64,000 nt of DNA from positions 1 through 64,000 of the forward strand of contig JBEWZL010000003.1 of NCBI GenBank assembly GCA_045837725.1, given 5' to 3'. The stretch comes from Vermamoeba vermiformis (taxonomy: Eukaryota). The position numbers were made by a program, and so were the translations under genes. The notes beneath the pieces were generated by a model, which ran no database searches, had not been told where the DNA came from, and saw only the letters and a program-made list of their open reading frames with translations. Positions 1-64,000 of the stretch are shown here, piece after piece (position 1 is the first letter of the stretch; every line of letters starts with the position of its first letter).

Positions 1-1283
1 ATATATGTACGTAGCTATGCCAAACCATATATTCTTATAAACCGTTCATTATTAGGCTCAAATAACGGCTGATCAGTGTCTAGCTGCATATCGCCAAAAC
101 CCGAAATGGAAAGGCGGTGAACCGCACCTTGAGTGGATTAAAACACTAAAGATCAAAGGGACATTCACGGAACAGCAATACAAGAACGCCGCCGGGCACG
201 TAAGTTTAAATTCTTGGAATCTAGATCGACTACTCATTATTCTATTGCTTCAGGTAGCAGCCACATGGAGGCGTTACCGTAATAGCAACAAGACAGTCAT
301 CATTCAAGCCGCTTACAGCGATATATGGGGTACTGATGAGTTTCCTGTTGCAATAACGGATCGAAATCTGGAGCCGTTTTTCAACTCCGAGTCTGGTGCT
401 GCTCAGCTCCAACGATGGATCCTAAAGAAGCTAATGAAGATTAGCGACAGTAATTTGAGCATAACGACACCGCCGGCTCTTTACGTAGCGTGGATCAGGC
501 AAAAATTCATCAAACTTCGCAGTGAGTCCAAAACGGTTATTAGCAATACTTTATTAATATATGATAGGGAGATTCAAGGACCAAAAGGAGATGTACGCTG
601 AATTGCGACCGAAGATGAAGGAGCTAGAAGGGCAACGCGCCGAACAAGAGCTGCTGCGGGATTTCAAGGGATCTTTGGAAAAAGAAGAAGAGGAGAGAGT
701 ACCGAACAACAACAATGGTAAGAAGAGTCCCAAGGCTGGCAAAAGAAAACGAGACTTGGTCAACAAGAAGATCCGAGATGAACTTGACGAAGAGGAAGAT
801 CTTACGCCCAAGAAGTCGACATCGCGAAAGAAGGCAAAGTCTACAAAGGCGAAAGAAGGCCAGTCTCCTGAAAAGCCACTGAAGACAAGCAAGAAAACAA
901 AGAAATCGACAAAGACGACAGAAGACGCGCCTCTCCTTGTTCAACTACTCGGATCCGACAAGTCAGATACTTCAACAACTGAGAAGCCCACCGACGAAGC
1001 AGCGCCTGTTAAGAAAACCATCAACAAGCCCAAAGCTGTGCCGCCTCAACAAGCGAAGCCCGTGGCAACGAAAAATCAGGACGACGACCACGACTTGGAC
1101 TTTACTTTTGCGTTCTCGATGCCTTCATCGCCAAAGGTCAACAAAAGAACCAAGAAACAAGCGGAAGAGAAGGAGAAGAGGGGTGTAGAAGAGAACGTGG
1201 AGCCTCAGGCGACGGCTCGAGCGACAAGATCCCAGAGTGCGCCCGTTACGAGCAACGATAAATCCAAAAAGAGTAAGTATTAA
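1..1283 (+). CDS. 5'-partial spliced gene of unknown function with a Lys/Glu-rich low-complexity C-terminus; possibly an accessory gene of a DNA transposon
   Basis: Exons ~57-199, 254-521 and 568-1283 join in frame through GT-AG introns (ORFs 245..601 and 561..1283). No recognisable domain. Confidence 0.55.
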
Positions 1284-1620
1284 TAATAGTGTACTTATTT
1301 TATTATTATTCTAACACTATTTTATCGAGGAACTGCTCGCGATGCCAGCTTGAGCGAATCTACTTCAAACGCGCAAAAGAAAAAACAGAAATCGGTAAGT
1401 CCCTTCATAAACCGTTATTTTATTTCATTTTATTAATTCTATTACTTTTACACTATAGACCTCTCCGTAGTTGCCATCGTGGATGCGAGTTCAGGACTTT
1501 GCGATTTTCTTCGTCGCGCAAAGTCCTGAACTCGTGGAGGCTCATTGAAACGAGAAGAATGGTAGAGAGAAGAGAACGTGTAAAAACACTTGTACAAAAA
1601 ACAGTAAAACTACTCTTACC

Positions 1621-1732
1621 GAAAACGGCGTTTTTTCTCTTTCGCGTTTTGTTCCGTTCAAAATCGGGGTCCGAGTGAAATTGTTTTAGGTCAAAAACGG
1701 TGTTTTTACCCCCTTTTACCTTTACTCTAGTG
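1621..1732. mobile_element. Possible right terminus of a CACTA/EnSpm-like DNA transposon
   Basis: Ends in ...TACTCTAGTG (reverse complement CACTAGAGTAAA). Two similar quasi-palindromic subterminal motifs AAAACGGYGTTTTT lie at ~1622 and ~1694. The other end would be outside the window. Confidence 0.3.
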
Positions 1733-1984
1733 CAGTCAGTCCTCTTCTTCATCGTTTTCTTCCTCATCTTCTTCGTCTCTTGCTCTCTGTCCTCTTCTGG
1801 CATCAATGGCAGCAGCTTGTGCATGATTCTGGTGCATAATAAAAATTAATAGAACGAACTTGCTACCACTACGCACACGCCTCGGGGGGTGAAAGCGCCA
1901 CGCGCCAGGGCTTTAATTGAGCAGGTACAACGCCGCTGAGGTCGCTAGTGCCAGAGACGAACATCTGGACCACCGTTAGCACTT

Positions 1985-2986
1985 CTAACGCGGAAAAAAC
2001 TGCACAAACTCGCGTGTGCCAACAACATACCGCTCCAGAAACTCGGAGTCGCAGAGCTTAGAGGCCACCGCTAGTGGCACCTCTGACTTCTGCTGCACAG
2101 AGAACGTGACATAACGCTGGTAAGCATCGGAGACCCAGTCTCCTTGCAGCTTCACCATCGTTTCGTCACAACCTGCAATGAAAGCGCAAGTAGCGCCTCC
2201 TTTGCGCAGAGAGTGGCCCGAGTACTTTGACGGGTCGAGGCCCACGAGAGCGCAGAAGTGCTTGATCAACTTGCTGAAGCGTGAGCGAAGCAGGGGCACC
2301 GTACGGCCTTTGGAGTCCACGTAGACGAAGATAGATGGAGAAGCGCCAGGCGGGGCGAGCTCCCACATGTCATGTAGTGCAGCTAACGGGCACATGGCGT
2401 GGCCCTTCACTGAACGAACCGGGATGAGTAGCGACCTTTCGAACTGTACTGTTTTCGTGCGCGACAGCGTGATGTGGTAGCCTTCTGGTGACACGTTGGT
2501 GATGCTCGTAACGGCCACGTGCTGCCCAGGAACGAAGGCCTTTGCCGAGGTCAACAGCAAGTTGCTGCCGCGGAGGAAAGTCCAGAAACCGATGCAGAGG
2601 GCTGCCCAGAACGTGCGATGCAACGAGGAGGCCCAATTCAGGCGGCCACGGATCGCCATCAGTTCAACTGGAGTTAGTGGGGCCTTCGACATAGGCCTGT
2701 ATTGTTGATAACGACGTACACCTGCCATAGTTGACGACACCAAATGTCTGTCCACTTGCGTAGTCACGGGGTCTGGGTGCCGTGCTGCCAAGTGAAACTG
2801 GCGTATATGAACCAAGTACGTGGTGATAGAACCAGCCTTGACGCCCGACGAGGCCAACCAGGCGGCGTACTCGCACAGGACGTCGGAGTTCGTGGGGCAG
2901 AACGAGAGCTTGTAGTAGATGCAGAAGCGAGCGAAGGCTCTGACTGCGTTGTCTCTGCCTGCAGAGGTCGACTCTGCCAGGCTCAT
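1985..2986 (-). CDS. Tyrosine recombinase (integrase) of the retrotransposon
   Basis: FWTFLRGSN (catalytic R), RTKT (K), GHSLRKGGAT (HxxR), QGDWVSDAYQRY (W and catalytic Y). Confidence 0.95.
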   Translation of the reverse strand: MSLAESTSAGRDNAVRAFARFCIYYKLSFCPTNSDVLCEYAAWLASSGVKAGSITTYLVHIRQFHLAARHPDPVTTQVDRHLVSSTMAGVRRYQQYRPMSKAPLTPVELMAIRGRLNWASSLHRTFWAALCIGFWTFLRGSNLLLTSAKAFVPGQHVAVTSITNVSPEGYHITLSRTKTVQFERSLLIPVRSVKGHAMCPLAALHDMWELAPPGASPSIFVYVDSKGRTVPLLRSRFSKLIKHFCALVGLDPSKYSGHSLRKGGATCAFIAGCDETMVKLQGDWVSDAYQRYVTFSVQQKSEVPLAVASKLCDSEFLERYVVGTREFVQFFPR

Positions 2987-4683
2987 AGCGCGAAACTCTG
3001 CGGCTCTAATGATGCAACGTTGATGACAGGTGCATGGACCATCATAAGGTTATTATCTAGTTCAAGCATTTCGGCAATGTGCCCGCGTGAGCCTGCATCC
3101 GCTAACCTGTTGGTGACACCGCTGATGTGTCTGGCGGTGATATGAAAGTTGTGGAGAGCTGACAACCAAAAGAGGTCGCGTAGCATCGCCATAATACGGC
3201 GAGAGGGCAACGAGCCCTTGTTGATTGCAGAGACTGTAGCCATGTTGTCTGATTCGACCAAGAGGTGCTTGTTTGCCCACTCGGAGCCCCATCGCTTAGC
3301 AGCCAGGTAGACCGATAGGCACTCTGTCTCGTTGATGTGCCAACCCGCGGTGAGCTGGCAGTGGGGCTGCACGAAGAACTGTTGATCAAAGACTGCACAG
3401 CAGCCCCAGTTGGAGGCATCGGTGACGAAGTGTTGCTCCCCAATAGGCGTAGGGTCGATCATGATAGCCTTGCCATTCCACTGCGACGAGAAACGCAGCC
3501 ACCAATCAATATCGGCTCTGAATTCATCAGTCAAGGTGACCACATCATCATGGTCCTCGTATTCGTTAATTAAATCAATCATACGCCGGAGGAAGGTCCT
3601 GCCACCCTTCACCACCTTCGCTGCGAAGTTGAGCTTGCCGATGAGGCGCTCAACCTCGCGCTTTGTCGCCGTAGTGCGGTCCATGAAGACTTGGAGCAGC
3701 TCGAGGATCTTATGGAGCTTTCCTTCTGGCAACGACAGCTGACGCTCTGCGATGTTGATACGAATGCCCAGAAAAACCAAGTCACGGCACGGTGGCACCA
3801 CCTTATTCTCAGCAATGGGCCAGCCCATGTCTGTCAAGCACGCTCTGAACTGCTCGTGGTCGAGAACCGCGTTGTCCATCGCTTCCTCGAGAGTGACTCC
3901 ACTCGAGAGGACCAGGAAGTCATCGATGTAGGGCTCAGAATGCTCTACGTCGTAGCTGTTCACGGCCGTGCGCGCAATGTAGTTCGAAATGCGCCAGAAC
4001 ACCCACGGGGCTAAAGCCAGGCCAAAGCACATACGGAGGTCCACGTAATAGTGGCCATCCCACCAGAAACCAAACAGGTGCCAGTGGTCTGGGTTAATCG
4101 GGACGTGCCTGAAAGCAGCCTTAATATCGAACTTACTCGCCACGACGTATTTGGGGCCACATTTGAAGATAAACTTGACGGCGTCGTCAACAGAAGAGAA
4201 GTGGAACTTGGTGGGGTGTTTCGTGAACTCGTTGAGGTTGCCCACCTTGGGACGACTGAGGTCAGTGATACGGCGCCACTTGCCATCGCCTTTCTCCACC
4301 GCACCCAACGCGTTGACCTTGTATGGGTGGCAGGGGACTCGCGCAATGTAGCCATTCTCTAGCTCGCTGCAAATGTCTTCGTCGATTGCATTCCAGCAAT
4401 TTTGCACGCTACTGTAGTTGGCCAAATGAGTAGACGGTACTGTGACACCTGGGCCAACCACTGAAAGACCCCCGCCCGGTGCGAAGAGCTCTCTCATAAA
4501 GGCGCCATCCTCGTCCTTGTAAGAGAGCCCTGACCAGACAGGGTACTTCAGGGTCACAGCACTGGGTCGGGGGGTTACTTTGCCACTAAGTGAGCCCCCC
4601 CACTGGCGTTTGGGGACGGCCCAAAGACGATCAGCGGCTCGCCGGGGTGGCCTTGCGCCATATGGTGATCGGGGCTGTTGCAC
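2983..4683 (-). CDS. Reverse transcriptase-RNase H (pol), no obvious methyltransferase domain
   Basis: KWRRITDLS, KFDIKAAFRHVP, MCFGLALAP, YIDDFL; RNase H motifs VTDAS, HINETE, SDN, NRLADAGSR. The ORF begins at GTG and overlaps gag. Confidence 0.95.
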   Translation of the reverse strand: MQQPRSPYGARPPRRAADRLWAVPKRQWGGSLSGKVTPRPSAVTLKYPVWSGLSYKDEDGAFMRELFAPGGGLSVVGPGVTVPSTHLANYSSVQNCWNAIDEDICSELENGYIARVPCHPYKVNALGAVEKGDGKWRRITDLSRPKVGNLNEFTKHPTKFHFSSVDDAVKFIFKCGPKYVVASKFDIKAAFRHVPINPDHWHLFGFWWDGHYYVDLRMCFGLALAPWVFWRISNYIARTAVNSYDVEHSEPYIDDFLVLSSGVTLEEAMDNAVLDHEQFRACLTDMGWPIAENKVVPPCRDLVFLGIRINIAERQLSLPEGKLHKILELLQVFMDRTTATKREVERLIGKLNFAAKVVKGGRTFLRRMIDLINEYEDHDDVVTLTDEFRADIDWWLRFSSQWNGKAIMIDPTPIGEQHFVTDASNWGCCAVFDQQFFVQPHCQLTAGWHINETECLSVYLAAKRWGSEWANKHLLVESDNMATVSAINKGSLPSRRIMAMLRDLFWLSALHNFHITARHISGVTNRLADAGSRGHIAEMLELDNNLMMVHAPVINVASLEPQSFAL

Positions 4684-6128
4684 TTCGCACAGACATGCTT
4701 GTACTTGCAGCCATCATGACGACGAGTGTGTGGGCAGTTACCGTCTGCGTTCCACTTGTTGCACGGGTTCTCCGACTTGGTGCGTGCCTTTCTCACGGTG
4801 GCTCCGGTCTCTGTCTTATAACTGTAAGAATCGGGGAGCCGTGGATGCAGCTTAAAGCGCTCCAGCGGACACCCAGTCGTTCTCCAATTGTACAAACCCA
4901 TTTCAACGCCAGCTCTGAACTCTTCGTCAAAGTCCATGATGCTAAGCCAGGTGTGGGCCTCAGACAAGCCATTGATGTACGACAGGTACTCGATGTAGTC
5001 AGCGATGTTGAAAGCCGGGTTCTCTGACTGCAGAAGTTTCATAATCTTGAAGGCAGCCCCGGTGTACTCCAGGTGGCTAGCTGGGATCTTGCCTTTGGAG
5101 GAGCCTTCCGTAAAGTAACGTGGGAGGTAGACAGTCCTGGGGTTTGTGGGGTCTGCGAGGGGCACAGCCACAGCCAGAGGAACAGCCTTTGGAGGAGCGT
5201 AGGTAAGGTGCGCTAGTGGGGCCGTGCAATAGCGTTGGGGCTGTGGTGACTGCGCAGAGGGCGTCACCGGTCCTGGCGAGGGGGCTTGCAAGCCAGCTGA
5301 CTGGGTGCCCACCGAAGGGGCGCCAACAGTATGTGGGGCCAAGGCCGAAACTGGAGGAGTTGTAAACTGGGGAGGCGACGTTGCAGGTATGACAGTTTGG
5401 GCCGCAGGTGTGCCCTCTGTCTGTGCCAAGCTCTGAGGAGGAGTTGAAGACTGTGCAGAGTTGGCCTCCTTGACCTTGTGCATCAACGAGTCTGCTGCTG
5501 ATGAGAGATCCTCGTTGGCAGCGAGGTCCTTCGGGGTGGGCTGAGACGTCGAGCCAGGGTCACCTTGCATGCCCGTGGGGCGCGGCTTAACCTTGTAGGG
5601 CGTAGTCGCGAGGAGCCCCAAAGCGTTGGTGAAGGACTCGTAGAACTGAGGGTCGTTCTGTCGAAGAGACTGGAGGCGCGACGGATCAAGCGTGACGTTA
5701 TCCAGTTTCTGATTGAGTTTTCGAACAGCACGTACCGGTTGGACTCCTGCGTCCATAAGGGGGGCCACAATCGTCTTCAGTTCAGTGAGAAAGCCACGCT
5801 CCCGGAAAGAGTTCGCCAGGGAAGATTCCCAATCTTGGATCTCCAAGAAAATAGCAACTTTCTCGGGATCAGAGGGCGCCGTTGAGCCTTGCAGAATCGA
5901 ATCATCGATGACCACTGAGGCTAAAGCTAGGATCAGAAGTTTTCGGATCTCGGCAGGGTGCTTATTAGCGGTGATTTCCCGCCACTTCGCGATCAGCGAA
6001 AAACTCGCCAGGTTCGCAGAGGAGGCGTGATTAGCATCGCCAATAATCGTTTCAAGCGACTCGAAGTCAGAAGCCGCTTTCTTTGCTTGTTTCTTCTCTT
6101 TTCTCGACGTCATGAATAGATTTGACAA
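4575..6128 (-). CDS. Gag-like ORF1 of the retrotransposon
   Basis: Lies upstream of pol. Pro-rich centre, the segment WLSIMDFDEEFR and a C-terminal Cys/His finger CNKWN...C...CKYKHVCAKCNSPDHH, as in YR-retroelement Gags. Confidence 0.85.
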   Translation of the reverse strand: MSNLFMTSRKEKKQAKKAASDFESLETIIGDANHASSANLASFSLIAKWREITANKHPAEIRKLLILALASVVIDDSILQGSTAPSDPEKVAIFLEIQDWESSLANSFRERGFLTELKTIVAPLMDAGVQPVRAVRKLNQKLDNVTLDPSRLQSLRQNDPQFYESFTNALGLLATTPYKVKPRPTGMQGDPGSTSQPTPKDLAANEDLSSAADSLMHKVKEANSAQSSTPPQSLAQTEGTPAAQTVIPATSPPQFTTPPVSALAPHTVGAPSVGTQSAGLQAPSPGPVTPSAQSPQPQRYCTAPLAHLTYAPPKAVPLAVAVPLADPTNPRTVYLPRYFTEGSSKGKIPASHLEYTGAAFKIMKLLQSENPAFNIADYIEYLSYINGLSEAHTWLSIMDFDEEFRAGVEMGLYNWRTTGCPLERFKLHPRLPDSYSYKTETGATVRKARTKSENPCNKWNADGNCPHTRRHDGCKYKHVCAKCNSPDHHMAQGHPGEPLIVFGPSPNASGGAHLVAK

Positions 6129-6379
6129 TTCGAAAATCCAATGACAAAATTAAACAGAACACAAATAAGACTAAGGCAGAAAAAATAAATACGTATTAAC
6201 AAGCTGTTGTGTTAGCTCGTTGTTTAGCGTTCTGACACTTTAACCATTTTTGGCAATTGCCCAAATCTCACGCCTCAATCGCGTGACCATCAACCAGGGC
6301 TTACTTTTGGCCAAAGCGCTCGGCTGTAGCTGCGCTCGCCAGTTCCGGTGGCTAATTGCATGGCAATGTGGCGCCATAA

Positions 6380-6960
6380 ATTTTCAATCTGGTTCTGCTC
6401 AACCTCACAATCTGCAAAGTGTTTCTCAGGGCTATTGACACTGCCTGGTTCACATCAAACCACATGGCTACTATAATTACCAATGGTTCATCCAGGTAAT
6501 GTCCAAGAGCACCAGCAGATCAATCAGAGCAAATCCTTTGGAGATGCCACATGACATACAGTGCAATCATTAAAGAAGCAGAAGAAGAGTAGGACTGTTT
6601 TGTCCAATGTACAGAATATTGTTAGCTCCAATAACTTTATTACATTTTTAGCAAATTTAAATTTGGATTGACAAAAGCAGGTATGAAAATTGCTCTGTTG
6701 GACAATGCTTCACCCCAGCTCTAACCCCCAAAAAAGCTGCTCCTTCTAGTTGGACTGAAAGGAGAGAAAATGAGATCAGGGCTAATCCACTTGGAGTTGG
6801 TTGGTTTAGGTGGAATGGAAGAATTCTGCAGGTGTTGTTCAATGGCCATTTCAATTCAATGTTTATAGCTAACAGAAATTAGGGCTCAATTATGTTCAGC
6901 AGGTCAGAGGAAGTGGTTGGCACTTTGCTTCAGCAGGTGACACATACAAGTTAGGTCAGT
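6380..6960 (-). pseudogene. CpG-erased degenerate sequence, probably an old TE or gene relic whose other half lies at 1733-1834
   Basis: No CG dinucleotide from 6375 to 7018. Joining the flanks across CATAA gives a frame whose four nearest stops are all TGA. Confidence 0.4.
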
Positions 6961-6976
6961 TCAAACAATCACATAT

Positions 6977-9665
6977 TTATTGCAAGTTAATCAACACAAC
7001 AAAATTTGAAGCCAAAGTCGTTTGTGATTCTATCACAAGAAAACTGGACACCCACTTAAAAGACACTGCCTCTCCATTGACAGTAACAGACACTATTTGC
7101 ATGCCAGCAAGCCCAGCAACTTTAACCTCAGAAAGAGTTAAATTTGCTTCATTGTAACCAGAGTTTAGCACATTTGATGCTATCTTCACTGACTGACCAT
7201 TGCTAACAGCTTCAAATGTCATGTAACTGTAGTTGCTACCAATAAATCTAACAATGCTTTCACCATCATCTAAATATAGCTCTCCCACTGCAGATCGATT
7301 GTCATCCAAAGATACTGTCAAACTAAAGGGATTCATTCTGGAAGCTACTGTAGTCAAACCAGGCTGCTGAGTAGGTAAAATATATCCTCCACGCAAGTGC
7401 ATATTGAGGTACTCCAGTGGGGCTTCCAATGTTTGAGTGCCAGGAGATAGCTCAGAGCCATCATAGTAGTTGTACCATCGAGCATGAGGAAAGTAACCAA
7501 CAACTGAAGTGGCATTCTCTTCATACACAGGAGTAATTAACAAACCACTGCCTATCAACATTTGGTGGTCAATTGTCCACGTAGTTGAATCGCTTGGGAA
7601 CTCAAACATTAAAGGACGAGCAACAGGATAGCCCTAGCTTAAGGTTGAGCAAATGATCGAGGTATTGCAAGTTCGACTTACCTTTTGACTTGCAGAGTAA
7701 AACAGTGTGTAGTAATAAGGCAATAACGAGTAGCGAATCATCATTGAGTTAATCATAATCTTTTCATATTCTGGACCGAATGCAAAGGGCTCTTGACCGT
7801 GAGGTGACGCGTTGTGGTTGCGACAGAACGGAAAGAATGCACCGAACTGCATCCAGCGCGTGCACAATTGGCTCGTTGCGTTACCCAAAAATCCGCAGAT
7901 ATCGGGACCAACCATTGGAATGCCAAAGAACGAGAACGACAAAACTCCAGGAATACTCGCGCTCAAGTCGTGCCACGTGCTAAAGTTATCTCCAAGCCAA
8001 TGAGCAGCGTAGCGGCCTGAGCCAGGGAATGTAGAACGAGAGAGCACAAAACTGCGCTGTCCACGAACAGCTTCCATTGCCAACTGTGATGCACGAGCTT
8101 GGAAATAGCCGAACATATTGTGCAGGTAGTAAAGACGACCGTAATTCATCACCGCGCTCATATTGAATGTGCCTTCGTTGACGTTAGCGACAGTTGAAGG
8201 TATCCATGGTGGATTGTGCAGGCTGTATTGTTGCGCAGAGCCCACCTCGAGCTTGGAGTTTTGTGGGGGAGTGCCGCATTGACCGGTGCACGTGATGGTT
8301 GGTTCGTTCATGTCGATCCAGAGACCGTCAATGGGGACCTTCTCGTGCATTACTTTGACATTGTTCGCCCACCAGTACGTTGTATTAAGATTAGTGAAGT
8401 CCGGGAAGTAGCTGACGTAATCGGCCCACAGAGTCGCGGGCAGGTAAGCAGTGCGTTCAGGATTCCAAATGAAAACGTTGTTCTGCATACCAGTAGTGTA
8501 CGGGAAGTAGTTGTTGTCGATTTTAATGTTGTGATCGACAATTACTACGTAGCGGGCGCCATCGTTGTGTAGCTCGTCAACAAACGCGCGGATCTGTTTT
8601 TCAGGGAAGCGTTCCGGATCGAAAACCCAACTTTGAGCACCGTACATGTAGTCCAAGTCATTCCACCTGCAATTGAATATTAGTGAGGTTCATATGAATA
8701 AAAACTACATACATAGTCTCAACTGGGAATCCCGTTTCTTTCAATCGAGTGTAAATTTCACGTGTTCTGTTAACTGTCTGCCAATCACCATCACTCCAGC
8801 TAATGCGCGATTGATGATAACCGAGGGACCAATACGGAGGAAGAAATGGTTTGCTAATCAGGTCCGTGTACTGCTCAACGACATTTAACGGTGTTGAGCC
8901 CATGAAGAAGTAGAAATCGAACAAACCGCCCATAGTCTGGTACTTAATAGAGCCCGGGTTGATCGTCACATCCATTCCATTCGCGTTCAACAAGAAGACG
9001 CCGTGCATTCGACCTTCTCGCATTTCGTAGTAGACAGCGTGAGAGCCGTACAAGCCATAGTATTCTTGAGTGCCTGCGTCTCTGTTCCACATCGTGTATG
9101 TTTTTGAGATCGGCAAACGAAGCGGATAAACGCGTTCACCAAGACCGTAAATGTACGGATCTTCAGGCAAAACAGAATGTAGTTCCAAATACTGATCTTC
9201 AAATATGAGACCGTTGAATGAATTTTGAGTCAACGAGGGCGTTGTATTGAACAGAACGGCCCCATCGCTTATGCGTTGTACCGCGAATCCAAAAGGGTAC
9301 GTTGTGTAAGAGAACCTGTAATTCGGATTTTGAACGGGCTTATTTTGACCCACAATGACGTCTGGTACTTCCCATCTAATTATAAGTGATATTAGAATAT
9401 ACGATATTTTTTTTTGAATTTTTTACCGATCAGATCGTCCAATCTTAACGCGAAGTCTCTCATCCGTTTGGTATTCCACTAATAAATCCAAAGTGTCCAA
9501 ATCTTCTCCATAAGGGCCCTTACTTCCGTCTATACGCTGCAAGGTACCCGTTAGACCGTTGTCGATCCCTTGTATGCTAGTGAGTTGGTAACCAGGAACG
9601 AAGTCTTGGGCCCAACAAGCACCTAGCAAAAATATCAGAAAGAGGAGCGAAGTTGCGTGCTTCAT
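6977..9665 (-). CDS. Secreted/lysosomal alpha-glucosidase, glycoside hydrolase family 31
   Basis: Signal peptide MKHATSLLFLIFLLGACWA; DGLWIDMNEP nucleophile motif, HWLGDN, GPDICGF, RWMQFGAFFPFCRNHN; 4 or more exons. Confidence 0.95.
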
Positions 9666-9744
9666 AACGACAATACAAGACAAAAGGGTTTTTATGTACA
9701 TCAAAAAAATTGTTGGATGCGGAGATACACTTACGCATTTCCGT

Positions 9745-11966
9745 TTACTTCTTGCCAATCTTGACAAATCGCAGGAAAATGTAGCCCAGGATGAAATAAA
9801 AGATGAGCATGCCAATTAAAATCAGAAATTCGTGCCATAGGACCACGTTGTACATGCCCATAAACGCCAAGACTTGCTCGCCCGTAGCGAAGGGACACTT
9901 GGAAGGATCGTTAGGGCAAGAGTACTCGACACCTTGATATTGATTGGCAGATACAATTCGGAATGCGTATCTGTAGGGCGACAAATACTGGATGAAACTT
10001 AACCACTTCGGAATGTTCGCATCCGACAAAAAGAAGCCACCAAACGACAAAAACAGTAGCATCTATGTAAATAAATATTAGATATGCTAATAGCGAGGGT
10101 GTCTACGTACCAAAACAGAAATCAAAAGGTTAGCCATGACGATGTCGGGGAACAGATACGCGCACGTGAGTGAAATGAACTTCCAAATGAGCAGCGATAA
10201 GTACAGCGCGCAGATAAAGATGAAAAACCTGAACACGCGTTAGTTCCGATCGATGGCTGTGTGTGCTTACCTTCCAGCGTCAGGCGTGAAGCCAATCATC
10301 CAGTACGTGACCGTGGAGAACACGCACACGTACAGCAATTGAATCGGCAAATCGACCAGCGTGTTAGCTACATAATAGGGGAACACGCGATACATCTTCA
10401 CTGCACGTTCTTTGTTGATTATAATTCGTTCCTTTGGTACTGTTGAACGTAAATTAGACACGTGTCTTCAAAGGTAAACTTGAATCGTACGTACCCGTGC
10501 TTCCTGCTGTAAACGCCACGGTGAAGCTGCCTTGCAACATGACATAAAACAACGCTGCATTGACGTCATAAACAGCGTCCGTACGCGTGCCAAGTTGTAA
10601 GTACAACAGGCCCAAGAAAATTGACACGAACAAGTGCTGCGCGCCTTCACCGATCAATCTCATGCGATTTCTGATTGCATCGTGCCACGTCCTGCTAGCT
10701 ACAACGCGTGACTGATAGGCTGGCTCCGTTGCGTACGAAGAATTCGTAAACTGCGCGGCATCTTTGGTGGGCTCGATTGGAATCAACACTTCAGCACCAC
10801 CTGGAGGGAATAAGAGTCAGTTTCTACGAACAATATCGCAATGCTGCGTACTTGGTCTCGTCTCGGTCGGTGACGAGGTGGCAGTGTTTGTAGCTGCGTC
10901 AGTCAAGTACTTGTGATACTTGGACTTGCGGTACTCTTCAGTGATTTCATCGGGTGTTTTGGCGTCAGAGGACATCGTGCCAATGAACTTCCCTGAGGCC
11001 ACGTCCACTAGTAATAAGTGTTAATATCGAGACTAATCGGCGATATTAATGACTGAACGTACAAATGTAATCAGCAATGTTGTCGAATTGTTCTCGCTCG
11101 TATCCCATGCGTTGAAAGAACTTTGCGATGGGCTTAGGCGGTCCATAATACATCAAGCGTCCATTTTGTAACAGCGTCACTTTGTCGAACGAGGTGAAAA
11201 TGCTCGCACGAGGCTGATGGATCGTGCAGATAATCGTGCGACCGCTTTGTGCTAATTGTTTCAATAAATTTACGACTTGATAAGCGCTGCTTGAATCAAG
11301 ACCTGAGGTGGGTTCGTCCAAAAACAGCAAGCCTATTTTACGGATTAGTTTTCTCGCGTTTTGGAATTTCCTGTATTTAAACTTGACTTACTTGGCCGAG
11401 TTACAAGTTCTATACCAATGGACGTTCTTTTTCGTTCGCCACCTGAAATACCACGCTTGTTCGGATCACCAATGCGCGTATCTTGACACTTCTCGAGACC
11501 TAGCGTGCGGATCACTTCATCAACCTGCAACAAATTCGAAATTCATTCTTTAAATATTATAATTACTTACTCTTTCTGCCTTTTCTGATTCCGACATTTT
11601 TTGCGGTAATCGAAGCAGTGCTGAAAACATGATAGATTCGCGCACTGTCGCTGTTTCAAACAATATATCGTCTTGCTCTACGAATCCAATGTGCTGTCTA
11701 TAATCTCTTATATTTACTGGAGCTGAATTGACGAGAATTGAGCCTGTCAGTTCTGTTGATCGGCTGATCCTGCCACTCAAAGCGCTCAGAAGAGTTGTTT
11801 TGCCGGCACCAGAAGGACCCATAATGGCTATTAGCTCCCCAGGATTTGCTACGAAATCGACAGCATCCAAAAGCAGGCGCGCATCTCGCTTCTTCGTTTT
11901 TTTGAGTTGACACGATACCTGCTGAGCTCGTAATTGTATTTTGAATTCGTTTGCTTCCGAATTCAT
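9745..11966 (-). CDS. ABCG (White-type) half transporter
   Basis: Walker [18 protein letters not shown] signature, [16 protein letters not shown], followed by transmembrane exons. Confidence 0.95.
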
Positions 11967-12517
11967 TTTTTCGCGATACAATAAGCCAAAGAAGTGGTGT
12001 CCAAGTTTTTAAGCTGATTTTCAGGGATTCGGAGGATCTATTTGTGCTGATGATTTGTGCGCTAGTGTTGAATTCACTCTTGAATTTTCTCGCAATTAAT
12101 TTGTCGAATATTAACTGCACGCAATATATTACGCTGTTCTTTGAGCGTCAAGCAAACGCAAGAAAGCGATCCCATGTTGTGCACTCTTTGTCCGCTTTGA
12201 AACTAAAATTAGTATCTTGCAGGAGCAAGTAGCAAATAATTTTACTAACCTAACCGGACAGGTATTGTTGCATGCTACAATTTTTTAAAAATCTGCCAAG
12301 AAGATTTTCAGTTTCAGTAAGCAACGCGAAAAAATAGTTTCGTCCAATATTATTATTCTAACGTCCCATACACAACAGTATAGGGAAACGACGGAGAGAT
12401 GTGGTCAACTTAGTGGACTATTAAAAATAAAAAGTCTATTTTTGACGTCGTGTCACCAAAATGTCGGTTTGGATCCTCACTCCAAATCAATCAAACAATT
12501 TCATTGGAGCACAACAA

Positions 12518-15500
12518 ATGAACGCGCGAGTACTGTCGGCTCTATTGCTAGTCGGTCTATTCGCCCTCGTGCAACACGCCGGCGCGGTGCAGAACTCCGT
12601 CATTAACTTCGGCATCTCCTTGTCGCTGTCTCCAACCGGAACATTGCGGCAAACACAAAGCCTTAGTGTCTGGGAAGGATTGCAATTATGGCTCGACAAA
12701 GTCAACGCAAGAGGTGGATCGGTGATCCGCAACGCGACTTATACTTACAACATTACGAAATATGAAGATAACGGAGTCCTAGATAATGTAATGGCACTAT
12801 ATCAGCAAATGCTTAACGATTCGAGCATTGATTATCTAATGGGTCCGATTAATTCGGATTTCTCAATTCCATTATTAGCTTACACAGAACCAGCTAAAAG
12901 AATGCTCGTAGCAACTTCGGCAGGCTCAGACAGTTTCTATAGAGGAAACGATTTCGCCTTTAGCGTCGTTCAACCATCCAGCAGGTAAGTGCAACTTAAC
13001 CGACCAAAATTTTTATTGTTAAAAAATAGCAATGAGGGTCCGGTGTAATGAAGTTAACTGCTTTTACTTATTATCCTTGTCATAGGTTTATTTTTACAGC
13101 CTTTCCTTATTTGCGACTCCACAAGGTTAGGGATATCGTCACGATTACGTCACCGCATCCGTTCCATTCTGGAGCGTGCAATGGAATTACCGATAAGACG
13201 GTACGTATAAACGAGCTGCTTAAGCCGATAATCATAAAGCATTGCAAGTCACAACTACGACACAAACTTCAATTTTTACTAAATTTAGAAGAGTCCGAAA
13301 TAATTTAGAGGATGCGAACACAATACGAAATTAATGATATCTTACTTAATATAGGCACTTGAAAACGGTTTTCAGCCTCCTAGCAGATATAATATTGACT
13401 CCAATTTGGATGGCGTTACCAATCAAACACTAGATGCGTTCCGAAATTATACCGAGGTATGGATCTGTTATACCAATATTTCAGTATCGAAATTTATGAT
13501 GCTGTTTCGCTCTATTCTATTTTTCTAAATTTTAACTTTATTTTTTGTTCGTTGCAGATCTTCCTGGAGACACAGCCCGAAGTAGTCGTTGCGTGCATGT
13601 GGTCTGACTCCTCTGAAGCTCTTATGCGCGCTTTTAAAGCCGCTAATTTCTCACCGAAGCTCATTTTGTTCGTGCCGCTTGGCCTAGATTACGGAGAAAT
13701 CGACACCTCCGTTGCCGACTTTGTCACAGGCACTGAAAGTGTAAGTAATTATTCTAACGAATCTATTTGATTTGCTTACCGCCTTATAGTTCGATCCGAG
13801 AGCGAATTTTCCTTCCGACGCCTTTTTTGGAAGTACTCGCCAATTTGTTCAAGATTACGAAGACAGGTAATGAAACGAAACTCCTATATCCCTCAATATA
13901 CTAACCCTATACCATTCAGATTCGGTCATGAACCTGACGAGGTAAGTTAATTTTAATGATTCTATTTTTGTCTTAATTGCAATGCACGCGCTAAAATTAA
14001 CTTCATGAAGTATTCGGCATTTGGCGCACTCACTGGCTTGATCTATCAATTGGCTATCGAGGTACCAATCGTTATCAACAATGATTAAGTTAAAGCGGTT
14101 AAATCATGATAACTTTCGATAACCAAGTCCGAATCATTTCTCATTTATTCATGAATAGCGTGCTGCCTCGTTCTCGCAAGCAGATGTTCGTGATTCGATG
14201 CAACGGCTCAACGTTGACACTTTCATGGGACAGGTAAAAAATTAAAATGTGAAATCTCCGCGATGATTTCGAAATTAACGGCCATTTGTTTACCAGATGT
14301 TTTTTGGCACTGACCACTCCAATCAACTGCCTACAGTGTTCAAGCAGTACATTCACGGCGACAGATTCATCATTGGCCCGCCCATCGCGCAATCGGACAA
14401 CATCGAATTGGTCTACCCATTCCCGACCTGGGACGAACGCATTTTCATTTCAGAGTGGAATCGTACGTCTATTGTCCTCCATATATGGACCAGTATAATT
14501 AACTTGTCGTATTGCAGAGAGTCCGCAAGAAATGGCCATGTTTGGTTTGTTGCTCTTCGGTGACGCCTTGACCATTTCGCTGTTGATTGTGACTGTCGTT
14601 AAACGCAATCAACCAATCATGAGGCAAGTTAATACCATTATGAGTGCCTTACACGGTGCCTAACACGTTGTGCAGAGCGAGTTCTCCGCTGTTCATGGCC
14701 CTCATTCTCGTCGGTGCGCTGTTCTTGTACAACAGCATTCTCGTTTGGCCCTTGAACAATTTGTCTGCGCCCGTCTGCCACTTGCAGATCTGGCTGCTTT
14801 CATTCGGCTTTACTCTCATGTTCGGGTACGATAGTCACTCTAACAGTGTGTCGAGCACTACTAACCTTGTTTGCTGCCTAGTGGTTTGTTCGCCAAGTCG
14901 TGGAGAGTGTACAAATTGAGCTCCAACCGCAGCCTCAAAGTGTTCAAAATCACAGACTCGACACTCATTGCTATTCTCGGCACACTCTTGGCTGGTGACG
15001 CGTTGATTTGCGCACTGGCTACTGGTCTCGTGGACATGACACCGACCCGCGTTGTGGTCGATGAATTCAGACCTGCACACGACTACGAGTTGTGCCCCAC
15101 TCCTCCCACATTGGTCGGTCTCACAGCCGCCATCATCGCCTACAACGGCATCATTGCCCTCGCTGGCCTGGTCGTTGCCTACAAGATTCGCAAGCTCAAG
15201 TACGTCGTGTTTAACGAGTCACGTATCATCGCCTTCTCTGTAAGTCTCCTCATTTGTGGAATATAGCCAATGTCTAACGTTCCCTCTAGATGTACAACGT
15301 GTGCATCTTCGCGGTCGTCATAGTTGTCTTGCAGTACGTTGATGCCAACGACCGATTCGTGCTCTACATGGTTCGATCGCTCGGCATTTTCCTTGGCACC
15401 AGTAAGTGTTGTTAATAAACAACCATTGACTGGACACTAACACTCGTATTAGCCATCACCGTATTGACGCTCTACGTCTCCAAGTTCATGATTTGGAACA

Positions 15501-15844
15501 AGAATCCTCGTCTCACATCCAACTCGAACATGAGCACCAAGATCAGTGGCAGCAACAGTGACTTGAGAGTTAAATCAACTCAAAGTGCTGATGAGTCAGG
15601 AAACGAGTGGAAAGCTCGTTATGAACAAGCTGCTGCTGAAATCAAACAGTTGCGTGCTCAAATCGCCGAACTGAGCGCTGCTCCAACTATCAAATCGGTG
15701 CAGCCGGAGCCACCCACGCCTGCAACAACCGGCTTGAACAATCCTCTCAAAGACAAGTCTGAGAGCTCTTCAAACATTTCCTCTGTTAAGTCGAGCACAT
15801 CGAGTTCATCGGAAGATTCCTCCTCATCTTCGGACTCGAGCTAA
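12518..15844 (+). CDS. Family-3 (GABA-B/Grl-like) GPCR with a periplasmic-binding-protein-type ectodomain
   Basis: Signal peptide and LivJ-like N-terminus; 7TM motifs IMRASSPLF, CHLQIWLLSFGFTLMFG, FAKSWRV, FNESRIIAFS; coiled-coil/Ser-rich tail; GC-AG intron at 14624. Confidence 0.9.
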
Positions 15845-15895
15845 GAACTAGAAATGTAACATCAAGCGTTTAAATTACATGTATTATTTCGAAAA

Positions 15896-18800
15896 TTAAG
15901 CAGTTTTAATCAACATCTTTGTCAGTCCGCTTTTGTGATTGTTTTGAGTGAATTCCCACAGCTTCATCTCGCCATCGTCTGTGGTAACTGCGTTCATGCC
16001 ATCGAAGTGCAACGATGTAATGTTCAGTGTATGGCTTTTGAAGCGATGGTCTGTCACTAGCTTGTCGTATTCCAGTGTCAAGAGCAGCATTTCGCGACCA
16101 GAATAGCCGAGCAACTTATTGTCAACTACACTTTGTTCGAGCATTACATTTTGCGGACAATCTACGGCAGAGTTAGACTACAACTTAAATGAATTCTACA
16201 CTGGCACATACCAATAGGTCCTTGGAGGCCAAATCCATTGTTTTCAACTTGATACTTATGCACTGCTCCTGTGTCATCTTGCACGAGCAGAGTTGATCCG
16301 AGGCACAAAGCTCCTCTGATGGTGCCGTTGGTTGAGACACTGCTTTCTGTCTTCAAGTTGTGGCCATCAAGTGTCACGAGGCTAATCACGTTTCGTTGAG
16401 TAACTACGAACGAGCCATTGCCAAGCGAGAGAATTTGGCCGATGGCTTCTGGTGACTGAAGTGCTGTTTGGCAGAGCAGCTCGCCAGTGGTCTTGTGAAG
16501 AACATCTAATCGAAGTTAGTAATGAAATTCGTTACATCTCCCAAGGTGATTGACGTACAAATGGAGCTATCAGCAACGAGCAAGACGTTGTCCAAGTAGC
16601 ACACGAGATCTGCAACGTGTCCGGTCAACTCTGATTGCCACTCGGTCTTGAACGTCGTGGCATGCAAATCAACGACTAGCCTCTGCACACTAGAGCCATT
16701 GCAAATGAAGACTTCGTTGTCCCTGCAATTACATTATCAAATACGTTCACTATTAGCATTGCTCTTACTTAGTGTGCACGAGGTATCCCGATGAGGTTTT
16801 AGCCAGTCCAACGGTGTTTTCAAACTTGAATTCACGTCCGTTCCACAATCTGTGCGACACACTGTCACCCTCTTTGACGCTCAACACGACATTATTCTTC
16901 GACAACAACTTGGCCCCGATGACTTGGCTCGGCGATCTAAAGCTGAATATGCAATATCTATTGCCTGTGTTGTCTTCGGGTGCACTGCGCTCGAAGGCTA
17001 AGTGACTATAGTTAGACCAGTCGAGCATTGTAGAGTGAGGCCTACTTACGAGGGTCATTAGCTTTGAACCAATTGGAGCTGTCCAAATCAATATAGGCCC
17101 AGAGGTGAGTTTCGTTGGCCGTGGGACTCGTGACCGAAGCATAAGGACCGATCACTTGACTGGTGCCAAAGCTCGTCGTCTTTTCACTGAACGGTTGATC
17201 TGCGCGTACAATCGTGAAACGATATTTGCCCGCTAGTGCTTCGAACTTGCGTCGCATTACGTCCACGGCGTTGCGCCAGCCAAAACTGATGGACTTAGCG
17301 TCGTTGCTCCTAACGCATGTGATCGATCAGTATCGGATTATCGTACTGCATGGAGACTTACATGGCAGGTGCAGGGATGTACACGGGATTCAACATCAAG
17401 AACGGCTTCTGCGCAATGTTCTCGTCAAAAATATCAGCGTTCTCAATGTCAAAACAAATCATCACAGTGACTCGTCCAAACTTGGTGTCCATCGCAAAGA
17501 TCTCATTGCCCGGTGTGACTTCAATGCCCGTTGGTTTTCTCTTGCGATAAGTGCCGATCAACTCGCCGTCAGGACTGATCACTGGTGCTGTGATGTGCAT
17601 CTTGCGCGTGTTGTCGAGCAGTTCAACGAGAGTGCCCATCACAATGTAACAGCCGTACTTCTTCGCGATGAGTTTGAAACGGTTCACTGAATGAATAGAA
17701 GATCAGGATTAAACGAACATTTACTAAAAAGGCAAAAAAATCAGTACGCACCTGCGTGATTATGAGTCGGGACACCATTTTCAGCGATCCAAAACTCGGG
17801 GTAAATGATAAAATCGGGCATTCTTCCTGACGGGTCGTTCTTGATGATTTCTTCGAGCAGTTGTTCAGCGCTGGAGAGACTCGAATACTTTTGTGACTGC
17901 ATCACTAAGATCTTTGCGTCCTTGAACTCCAACTTGCTGGTGTCGACACTTGAATTGTAAATCATCTCGCAAGCAATTGGATTGTCTTTGAGAACTTTTT
18001 CTGCGAGCTCTTGATGCAATTTGAACTCGTCGTTGACTTTGACCAGGAAATCTACGCTCACTTCTTTGATGCCATCAAACCAGACCTGGAACAACACGTA
18101 CATTATTAAATCTGTTCAAATATATTGCGCTATTCAGTCTTACATTAGCCCAGTCAGTGTGCTTCGGAACAATGTCGTGCATCTCTTTCTTGAATGCTGT
18201 CAACATGTCAAGTGACACGTGCTTAATAATCGACGTCACTCCTTCAAGAACACCGAATTGCATTTGAAGCAGGGACTCGTCAGTGAATTTGTAGCCAGTG
18301 ACGGCTTGGAACATTTCAGCGAAGTTGGCGAATCCTTTGAACACTTTGTGCGGCGCGGTGGTGATGCTCGACAAACACTCGTGCACGGACTTGATGTACT
18401 TTTCGAGCGGAATATGCATGTGTAGCGAAGTGACTGAATTGTCAATTGCAACTACACGATACCTAAGGGGGTGTGAGCAATTGCTTTAAATGAGTGCCGA
18501 CCACATACCCCTTGCCACGTTGTTCGATGAGGATGTTGTCGAAATTTCCTTCATTTTCCCAGATAATTGGCATGCGATCCCATTGATTGAAAAATAAATC
18601 CAGCGCGACCACCTTGCCGATCTATGAAACACATTAGTTCGTTCGTGTCTCCAGCGCGTAATTTCAATGGCCACTTTACCTCACGGAGCACTTGTCTCGC
18701 GAGCGCTACTTCGTCTTCGTGTGTCTTGTTTGAGACATTGAACAACACATCGCACTCCTTTGGTGTAAAGGCTGTTAAGGGCTTGCCAATGATAGTCTCC

Positions 18801-19540
18801 ATGGCCATGAAGTACGCGCGGTCAAGTTCTTTTCCCTACATTCATTGTGATTAGCAAAGAACTACAACGTTATTGCGCCGTACTAATTTGACCAAATCGG
18901 CCATTTCTCCGCTGTTCTTGACGAATGTAGCCACGCTCATTTTCACACGTCCCCATTCGTTGTGATTGTAGTCGATGATGCGCATCTGAGGCACTTCAAA
19001 CCCTAGTCTGAGCGCTAGTATCGAGGCTAAATACTCTTTGGGACAATTCGAACTCGATTTGATGACTGTCGTGCCGTCCTCTCTGTTCACGAAAAACACA
19101 CCTGCGCTGCCTGATTCCGAGCGTTTAAATGACTTAATATTGTGCCATGCGTCGTTCTTGTAGTTTCCTTTCGCTAGAAGCCGACGGTGTTAATAAGAAA
19201 AAATAGCCTATGGTGAATTCTTACTGATTTCAAAGGGCTTCTTAACGGCTTTTTTTGGTGCTGCAGCAGGGACCGTTGCACGTTTTGGTGGCGCCACGCC
19301 GAGAGGTGGAGGAGGTGGAACAGTTGCATCTGCAGTTTTAGTTGTGCTCGTACTCTTTGGAGCAGAGGGTGGAGGGGGTGGCGGGCCTGGAGGCAAGGGT
19401 GCCCTGGAATTAGCGTTTGCCTGTCCCGGGACTGGTGGTGGCGGTGGAATGGCAAACTCGTCATTATTATTTGAGGCATTATTATCGTTATTTAAAGGTG
19501 GTGGGGGTGGTGGAGGCATCGGCACGCCGTAGTCGTCCAT
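15896..19540 (-). CDS. Pro-rich / actin-fragmin kinase domain / carbon-nitrogen hydrolase / beta-propeller fusion protein
   Basis: AFK motifs SESGSAGVFF, ALDLFFNQWDRMPIIWENEGNFDNILI, VAIDNS; nitrilase triad YPEFW, YRKRKP, ICFDIE; WD-like end HTLNITSLHFDG...MKLWEF. Confidence 0.85.
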
Positions 19541-19980
19541 TTTGATTTCTACTGAATTTTGCGTTTTATTTTTAAATTTCCATTCACGTGGTGCCCGTTC
19601 TTTTGGAGCCACTGGTCTTCATGATTGAATAATTAGTATTTTTTTTTAACTAAATTTAAATTTGAATGTTAAATTGATAGAAGATTGACCTTTCCCTCCA
19701 CGACAAACTCATAATATATCCACGATAAAAATTACTAGTAAGTGACATACTCTTTAACATCGCTCTCTGGTCGATCGGCAGCATTTTTGAGTTGCTTGCC
19801 TTGCTGAATTGCATACATTAAACTAGCCCTATCCATCTTGCCGGTGTTGTTCCTAACTCGTTAATGAATTAAAAATCAAGACGTTAAATTTGTGCAATTT
19901 AAATCAATCTGGAATTCGAGATACACAACTCCCGAAACGGATTCAAAGTAATTCTGGTAAAAATAAACTCGTGCAATACT

Positions 19981-21350
19981 TTAATATAAAGGCTCAAAGC
20001 TATTTTTGTTCTTGAGTTTCTGGTAGGTGATGAAAATAGGCACGAAACCAATCAAGAAGCCAATAACAACCGAAGCAATGCCAACAAAGATCAGCTCGGT
20101 CCAGTGGTCGGACTCAGCCTCTGCGACGGGAGCAGATACAGGGAGATGACCTGCCTCTGCGGGTGCTTCGACAGGAGTATTAATGTTTCCTTGTTTGTTC
20201 ACAACCGCAAGGGCCACTATGAGAAAGTTCGTTAGACGATTGCATCCACAATTCTGTGTAAATGTCAAGTGACCACGTACTAGCAACATCGTCGGTAAGC
20301 ACTCCATCGACATTATTATCAATAGCGGTTTGAATGTACTCGGGCTTATTCAAAGTCCAAACAAACACGGGCATCAATCTGTTTTGACTTCTGACAATAA
20401 ATTCAGCGTTGACTTTGCCGGCGTTGATTGAAAAGCCTTGAACGCCTATACAATAATGCATGAGTAATCACTATTGTTGGCGTTAGGCCACGCATTGAAA
20501 CTCGAACGGATCTTTTCTGGTCTAACTTACCACGCAATATTTCGCTGTTCAAATAGTTCGTAGTATCATTAAGAGGCACAGAGCCAGTCAATCTTTGCTT
20601 GACGGTCAATTTCAAGTGCTCGCCAATGTCGGCGATCTGCGTGTCGGTCCAGCACGAAGCAATAATCTTGACAATATCGTTAATGTCAGTACAAGAAGGA
20701 GTAATAATTAATACGCACTTGATTTTGCACTCCAAGCTCGTTCGCCAGGGCAGCAATAGCTGCACCCAAGTTTTCGACTTTGAGATCCATGATAATGGGA
20801 ATAGTCGAAGACATGTTACGCATAAGCTCGAATAACTCGCGGAAAGAAGGTACTTTTTGACCAGCAAAGTCAGGTGAGAACCAACTGCCTGCATCCAGCT
20901 TTTGAATCTCTTCCAAGGTGAAATTGGCCACATAACCAGTACCGTTGGTCGTGCGATCAACTTTCTGTAATCAAATTAATTATTTGACTCATAATAAGGT
21001 ATCGTACCTCGTCGTGAATGAGAACGATGTGGCCGTCAGCAGTTAAACGAAGATCTGTCTCAATTCCTTCAGCTCCTTTTTCAATGGCACGTTGAAATGA
21101 AATTAATGTATTTTCGGGATTATGTGCTGAATCTCCACGGTGACCTACTACGGTTGGCTTGGGTCTACCTGCGGAAACAAATTAATTATTATTCAATCGA
21201 TCGGACGGTTATACACGCCAAGCAAGTATTGAGGTATTAATTTACTACTAAAACATAGTGTAAAGAAAATATCAATTATTGACGCGTACCACAGCTTGCT
21301 GAGGCAACGACCAAAACCAACAGTGCGACTGCCGACCAAATCTGCCTCAT
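19981..21350 (-). CDS. Membrane-anchored glycerophosphodiester phosphodiesterase (GDPD family)
   Basis: [56 protein letters not shown]; signal peptide and C-terminal TM helix. Confidence 0.93.
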
Positions 21351-21518
21351 GATTGTTCGTGTATGCGAATTAGTGTCAAAAACTCGATTTTTGTTGCACT
21401 GTTGTGCTCAGCAAAGTAGTCGGCAGTTTCAAAATGTCAAATAATCGGCGCGGGAGATTCCAAAAATAAGATTTTTAATATTCTAATGTACAAGTCCGCA
21501 AAATAATTCAACTGCTGA

Positions 21519-23799
21519 TTACTCTTCGATGTCAACAGAGCTGTTTTTAGATTCATTCGATGAGGTAGAACTCGAGGAGCTCGAAGAAGAGCTGTCAGAG
21601 TCCGAATCTGACTCTACTTGCTTGTTCAAGTTTTCTTTTGATTCATCTCTTTCAAGCGCTATTTCGGCACTTGGAGCACGTGCATTATCAGTTGATTGTT
21701 CAATAGCAGCTGTCGGCTCTAAAGATTTGAACTCTTCAGTTGTCTTGGATTCGGGTGGCAAAGAATCACGTTTGGACACGCCAGAAACGTTAGACAATGA
21801 TCTCAAACCGCTCTCCATATTCACTGCTGAACTAGTACGGTTGCTTGTATCTGTACCCTTCAAGCCACGACGAGGAGTAATGACTGTCAAAACGTTAGTT
21901 CACATTGTTGCGAATGCCATTTTTGGCACGTACCTAAGATTTGAATGAAACCGCGCGCAGTGAAGAAGGTGTAAGTGACGAACCAAATTGTGTAGAAACC
22001 AGCGGGACTCCAGTAGACCGGTCGAATGAGAATGAACAACGCGCTTACGACCACCAACAAATTGAAAATTCCACTCAACATAATCAATCGTGAAATCTAG
22101 TATTATATTAGGCTGAGATAAATAACATGACGCCTAAAGAAATCACTTACTCGTTGCAACTTCTTGTCTTTCGTGCTGAGGTTCTTCTTCGTTTTAATGA
22201 ACTCTCGGCTCGTCTTTCTGTACGTCAAAAATATCCAAATAGACATCACTAACATTGCCACATTATACACAGCGGCATTAGCAATGACGACGGTGCTAAA
22301 GGCCGGTAAATCGAGACCTCTGGTAAGTCCTCCAGCCAGATCCAAAATGAATAATATTATAATAACGACGATGAATAGTGGTTTTAAGCGCTCCAAGAAT
22401 GGGCTGACGGTGAGCTTGGTTCTACGCTTCGACAGTACTTCTTGCCTACAAAAGGAAATGTCAACTTCTAAAAATAATTTCACAAAGGGACGATTTGTCC
22501 TGTTTTTGCAATGACTCAGAAGCGAATCACTCCTGGGACTGCTTTGCAGTAGCTAAGATTCGCTGCAGTATAGTCATTCAATCGCTTACCAATAGAAAAT
22601 AACCAAAAAGTTGGTCGCCATGCCAAAAGGAAAACTGAACGTGATTAATACTTGACTGGCGGTGTAGTGCGTGATTCTATGAATGAAAAGCGGGTCTACG
22701 CACACGTAAGCAGTGCGAACTAAAGAATATTGCGTCAGAAATCAATACCGGACAAATAAATGTGACCAGAGTGTCTCTTCTTGAAACAACAAAAAGTCCA
22801 CTTACTCATCAATCCCATAGCCTCAGAAATGCAAATAAATTGCACGACATTTAATCGACAGCCTTGTTGCTTGACGGAATAACCAAACATGACTAGAGTG
22901 AAGATCAGGGTTGAAACGTGGATGGCGGCCAGTAGGACTTGCCATGCAATCATGCCGTGTGATCCGACAACGGTTTCCCATTTGTTTTCATCTACGCAGA
23001 ATAAAAAGCTGTTAGAATTGGTTCGTGCGTAAATAATTTAACAATTCACAATAGATCCGAACACATTTTCGACCTCGTAAATCAAAATAACGTCAACAAT
23101 ATACATTTGACCGAATGATTAATATGAGATTAATAACGCGCAAAAGTGATCATACCAAAACTCGAAATTGAGATCGTCAATGTGCCATTTTCCGAACTAT
23201 TCAATAGTTTGCGAATAGCGTTATAGTCGTCAAACCATATATCACCAGCTATTAAAGTGATATCGTCTGAATTTTCACCGGTAACGTAGTACATGTTGCG
23301 CCCAGGAGGCAGATCTGCCCGCAATCAAATCAGTAATGAAAAAAAAGCATTCAAATTGATTAGATTATCATATAATGAACCATTCATACCTTGCCGACTT
23401 TGAGCTATCGCTCCGACTGCTCCTCTACTTTGGATGTGGCGCAACGAACTTTCAATAGGAACAGGACTGACCAATAATACAAATTTGCCGGTCAAATCAC
23501 CACCGTCATCTAATACTAACGGGTAAGGAATATTTTCTATTTCTAATGACCGTGGCGAGCCTCCGTATTCGATTAATACGAAGGAGGTCGTAATATTGTG
23601 TTCGAACACGGTGACAGTGCATTGTGCAGCACTTGCAAATAGACATAAAGCTATAGCGCCTATTTGAAAAGGAGAATTAGCGTTATTATTAATGGATCTG
23701 GATGCAAAAGCAGTAATAACCGCTAGACAACAATCTAATTAACTTACCGTAGATGTACAAGCTTCCGAATCCTCCGTTGTTTCGCCTTGTGCTGCTCAT
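21519..23799 (-). CDS. Multi-pass (7TM-like) membrane protein with an extracellular PA-like N-terminal domain and a Ser-rich tail
   Basis: Spliced hydrophobic exons. The N-terminal segment LTGKFVLL...HIQSRGAVGAI resembles a PA domain. Confidence 0.65.
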
Positions 23800-24032
23800 A
23801 TTCGAGAGTATTTAGGTTTAAACGGGACAGGACATGAGCGAGATAGTGCGATGTGACAGTCAATCAAAAAAAAAAACCGCTAATTTTAGAACTTCGATGA
23901 ATTGTTGCTTGGAACGCATTCCATTAAAAAGCCATAGATTAACCACCGATATAATTAACCGAACTTTTATTTGGGTTTCTAATCAAAAAGTTAATGAATG
24001 TAACCGATACGGACAAAGATCTTACTGATCGG

Positions 24033-24925
24033 TTAGCTAGCACCAGTCTTTACTTCAACAGCGACTTTGTGCAGCTCCTCGTCGTCAATGACACGCTCTT
24101 TTGGCTTTTCACGTTGTTGATTTACGGTGGAAGCTTCGATGTCTTTCTCTCCAGATGTCGCGGATGTGTACACAGCATTGTAGCTATGTCGTGACATCCA
24201 CGTCAAGAGTACTTGATGCTGCACAGGCCTCCACAATAACTCCTTCTCGGCTTCACGGAGCGGGAACCAAGATCGTTGTCTGAACTCGCACTCTTCGTAG
24301 TCATTGACGATTTGTTTGGTCTAGTGTTGCACACAATTAGCTGACCGACTTGTAGACGCGAATTTTGAGGGTATTATTAACGAATAGGAGCACTTACCAG
24401 CAGAGCGTAATAGTGAGTGCGGTTCTTCTTGCCGTCCACGAAGACGCCAATCTTCTCCTGGACCTCTCCGACCACGCCAGCTTCTTCGAGAGTCTCGCGC
24501 ACAGCACCGTCTTCAGGGGCCTCTCCTGGACAAACACAAGATCAGCCCACAGAAACTCAGTGAAAACAATTGGAAAATTCAACGATTTCAGCATATTTGT
24601 CTCGTGTCCGCGCTGCATTCGTTAACTTTCATTAGAGTTGCAATAGTCTTACCAAGTTCAAGTGTTCCAGCGGGCAAGATCCACTTTCCTGTGTGGCCAT
24701 TACTTGAGATGAGTAAAATATTCTTCTTGTTCTCGGACAAAACGACGCCTATTTTTCCACAATTTAATTCTAATTTTAAAAAATATTTGGACGTTTTGAA
24801 AACGTACATCCGGCTCTGTTCTTAAAGCCATCTCCGTCTCTTGGAGGTTTAGGAACTACAGGCTTCGTGGTATGGCGTGTAGCCTTCTTAGTAGATTGAA
24901 TTCCAGTGGCTGCGGCGATGGGCAT
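24033..24925 (-). CDS. Nudix hydrolase, DIPP (diphosphoinositol polyphosphate phosphohydrolase)-like
   Basis: [40 protein letters not shown] (Nudix box assembled across an intron), RQRSWF. Confidence 0.88.
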
Positions 24926-25219
24926 TTTGTTTCGGCTCGCTCCAAGCGATGCGATCAGGAATGATGAAGTTCTGCGCAACAGTTTCGGAGGTTTGAAAGA
25001 CCTTGGAAGAAAGTTGCTCAAGGCATAAAATGTGGTAGTGTGTTACTAAGTACGAATGAAGTTGCTTCATTTGTTTTCAGACCCAGTTTTTTTATCTCCG
25101 ATCGCGGGAAATTTAGTCCGAAAACTAAATCTTATAGAAAAACAACCAAAAACAACCAATCAGGAGATTTGGCGCAGACGGTACTATTGGATGAGACAAA
25201 GATCTTTATTTACAAGAGA

Positions 25220-26640
25220 TTATTCGACGCTATCAAGTTTATCCATCGCGGTCGTAGGTCCGGACATCGAGTGCTCTTTCTTTTTAGTATTCTTTTTTGG
25301 AAACAGTACGAATAGTTGCAACATAATGCCGTTACACTGTGCTACAAAGAAGTTGATGGTAACGATGTATGACACTAAGACGGGCAGTATTAGCATTACG
25401 ATGCACGCCAACAACATTGGCGGGAGAGTAAATCCAAAAATAAATCGCATTTTTCTTAATTTGACAATCGCTGCTTGAATGCCTCGAGAGCTGTCGAATT
25501 GTGGATTGTTAGCCGTATGCTTGCTCATGACATTTATAAGGTGCGTCAATAGGGATACGACAGTGATTACTAGCGAGCTGAAGAAGACCAATACAATTAC
25601 CACTAAGAACCGCAGAAATGCTAAGCAACGGTGATTAATAGATTGTACTTAGTCTAGCGTTAATTATTAATCTTACCGATCTGCATCGAGGTATCTACAC
25701 TCAGGTACACACCAAAAGAATACACTCCACCGCATAACGCAGCTATAGTACTTGATGCAACTAGCATCGAGTAATATACTTTAGGTTTGTTCTTCACGAC
25801 TCCAAGGCTCGATTTGAATTGAAGGTTCAAGCCGATGTACACTGCCAAGAATGCCCAGCCAATGAATGACAACCACGCGATAAAGAATGTAAAGACAGAG
25901 GCCAAGCTTGAGTAGATGTAATTGTCTGAGCCCCATATATACAAGCCAAAGAACGCTCCAAAGACTGAAGCGAGGGTGAGGTCAGTGGATAATTTCGAAA
26001 TATCAGTTTGTGTACGTACAAGAGGCTTGCAAAACACTGCAGACTGTCGTGAAGATTTGAAGGCGAAATTTCTTCGCATTTGAGCGCTCATACAATCGTA
26101 AGCGAAAGAATTGTATGAACGAGAGCAACACATTCAAACTCGCAACTGCGACCAAGCAAATGCACAAAATATACACTGCAAGCACGTTAGTGTCGCAATC
26201 TTGATTCCTTTGATCGTAAAATATTCCAGCGCCAGTCCAATTTTCGTCACATTCGCACGTTGAGTCAATCGTGCACGTGCCATGACCTAAAATACAATAA
26301 TAATTAAAATATTAACACGTTAATTGATCACAGACTATTCATGATAAATTGCTAAAAATTAAGCATGTATTAAAGAACTAAATATATCAAATTTTACCAG
26401 AGCAAAGTGCCAGGTAGGGAAGTGTGTGATCCAAACAAGTAGCCTTCACGGTTGATGATATGGCGGCAATTAATATTATGATCAATATTCTCCTAAGGGG
26501 CATCATTACGGGTTACATTAAAAGGTGTGGTACTTTGACACCGCGATTTCGGAAACTAAAAATCTTCCGTGTTAGATCGGTGGCACACTCATTAACGACA
26601 TTACTGCATGCAATGAAGTCGAGCAATGGAGCCAATATTA
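25220..26640 (-). CDS. Multi-pass (7TM-like) membrane protein; 5' end uncertain
   Basis: Hydrophobic ORFs 26003..26185, 25660..26133 and 25220..25603 linked by GT-AG introns, with further small exons upstream. Confidence 0.6.
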
Positions 26641-26801
26641 TCTACGGCGGTCTGTTTTCAGTCGCTCCAATAGGTCTATTGAATAGCCATCCAATTTCCT
26701 CAAATGGCAACTAATCGTCGTTGAGCTATTGAATGCGTACTTTTTTCCGTCAGTCATTAGGTAAACATGTACATTTAGTATTTAATAAATAAAGGTTAGG
26801 C

Positions 26802-29800
26802 TTATGATTCACTTTCGCTTCGCGAGACCGGTGAATCTAGGCTCTCGTCATCGCTTCCGTTATTCATATTCACATTGTTATTAGCTGCGTTATTATCCTG
26901 GAACATCGAGTTTGAATTCATTTGCATAATCTCAGCGATCACCTCAGGCTGAAGCTTTGCACTAGACACCGTGCTGGAACTGCGACTTGACGAATTCGAG
27001 GCTGAAAAATAAATTTAGTCCATCTCTTCTAATAACTCGAGTACCAGTTTAATACGTACCAGATGAGGAGCTCGACGACGAGATTGGTTGCTGCATGCTC
27101 TTCTTTTCTGAAGACGAGCTCTTGGACGAAGACTTTTGACTCTTTTTGTCGTCCGCAAAAAACATCACTGGAGGCGGTAACGCGACACTAGAATAATACA
27201 TCATTATAAGACCCATTCAATATCTTTGAGCCAAGTAACGGTTCGCAAAGAAAGAACATAGACTCGTACCTGTCTTCCACAGAGGTCGCGTCCGAGACAT
27301 CACCCATCAACACTGCTTTGCTCTCGTAATATCGCTTGCTTGTTTCGATGGATTGAATCCACTCCTGTATTATCATATTGTAAGTGACTACTATATATTG
27401 TGAGGATGACTTGGACCGTACCTGTCCCATCTCTTCTGTTTCGGTCAAGAAAATGTAAGTGCGACTGGCGTACTTGGAGCCAATAGAAAATCCGTATTTG
27501 AATTTGCGGTTAGTTTTCTTCAGCTCAGCTTCGTCCAGTGGCTTCACGACGCTGTTGGGAATGTACAATGCGCCTGCTGTCTTCACCCAGTTCTGTCATA
27601 CAACGCATTTGTTAGTCGATTCTTTCTCGGCCCAAAAACCGACCAATCATCACATACCTTGACTTTTTTATCGTTGTAAATGAACAATGTTTCTCCTCTG
27701 CATTGTTATTAGTATAAATATCGTCGGAAAGGTCACGTGTGACGCGCGTACCTCAAGACGCACCAACGACGCTGCACCTTGCTTTTCTTGGCTTGTTTCC
27801 ACAACCAGCCCTCGTACTCATCGGGCGGAGATAAAAACTGCTCAATTCTCTTCTCTTTCTTCCTTGCCTTGGCGAGTTCCCTGACCGGTGATGATTAGCT
27901 TTCTGAACAAACTACAAACCAATTAGCACGTACTTGTTCAATGCCTTGACTTTCTCGGCCTTGTCTCGCAATAACTTGTCTCGCTGCGCCATTTCTTGCA
28001 TGAATTGACGACGCAACTCTTGTTCTTTGGAGTCGAATTTCAGCTTTGCAGTGGACAACAAACGATCGACCTCGGGACCTTTTTCGACTACAGAAGGGTA
28101 TTAGCACATGTATAGTACGTGGTTTAGACTCATACCGTTGTTTTCTAGTTGTCTTATTTTAGCCTGAAGTTCTGAAATCTGACCATCTTTTTCAGCTTTC
28201 AGATCTCGTTCACGAGCTTCAAACATCTGCAACAAATGCACCTCTTGCTCTAAAATATCATTTTGTATTAGTAACAGTAATCATAACTTCGTACTAGAAG
28301 TTCCGTACCTTTGACTTTCTGTCGCGTGACTTCTGCAGCAGCTGCCAACTCCTTCTTCAACGAGTTTTCGCGCGCTTCTAATTCAGCTATTTTAGCGATG
28401 CATTCATCGACTGATTTCTTCAGCTCGTCGTTCTCCAACTTCAGATCATCGGTGTTGAGGATTGACACGTTGGAGCTCTGACGCGACAATGACTGGTCGC
28501 GCTGCAAGCTAGCAATGAGTTTCTCCAAATTCTCGGTCTTGACTCGGTATCGCGTGGCATCGCTCTTGGCAGACTCTAACTCTTGGTTCAACTCTTCGCG
28601 TTCTCGGTACAGCTCTTTGTTCTCTTTGTTCAAAGCCTCCAACTCGCCTTCAAGCGCTTTGTACTCTTCTTCAACTTGGCGCAGTTTTGACAAAAAGTCT
28701 TGGCCTTCAGTGTCCACGCTCTGATTCAAGGCGCCGTTAACATGGTTCATTTCACCGCTCTGCTTTAATGCTTGTAACTGCTCCGTCAGTTGTTCTGTCT
28801 CTTTGGCACGCAAGTCGTTCTCTCGTTTCTTCCTGAGCAGGTCCATCTCGAGTGAGTCAATCTTTTGCGCCATAATTAACTTGTCGTCCTCGAGCTTCTT
28901 GACCACTTCTCGGAGTCTCTTGATGTCTGCCTTTTGTGCCTTGTCTAGGGCCTCAGTTTCAGTTCTAAAGCTGGCCAAGTCAATCTGTAGCGTGTTGCGC
29001 TCAGACCTCAACAACAAAATCTCATTCCTCAACGACTCGATGCTGTCGCCGTTAGATTCGGGATAAAAGCTGTTGGTGCTGGAACTCGGTGTCATATTAT
29101 TTGGCGTGCCATTAGGGAAGCTTTGAATGTTGAGAGCAATTGAACTGCCAACATTGCTCGGCGGTGGCAACGGAATCCTTGGAGTGCTTTGAAGTGAACC
29201 TGGGTTGGACCCATTGTCACTGTCGATTTGGTTCGTGTTATTGGATTGTAGCAGACTTGGGTCAGGCACGACAACTACGCTGGGAACTGTTTCTTGCTCT
29301 GGCTTGCTGTTGGTGTTTGAAGGGACTTTCGCTGGACTAGCCTTGGGACTCGACAAATTGTTCTCTTGAGCTACTGTCACATTCGCCTTCTCACCGCTGA
29401 CTGCATCAAAATTTTGCGCCAATTTCACGGGTGTGACTTGCGGTGTAGTCCGCGGAGATGTGGCCAGTACTGGTGAGCTCAGCATCATCGAGTTACGATT
29501 GGCTATTCAATGAATGAAGTGTTAGTCTCGAGCTGACCGATGTAAATGCACGTACGAAATCTCGAAGGAGATCTGAACACGCCACTACGTCGTTTGATCA
29601 TGGCAACTTCGTCCCAAGTCACTTTAGGATACTTCAAGAATATTGTTGCCAAAAATGGAATTAGTCGTTGGGAGTTTCCCTGCGATGCACCTACGTTAGC
29701 TACAGCGATATATTGGCAATTTCAGACCACTTACTCGCACGATATCTGGCGCCGAAATAAATTTGTTGCAGTCTATTTTTTCAGCATTTCTTAACAGTGC

Positions 29801-31023
29801 TTCAGCGCGTTGTTCGTCGTCGTAGATCTGTCAATCACGAGATTGAATTAGAATGTGACACGTGACAGGTGGAAATACTCAAACCGTACGTTCATAATGA
29901 CTTCGGGCGAATCACATTTTGACGGCTCTAATTGGTGCAACAATATCGCGAGTAAACGACAGTCCTATGCGATAGCATCGTTAGTGCCCATTTTTCACGT
30001 GATATTTCCCAATTTGGAAGTACCTGTAATTCACCAAATGAAGTAACGGTGTCTGACACTTGCGCAGCTTTTAAATGAAAATTGAACCAGCGCAACAAAG
30101 AGTCTTCAGCAGCTTCATCAGGCTGATTAGCCAAAGCCCTGACGCTGCTCATTAACAAAATGCGCACAATTTGCGCGAGCACACCGAGCACCAGTGTTGG
30201 CTGAATAGAAAATTATTAATGAATAGTTATGAAGGTCAAATATTGATTTCTAGCGACGATATCCGTCCAAATCTATTGTCATAATTTGAAAATTTATTTC
30301 AATTTGTAACGATTAAAAATGCTTTTGATCCCGTACAATACTCGGGATCCCTCAATTACGTACCGTTCCTGAGCTTAAATCTTGTGCATCTACGTTGACT
30401 ATATTGCACCCAAGCTTCTTAGCGCCATCCAATGCAATCTATTAATGGTGATTTAGTTTCCAGCTGAAAATAGCCACACATTCGGGAAATATTGCAATTA
30501 ATGAAAATCAATTAATCGTTTCAAATTGTAATATAAAGCGCTCTATTACCTTCAAATTCTCGAGTTTTGAGAAAAATTGGTTCACGCTGGAGAATCTGGT
30601 GGTTGGAGGTCTCGCTAAAGCGTTTGGATCGATTAACGCAACTAACCGACTAATAAAAATAATTAATATATTACCATAGGTAAAATATACAATTAGCAAT
30701 TATTAATGAAAGATTTAGAGGCACTGGAAAATTAATTCCATTTAATCGTGAAATGGTTGGTATTGCGATACTTACCACAAGATTACACCGTCAGTAATTT
30801 TCTCGAATACCTCGTCATTAGCGGGATTGATATTTGTATCGCCAAGAGCTGTATTGATGAAGTTGACCAAATCTGTGCACACAACAGTTAATTAATCAGA
30901 ATCTACAAAGAGCGATGCGATGCGCCTCGTATATATATTAATTTTTCGATTTTTCGCACCTCGTTTTTCGCGTTCGCTGGCGCTGTGTTTTATCGCATCC
31001 AGCACCTTAACTGACGTGGTCAT
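26802..31023 (-). CDS. Tandem calponin-homology (fimbrin-like actin-binding) + coiled-coil + PH-domain protein
   Basis: VNFIN...DGVILCRLV, ENLKIALDGAKKLGC, EDSLLRWFNFHL; long coiled coil 28268..29488; PH motifs RWCVLR, YGFSI, RTYIFLTETEE...EWIQSI. Confidence 0.85.
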
Positions 31024-31511
31024 CACTCCACTATTGGTTGCGCTCCAAGCTTTTGAAATCGGAGCTATATTTATATAGTTTGGCCTGTAATGGTCCTCAC
31101 GTTAAACCGCACAAGAAATAAGCATTGTCATTTTTGCCCGACGTTTGCCCTCCGAACCGGCGACCAGAAAATAATGGGCGGAAACATCTTTTCCGCTGCT
31201 TCAAAGGGCATTCTAACATTAACTAAGGAGGCTATTCATTAATTCAACAATCCGGATCCAAATGATAGAAGTTAGTAATTCTAAAAGGACTTGTCGAACA
31301 AGATGACATGAATTAATCCTTACATTCGACCACAGTCCCAAATTCTAGTAGAACGATCCGCAGATTTTTCTGCCCCGTTCGATTTAAATTTTTTTGACCG
31401 TTTCGCAATTGTGAGGCCTAAAATTCGTTTGGAACTTCTGTCTATTTTGTACATTTAATGGACCCTAAGAGCCACTTGTAATATATATTAGTAGGGCGTA
31501 GTATCAAAAAT

Positions 31512-34500
31512 ATGGCTCAGATCAAGGGGTCATTAAACCTATTGACGAGGCACTTGCAATCCAAGCGGTCTCGTACCTTGGACACGTGCAAGAGTATTTA
31601 TAAAAATTTGCAGGTAATGTTATAGCCACGAGAACAGATTTACAGCACCCACAATGATGAGATCTGGCAATGGAAACCGAAAATAATTTTTAATTAATTA
31701 TATTTACTTCTAGGGTTCAAATGTCACCACCAAAACTTTATTTGCGCAATCCAACACACAAATAAGATTTTATGCAAAAGAAACAGCTGGTGATAAAAAG
31801 ACATCCAAAGATTAGTAAGTGACAACTACCCAATGCGACTTCAAAGCTCATAATATTGTAAAAATATATACTATAATATTTATACGCTTTCAAACCATAA
31901 TTCGACCCATTACCAATGACGCACTGGATCATTGAACTCACATCCGATCCACGCACCCCTCGCGGTTGTAGCGATCCAAATCTATTTTATTTACATAACA
32001 AGCATATCTAATTATTAAAATATAGTTATGCCAATATTAATGCCGAGTGGGAAAAACAAAAAGGCAAGATCGAAGCAGATTTGGCTGAGAAGGAGAAGAA
32101 AGGACCGGGCCGCATTGCTCGCTTTTGGGACTCAATGACTGGTCGCAAAGAAGAATTCAAACGCAAAGCTGCGGAGAAGAAAGCCTTCAAAGCCTCGCGA
32201 GAAAAGCTCGAAGAGGATCGTGCTGAGCGAGAGGGCCGTGGCTACCGACAAGATTTACGAGACAGTAAGTACATTCAATATGCTATGTGCATAGCCTATT
32301 ATGCAAATAACGTATGAGATGCTTACATTTTTGCATTACAAAGGAGAAAAAACTCGTAAACAAGACGTGGAAGAGCTTTCATTCGCTGACAAATGGAAAA
32401 AAATGCGAGAAAGTCGTAGAAAGCGTAGTGATCGCTCAATTTACGAACGATTTTTCATCGAAGAATGGATGCTCCATCCAAACGTGCTCATCGGCACGAA
32501 GTACACCAACATGGACTTCTGGTGGGACGGTAACTCGAGCAATCAGCTGACACTCTACCAAGAGCGCTCAGAACTCGTGACCAAGTTGCTTGATCAGCGC
32601 TGGGGCCACAAACGATCTGAAATTGTGCGCAATATGATGCGTGAAAGCGAGAAGAAACGCGATGACTTGAGAGTCAAAACAGAACATAGAAACCCGTTAG
32701 GTATGTAGTGAATATATATACGCGGCTTTTTATTAATTTGTATCGTAGTTGGCGATGAGAAGTGGCAAGATAGACCATTCTGGATGCGATCTGCGATGGT
32801 TCTTGACAACGTTTTTCCAGTGTTAGAAAAACAAGCGATGAATCTGTACGACTTGAAAGAAGCGGAACAATACACCTCCGACTTGAGATTTATTTGGGAG
32901 AAACAAGAAGAATACGTCGAGTCCTTAAAATACTCGCGCGACATCCAGTAAGTCAATAATTTTAGTTTCTTTTGGACCCCGCTAATAGTATCTAGGGCTT
33001 TGATGGTGAAGAATCGAATTCCCGAAGAAGTTCACGAAGTCGCTGACTTCCCAATTCCCCGTAAGATTTCTCCGGAGCTGTCCCGTAAAATCGAAGCAGA
33101 GATGATTCCCGCCACCACGGAAGTGGATCCGATCGCCGACATTATCGAAGGTTTGAAGCAAGGCAAACCCATTCCTTATGGCCCTGATTTAGATCTCAAC
33201 AAGACTTATGATGTACGTGCCACAAATACTACCTCGCTTAGTTTTGAAACTCACAACCGTATTTAGAAATACAATGCCCCCGTACATTTTCCTGAATTGG
33301 ACAGAGCCGTCGCGAAGTTCGAAGAAAAGTTGCGTAAACAGAGAGAATTTAATCCTGATGACTACGAGACTGAAGAAGAACGAGAAAAGGCGCGAAAACA
33401 TTTTGAAGGCATGGCTGAGCTCGAGAAGTTCATCAATGAACGACGCGTGTTTTTGGAACGAAAACATCTTGAAGAGTTCCAAGAGCGCGAAGGCATCAGC
33501 TTGGAATCTATTCAGACCTACACCGAAGAAGAACTTGCTTACGAAGTTGAGCGTCAACTCGCGTACTTAACCGGTCAACCGTTTGAGAAAGAGCAACCGT
33601 TTTCATGGGACCAATTGCAAAAGAAGAAAGAACTCGAAGCCAAAGCCGCGGCCGCAAAGGCTGCTGACGGCACTGCTGCTCCCACTGACGCTGCAGGTGC
33701 TACAACTACAGAGGGCGCTGCGACTACCGATGCTGCCAGTGCGGATCCCAACGCTGCTGCTCAAGGTGGAGCTCAAGGCGCTGCTCAAGAGCCGCCCCCA
33801 GCTCAAATGATCATTGACACGACTCCTGACGAGGACGACCCTGCTGCCAAGTTGAAGGCTGAAGCCAAGCGAAGAAAAGAAGCTGCAAAGAAAGCCGCAG
33901 CTGCCAAGCCCAAACCTATGACTAAAGAAGTCTTGAAGTTGTTCCCTGACGCTGAAGAACAAGCCAAACGTCTCAAATTCACTGAAGAGGACGATGAAAT
34001 GTTCGAAGGTGAAGACGACTGGATCGAAGAGATGTGGGAAGAGGAGTACAAAAACACTCCCAAGTTCACGCCAAAAGAATTGGAGTTCCGTAAAGTCATG
34101 GCTCAAGGAGCTGAAATCGACATGTTGAGACTTCGTCGAGAAAACAGAGTTCCTATTCCCGCCCGCGAACCTGAAACAGTGATCGATCGCATGTGGCAGA
34201 AGTGGCTCGATAAAGAATACGACGTCGCGTACACCGATCCCCACCAAACAATCAAAGAGCTGACAGAGTTTGCGCTCAAGCCACCACTCATTGACGTCGT
34301 TGTGATCAAGAAATTCATCGAAGACCAATTGACCAAGACAAACGGAATCTTGCGGCCGTACTATGCCACTAAGATTGAAGTTATGATGAAGTACCGCGAT
34401 CAAGTCCGAATGTACATGGACGAGCGCGTGTACATGATTCCACGTAAGATCTTGATTTACAATCAACAACAAGTGCTGCAAGAAGATGAAGACGGAGGCA

Positions 34501-37500
34501 AAAAGGTCAAGAACAAAGGATTCACCACTGGCATGGCTTTAGAATTGATGAACTTGCTCGAGCTCACAAGAGCCGGTGAAGCCATTGAGGGTGAACGATT
34601 CGCCCAAGGCAATTACTCTGGTGTAACTTACGAGTGGCACGCCCCAATGACTCGATTGGAGGATCGATTTATCTTCTCTGCTTATTTAGAGCGTATCGTA
34701 AGTACTGCACACTTCAACTGCACACCTTACTCACCACGACCTATCTAGTCGCATCGAAATCAATCGCTTGGTTACTCAGAGTTGATCAGAACCAACGACG
34801 GTATTAAAGTCCCTGCCAACTTTAACCACGATCACTTCCCGAACCCGTACGCTTACGAGTGGCAGAACCCGCAAGGTTTGTCTGAACCTGACGAGGCTGT
34901 AAGTATTAAAGCATATCTACCGCCACAGAGCTCCGTACTGATCATTTGTTCTAGCACATTACGAATACGCACGTGGGCAGTAAAGTCGACGAACTGTTGT
35001 TCGGCAGTTATCCTGAAGCCATCATTGAACAAATGGATAAGTACGCCAACAGCGACAACCCGTTTGATATGGCCCTCAGTGGATTCTACCGCAAAATGGG
35101 AAATGACATACGCAACTGGTATGTCAGCTTCCGTGAGCGCGAAAGGTAAGCGAAGTATCCAAGCTACCGATTTGCTTCAAACACCAAAATGATGCCAAAA
35201 ATATTCAAGCTCAACAGACTGAACAAGTCATGTGGATTTATCTTCACCCTGATTCTCACTCATACATATTTTTGTTTTTTGACTCTTTTCGCGTATTCTT
35301 TGCTCATGACTTTTACAGAGTCGATGACAACAAGGACGAGGCACGCTACTTCTTCAAGATGCTTGAACACTTCAGACCCGGTTACAATCACTCCGACTTC
35401 GCTTGGGAGCAAGGTCGCCGTATGCCAATCTGGCGTGCGAAGATGGAAGAAGACGAAATTGAAGCTTTCACCTTACGCGGCAAAGTTGACCGACGTGCCT
35501 TCCCTGGTGACTCTACACGAGAGTACTCCATTCAACTCACCAAGCCCATCTACGACCAAGAATTTGTCGAGACTATGTTCATGCAAAACGATGAACAAGT
35601 CATTTCTGACTACGTGCAAAGCCTGACTGAAAAGTAAGCAAGACATTATGGCCTAATTAAGATACTAATCACTATTCAAAAGGGTTAAACCCAATCCCTT
35701 CGACTACGTTACTACCCCGGAAAATGTGTACTACGATTTCCATCACCGTGTCAAGATCGTTCAAAATCCCGACCTCACCACGGAAACCGAGATCCAACCC
35801 CCGCCAAAGAAGTTCACTGCCGATTTCTTGAAGGATTCTACACCCGAACAAGTTCAAAAGCGCATTGATGAGTACCGAAAGACTGCTGAGCTCGGCTTGA
35901 ACGTGTTGGATCAGCCCCAAAAGAGTGAAAACTTCAAGCTGAGAATGACGTTCGAAAAGTAAGTCATCAGCTGTTACTGAAATATGATCTAACTCGTCTC
36001 AGAATTCCCGCCATTCCTGTCAATCGATTCATGTGGCAATGGGACTACAGAGCTGATCCCAAAGAACGATTTGAGACTCCTCTGCCCACAGGTGAACAAG
36101 TCATGGAGTTGTATCACTACGAGGAAATGCAACAACGCTACGAAAGAGCTCTGGCCAACAACACTGAGATCACCGAGCTCCCAATGCCTTACTCTCGCGA
36201 GAAACGTCGTCAAGCGTTGTTGTTGACTCAACCCGACTTGAAGTTTGCCGACGAACTCGTCTACAGCGCTTCTACTTTCTCTTCGACCCGCGCCAACCAC
36301 TTTATGAACCAGAGTATCCTCGCTCCGATTGATAAATACATATACGGACCCCTTCGTGATGTTCGTAACAAGATCAAAGCTGGTCTCGTAAAAGAAGCTG
36401 AAGCCATCTTGATGGAAACTGAACGAAAGGCCCTCAAGATGACACCTTACGAGTACTACGTCGAGCGCAAGTCTAGGAGTCAAAAGGAAGAAGAACTTGC
36501 TCGTGGCGACAAGAAGAGGCTGACTCCCGAAGAGGAAGAACAATGGAAACTGCAGTTGCAACAAAAGTTCGATGACTTTACTGATTCGGAAGCCAAAGAT
36601 GTCAAGGACACTTCCACCGATGCTGACAGCAAAAAAGCTGAGCTTGCTGCCATCCGCGAGAAGATCCGTCGATTCCACGAAGAGAACAGCAAGGCTGAAG
36701 AGCAGGAAGAAGAGCGCACTCTGCGTAGTCTAGAACAGAATGCCACCACTAACAAGTTCAAAGATGTCGGTCTCCACACCTTGTTTACCAGAGATGCAAG
36801 CAAAGCTGCTAAAGCTATCGAAAAGGGTGTTCCCGAACCTGAAGAGATCCAAGATCCAGTTTTGCGATCTGAAGACACTCAGATCTTGATCCAGCTCAAG
36901 CGAGAGCCTGAAGAGTTTGAACCCCAACTCGCTGAAGGCACATCAGCGGAGACTGAAGACAGCGGCATGACTGTCTCCACTAAAGGAGATGGCAGACAGG
37001 ACATACCTGCCGATAAAGCTGCTCACGAAGCCAAGGAACGTGAGCACGAAGAACCTCGTGAAGAACGTCGCGAAGAGCCTCGTTCCGAATTCAACGTTTC
37101 GCAAGGGCCCGCACCGTTCACCTTCACTGAAGAGGCTCCTAAGAAAGAAACTACTGAAGAACCCGTTCAAACTAAGCCTCAAGAGGAAGCTGTCAAGCCA
37201 CAAGCCGAGACTCGTACTGAAGATGCCGACGAAGCCCGTGCCAGAACTGCCGAATTCGCAGAGCAGATCCGAGAAGAAGCTGCTACACGCTCTAAGCGTC
37301 TTGACGAAAACGAGAAACGCGCTGAAGAACGTGTCGAAGAACGCGTCGAGGAACGTGTCGATGTAGAAGAAGAGGTCAAAGCCAAAGGCGAGAAGGAAGA
37401 AAAAGCTCGCGAGGAAGAGTACGGTGATGCTCGTGACCGACCAGACCACGAGCGCGTCGATATTGCCGAACGCAGCGAAGAGACCGAGCTCGATAAGATG

Positions 37501-38657
37501 AAAGAAGCCGAAACTCGCACCAAGTTCGAGCAACGCCGTGAGAAGAGAGAACAAGAAGAAGCTGAACAGAGCCGAGTCTTGTCTGTGTTCGAGTCCTTCT
37601 TCAGGGACGAGAAGAGTATTGCTGCGGTTGAAGCCGAGAAGATGCTCGCAGAACATCAACAGCAAGTCGAAGACAACACAGGATTCAGAGGCCTCATCAA
37701 GGCAAACAAGGAGCGTCAAGCCAAAGGAGGCGCATTTGGTCTTAGTTTGCGAAGCACTCCCGAAGGTGGTGTCGGTAAAGTCAAAGAAGCAGCCGCAACG
37801 GTAAGTTGTCAATCGTATCTCCAAGTTTATCGCGTGTATTGACCGTTTCGTATTAGGCATTCAACGAAGATGTCCGAAAGCGCATTTCCAACTTCGATCT
37901 GCGTATCTTTGCCAAGACTTTCACACCTATCGCGTTCCACGCTTTGAACGCTTTCGTCAAGGGTGATTTGACGACTCTCGCAGATCTCTGCTCCAAGGAT
38001 GTAAGTATATTCATTAGTACGTTACTGACGGCGTATTAACTGGTACATAGCTATTCAAAAAATTGGCAAGTGACTGGAAGAAGCTCCGTGCCATTGGCAT
38101 CGAAACTAATTGCGAAATCGCAAGCAAGGGCAAACCAAAGGCAAGTAACATCTCGTCGTAGTCGATACTCGTAAGCTAACAATTGCCTCAGTTGGTCGCT
38201 GCTATGCCCGGAAAGGTAGAAGAAGGCATTGAGTTGCCACCGATGTTGACATTCAGCATCCGCGTTCGTCTCGTCTACTGGGTCACTTACCACGGCAAGA
38301 CTATTGCTGGTGGATCGGTACGTTCGAACACTTGCAATATTACGCTCGCGTTGCTTACACATCCGACAGGACTTTGTTAGCAGAGGTCGCTGCCTTGTGA
38401 CTGCTTGTCTCAACAAGGACGACAAGTTTGAGATCATGGAGATGGACGTGCAGAACGAGCGTTTGAGTGCTGCCAACGACATGTTCATCCACGAGTTGAT
38501 CCGAATCAAGGAAGAGCGCGAGGCTGAAAGCGAAAGAAAGGCCAAAGAAGCCAACGCTGCCGAGGCTGAGAAGATGCGAGCTGAACAACGAAAGCAACAA
38601 GAACAAGAGGAGCAGAAACAGCAGCAAGAAAAACAAAAACAACAAGAGGCGAAATAA
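31512..38657 (+). CDS. Very large (~2000 aa) probably mitochondrial charged protein with a C-terminal Tim44-like domain
   Basis: Basic N-terminal presequence-like region ending IRFYA; in-frame exon chain; late exons NFDLRIFAK...AFVKGDLTTLADLCSKD...GKTIAGGS resemble the Tim44/mL45 fold. Confidence 0.6.
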
Positions 38658-39163
38658 ATTGTACATACATAAAAACTAAAATTTCAAACAGATGGCGCGG
38701 AAGATCACCGGAGATACAATTTAATTTATGGTAGAACGCCACGAGTGGCACCTGGGTAAGCGTAATTAATGTCTTTACGCCTCACTCGACGGTAGGGCAA
38801 GCCGAGCAGTGCAACAACCGAGCAAAGATAGATCAGATGATCGGTCGCTGATACACGCGAGGCTCGATATTTGTGATATTATTATCGGCTATTGTTCGGA
38901 GAGTATGCCGGCAAGAACGAGAATCGATTTCGCTCGCTAAAAATCACACGGATTGAAAAATTCAAGCCAAAAAAAGCTGGCCAAAAAAACCGACGCCAAA
39001 CTCGTATTTTATCTGTTTCGAAATTAAACTCTCTTGCAGCACCGGCGAAGACATAGATCTGTTTAGTAATTCCAATAGTTACAGATCGTATATTTGGGCT
39101 AGTTAATAATTAATGTATTGGTGTTGATATATGAAATCCTTTTTTCGCGCTCAGAGATACGAG

Positions 39164-41974
39164 ATGAACGCCCAAACAGCTTTCCTTCAACATCTTCCAG
39201 CAACAGTTATTACAAAAATAGCATGCAATTTAACACTAAGAGACAGCTTGGCATTTGCAGCATCATGCAAGGCAGTGAAAAATCTAGTTTACGAAGCTAG
39301 CGAACCTTGGAAGACTCTGTTTAAAAATATTCCAGCCGATATTCAAAAGAAGAATAGGATTCCCAAGTTGTCTGACAAAGAGGAGACGTCGATTAAAAAT
39401 TGGAGGAATGTTTACAAGTGCTTCTACGACAGAGATACAGCAGATTGGGAGTTTAGCCAAATGTTTGGCGAGGAGGATGCTGAATCCGAGGATTCTGGCT
39501 CTGAGAGTGGTGAAGGTTTGTATTTTCTGTTTATTTTGCTGCTTTTTTTCCTTCCATCCGGACAAATTTTTTTTTGCTGGCATGCATTCGAATCAGCAAT
39601 CGTAAAGAATGCCGATAAATTTTCTAGCATATAATATCGATCCCCTTATCATCAATTTTCAATACGGCGCAATTATAGCGTTGCAGGGTTTTTTATTAAT
39701 TGTAGACCCGCGCTTTTTAATCTAGATCAAAAATTCGTTTTGCTTTTCAATTTCAAGAAATCGATGAATTAAAGCGATCATCTATATCAATACAGATCAC
39801 TATAATTGCTTGGACACGCTGATTAACACTTTTGTATTGTAAAAAAACAGCATCAACCGATAATTGGATCTCAGCGCTCTCTTTCGATAAAACTGGACAA
39901 TACCTCGCTGTTGGATATAACTGTGGACAAGTAAGATGTCATTTTTGCACTTAAATCGGCGCTTCTTTGCTTTTGCATCCCCAATCTGACCGCTTCAATT
40001 AAAATTTAAATTTCTTTCTAGCCCTTAATTCTGCATATTTTTGCGATCCTCGCATTCATTGCAGTCATGAATATACGATTTCACTCTACGCAGAGAGTTT
40101 TGGGGCTGTTTTCTGTGTAGATTTACCCTTCAAATTAAAATTTTGGTGGACGGCAATAATTTAACCAAAGGACAAATTGTACTTATAGATAATTGTATTG
40201 CACTACGTGATCAATCTTAAACAATTTTGTCCGCAATTTCACGTTATAAATCCGCCGGCGATGAATCCTGTGTAACGGCTTTTTTTCCTATTCAGGTCGT
40301 CGTATTGAAGCAGCAAGATGAACAAACATATCAATTACACACCGAATTTAAGAGTCACGAAAGCGAGTTCGACTTCTTGACTTCTATGGAGATCGAAGAG
40401 AAGATCAACGTTATTAAATGGTTCCCTTTCACTCAATACAGTCAATCGCGATATTTACTAACTACTAATGGTAAGTGCATCGTTAAATTAATATTTGCAC
40501 TTCTATGAATGAAATTTTTGCGATCGGATTTGACCGTCCCATGCACGGCGAAATTAATTGTCGTATTTAACAGACAAAACCATCAAGTTATTCAAGATGT
40601 GGGAGAGAAGCAGATTAGACGGAAATGAACGAAAGAATGAAATCTTAGTTAAGCCAAGAAAGGTACTTACTCCGATCTGTTCTTTATTTAATTAACCACG
40701 TAATTATGACACGCACTTGTTCTGATTGTAGATCATTAATATACATGCTTAATTGATCGTATAAAATAGGTATTTGAAGGAGTTCACGCGTACAACATCA
40801 ACTCCGTTGCTTTCAATAGCGACGGCGAGACATTTATTTCTTCTGACGATTTGCGAGTCAATTTGTGGAACGTGAATGTTAGCAATGAAGCCTTCGGTGA
40901 GTATTATTGGCATATTAGAGCTCATTGCATTCTCATAGTAAAAGTTTTTCAATCGGCCAAATTTACTTTTATGGACGAGATCTACGAACCGATAAATTGT
41001 TGTGTTTATGTGATTAGTTACTAATATATTCGTTATTTTATAGGTATTATTGATATTAAGCCCGAAAATATGGACGAGTTAAGCGAAGTTATTACGTGCT
41101 CGGAGCTACATCCGCAAAGCTGCAACGTTTTAGTATACGCCACTAGCAAAGGTGTCATCAGAATGGCTGATTTGAGAGACAAGGCCCTTTGCGAACGTTA
41201 TGCTAAAGGTACGATCACGCAATTACTCTCGCCTTAAACACATTGCCGATCTGGTCCTTTGCACCGATCTGACATTATTCTCTCGTTAGAATTCGAAGAC
41301 ACCGAGTCTGATATTGGCGGCTTCTTCCAAGAGCTAGTGACCACTATCAGCGACGTCGCATTCAGCCCCGATGGTCGATTCATGTGCTCGCGAGATTACT
41401 TGACCATGAAGCTGTGGGACTTGCGCGTTGAGAAGCGACCCTTCAAGACCATCAAGTTCCACGACCACTTGGTCTCCAAGTTGTGCGACTTGTACGAGAA
41501 CGATTCGATCTTCGACAAGTTCGAGTGCGCCTGGAGCAATGACTCACTGTAAGTCTTCCTCTTATTATTATTGTTCAAAGCAAAACATTACCATTTAAAG
41601 CAATTTCGTGCTTGATCGTTCGTTTACTGACAGTCTGTTTTAAGGCGGGTAATGACTGGTTCATACAACAACAATTTCTTTACTTGCGATGTGCTGGGCG
41701 ATGGCATTCGTGCGATGAAGGCACTCAAGCCTGGTCAAGCAGATCCCAGCCAAGGCAGCATTATTGATCCTAGCCGAGAGCTCTTGGACTCTTCACAAAA
41801 GTACGTACAACCCGTTAGATCCAACGCGGATCTCGATGACTTAACCTAAGATGGTATTAACCTCTATTCAATAGGGCTCTTCATGCCGCTTGGCACCCTC
41901 GCCAAGACTTAATCGCTCTTGGTGCCAAAGATTATGGCTACCTCTATCACAAACGAGGACGCCCACGTGATTAA
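39164..41974 (+). CDS. F-box domain fused to a PP2A B55 (PR55)-like WD40 propeller
   Basis: Exon 1 carries [31 protein letters not shown]...W and then WEFSQMFGE. Later exons: [90 protein letters not shown]. Confidence 0.88.
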
Positions 41975-42405
41975 GCAACCGAAAAGATGAAACGAAACAA
42001 CACAACAAACCCAACTTACCGACCAACCCTTCATTTGCCTCATAATACCTACCCTCTCTCTAGCCTTATATATGTTCAACATGCATTTTCTTTTCAACTT
42101 TTGCTGCTTCCGTGGCTCCTCATCGAAAGCGAAATCCAAATCGAACCTTGTACTTCTTACTCCCAATTTTGGAAACATTGTATACTCGAACCAACAGCTT
42201 ATATAGAGCATGATAACACTGAGCCTTATGTACATACTATAGTAACCGTAAAAGTCTCTAATAAACAAAAACATTTAAAAAAAATGGCGAATAAAACTGC
42301 TTCGTGCTACTTTTGAACTTGAAACAAGAGTTAGTACGCGGGAATTCGCTTATTATACTATTTTTATTATTACGAAGGGGTTGTAATATAAACAGGTTGG
42401 TTGGA

Positions 42406-42852
42406 TTATTTCTTAGCGGCACCTTGTTGGATGGCCATTTGAAGCTCCATAACTTTCTGTCGTTTTTCGTTGTGTTTCTTTTCCAAGTCCTTAGTAAGAT
42501 TCTCGTGTCGCTTACTAGCATATTTAAGCGGTTAGTAGTCTGTGGAACTAAATTGGAAAGCGAGCTTGTGTCGTCAAGATCGGATCGCGCACTCGTTCCA
42601 CTTCGTGTATTATTGCTTAGATAACTTACACTTCGCTATCAATATAATCAATGCGCTTTTGTACATGAGATTTTGCTTCGTCTCTGGGTTGCTTAACTAA
42701 CACAGGACCAATCATTTTGTATATATTGGCATCGTCAGGAGCCAACTCCAATTCCTTGCGAATAAATCATAATTAATACAAATATAATTGTTAAAATATA
42801 TTTAGCATTATAATCAACGTTTGACAGGCCAGTATTACGTTTAATTAAAAAA

Positions 42853-42903
<51 letters not shown>

Positions 42904-43142
42904 TTTTCTATTAAATATTTTGTCGATCTATTTTGTTTTCTTACCTTCATGACCAGTGTGTTCTCATTTAATTGAGTCATTAATTTTTGTCTATTTGTTG
43001 CTACTCTTTGTAACTCTAAATGCAGTAGGCATTAGCTGGTTGAATAAAACTCGTCGAATCTCGATCTAATTTTACCTGCTTGAGTTGCTTTGAACTCTTT
43101 AAGTTCGCTTTCGAACTTAACCATCATCTCTGCTCGCGCCAT
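42406..43142 (-). CDS. PFDN6: Prefoldin subunit 6
   Basis: Four exons: RQKLMTQLNENTLVMKELELAPDDANIYKMIGPVLVKQPRDEAKSHVQKRIDYI. Confidence 0.9.
42847..42898. repeat. A10-T42 homopolymer tract in a prefoldin intron
   Basis: Read directly from the sequence. Confidence 0.95.
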
Positions 43143-43336
43143 GGTGTTTGTTGTGTACAATCGTTCGTTCTAAGCAGCGCAGATAAACAATTTCTCTGCC
43201 GAGTGGGCAGGACCAATGCCGAGCAGGGCAGCAAAAGATAGAAGCGACAAATTATTTTTCATCAGCTTATTAGTTCCTTTCTAACACCACACGTTAATTA
43301 ACGATATTTGTATACTTGTATATATAACACTGCAAC

Positions 43337-44330
43337 ATGGGCGATTCAATTTTCGGATTGGTTGGCAAGGATTACGTACTTTTGGTTGCTGACGCTGTGC
43401 AAGCTAGATCAATCGTCGTATTGACAGAATTTGAAGATAAAATATTGCCTCTCGATAGTCACAAATTATTTGCTATGTCTGGTGAGCACGGAGACCGCAT
43501 TCAATTCTCTCAATACATCCAAAAAAATATGGCTCTCTATTACTACAGAAACAATTTGGAATTGACTACACACGCCGCTGCTAATTTTACTCGTCGCCAA
43601 TTGGCTGATGCATTGCGACAGAACCCTTACCAAGTTAATGTTTTGTTGGGCGGATTTGACAAAGAAGGTCCCTCGCTTTATTTCCTCGATTATCTTGCAG
43701 CTATGCACAAGGTAAATGATAATATGAATTATTATATTTTTTCTACGATTATAGCGTTTATTCTAATTAAATTTTGTAATTGCAAAACTTTTCTAATTTT
43801 TCGTCATTATTTTTATTTAATTAGCAATGCTGACAAATATCGTATAGGTGCCTTTTGCTGCTCATGGATACGCTGGATATTTCATTTACGGTTTATTGGA
43901 CAAATTGTACAAGGATGGTAAGTAACATCTGGATTCAATTTCTCTTGCAATCTGTTTTACCTTTTAATAATAATCGTCGTGGGACCAATTCTAGACAATA
44001 TATTATCACGATCCCATTAAATACGTGAAATAAGGCATTATTACAATTAAGAATCGTTATGACAATACATGCAATTAGTCGTTTTGTAACGGATGTGCTT
44101 TATCGACTAATTGTAAATTTCATCTCATTACACTCGATAATTATAATGCTCGGCATTCTTAATAATATTACATGCCTGACGTATTCGAAATCATAGGTCT
44201 GTCCGTAGAAGAAGGTGTCGAAGTGGCTCGTGCGTGCGTTAAAGAACTTCAAACCCGCATGGTGCTCAACTCACCCAAGTACTTGGCCAAGATTGTCGAT
44301 GCTAACGGCACTCGCGTCATTGAGCTCTAA
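43337..44330 (+). CDS. PSMB2: 20S proteasome subunit beta type-2 (beta4/Pre1)
   Basis: GEHGDRIQFSQYIQKNMALY, AAANFTRRQLADALR, PYQVNVLLGGFD, PSLYFLDYL, PFAAHGY; three exons. Confidence 0.95.
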
Positions 44331-44638
44331 ACACTCCCTGCACATAGCTCGTGTTAATACGACTCGTCGTTTCAGTCTGCTTGCGATGTTTAATAGCAGA
44401 ACTGCAAGTGGACTGGGAGACGAGTCACTTTTAATCTTGATGTAACAAATTCAAAGTAAATACGTAAAACCAATCCATATGTCATATATCATGTCCTATT
44501 GACCACCCGAAACTGCCTTGCTGCGATCCTGCATCAAACGGGTTTACTGTACTCGGATCTTGGAACTGGGATTAATACTAACAACGAGTCATATCAACAT
44601 TGGAGCGCTAGGACTTGTATTTAAGTAGGTCAATTACA

Positions 44639-46064
44639 TTACTGCTCTTTAGGTTTATTAACAAGCGGCAAATACCACTCTTCAGTCATGCCTGCTTCTG
44701 CGCGTGCTGCCGTGTTGAATGGTGGCTTCAGACCGCCGTGGAAATATTTGCGCACTGTTTCGTGGAAATAAGGAATGGGCTCCTATGTCATAGAATGTGA
44801 ATATAACGATTATAAGAACCAAATTCATTGTTCGTTGTTACCTTTGGCGGATCCATTCGTTTGCACAAGAAAGTGAACCATTTAATTCCCGCTGTAACAT
44901 GTGTTTGCTCGTCCTAATATAGCACATTAATATCAGCATGGCAATCGTGTTCGCGTGAGTAATAGCCGATTGCTTATGCCTGTTTACTCACCCTTAAAAT
45001 TTCTTCCAACAACACCGCTGAAATCTCATCTTTCGCATTACGGAATTTTTCAATAGTTTTTGGTGTCACATCAATGCCTCCTACACGCATTCATATTTAG
45101 TTTACAGATAGCATAATAATATATGTTACGTACTGGCTTCGTGTACCATGTGCTCAATGGCCAATCGCGCCATCAAATCGTGCGCCGTGTCACTGGCACT
45201 CTGCCACAGTCCTTCGTGTGCGGGCAACGAGCCTGTGCAGCAAAAAGAAATAATAAGATAATGATCAATAGTGATTGGTACACTGTACTGACCGTAATCT
45301 GAACCCATTTGCTTCAATCTTTTCAATAACAAGCTGTAGTGCTATAATATGATATGATTAATCACTAGTATGATTATCGTTTTAAATCTACGTTGTGAGG
45401 ATCCAATCGTTGAGTTGAACAAATTTATCCGTCATTGAATCAATCGTAATTATGAACACTTACTCTAGCCTCATCTTCAGCTACTTTGACCCAATCATCG
45501 AAAAATTCGCGAGGCAAATCATAATCAGCGAAACGAGCGATCAGATCCCAAGAGAGATCGATTGCAACGGACTCTATAGCCGTTTTAAAATTAATGCAAA
45601 ATATTATAGATAAATTATAACGTACCTATATGTACAAGTGAATGAATCATCGCGATTCGATTTTGCTGAATTAAAAATTAATTTTTAATATTCTGGGTGA
45701 TTATTTAAGCTGTAATTACCTCATTTCCTGCCTTTCCGCGTTTAGGCATATCTCGAGGTGCCAGAATTTTTACATAATCAGGTCGTTCAGGTTTTGGATT
45801 CGGTTTGACAGAGCCGATCTGAGAAAATATTCAAAATCAGAACCTTTCGTTAATCTACAATAATATTGAATTTGCATACTTCTGCGATTTCATTATTTCT
45901 CCAAGCATCCACGGCTTTTTGCGTTAATTCGGCCTATTTTCAATACAGATCTTAGTTACGCGCGATAGAGACCGAGACCCTTTGCTTACTTTCTTATTAG
46001 CATCGCCAGTATTCAATATCTCAACGGCTAAATATGTCAAACTTTTTGTAGCTGGTTGTTCCAT
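44639..46064 (-). CDS. Ferritin-like DUF455 family protein
   Basis: IHSLVHIESVAIDLSWD, VAEDEARHY, LPAHEGLW, HMVHEARGID, DEQTHV, LKPPFNTAAR..AG; many short exons. Confidence 0.88.
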
Positions 46065-46300
46065 GGCGTTCACTTTCTGTTTGAAAAAAAAGGTAGGATC
46101 GAGCTTGAAAAACAAGGACCCGCTTAGTTCTCAATCGCACAGCACATTATTCTAGTGTAACTATCATATTGTACAGATATGTTTGTTCGTACACCTACCT
46201 CACTTGTCAGCCAACTTTTCACTTTCGCGAAAATAGACTAAATTTTCTATTGCTGATTTCATTTTGTTTCTTGATCCAGCTGCAGAAGACAATAACAGCC

Positions 46301-46947
46301 ATGGCTTATTATCAAACTAACCCTAACCAACCTCCTATGTACAACCCTCAATTGGGTGCGCAAGTCTACTATGTTCAGCCGACTTCGCCTTCTCAACCTT
46401 TGATCGTGCACAACAATGTTGCATATCCGACTGCTCCGCCAGAGTACTCAATTGTCGTGCACGAGCACCATCACAGAGTGCACCGCATGGCTTCATCGTC
46501 ATTCATTTTGGCTATTTGCGGCTTGTTCTTCTTCCCAGGTAAGCTCTCGAAATTTTATCAAAAATTAAATGTAAATTGATAATTTTAATTGCTTTAATAT
46601 TATTTGGTGCGTTACTTAGCAAGCACGAATATTACTAATAATATTTAGCGTATTCCATGATTATTCTGTTTTAAGTTTTTTTGATCAGCTATTAGTGAAT
46701 CTCTCCGTTGAAGTTCTATCGTCATTTTTACACTTAATTATATTCTTCAAATATTAATATGATATTATTAGGAATTTTGTCCGTATTGGCCATCGTTTTC
46801 GGTGGTGTTGCTTTGAGCAAGAAGGATCAGTTGGACTGCAGATCCCGTCGCCTTGCTATTTGGGGCTTGACCGTTGGTATTATTGGCCTTATTTGGGCTC
46901 CCTTATACTTGCTCTTCTTCTTCTTGCCTCTCGTTTCTTACCATTAA
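46301..46947 (+). CDS. Small Pro/Tyr-rich membrane protein (DUF4190-like)
   Basis: PY-rich N-terminus; ASSSFILAICG...GILSVLAIVFGGVAL...LAIWGLTVGIIG; one intron. Confidence 0.7.
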
Positions 46948-47383
46948 AGATCGAGCGGACACGAAATCCAAAATCCGTTGTATCATTTATGACCCTAATA
47001 TAAATAGCATACCTGTATAGTTTTCAAATTATTTACAATCGTTAATGGCGAGTGAATTCAAATAATCTGTGCGGATCAGCCTAGCTTGGCTCTCAAAACT
47101 CTGAACGTGCATGAATTTAGTGCTTCAAACAGTTACCGCCATAACAAGTTGCCATATATAACTCATAGGATATTCAATGATGTTTGGTTCTTCATTTCTC
47201 TCCACTCTGCATCCGAAGGACATTGTTGCCTTGGCAAGAACTCATTCGAGCCGATGGAAGAGCTCAATGATTCCATTAACAAGGTGCGCGTATATTCAAG
47301 AGAATGAATGTGGACAAAAGACTTGACAGCAAGCGGCCTTATGTTTTTTGTAAAGGAGCAAGTAATTCAAAAGTTTTAGCAGC

Positions 47384-49302
47384 ATGAGAGCAATAACACT
47401 CTTAGTTGGGCTTGTAATAGTAGCCGTTAGTGTATACTCATTGAATATCGATGATTTCTCGGAGCAGAACGTGTTGGAACGAGAATTAGTATCAGATCAA
47501 GTGACAGTCAAGTCGATCCTCGCTGAACACGATAAGCCGAGCAAGAATATTGGTGAAAAAAATTTTAAGGGCACAACTTTGGCTTATGTAACTCCATGGT
47601 AAGTTTCTTGGAGCTAAAGCAATTGATTCCAAGTATTCTTTTAAATTTTATACCTGGATGCATTAGCTACGAGATTCAATTATAATCCAAATATTTACGA
47701 TATTCATTAATATATTTAAATTTAGGAATAACAAAGGCTACGACATTGCCAAAGTTTTTAATTGCAAGTTTGATTATGTATCGCCAGTGTGGTACAGAGT
47801 TATGCGGTAAGACTGCCATAGTAATCACGATGGTCATTTTCAAAATATCAATATTGTTCATGATTAAATTTACATTTTGCGGTGCTCTGAATTTCGAAGC
47901 TGATCTCGCTACTGTAGCAACGACAAAGGCAAATTAGTGCTGGCAGGTCGCCAAGACGTCGATCAGGGCTGGGTGACTGACGTGCGTGCCACTGCTGACA
48001 AGTGCAGTGCGGAGTCACGTCCGAAGATTGTGCCGCGATTTCACTTTGAAAGCTGGTCCCCGCAACAATACGCGCAATTGTTCGGCAACAGCGAAGACCG
48101 CATAATTTCTGCAAAGACTGAAGGACTCATCAATGCTATCGTCGACGAGTGCACGTAAGTCTCGAATATAATAATAATGAGTAGTAGAGGGTCTGATCCA
48201 CTATTTCCTAATTAGGAAACAAAACTTTGACGGAATTGTCCTAGATCAGGGCTACGTAGCCATCAGAATTTTTGGCGCGAAAATGTACGACTTTTTGATT
48301 GCCTTGGCGAAGAAAATGCACGAGAACAACAAAGTGCTGATTTTAGTCGTGCCGGTGAGTTTAACTGACAATACGGACTTGCCTAATTAGGAAATACTAA
48401 TTGATGTGTCGTTAGCCTATTCGATCTAATGACGCAGATCAAAATCCGTTCATTTCAAGCGATTTTGTGGATCTGATGGAACACATTGATTACTTCTCGC
48501 TGATGACTTATGACTTCTCGAGCAAGTAAGTGCCTAATATATATCTATATCTATCATACTACTGTTGTGTGACTAGTGAATTGAATCAAAAGAATGAATG
48601 AAAGGATTTGAAAGCGAAAAAAAAAGTTTTTTATTTTGTTCTGTTCTCGCAATTAGAAATCACCCACAATTCCAACTTGAACTCGCTATTATACTGCCAT
48701 TATATTCACCCATTCACTAGGCCTGGTCCCAATGCGCCATTACCGTGGATGACGCACGCTGTTTTATCGCTGATCCCTGCCGAACATCGCGAACAATACG
48801 CACGCAAAATATTGCTCGGACTTAACTTCTACGGCTATGACTATATTAAGAATGGCGGTCAAGAGGCTGTGTTAGGTACGCGAATACAAACGACTCATTA
48901 CTAAAAAAGGAAAATTTGGCGAAAGTGCGACCCATGAATGCAAGAATATTTATTTCCTTTTATAGGCAACAAGGTCGTTGAATTGTTATCGAAGAAGAAA
49001 CAAACCAAAATCGAATGGGACGAGAATAGCTTCGAACATTTCTTCAACTACAAAGACGACAAGAAGCAGCTGCACGTAGTCTATTATCCGACATTAAAGG
49101 TACGTCAGAGAGATCATTTAACGATTAACTAATAATGGCTAAAATCTATTTTTAGTCCATTCAAGAACGGCTCGATGTTGCTAAGAGCATTGGACTCGGC
49201 GTTTCAATTTGGGAGATCGGACAAGTAAGATTAGCACTCGTACATTCGTATATATCTAATCGTCGATTTTAGGGCATGGATTACTTCTATGATTTGATGT
49301 AA
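47384..49302 (+). CDS. CHID1: Chitinase domain-containing protein 1 (GH18-like)
   Basis: TLAYVTPWNNKGYDIAK, FSLMTYDFS, PGPNAPLPW, KILLGLNFYGYDY, VYYPTLKSIQERL, SIWEIGQGMDYFYDLM. Confidence 0.93.
48562..48679. repeat. 118-bp direct copy of the HSP70 upstream region (59622-59739) inside a CHID1 intron
   Basis: Identical by eye except A48606 versus G59666. Confidence 0.95.
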
Positions 49303-50011
49303 TGCGAGATTCAATCTCGAAACGAACATCACTAAAACGTATTGTTTGTAACGAAAGACCTCTTTTATTGTATTCTCTCAAACCTCAGAGTAACTACCAG
49401 TCAAATATCACTTCGACGGAGCGATTAACCAACCTTAAATAACGTGACCTCATAATAGTAGTTGCTGGTTTGCTGGCATTGCGATACAAGGTGCAAATGA
49501 GACTTGCTTGCCCTGTTTGGTCGACCGGCGGGTAATGCTGTTATAACCACGAGACATCGTCAATCAAACATAAACTGGTAGCATATAAACAGTTGCCACT
49601 AGGTACGACAGTGGTATACGGCTGTTCCAGATCAGGGAGCCAACCAACACTAAGTACACTAGTTTACTTCTGTCATCCCTATCTACGAGCGATTATTTAA
49701 CCAACAACCCATTACAGCGGGAACAATAGACATTCATTGATTATTGGTACAAAGTTAGTCATGTGTGTTGTTCGATGAATGAAAAAAGTTGAGAAATTTA
49801 TCGGATTCAACGGGCCTGGTTGTCTCTGCTGCATAAAACTTGGTTTTTGCCTGTTTCAGTTTATTCTACCAAAATGTCTGTATAAATTTACCACACGACA
49901 CCTTATTGCTAGAGGGTAATCAAATATCAAATCTAATCTACAACGATTTAGTTATTTTTACCCTTATTCCCCCAATGTCCGCTACAACTCTTATATTATA
50001 CAATAACAAAA

Positions 50012-51714
50012 ATGGAGCCTATTCATCAAGACAATGAATTACCCTTCGAGATTCTTCTCTCGTTGGGCGAACTGCTAGTGACGCGAGATCTGATCAACTT
50101 TGGTCAGGTCTGTAGAACTTGGAACCTCGCTACTACCTATATTCTCAGTAAGTACAATTATCGGCTTTTTTTGCATAGCGTTTATCGAGTTAGATAATTA
50201 TTCAGATTTTTTTCTAATTCTTGATTTTCAGACACATCCACGACCTTTGATTTTTATCGGTTCCGTCACTTCTTAACCGACGAGAATATAGCCGCCACGA
50301 TCGGTCGTTTACAAAACCTCGAGATCCTGGGTCTCGGTGGCTGCCGCTGGTTGACCAACAAAACCTTGCGCTTAGTCGCTGAGAATTGCAAAAAATTAAA
50401 GTAAGCATTTTGATTATAACATAATCACAAAAATATGCAAACTATAATATTAAGATGGAATTTTGGCCTTTAATTTCGATATTTTCGAACGTCAATTTGC
50501 AAGCCCTCAAATCCGGTTTTGTGTCGCATATTTTTAGCTTTTAATATTATTTATAGCATTTACTAATATTCAATATAACTAGAAAGCTCTACGTGTACCA
50601 TTTCAAAACAGCAGATGATTCCGTCTTCGAATCCTTCGCCAACAACTGCCAAGAGCTCGAAGTGCTGCACTTATATTCAGCAGGTCTCGCTACTAGTGCT
50701 GGAATGCAAGTCCTATCCAAGCTGACCAACCTCCGCGTATTGAACCTCAAGCGTTGTCCTATCACCGACGACGTACTTTGGCAGATTTGCCAAAGTTGCT
50801 CAAAACTGATGGTGTTGAATTTGAATGGGTGTGTTAAAATTACTAACCGAGGCCTTGATGCTATCACCGCTCATTTGAAGTAAGTAACCCAGATCCAGCT
50901 CGCTACATGAACTTACTATTCGCATCCAAAATTATTACTTTTTCCTCGTCGATCCAGTTAACGAGACCTTATTTAATATACATATCATACTTTTCATTAC
51001 CAAGCACGTCAATTAATCCATTTTGAACGGATCTTAAACTCGTTACAAATTTCTAACCTTCTTTTTCTTAGCACTCAGCTGAGTAAATTGGGTCTTTCTC
51101 ATACGCACGTCAGCGACGTTACACTACAAGAGCTGACTATATGCTCTAATCTCAAGAGTCTCATGCTCGAGAACGTTGAAAAACTGACCGAGTTCGCCTT
51201 AGATCCGCTCGTCAAAGCCTTAACGAACTTAGAAGCTCTCGACATTACTGGTGCTAGGTCTAAAAATGATCCTATTCGTCTGATAGGTCAATACTGCACC
51301 AACTTGAAATCGCTGCGGATGGAGCAATGTTCTCGCATCCACGACGCAGTGCTGATCCAAGTCTTGCGCGGCTGCACTCAACTCGAACGACTCTGCATTA
51401 ATGGCATGAAGAATATTACCGACACTTCAGTTAAAGTCTTAGCCGAAAACTGCACGCATTTGGTCGATCTTGAAACATCCGGATGTATCAAATTGACTGA
51501 CGAATCCGTCATCGAAGTGGCTAAGAATTGCACTCGACTGTTCTATTTGAATTTATCCCAATGTCGCAAGATCACTGATGCTGCAATTGAAGCTATCTGC
51601 GAACACTTGACGAATCTGAAGACGATCAACTTGTCGCAGTGTCCTAATGTCTCACCTCAAGCTGTTAATGCACTGCAAGTTCGTTATCCGCGCTGCATAA
51701 TCAAATATGTTTAA
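50012..51714 (+). CDS. F-box/LRR protein (FBXL-type)
   Basis: ELPFEILL...DLINFGQVCRTW F-box followed by Cys-containing LRRs (LNLSQCRKITD). Confidence 0.92.
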
Positions 51715-51998
51715 ACATGTTTCTTCAATAAATCATACTTTAGATAAGAACCGTTCACTTCTTCGGATAGATTAGCTCAAAATACTTTATGGTGCCAGAT
51801 GCATCAGTGTTTCGGTAAATAGAATATAAAGATGAATATAAGAAGTTAACGAAGAGTTTTGGCATAGGTCCCCTAATAATTAGATTCTCCTGTGCTACTG
51901 ATGACACCCAAAAGACATAAAGAATGCCATGCCGATAATTCCTCCATTAAATTAAGCTTAATTTTACAGTTTATTGAGCAAAGAGAAAGCTGCTTAAA

Positions 51999-52388
51999 TC
52001 AGCTGTAGACTGCCCATATGATTATTCCTATGAGTAGCAATAAGGCTGCGGTACTTGCCGCAATTGCCTTTTTTCGAGGAGCACGCTCGTCTTTACGATA
52101 ATGCGTTTCATCCACGGGCCTGTTAGCCTGAACATTCTTCAATAATAGGCGAAGTGTCTCCTGATCTGCATTGGCTTTGAGTCCTTTCAATTTAGCAAAC
52201 TTTTGTAGACCACGATAATTAACTTCGTCAAAGTCGATAGTAGCAAACGCGCTTTCAATTTCTTCTTTTGTATTCACTCCTAAAGACAGTTTAAGATCAT
52301 TCAGGTCCTCTTCTGAGAGCGCATCCCAATTGCTGGAGTGGTCAAATATCTTGACGGAGTGCAACTCAATGTTTGTAGTGGTATTCAT
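51999..52388 (-). CDS. Small tail-anchored protein with a SAP/LEM-like helix-extension-helix
   Basis: NYRGLQKFAKLKGLKANADQETLRLLL and a C-terminal TM helix; intronless ORF. Confidence 0.6.
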   Translation of the reverse strand: MNTTTNIELHSVKIFDHSSNWDALSEEDLNDLKLSLGVNTKEEIESAFATIDFDEVNYRGLQKFAKLKGLKANADQETLRLLLKNVQANRPVDETHYRKDERAPRKKAIAASTAALLLLIGIIIWAVYS

Positions 52389-52515
52389 TGATTAGTTGTG
52401 ATACGAAGGTAATTAATTCAATCAGAAATCGTTACTGCCAAATTTCTATTCAGTAATCTCGCGGCACCTCCGCGTTGATTGACAGTGCAAAGTTTTTGGA
52501 TTGAACAGTACCACA

Positions 52516-54700
52516 ATGAGCGCCGTATCGTACTTTCATGCATTACCGCGAGAGATCAACTCGAAAATATTCTCTTACTTGCCACTCAGAAGCATCATAC
52601 GCAGTTTCGCAAGGTACATCTGGCCATTACGCTTGCATGTCATTTATTTAACTGTCCCTTACGTAGGTCTTCGAAAAATGCAGCTAATTTTGTGCAAGAG
52701 ATACTCTCTGATGGACTAGCAGCGCCTAATTCATTAAATATTCTAGTGACTGGTCTGCCAGGCGCAGGTAATTACGAATAAATAATTGCTATTATTTTTA
52801 AAATAACGATCCATATTGTAAGTGAATTAAACCAATTATTTGCTTCAGTTTTAAACGGATGTAAAAATTAAATTCAATTTAACGTTTTTTTAAGGCAGCA
52901 CAACCCTCTACAGCCGTTTAAAATCTGAACATGACCCTCATTCGCACATAAGCCAATTATCAGAGTCGAATGAGATCGTAACGAAACCACTCAAGCTTGT
53001 AGATGACAATTGGTACCAGATCTACGGCATTCAGCTTGAGAATATTCGTGCGAATATATGGCACGGCTCTACTAAGAAAGATTATGCAGCGATGATGTAT
53101 GCTCATTGTGGCGCTGTAAGTCATCCTCTCAAGGACGCTAAACTAAATCCGCTTGAACTGTTAATCATGTACTTATTCTACCATATACATAGTGCCAAGT
53201 AATATTATATATGGTGCCTTGTGGTGATATCGAGCAATGGAAAGCGAGAATTCAGCAAGATCTGATAACATACTTCGCTCTGACCATCAATGTTGAGTGG
53301 ATTTTCGTCATTAACAAAATGGATCAAGTGCAATATCAAGAGCAAGGTACTGCAATAGGTCCCGGCTAGTAATACTTATGACGTCTAATATAACTATTAG
53401 AGTATAACAAATGCGTGGAGGTCATCAAAAACTTGGCGGTGAAGGTGTTTGGAAGGAAACGGCTGAATCAACTTCACTTCGTGCCGATGACCGTTAATGA
53501 CATGTCAGTACCTATGAAAAGATATACTAATGCACATACGACATGGTTCAACTACAATGAATCGAGTCTATGGACCACTTTGAATAATGTCGCGAGTGAA
53601 AGAGGACATCCAAAGTACAGTCATCTTTTCAAAAAATTACACGCTACAATAGTTCAAAAATATACTAAACTAAGCACGCCCAATACACGTGTTTTAGGAG
53701 TATATATCCTAGGTAAGATATTGGAAGGCTAGTCCGATCGAAGATCTGATCCATAATTTTCTTAGACGGATGTGTCTCAATTGGCGATAAAATTCAGATT
53801 TATCCATTTGGCTTCAACAAAATTACTACCCTTTCCTATACACCTGAGCCCTCGAACGTCGAAGTCATCGAGATCCAATCCAATCACTCGTCACGTACAA
53901 TGGCCTTACCCAAGTAAGCCAAATTGATTTATACGTCCTCGTTATATAACGGTATATAATTATCATATTGCTATTAGCTCGTACGTCACACTAGGATTAC
54001 GGCTACAATGGCTGCATCCAATCAAGGTACGTACGGTTTGTCCAATTCTTTTCCTAATTTGGAATTAACATGTTACGCACTTCTCTACAGAAATTTCATA
54101 TCGTGCGTTACCCCGAAATAAAAGGCACCTATCGCAGCAACAATGGACCTGACAAGTACTTCCTCGCCTCTCTGCTCCACGTTGGCGATATTGTACCGGA
54201 GTACAAATGGAAAGGCCAGATCTCGAAGGTATGCTTCATGGCTATAAAAGTCAAATAAGTAATGGCCTATCAGGGATATACAGGCGCTATGCATAGTCTT
54301 GGTATCCGCGGCAGTGTCAATGTCGTGAGAATTTTGAGCATTTGGAAGGACGGCAAAAGTCTTGATTTAAAAGCAGTGCAAGAAGAGAGAAAGTGCATTG
54401 CTATTCGAAAAGGTAATAATAATAATAACAATAATAACAATAATAATGTCATAGTCGGAGTTAACTAGCTTACCATAACCATTTGTTTATTTAACAGGCG
54501 AGAGAGCTGAAGTAATTCTGGAGCGACCAAATCCAGTATCAACGTTGAATATAACCAAGCGCAGCTATTATCAGCAGTATAGTGACACCGTGCACGGTCG
54601 ATTTGTAATTTTGAATCAAAAATCACATGTCGTTGCTGTAGGCTCTGTGACTCGTGGATTTGCATACGACGACTGTGATTACGATCAATACAAATATTAA
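52516..54700 (+). CDS. F-box domain fused to a degenerate eEF1A/eRF3/HBS1-like GTPase (domains I-III)
   Basis: [23 protein letters not shown]-box; [52 protein letters not shown]...[11 protein letters not shown]...[18 protein letters not shown]; all joined by GT-AG introns. Confidence 0.8.
54415..54447. repeat. (AAT/AAC)n microsatellite in the last intron of the F-box-GTPase gene
   Basis: Read directly from the sequence. Confidence 0.9.
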
Positions 54701-54789
54701 AACGGAGTTTTGATGTGTAGTGACCGCCTTTTGTTTAAAATTGGGTTTATTTAATACTGAATGGAAATTACATGGTGACAATAACTCGC

Positions 54790-57104
<2,315 letters not shown>

Positions 57105-57416
57105 TGTTCGGTGGTGTGCAAGTCGAAAATTAATGACAACTGCGATCACGAACAAAACAAAGCTTTTGACATGCCCAGCTAGTAAGTCAATAGTGCTACA
57201 GCTAACAGTTAGTTGTTACGAAGCGAAGGTCTAAGAGCGCCAACTCAAATAAGCAGATCCGTAATATTTTTAATTCGTTTTTGTTTTATTTTTTGTTATG
57301 TACACAAAATTAACGCCGCAAAATTGTTATCGAAGGCGATCTTTGCTTTCTCGTTACAGTGCAGTTTCTTTACGAACCCTGCAGCCGTAGACGGGCATCG
57401 CATTGAAGAGTTAATA

Positions 57417-58862
57417 TTAGTCGACTTCTTCGACGGTGGGGCCAGAAGAGCGAGGAGCACCACCAGGGGCACCACCCATGCCACCCATACCGCCCATGCC
57501 GCCCATACCGCCGGGCATGCCACCGGGCATACCTCCAGGCATACCTCCGGGCATACCACCAGGGGCACCACCGGCTTGTTGGTACATCTTGGTGAAGATG
57601 GGGTTAACCAAGTCTTGCAACTCCTTCTCCTTGGCTTCGAATTCGGACTTAGCAGCCTCGGGGTTAGACTCGATCCAGGCCAAAGCTTCTTCGGAGGCCT
57701 TCTCGACGGTCTTCTTGTCTTCTTCGGAGATCTTGTCCTTGACGCCATCTTCGCGAACAGTGTTGCGGATGGAGAAGGCGAAGTTCTCGAGCTTGTTCTT
57801 GGCTTCGATTCTTTCCTTGGCAATGTTGTCTTGTTCCTTGAACTCATCGGCTTGCTTAACCATGCGCTCGATGTCTTCCTTGGAGAGACGACCCTTGTCG
57901 TTGGTGATGGTAATCTTGGAGGTCTTACCAGTTGACTTCTCAATGGCAGAGACGTTCAAGATACCGTTGGCGTCAATGTCGTAAGAGACTTCGATTTGAG
58001 GAGTACCACGAGGAGCGGGGGGAATACCAGTCAAGTCGAACTTGCCCAACAAGTGGTTGTCCTTAGTGAGAGGGCGCTCACCTTCGAAGACCTTGATGGA
58101 GACGGCGGGTTGGTAGTCGCTGTAGGTAGTGAAGGTTTCCTTCTTGTTGACGGGGATAGTAGTGTTACGAGGAATCAAAACAGTCATGACACCACCAGCG
58201 GTTTCAACACCGAGGGAGAGAGGAGCAACGTCGAGCAAGACGATTTGATCCAATTGCTTGCCCTTCTTGCCGGCCAAAATAGCGGCTTGGACGGCAGCAC
58301 CGTAGGCAACGGCTTCGTCAGGGTTGATGGACTTGTTGAGTTCCTTGCCGTTGAAGAAGTCTTGCAAGAGTTGTTGAACCTTGGGGATACGAGTAGAACC
58401 ACCGACCAAGACAACTTCGTCGACCTTGGACTTGTCGATCTTGGAGTCACGGAGGACTTGTTCGACGGGTTCCAAGCAGGACTTGAAGAGGGCCATGTTC
58501 ATTTCTTCGAAGCGGGCACGAGTGATGCTAGTGTAGAAGTCAACACCTTCGTAGAGAGAGTCGATCTCGATCGAGGCCTGAGTGGAAGAGGACAAAGTTC
58601 TCTTGGCACGCTCGCAAGCAGTTCTCAAACGACGAACAGCCTTGGGGTTACCGCTGATGTCCTTGTTGGTCTTCTTCTTGAATTCGCGGATGAAGAAGTT
58701 AACCATTTGGTTATCAAAGTCTTCACCACCCAAGTGAGTGTTACCACCAGTAGCGCGGACTTCGAAGACACCTTCGTCGAGAGTCAACAAGGTAACGTCG
58801 AAAGTACCACCACCAAGATCGAAGATCAAGATGTTCTTTTCACCGCTAGCAGTCTTGTCCAA

Positions 58863-58895
<33 letters not shown>

Positions 58896-59617
58896 AATAA
58901 TACGGTGAACCTATTAATATTAATGATTAGAGTCAATTCTTATTCTTTGACTAAACGACGAAATGATGACGTAATAGATCGTAAAATATGGGATTTGATC
59001 GAATCAGATTTGAAAGAATTAAAACGGTACCGAATTAGTTAATGAAAATGAAAGAATTTTAAAATTGCTTAATTGAGAATAAAGAGGAGCAAAATAATTA
59101 CCTTGAGACCAGCAATAGTACCGGCATCCTTGGTGGCCAAACGTTGCGAGTCATTGAAGTAAGCAGGAACAGTGACGACGGCGTCCTTGACGGTAGTACC
59201 GACGAAAGCTTCGGCGACTTCCTTCATTTTGACGAGGACCATGGCAGAGATCTCTTCAGGGGCGAAATCCTTGGTCTCTCCCTTAAAGTTGACGCGAATG
59301 TAGGGCTTGTCGCCTTCCTTGGAGACGACGGTGAAGGGCCAGTGCTTCATATCATCTTGGACGGTGTGGTCAGAGAACTTGCGACCGATCAAGCGCTTGG
59401 AGTCGAAGACTGTGTTTTCGGGATTCAAGGCAACTTGAGACTTGGCGGCATCACCAATCAAACGCTCAGTGTCGGTGAAGGCAACGTAGGAAGGAGTAGT
59501 TCTGTTTCCTTGGTCGTTGGGGATAATTTCAACACGATCGTTTTGCCAGATACCAACACAAGAGTAGGTGGTTCCGAGATCGATACCGACGCAGGGCCAG
59601 CCAGCAACTTGAGACAT
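57417..59617 (-). CDS. HSP70: Cytosolic Hsp70 with one intron (~58910-59101)
   Basis: [27 protein letters not shown] repeats, C-terminal GPTVEEVD. Confidence 0.99.
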
Positions 59618-59750
59618 GTTTCTGTTGTGTGACTAGTGAATTGAATCAAAAGAATGAATGAAAGGGTTTGAAAGCGAAAAAAAAAGTTTTTTATTTTGTT
59701 CTGTTCTCGCAATTAGAAATCACCCACAATTCCAACTTGGATCTCAGTGG

Positions 59751-59800
59751 GATTTCTAGTCCAATTCCATGTGAAATCTCAATGAAACTTCAAGGAAACG
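59751..59800. promoter_or_regulatory. Imperfect heat-shock-element-like nGAAnnTTCn array upstream of HSP70
   Basis: tGAAacTTCaaGgA at ~59783-59796; a further TTCtaGAA at 60241. Confidence 0.3.
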
Positions 59801-61273
59801 ACCACCAACTCCGAAGAAGAGCGGATCTGTCGTTAAGGATACGTTAGGCTAGCGGGTAGATTAATAGATTAAAACACAAGCGATTTTCAAGAGTGGAAAC
59901 CCAAATGCTTGATCCGTCACGACGTCAGCGCTGCTTACAGAGTTGACGTTACCGCGAACTAATTCGGGAGTGGTAGACTCTGCGTAGAATAAGCACTTGA
60001 AGAAGAGACAAACAATAAGTTTTAGTAACTGGTCTTTATTAGGTCGTTAATACACTGTGATTAGGGTTATTATGCAAGAACCCATATGCTGTTAGCTTGC
60101 TAGCGATTCCTGTTAACATGAAGTTAGCGGTCAATGCAAGGAGACAGCTCATAGGCAAAAAGGGTCGAATTGGGATTGGATCAGACAGCACTTTTTATCG
60201 TGCGATTTTGTCACACTTAAATGCCTGTACTCGCGGAGGGTTCTAGAAAGCCGAGGCTTTCATCCGGGCACAGGCTCGAGGTTAGGCTATCCATCATTTG
60301 AAGATCGACCGAAGATCAAGATCACTCAGGCCAAAAGAAAAAAACTTTACCTTTGTCCGCCATGCACCCTGCGGTTTGCTTGCTATTCAACCGTATGGCT
60401 TGGAACTGCAGCGCACAGGAGCCGGCACCGTTCGAACGCATCTAATCGCGAATCAGAATCTGAAATGAGCAAAAATATAACCAAATAAATTTAAAAAAAA
60501 TTGTGAGTGACTCAGATCTTATCAGAAGTCATCAAGAGAAATTCTGACATATGCTTGTCGTTTGTGTAGTTTAAATCCCGGTCACTCGATCCAAGATCGT
60601 CAAACAACCCAATAAAATTTACCTTTCAGTGCTTGCCTGGCATGCTCAACTACTTTTATATCCTAAACTTGAGATGGGTATTAGTAAATTGCTCTAAGCG
60701 ATCGTAAAAAATAAGCAAAAAGTGTTTAAAGAAAAGCGATCAGAAACCGCGTCCCTGGCAAGAGACGGGCCAATGAAAATATGTAATCTTAGTCGTCATT
60801 TGGGGAAAGAAATTTGTCATCACTTCTTTTCTTTGTAATTGATATCAATAGGTGGATCCAAAGTAAAAGGTTTACTTACTCATTGCCTAAGCATATGACT
60901 GGACGGCACTAAGTCAATTGCATGACTAGTGTTCAATGTTATGAGGATTAGAGAATAATGAAACAATAGAAGGCCCAACAAACAAATCTCGAGCGATTGA
61001 GGGCTTGGCTGAAAAAACGTGGCTTGAAATTTTTGGCTTGATTTTTTTTAAGGAACTAAAAATACCGTTCGGCACAACCTGGGCAAGTCCTAAGATGAAT
61101 ACGACATACGGCGTTTAGCTTAGTGCCAAGAAGCTAGTCTATAGTTTCGCTATTATACAATGACCAAGATTATAATTTCGTGCGGGATCGGCGCCGACAA
61201 CGCAGTTTACGCTTCATAAGGGCTGTATCTCCTTGAAACTGTACAATTTTTACTTAATTTACGAGGTATGAAA

Positions 61274-64000
61274 TTACAATCCGTTAAATTTTAGCTTATT
61301 CGCAACAAAAATGTTTCTAAACAATCGTTCCATATCCTCTTTACTGGCGGCACGTTTTAGCCAAGGATGCTAAAGAAATTAATGTTAATATCTTGCTATC
61401 GATGTCATTGGGTTCTAGTATTGCTACTTACAGCTAATAGTTGTTTAACTGTCCAGCGTTGGGCAGGTACGATCTGTAAACAATGGGACATAAAATCCTT
61501 AAACTCGTTCGAGAACCGTTTGGGATCTTCAAAAGGGTCGGGATAGCCATCGGTAACAGCTACAAACATCGCCTAGTAAGAAAGAAATCAATACAATGCA
61601 CTTGCTATAATAAGAAAAATCGGTACGAAAATACGGTTGGATTAAGTAATCCCGAGAATAGAACTCCCATATTTACCTTTATCGATGACTTGCGGTTTGG
61701 CGGGTGACCGTTGGCAAGCTCCATTAGACATACACCTAGTGACCAGACATCCACGGGTAAACCGTGAGGATCCCGACGAATCATTTCTGGCGGCATCCAA
61801 AACGGTGATCCAACCATATGAACGACTTCTCCTTGAGACACATCGGAGCAGAGACCAAAATCGACTAAACGAGTAAATAATTAGTACAAGGTTTAGCCTC
61901 CTACGAGTTATTGTTCCGCCGATTTCCTTTTTTAAACAATAGTAACAAATAATTGTACGTACTGAGCTTTACGGAGCCATCGTTGAAGTCTAGCATAATA
62001 TTCGCCGATTTTAGATCTCGGTGCATTAACTGATTATCGTGTAAAAAGTCTAAAGCGAAGAGGATCTGTTGACAGATGTACGCAATTTGATCTTCTTCAA
62101 ACTTATGGACGGCGACGGCCTATAATGGCAAATCGATTAATACAATTGAATACACCGCAACGACTGTTTATCGCATACTTGTGTTAGCGTGCCTCCCTGC
62201 ATATATTCTGTCATGAGCCATATTTCATCGCCAACCAAGTACGACCTTAGATACTTGATGATATTGGGATGCTTTGCATATTGTAAGAACCGCATTTCCT
62301 AGCGACGAGAAATCAAGCGATTAGTTTCAAGAACACTTTGACACGTATCAAGCGCCATTATCGAACGTACTTGGAAGTTTTTGCGTTGTTGCTTGCTCGT
62401 TACGTGAGGTATTCTTTTGACGGCTATCTTTCCTTTATCCTTGACAGACTTGACCATGAATACTCGGCCAAACCCTCTATCGATGGAAGATTGTTAGGCG
62501 GAAATAAACGCGAAATTTCAGAAAAGTAATCCTTGGCGGATTTGAACTCCGACGAGGCGCAATCTTGTTGAAAAGTTTGAATACTAAATGAAACTTACCC
62601 TTTACCGATCTGTATAACGAATTTGTAGTTCCTCTTTTTAAAATCCTTTGCTAGTAGTTCCTCTGAAATGCAAGATTTAGTTTCAGATTCACGATCAGAC
62701 GGCAAATTTTGCGGAATCATACCTGCTTCTGCTTCCAATGAATTTACTGAAACTATGCTGTCCGATACTTTTGAAGGTCCATTATTGTATCGCCGCTGCT
62801 GGGGCTTATGTCGATTTTTGTATTGCTCAGTTGTGTAAAAATTGTGCTTCGTTTTAAAGTGTAGAATGTTGATTACGTATGAGAAGAATTTATCTGCATC
62901 CGTCTCTGATATTTCTGATTTAATTACTTTCCTCCTTAGATCTTCGGGCAACTCCTATTAAAAAAAACAGATTTTGACATATTAGCAATTTTAAAAAATA
63001 TCGCAGCATTCTTTAGACTTACATCGAATGAATCTACTATATACGTCTTGCGCTGATAATCCACCATTATTAGTTATATTTACAGGATGAATTCTTTTGT
63101 TTTGAGATGCGCGTCGAGCGTAGTGACTATTTACAAATATGAAAAGCGCACGTTGTTATTTATGATTGGCCCTACTGAGCACGGTCTATAAAATCTTTTT
63201 GATTTTTGCGCTTGACGTGTTCGATCTTCTGTTGTTTTGTTTCCGTCTTCAAAAAAACTAAAAAAAATTGCAACGAAACAAAAAAAGCCTTGGGAACCGG
63301 AAGAATTAATCCTTAATCGTAAACCACTCCGCCAGGGCCATGACACCGAGAAAGCAGTCGGATTTTAGCTCCGCCGCGAAAATTTGTTTGGGGCCTTGCT
63401 GAAACATGACCTTATTTGGGAGATTTTCTTGAGATTGTCGGGATCCGCTATCGACCTGGTTGACCGGCGATGGGCTCTTGACATCTTGAGAGCGGAAGGA
63501 CAAACGTTATATGTATGGTTCCGCTTTAATCTTTGCCCTTGGCGCTGGGTTCACGAAGGGACCATCCAAGGTTCGAACAATTTGAAAGGCGTACAAAATT
63601 CCTCTTTTAGAGCAACGGAATATGAATTTCAGGTATAAAATGGACCGAACCGACAAAGGTAAGCGATAGTCACTAGCTACGAGATCGCGCATCTAAAATT
63701 GAAATTGAATCTGATCGCTTACCGCTACGACGCCTCCAGCTTCTTCTGATCGTTTGGCCATTACTACTTCTCCAGCGTCTACGTTCACAACGGGCTTTTC
63801 TTTTGCGGGCACTACCTTGGTAATCTCAACACTAAATAGAGGTGCGGATTAACCACTGATATTAAGTAATGTATAAAACTAAATAAGGATTATCGAAAAT
63901 GGAGTATACATAATAGTTCCTCCTTACGGAGGCATATTAAATACGAGACCAATCCGTAGATACTATTTTTTGGGGCTGCAAGATCAAGCAAAAAATTGAA
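61274..64000 (-). CDS. STE20/PAK-like Ser/Thr kinase, 5'-partial
   Basis: IGKGGFGRV, IAVKR, HRDLKSANIML, DFG, MVGSPFWMPPEMI, DVWSLG; an upstream segment resembles the PAK autoinhibitory region. Confidence 0.92.

Follow-up and report, generated by a model that had tools for sequence, protein, structure and literature searches.

A CpG-erased zone in a GH31 gene of Vermamoeba vermiformis is probably the scar of an old CG-methylated domain

What could have removed nearly every CpG from one zone of a CpG-rich stretch of DNA, and why does that zone run from the border of a retroelement into the coding sequence of a host gene? We addressed this in the first 64 kb of contig C3 (hereafter the window) of a Vermamoeba vermiformis assembly of 43.3 Mb in 309 contigs. 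The gap is real: the last CG on its left starts at 6372 and later ones start at 7019, 7296, 7392, 7479 and 7580, positions that the first-pass annotation had given correctly, and the resulting CG-free run is 647 bp long, against 132 bp for the next-longest run in the window outside the zone. With the window CpG observed/expected ratio (o/e) of 1.12 as the basis of expectation, 6375-7018 holds 0 CpG against 27.8 expected and the whole zone of 6375-7579 holds 4 against 54.5 (Poisson P 8e-19), a zone o/e of 0.08. TpG and CpA are in excess in the zone, with o/e values of 1.36 and 1.58 compared to 1.14 and 1.12 in 7580-9420. No tandem repeats and no structured RNA were found in the zone. The features of this part of the window are as follows.

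1-1732, terminus on the minus strand: end of a multicopy DNA element, CpG-rich; the terminus reads CACTAGAG and the contig starts inside the element
1733-1856: left remnant of an old eroded patch (124 bp, 3 CG), between two younger elements
1857-6380, minus strand: intact tyrosine-recombinase (YR) retroelement, DIRS-order and Ngaro-like, from its ORFs, Pfam matches and paralogues
4575-6149, 2983-4713 and 1985-3049, minus strand: gag-like, RT/RNase H and YR ORFs of this retroelement
6380-6540: CpG-erased relic of a low-copy element, with a CpG-intact counterpart at C149:10166-10328
6541-6976: CpG-free single-copy spacer including the GH31 3′ untranslated region; no homologue
6977-9665, minus strand: GH31 gene (alpha-glucosidase family) of four exons with Pfam GH31 domains; start ATG read from the sequence
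about 7633-7680, 8665-8710 and 9376-9426, minus strand: GH31 introns, exactly those omitted by a contig of a related strain
6977-7579 (exon 6977-7632), minus strand: CpG-erased 3′ 603 bp of the GH31 last exon, frame open and protein homology kept to the C-terminus
7580-7800, minus strand: tail in which CpG loss is partial and graded, spanning the last intron, 5 of 18 synonymous CpG-capable sites being CpG

Since the last exon of GH31 lies on the minus strand, it is the 3′ end of the gene that faces the relic, and the 603 bp of open, conserved frame inside the gap agree with the earlier proposal that the gap extends some 600 bp into a functional gene. A Glyco_hydro_31_3rd match falls in the last-exon region (E 1e-25), and the erased part is 42% identical to a GH31 homologue over residues 1-215. 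Only one of 54 synonymous CpG-capable sites in the last-exon zone is a CpG, compared to 91/172 upstream (P 1.5e-13). The arginine codons of the zone are CGA (twice), CGT (once) and AGA (twice), so that three of the four surviving CGs are indeed Arg codons, as first reported, and the fourth (7019) is a Thr ACG codon. A contig from run X4, a related strain and presumably RNA, skips the three introns, whose ends read CT..AC on the plus strand, and GH31 is therefore spliced in that strain; in the raw RNA run X21 just 25 reads were placed, at <95% identity, which is of no use for expression level. The C-terminal regions of two GH31 paralogues have normal CpG o/e values (1.04 and 0.84). A DNA search of the own genome gave no second copy of the exon, and a homologue search gave distant, mostly animal proteins (32-43%), with no close orthologue for a comparison of synonymous sites.

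The zone had also been called sharp, a description that fails at its right edge, where synonymous CpG occupancy rises from 1/54 in the zone to 5/18 (7580-7800), 16/36 (7800-8100) and 18/29 (8100-8400) and stays at 53-64% beyond 8100 in GH31. The 5/18 of the graded tail differs from the 72/125 found farther upstream (P 0.02), and by these synonymous-site counts the signal falls off with distance from the element side along the gene. The left edge is sharp because 6380 is the end of a later insertion. That insertion, the YR retroelement, carries gag, RT/RNase H and tyrosine recombinase ORFs in DIRS order, conserved with paralogues (11 long paralogous RT matches lack stops), and matches RVT_1 (E 1e-8) together with RT_RNaseH (E 1e-4) and Phage_integrase (E 0.013), the latter two under the Pfam cut-off. 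The Ngaro subgroup lacks a methyltransferase domain and has split direct terminal repeats; in the element studied here the RT ORF stops shortly past RNase H and shows no methylase match, and no long direct or inverted terminal repeats were found in it. Its right end is set by homology to another copy, which stops at 6380, and by the other copies, whose reads run off at 6382-6384. The element itself is CG-rich, as had been noted, keeping 299 CG at an o/e of 0.89.

What the retroelement landed in can be read from the C149 homologue, in which the sequences matching window 1837-1856 (C149:10145-10164) and 6380 onward (from 10166) adjoin. The 20-bp match is 19/20, and the other tiles, 400 kb in all, offer this 20-mer nothing better than 16/20. 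Both flanks of the retroelement thus meet in the homologue and both are eroded, which shows that it inserted into an older, CpG-eroded relic. The relic at 6380-6540 is 81% identical to the C149 copy with non-CpG differences at 14/134, and has lost all 14 of that copy's CpGs (10 to CA, 1 to TG, 2 to AA and 1 gapped); its strand skew of 10 CA to 1 TG (P 0.012, unadjusted) is not predicted by passive decay. A genome search found no copies of the C149 element besides that in the window. On the other side, 1743-1830 in the left remnant matches C187:11251+, with 6 of 8 aligned CpGs changed (4 TG, 2 CA) against a non-CpG divergence of 9/72 (P 0.003). Save for a 20-bp AT-rich bridge, the loci matched differ, being C187 for the left remnant and C149 for the right relic. 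The recognisable part of the presumed nucleating element amounts to 160 bp plus about 110 bp. The spacer at 6541-6976 has no other copy in a DNA search of the own genome, no match by nhmmer or tblastn in the fetched loci and none in Rfam.

The multicopy element at 1-1732, which by its terminus may be of CACTA/CMC type, is represented by copies at C221 (97.5%), C114 (68-70%), C30 and C124, and all five copies end in CTCTAGTG, followed by differing flanks. DNA transposons of the CACTA/CMC type have a CACTA terminus, subterminal repeats, a transposase and a short target duplication; no transposase was found in the part of the element that lies in the window, and an 18-bp perfect hairpin occurs in it at 1486-1534.

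The same element provides an estimate of the rate of loss. The C221 copy of window 1-1482 (the two are 97.5% identical) adjoins its own depleted patch, and has lost 14 of 85 CpGs by transition (6 TG, 8 CA) compared to 4 of 487 C/G sites outside CpG (10-fold, P 4e-6), with one such CpG transition in the window copy. By this clock, a rough one, the GH31 exon would have had to stay methylated for a time equal to about 0.12-0.24 non-CpG substitutions per site to be erased to 3.5% of its sites. At C163 a deleted YR-family relic has 10 TG and 10 CA opposite 29 CpGs of the window, 1 of which it keeps. Across 11 patches totalling 23.9 kb, C/(C+T) relative to background falls to 0.15 where a G follows, and is 1.05 where a C and 1.02 where a T follows; there is no CHG or CHH depletion over these patches, and their surviving CpGs show no 5′ base preference. 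The transition losses are balanced between TG and CA in most pairs (6:8, 10:10 and 4:2) and skewed in one, the relic (1:10). A general strand bias was considered and rejected, as TG and CA counts point both ways over the 11 patches. CpGs have thus been lost specifically, by C-to-T transition, at a roughly 10-fold rate and on both strands. Passive deamination of 5mC is expected to leave loss by transition in CG context only. Considering that the loss observed is confined to CG, spares other contexts and affects both strands, its profile fits this expectation, and on these signatures long-term 5mCG with passive deamination appears well supported.

How common are such patches? In forty 10-kb tiles placed at round coordinates in 10 large contigs (400 kb; small contigs left out), 16 of 800 windows (about 2%) have an o/e under 0.5 and form a separate low mode, and these show the TpG/CpA excess that the first-pass annotation proposed as a check (1.49/1.51 against 1.12/1.11). 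A fixed rule finds 4 patches in the 400 kb of tiles, from which we estimate about 0.9 Mb and some 430 patches in the genome (95% range 120-1100). The GH31 zone is one of hundreds of scars in the genome, and not special. The idea of centromeres was discarded, the patches lying about one per 100 kb. They contain a chromodomain-bearing transposase-like ORF, a DDE transposase, TE relics, P-loop NTPase genes and a block of glycosyltransferase, ABC and dioxygenase genes that is poor in introns and >17 kb long. Several lie on genes with no recognised TE, which are lineage-specific multicopy NTPase genes and may themselves be selfish. These match no Pfam family at cut-off, and no homologue was found for one C-terminal piece; for these the protein atlas gives fungal clusters (0.92) and AAA/NTPase leads, recognition being below its threshold. 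By their NTPase-plus-nuclease layout they may be of Crinkler/RHS type. That layout is described in the accessible part of PMC5289972. In one NTPase family three of five copies are erased (o/e 0.04-0.11) and two are normal (1.18 and 1.25), so the mark is locus-specific, and CpG persists in the first 600-800 bp of the erased copies. Similar to GH31, a convergent gene at C84, SNF2-like by eye, is erased over the final 1.4 kb, and a convergent ABC gene at C221 is touched over just about 150 bp.

A search for genes of the DNMT type had been suggested as a further check, and a PF00145 search of the genome returned four loci (C124, C232, C236 and C11), identified here from their sequences. The C124 locus aligns, one exon after another, with a 1410-aa protein that has RFD, BAH and methylase domains, and it shows motif I, GGPPCQG and ENV; an intact DNMT1 of predicted activity is therefore encoded. 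The C232 locus looks DNMT2-like, and that at C236, with an upstream BAH match, looks DNMT3-like. At C11, a BAH match and chromodomains (two Pfam-supported, a third by eye) between motif I and the catalytic PC motif make a CMT-like layout, and the best single-domain match of a 73-aa piece is a chromo-plus-methylase protein (47%). By inspection, none of the four was called RID/DNMT4.

Related strains share the depleted state of the zone, runs with small word shares being set aside. Contigs from three other runs bridge 7580 (X4 at 7371-7632, X8 at 7569-7739 with a short overlap, and X10 at 7541-7784), none among the related-strain contigs bridges 6380, and those covering parts of the zone have 0-8 differences per 150-330 bp, in most pieces too few to bring back the usual 5 CpG per 100 bp. 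The scar thus appears mostly to predate these strains. Restored CpGs may be among the 8 differences of one X8 piece; among the five changes listed for X4 at 7371-7579, no transition restores a CpG, and a CG is created by one transversion. Upstream, CpG hypermutability between strains shows no clear excess, since among the 24 transitions listed for 7580-8570 CpG is involved in 10, compared to 93 of 297 third positions that could be so affected.

From these sequence comparisons we consider it quite probable that the zone is the scar of an old CG-methylated domain, born on the relic and spread into GH31, with the younger insertions arriving later. A small CG-methylated domain would have formed on dead mobile or selfish DNA, now seen as the relic (6380-6540) and the left remnant (1733-1856), and methylation would have reached some 600-800 bp into the convergent 3′ end of GH31, weakening towards its 5′ part. 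Methylated C would then have turned to T on both strands at about 10 times the background rate until nearly all CpGs were lost, protein selection sparing a few Arg codons. The YR retroelement and the CACTA-like element would have landed later in or beside the patch, and would still have their CpGs because they are too recent or have been methylated too little. We infer 5mC as the agent of loss, DNMT1 as the enzyme that maintained the mark, the relic as the place where methylation began and from which it spread outward, and the order as relic, then long methylation with spread into GH31, then young insertions. CG methylation with deamination had also been given as the cause in the first-pass annotation, a proposal that the polarised losses, the 10-fold rate and the encoded methyltransferases favour.

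The source named there, a TE island from which the mark spread into GH31, fares differently. With the YR retroelement as the methylation centre one would understand why the gap starts exactly at its 5′ terminus and why its synonymous sites show a slight depletion (87/177 are C at NNY|G, compared to 310/494 at NNY|H), and Alu elements are known to cause CpG loss in their flanks (PMC7431005, passages available). However, a long-resident source able to erase its flank ought to be eroded too, and the retroelement keeps 13 CG in the 267 bp of 5′ non-coding sequence directly beside the total gap. Moreover, none of 10 paralogous loci has an abutting gap (flanks were fetched for 10 of the 11 loci, six of them short at contig ends); in nine of the ten no 500-bp segment falls below an o/e of 0.6, and at C267, the remaining one, depleted patches lie some 1.5 and 5 kb away. 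With the CACTA-like element keeping its CpGs as well and both flanks of the retroelement meeting in the C149 homologue, we find the present island improbable as the centre, and its earlier designation as the source probably wrong. The retroelement may nevertheless be methylated now with no scar, since young TEs are reported to be the more methylated ones in Acanthamoeba (PMC12344493, passages available). For a zone near a contig end among repeats one might suspect an assembly chimera, a piece of foreign DNA or gene conversion by a CpG-poor copy, and yet the GH31 frame is continuous over the boundary, three other runs have contigs across 7580, strain contigs cover parts of the zone with 0-8 differences and the genome search revealed no donor copy; an artefact or import of this kind strikes us as extremely improbable.

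Two further accounts concern how CpGs were lost rather than where. RIP can leak into single-copy neighbours. A RIP-like or deaminase process acting on CpG in bursts, whether or not methylation lasted, would suit the near-complete erasure and the 10:1 skew of the relic; for basidiomycete CpG signatures the choice between RIP and methylation is stated as open (PMC5870257, in part). Against bursts stand the single-copy state of the GH31 exon, the C221 losses, which are scattered, two-stranded, partial and just 10-fold, the lack of any trinucleotide or flanking-base preference, and four methylase loci that look like DNMT1, DNMT2, DNMT3-like and CMT-like with no RID/DNMT4 seen by inspection, and we hold such a process to be of low likelihood. 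Alternatively, gene 3′ ends or bodies might be methylated independently of TEs, as has been reported in expressed Cyanophora genes. The gap does span nearly the whole last exon of GH31, depletion covers the final 1.4 kb of the SNF2-like gene at C84, depleted NTPase genes retain CpG in their first 600-800 bp, and Cyanophora shows some build-up towards gene ends (PMC12344493, as far as available). But 98% of the sampled windows, mostly ordinary genes, lack depletion, no other gene end is depleted within the 64-kb window, the GH31 paralogues are normal, and every depleted host 3′ end seen faces a relic or a depleted NTPase gene, which makes this account very unlikely.

The old methylated domain that we favour has counterparts in well-studied systems, and the comparisons that follow draw on the available passages of the papers cited. 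The closest are Alu methylation centres, in which host flanks lose CpG beside old methylated elements (Zhou et al. 2020, PMC7431005). The two share methylation of mobile DNA, its extension to flanking sequence, gradual C-to-T loss of CpG and deeper scars for older elements; unlike Alu, here the background is undepleted (o/e about 1.1), the loss is almost total, coding sequence is covered and the nearest intact element is not the source. Because the genome background is undepleted, scars stand out as islands here. In protists with DNMT1 and DNMT3, direct methylomes place CG methylation on repeats and silent genes (PMC12344493), and this is so in Acanthamoeba castellanii, where it covers 3.4% of the genome and is richest on young TEs (Sarre et al. 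2025, PMC12344493; see also Blais et al. 2025, PMC12210455). The GH31 system resembles Acanthamoeba and Cyanophora paradoxa in being CG-only and in falling on repeats and silent or non-conserved genes, with 3.4% methylated there and about 2% depleted here. It differs in that those are measured marks and ours is a mutational record of old ones, and in the local CpG erasure of host exons and the chromodomain methyltransferase seen here. The Vermamoeba row of a published table lists two DNMT1, one DNMT2, no DNMT3 and no CMT (PMC12344493), in partial agreement with our loci. Basidiomycete repeats carry CpG-to-TpG signatures of a cause left open (PMC5870257); similar to these and to RIP, we see CpG-biased C-to-T change on repeats that reaches neighbours. 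In contrast to RIP, no duplication is needed here, the loss is gradual and two-stranded, there is no 5′ context and no RID-like gene was recognised.

The GH31 scar is a new instance of a known process, and because the process is already known the single locus matters little. Its wider value is as quantitative, though indirect, evidence for CG methylation in a protist genome whose average o/e (~1.1) would suggest none, and in that such islands allow old silenced domains and their mutational cost to neighbour genes to be mapped and dated from sequence alone. In the literature within reach, a weak basis since most subscription papers lay beyond it, we found nothing on CpG-erased islands or a methylome for such a genome.

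The leads are a genome-wide island map and the chromodomain methyltransferase. Similar to plant CMT, the C11 locus has a BAH followed by a C5-methylase with chromodomains between motif I and the PC motif; it differs in its two chromodomains plus a third by eye, its non-plant host and the lack of a CHG/CHH footprint in the patches. Opposition between 5mC and 6mA/H3K4me3 at gene 5′ ends, described in the accessible part of PMC12695648, could by analogy explain the spared 5′ ends. At present we can only offer as a tentative and rather unlikely reading that the CMT-like BAH/multi-chromodomain enzyme, together with DNMT1, marks selfish NTPase-nuclease copies and TE relics, spares promoter-proximal DNA and crosses the 3′ exons of expressed convergent genes. 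If this were true, the several hundred islands would be a sequence-only map of past heterochromatin, a plant-like chromomethylase circuit would exist outside plants, and the erased islands would be landing sites for new transposons.

Two of the genes with cytosine-5 methyltransferase domains in the assembly (G000) are listed here together with the other loci discussed below.

C11 about 559150-562830 (L040:4152-7832): C5 methyltransferase gene with BAH and chromodomains (Pfam)
C236, L042:6708-9999 and L043:1-1317: DNMT3-like catalytic domain, the terminal part of a long putative single gene
C149:14700-17000 (L032:4700-7000): region with an ORF resembling histone H3 (E 1e-17 for Pfam Histone)
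C163:22001-39500 (L125 and L069): CpG-poor block of >17 kb, CpG o/e mostly 0.2-0.5
L093, L065, L066 and L047: further lineage-specific P-loop NTPase and nuclease-like loci

The C11 gene carries a BAH domain, and its chromodomains, two supported by Pfam and a third recognized by eye, separate motif I from the catalytic motif; judging from sequence, this layout resembles that of plant CMT, here in a protist. When a 73-aa piece of it was searched, all relatives were at most 50% identical. On C236 a BAH match (E 4e-5) lies upstream of the DNMT3-like catalytic domain, putatively within the same gene; companion domains are said, in one report, to be absent from protist DNMT3s (PMC12344493).

In the related-strain run X4 (RNA by guess), the contig that skips the three introns of the window's GH31 gene has a depth of 27.6 and ends at 7371 (within window 7071-7387), and the remainder of the CpG-erased exon is represented solely by contigs of depth about 3. 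It is possible that GH31 transcripts end early inside the patch, contig depth itself being unable to show RNA level. Moreover, the middle exon (7681-8664) shows 35 differences between X4 and the window over 984 bases, against 6 over 665 bases for its upstream neighbour (8711-9375), an unevenness that may reflect recombination.

The ORFs of the C163 block are long and intron-poor (glycosyltransferases, a pyruvyl transferase, a decarboxylase, PhyH and an ABC transporter), and its end is duplicated on C236 (L028) with 1 difference in 3105 bp; the block is possibly an acquired or long-silenced cluster. On C149 a repetitive Lys/Ser-rich ORF lies upstream of the histone H3-like ORF, and two tandem arrays of short period and a CpG-free patch come after the latter. 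The same contig has a MPELPEVE start at 10496, which we take to be Fpg/Nei-like.

A second family of tyrosine-recombinase (YR) retroelements has near-identical copies on four contigs (L017, L018, L019, L020), and of the 12 long reverse transcriptase matches 7 are no more than about 4 kb from where a contig stops; these elements are therefore young and likely cause assembly breaks.

Lineage-specific genes combining P-loop NTPase and nuclease-like parts, a layout presumably of Crinkler/RHS type, have often lost their CpGs across the gene body while keeping them in the 5' 600-800 bp; in one NTPase family three of five copies are erased (L127, L128 and L131 versus L129 and L130). Within the window, an NAD-GH Pfam match on the plus strand (57417-59042) lies opposite an Hsp70 gene and is a known antisense-frame artefact.

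Follow-up and report, generated by a model that had tools for sequence, protein, structure and literature searches.

What becomes of the fold of a translation factor when it is joined to an F-box and loses the residues that hydrolyse GTP? This question is raised by a gene at 52516-54700 (+) of the window, that is, of the whole stretch of 64,000 nucleotides of Vermamoeba vermiformis DNA that was analysed, in which an N-terminal F-box-like segment is followed by a body resembling the EF1A-type translational GTPases (trGTPases). F-box receptors select the proteins that a cell degrades and EF1A-type GTPases control entry to the ribosomal A site; a conserved fusion of the two would amount to a natural experiment in the re-use of a translation-factor fold for recognition. 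The window itself, of about 42% GC, is a piece of eukaryotic chromosome with ordinary neighbouring genes, which include a GH31 glycosidase, a dihydrolipoyl dehydrogenase, an Hsp70, a reverse-transcriptase element and an LRR protein; no paralogue of the F-box/EF1A-like gene was found within it.

The gene model contains 10 exons and nine GT..AG introns of 45-127 nt (Table 1), and the spliced coding sequence of 1563 nt is translated into a polypeptide of 520 aa with a single terminal stop. A preliminary description of this DNA had reported an intact reading frame over about nine exons; the frame is indeed intact, the exon count has to be corrected to ten, with nine introns. The same description had an F-box exon spliced in frame to a G domain, which agrees with the one open 520-aa frame and with an identical arrangement in L120, a locus on a metagenome contig and the only one returned by the metagenome scan. 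The P-loop GLPGAGSTT (residues 62-70) straddles the joint between exons 2 and 3, the NKMD motif, which had been described as retained, is present at residues 181-184, and the C-terminal GRFVIL...VVAVGSV segment occupies residues 487-505.

Table 1. Position and content of the exons and motifs of the F-box/EF1A-like gene (coordinates of the window)
Feature	Position	Strand	Content	Basis or comparison
Exon 1	52516..52613	+	Start codon and N-terminal F-box half (LPxEI..KIFxYLP)	Pfam profile positions 2-23/47
Exon 2	52667..52767	+	Diverged second F-box half, linker, strand beta-1, first six P-loop residues	
P-loop part GLPGAG (exon 2)	52752-52767	+		Alignments to archaeal EF1A
Exon 3	52895..53115	+	P-loop end, shortened switch I, G3 remnant	Archaeal EF1A alignments
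P-loop end STT (exon 3)	52897-52905	+	Ser at the expected Lys position	
G3 remnant WHGST (exon 3)	53059-53073	+		Archaeal EF1A alignments
Exon 4	53193..53346	+	G domain core	Pfam GTP_EFTU, E 0.011, profile 112-137/188
G4 motif NKMD (exon 4)	53313-53324	+		16-residue block around NKMD identical in L120
Exon 5	53401..53712	+	G domain C-terminal part, linker, domain II start	Within HMM alignment
Exon 6	53766..53913	+	Domain II beta-barrel, 10-residue block	P0006 has the same exon 5/6 structure
Exon 7	53978..54026	+	Domain II, continued	Gene model and L120 alignment
Exon 8	54091..54228	+	Domain II end, domain III start	
Exon 9	54274..54412	+	Domain III	12-residue block aligned to GYTPVFH.HTAQ of EF1A
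Exon 10	54498..54700	+	Domain III end, unconserved acidic tail, TAA stop	
GRFVIL (exon 10)	54596-54613	+	Followed by VVAVGSV	Archaeal EF1A alignment

L120 is a complete homologue, with 10 exons coding for 512 aa, and over 502 aligned positions 249 of its residues (49.6%) are identical to those of the window protein. The two genes agree in the position and phase of all nine introns; the differences in exon length are all multiples of 3, and exons 2 and 3 measure 101 and 221 nt, respectively, in both. The two proteins share the F-box core, 19 consecutive identical residues around the P-loop that lacks Lys, the HGSTKK string and the GRF..QKSHVV segment, and no synteny was found between the flanks of the window gene and those of L120. 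These observations bear on whether the fusion might be an artefact, put together by the gene model from an F-box exon and GTPase exons that in fact belong to different transcripts. It is true that no exon-exon joint is spanned by reads of the three RNA-seq runs searched, as such an artefact would have it; this explanation is nevertheless extremely improbable, since the exon 1-intron-exon 2 arrangement recurs in the same phase in L120, within a non-syntenic context, since the GTPase frame is devoid of an upstream ATG (there is none in the frame of exon 2 from 52479 to 52767), and since the gap between exon 1 and the divergent upstream gene is a mere 125 nt. Internal Met residues begin at position 133, downstream of both G1 and G3; the GTPase body therefore lacks any earlier start codon of its own, and the F-box exon is needed for the G1 region to be encoded.

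Beyond L120 the family is rare and fragmentary. When the 103 aa of exon 5 were compared by phmmer with 1.84 billion cluster representatives, four proteins (P0001-P0004) came within E <= 1e-3; they are 111-219 aa long and 37-49% identical, and all of them are ORF fragments that read through in-frame introns. The fragments come from JGI/IMG, ENA, Logan and MetaClust, and one of them had been named 'translation elongation factor EF-1alpha' by its source. A subsequent profile search retained 5 proteins among 1594 candidates, four of which were already in the query, the new one, P0006, spanning exons 5-6. Public metagenome data thus hold four further fragment clusters (P0001, P0003, P0004/5 and P0006). 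P0001 and P0002 share a 12-residue block with exon 4, and a word-index search for longer relatives of exons 4 and 5 found none, in an index that also missed P0001 and P0002, so that this blank carries little weight. The family was absent from the annotated protein collections searched; it shows up only as six fragmentary metagenome ORFs, and such a gene family would be missed or misnamed by routine annotation. A protein-cluster search with exon 5 gave unrelated clusters, with recognition below threshold, and was rejected. Among sequencing runs, four that are unlabelled or derive from water metagenomes contain 5-10% of the sequence words searched for.

The relationship of the body of the protein to EF1A was evaluated against archaeal EF1A genes gathered by a P-loop DNA pattern, which collected 119 loci, a mix of aEF1A, CysN, SelB-like and other genes; profiles were built from 24 archaeal EF1A sequences, from a cleaned set of 22 and, separately, from CysN. 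The spliced protein scored 33.3 bits against the 24-sequence profile, the best of 2000 shuffles reaching 4.9 bits, and the cleaned profile gave 35.3 bits for the window protein and 58.3 bits for L120, the corresponding CysN scores being 16.8 and 48.5 bits. The HMMER alignment is collinear over profile positions 132 to 390 of 423. With hhalign, the window protein alone was matched from residue 54 to 498 to positions 7-414 of a template of 425, with a probability of 96.2%, and the window protein together with L120 reached a probability of 98.1% (E 9.8e-14, 381 columns) over query residues 54-497 and template positions 7-413, the G domain, domain II and domain III being present collinearly in the order of EF1A. 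The preliminary description had recognized segments of EF1A-family domains II and III and had proposed a structural-profile comparison with eEF1A, eRF3 and HBS1 as a check; the hhalign result, obtained with an archaeal EF1A template, supports the match over all three domains. At the C-terminal end, GRFAIRD..TVAVGV of archaeal EF1A aligns to GRFVILN..VVAVGSV. Exon-sized pieces scored against GTP_EFTU with 15.8 bits for exon 4, 21.2 for P0001 and 20.6 for P0002, all below the cut-off of 26.5; Pfam domains D2 and D3 gave no match in the exon-sized pieces scanned, and the P0001/P0002 profile had 0 matches among solved structures. Two other comparisons with solved structures were rejected: the single match of exon 4, considered to be due to chance, and the 48 matches of an exon 10 profile, mostly antibody heavy-chain variable domains with a few Pur-alpha, which were attributed to a chance '..GRF..' string.

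As to parentage, the eukaryote-type comparators came from giant-virus contigs: three eEF1A-type genes, one eRF3-like gene, L203, labelled from its PDB matches (415 bits to human eRF3a), and many EFL-like genes, for which yeast eEF1A is the best match in the PDB. In a maximum-likelihood (ML) tree of 39 rows the window protein and L120 are sisters (SH-aLRT 100) on a stem branch of 4.9 substitutions per site, and the pair falls within the EF1A-like clades, split from EF-Tu with SH-aLRT 100. It is loosely joined to the giant-virus EFL-like group (SH-aLRT 91), the deep nodes being otherwise without resolution; in this tree, which has weak deep nodes and no HBS1, Ski7 or GTPBP, the pair does not group with the single eRF3-like comparator. 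Pairwise phmmer scores, used for subfamily comparison, were low and noisy. The stretch that follows NKMD may resemble HBS1-type factors.

The divergence from EF1A includes most of the catalytic motifs. At G1, the archaeal GHVDHGKST aligns to GLPGAGSTT, in L120 as well, so that the replacement of the P-loop Lys by Ser, already pointed out in the preliminary description, is borne out by the alignments. About 17 residues of switch I, including the Thr of RGITID, are deleted in both the window protein and L120. The same description had found no evident DxxG motif; the loss is real and was understated, given that DAPGH aligns in both genes to HGSTK, with the DxxG positions reading H..T, the catalytic His replaced by Lys, and Asp and Gly lost, in addition to the switch I deletion. 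G4, on the other hand, is kept as NKMD in the window protein, in L120/P0002 and in P0001. Of 86 columns that are invariant in 22 archaeal EF1A sequences, the window protein retains 24 and L120 retains 23. In the window protein, the G domain has preserved 12 of its 50 such columns, domain II 4 of 22 and domain III 8 of 14. As judged from the aligned residues, GTP hydrolysis by the classical mechanism can be regarded as excluded, and nucleotide binding appears doubtful.

Conservation between the two homologues nevertheless peaks in this very pocket. Identity by region amounts to 55% in the F-box, 45% in domain II, 47% in domain III and 7% (1/15) in the tail, and by pocket block to 88% (22/25) at G1, 65% (22/34) at G3 and 66% (25/38) over residues 151-190. 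It is perhaps the most intriguing property of the protein that a pocket stripped of its catalytic residues is at the same time its most conserved region. The earlier assignment of a probably catalytically dead enzyme is consequently safe for hydrolysis and unsafe for ligand binding, because conservation is highest in the P-loop, NKMD and G3 blocks. One may propose that the pocket continues to accommodate an anionic ligand, a guanine nucleotide or some other, which is not hydrolysed and which gates substrate capture. An unused, dead pocket would be expected to drift, and here the former G1 and G3 blocks, together with the 16-residue block of G4, exceed the conservation of the protein as a whole, NKMD being found also in the fragments P0001 and P0002. 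In P-loop GTPases, however, the P-loop Lys, the switch I Thr and the G3 Asp supply most of the contacts to phosphate and Mg2+, and all three are missing; moreover, the conserved blocks contain core beta-strands, and their conservation could be structural. A liganded pocket is for these reasons regarded as quite unlikely. The conservation of the pocket in spite of the catalytic loss makes a testable question of whether a ligand is bound and of what is presented to the ligase.

Whether the gene is maintained by selection was addressed at two evolutionary depths. Between the window gene and L120, pS is 0.70, which is near saturation, and pN is 0.32, with a dN/dS of about 0.21. At the shallower depth, a second haplotype was recovered from one DNA run with the same organism label: the 36 listed differences comprise 18 exonic (9 synonymous and 9 non-synonymous) and 18 intronic ones, with 7 more differences outside the list, and the listed differences give a pN/pS of 0.31, the chance of at most 9 of 18 being non-synonymous under neutrality being 0.013. 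The seven haplotype indels are all non-coding, and the density of single-nucleotide variants is 2.4% in exons 1, 2, 3, 9 and 10 against 6.0% in introns 1, 2, 3 and 8. Seven of the nine replacements fall at positions that also differ from L120; the remaining two, A140T and G487S, affect residues that L120 conserves. Purifying selection at both depths substantiates the opinion, expressed in the preliminary description, that this is not a pseudogene, and the dN/dS comparison that it had called for speaks against neutral evolution. From 53345 to 54231 the read depth drops to about 520-560, compared with 900-1000 elsewhere, which is the level of a single haplotype, and the second haplotype may be deleted or too divergent over this interval, in which case one allele may be damaged.

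Expression gave a different picture. The search covered three RNA-seq runs that bear the same species label, with about 13 million reads each (approximately 46-48% of each run) and a likeness threshold of 92%. A single read fell on the gene in total (run X9, 52685-52771), that is, 0-1 reads per run, as opposed to a summed RNA depth of about 15-30 over the 3' end of the convergent dihydrolipoyl dehydrogenase gene, which makes up the last 78 bases of the mapped stretch. The RNA strain differs from the assembly, with four fixed differences in these 78 bases; since most reads are 95-99% alike, mis-mapping is an unlikely cause of the missing signal. The gene is silent or very weakly expressed in the sampled RNA runs. 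An absence of expression had been named beforehand as an outcome that would tell against the proposed function, and the near-absence of reads comes close to it; it constitutes the main evidence against a current function.

These data have to be weighed against the view that this is a lineage-specific chimera which is silent, was disabled recently or can be dispensed with, and which has no present function. Apart from the missing transcripts, such a view could draw on the rarity of the family (4 matches in 1.84 billion representatives), on the two replacements out of nine at residues conserved in L120, and on a second haplotype that may be missing or strongly diverged over the central part of the gene; yet a frame kept intact over 10 exons in two genes separated by near-saturated synonymous sites, constraint in the comparison of the two homologues as well as in that of the haplotypes, indels confined to non-coding DNA and the conservation of every intron position are difficult to reconcile with it, and we consider it very unlikely. 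That the gene is real, evolutionarily conserved and under selection, and that it represents a family with a new architecture, is confirmed.

The function of the fusion depends to a large extent on how the N-terminal segment is understood. Pfam scans were made on single exons, with contiguous translations only (9 exon pieces), of which six had no match, the match of exon 10 being at chance level. Exon 1 (32 aa) matched the F-box-like profile with E 1.7e-4 and 21.7 bits, below the cut-off of 24.3, and the F-box profile with E 7.5e-3; exon 1 of L120 matched F-box-like with E 5.9e-6 and 26.4 bits, above the same cut-off, at profile positions 1-23/47. In both genes the match (PF12937/PF00646) is limited to the first half of the profile. 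The second half, assigned to exon 2, had no Pfam match, even in the read-through ORF of L120, and is too diverged to score; the Trp usual in helix 3 of the F-box is absent from both genes. The core LPxEIxxKIFxYLP is identical in the two. F-box proteins usually begin with the motif and continue with a large domain.

The most economical reading, in which we have about even confidence on the basis of sequence comparison, is that of an F-box protein with a non-hydrolysing, diverged EF1A-type body (residues ~51-505) that would act as a receptor of the SCF (Skp1-cullin-F-box) ubiquitin ligase. Skp1 binding, a ubiquitin-ligase function and the binding surfaces are what we infer: the N-terminal F-box would dock on Skp1, the EF1A-like module would serve as the substrate-recognition domain, and the remodelled, strongly conserved region of the nucleotide pocket, together with domain III, would form the recognition surface. 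The preliminary description had already seen in the protein a pseudo-GTPase used as an SCF substrate receptor, for example for partners of eEF1A, eRF3 or HBS1 or for stalled ribosomes; this is supported in part, in that the architecture and the loss of the catalytic residues are borne out, Skp1 binding and the named targets being predictions. A more far-reaching version of this proposal is that the protein belongs to a new class of cullin-RING receptor derived from a translation-factor fold, which might mimic eEF1A, eRF3 or HBS1 and capture their usual docking partners, be it factors shaped like a tRNA (eRF1, Pelota), the exchange factor eEF1B or a stalled ribosome, while the Lys-less P-loop, as a 'nest', might read a ligand or a phosphorylated degron. 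We see little probability in this elaboration; if true, it would tie translation surveillance directly to SCF ubiquitination.

It may alternatively be suggested that the protein is a pseudo-GTPase scaffold outside SCF, whose F-box-like helices have another role or bind Skp1 without a cullin, and which would work, like Ski7, as a stoichiometric adaptor or decoy for EF1A-type partners. We find this unlikely, albeit deserving of consideration, because LPxEIxxKIFxYLP has been conserved in both genes in spite of an overall identity of 50%, because the L120 copy passes the Pfam cut-off and because the motif opens the protein and a large domain follows, in the usual F-box layout, even if only half of the F-box profile is matched and the window copy stays below the cut-off. 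Degenerate trGTPase paralogues that act as non-catalytic binders are known, among them Ski7 (PMC4509514) and aSelBL (PMC3037878), and would speak for such a scaffold. The SCF receptor remains the reading that we prefer.

The combination of an F-box with an EF1A-like pseudo-GTPase is a new domain architecture, not found in the literature searched: full-text searches yielded no description of an F-box joined to an EF1A-type domain, and in the main text of a trGTPase survey (PMC4342817) the terms 'F-box' and 'ubiquitin' have 0 occurrences, its supplementary distribution tables being a place where odd members might be listed. Three co-occurrences of 'F-box' and 'GTP_EFTU' in the literature proved unrelated, one of them as judged from passages of the text concerned.

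When compared with the EF1A-type GTPases (aEF1A, eEF1A/EFL, eRF3 and HBS1), the window protein has the same three-domain order over about 445 residues and keeps NKMD (G4) and the C-terminal GRF...VAVG motif, whereas the G1 Lys, switch I, the G3 Asp and Gly and the catalytic His have been lost; in relation to eRF3 and HBS1, the F-box stands in place of their N-terminal extensions. With the F-box receptors of SCF (PF00646, PF12937) it shares an N-terminal F-box-like motif followed, as usual, by a large different domain, but the recognition domain would be an EF1A-like pseudo-GTPase rather than WD40, LRR, Kelch or similar repeats. The joining of an F-box to a P-loop NTPase has a precedent in the F-box DNA helicase FBH1. 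The closest parallels are found among degenerate trGTPases: Ski7 is a trGTPase paralogue that reportedly still binds GTP (PMC4509514), and aSelBL is a degenerate trGTPase paralogue (PMC3037878). Neither is known to carry an F-box or any other ubiquitin-ligase module, unlike the window protein, which has in common with them a trGTPase fold that was kept under selection after loss of the GTPase cycle, presumably for binding.

The F-box gene locus (window 52250-54850) is present in a second form, either another haplotype or a close paralogue, in the DNA reads of X1, a sequencing run carrying the same organism label as the window. Relative to the window, the flanks of this second copy are rich in differences, eight of which fall within the 53-nt intron 1 of the F-box gene. 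Since X1 depth over approximately 53345-54231 is that of a single copy only (about 520-560 versus 900-1000), the second copy may be deleted there or far more divergent. Intron 9 of the F-box gene carries an (AAT)n run (window 54420-54450), which would read in frame as poly-Asn; positions 54406-54451 were marked as repeat by read mapping, and the reads there appear cut.

Genes near the F-box gene are listed in the table. The LRR frame, located about 0.8 kb upstream, also presents weaker matches to F-box/LRR-type repeat families, and the product of the small divergent gene ends in a C-terminal hydrophobic stretch that by eye resembles a tail anchor. The dihydrolipoyl dehydrogenase and F-box genes are convergent, and as only about 90 nt separate their stop codons (window 54700-54800), their 3' ends probably overlap. 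Elsewhere in the window, the minus-strand stretch 1985-6149 has a G+C content of 55-56%, versus about 42% in the rest, and contains long open frames; one encodes a reverse-transcriptase domain (RVT_1, E 1e-8), and the stretch is probably a retroelement.

Genes near the F-box gene in the window, and an eRF3-like gene of a giant-virus metagenome locus (L203)
Feature	Position	Strand	Remarks
LRR open frame, 245 aa	50977-51711	+	LRR_4, E 4e-14
Small divergent gene	52003-52390	-	start 125 nt from ATG of F-box gene
Dihydrolipoyl dehydrogenase gene	stop codon about 90 nt from that of the F-box gene	-	Pfam Pyr_redox_2 + Pyr_redox_dim on 55001-56047
eRF3-like gene	L203:2572-3957	-	415 bits to human eRF3a

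The metagenome protein fragment P0001 comes from a relative of the F-box pseudo-GTPase and consists of exons 4 and 5 with the intron between them read through; its source name, "translation elongation factor EF-1alpha", is wrong, the fragment belonging to the F-box pseudo-GTPase family. Giant-virus metagenome bins of IMG/VR (L203, L122-L124, L125-L158) carry one eRF3-like gene, many EFL-like genes and eEF1A-type genes that are near-identical. In one group of bin genes (L130, L135) the start of the P-loop is altered, reading GEVDAGKSS.
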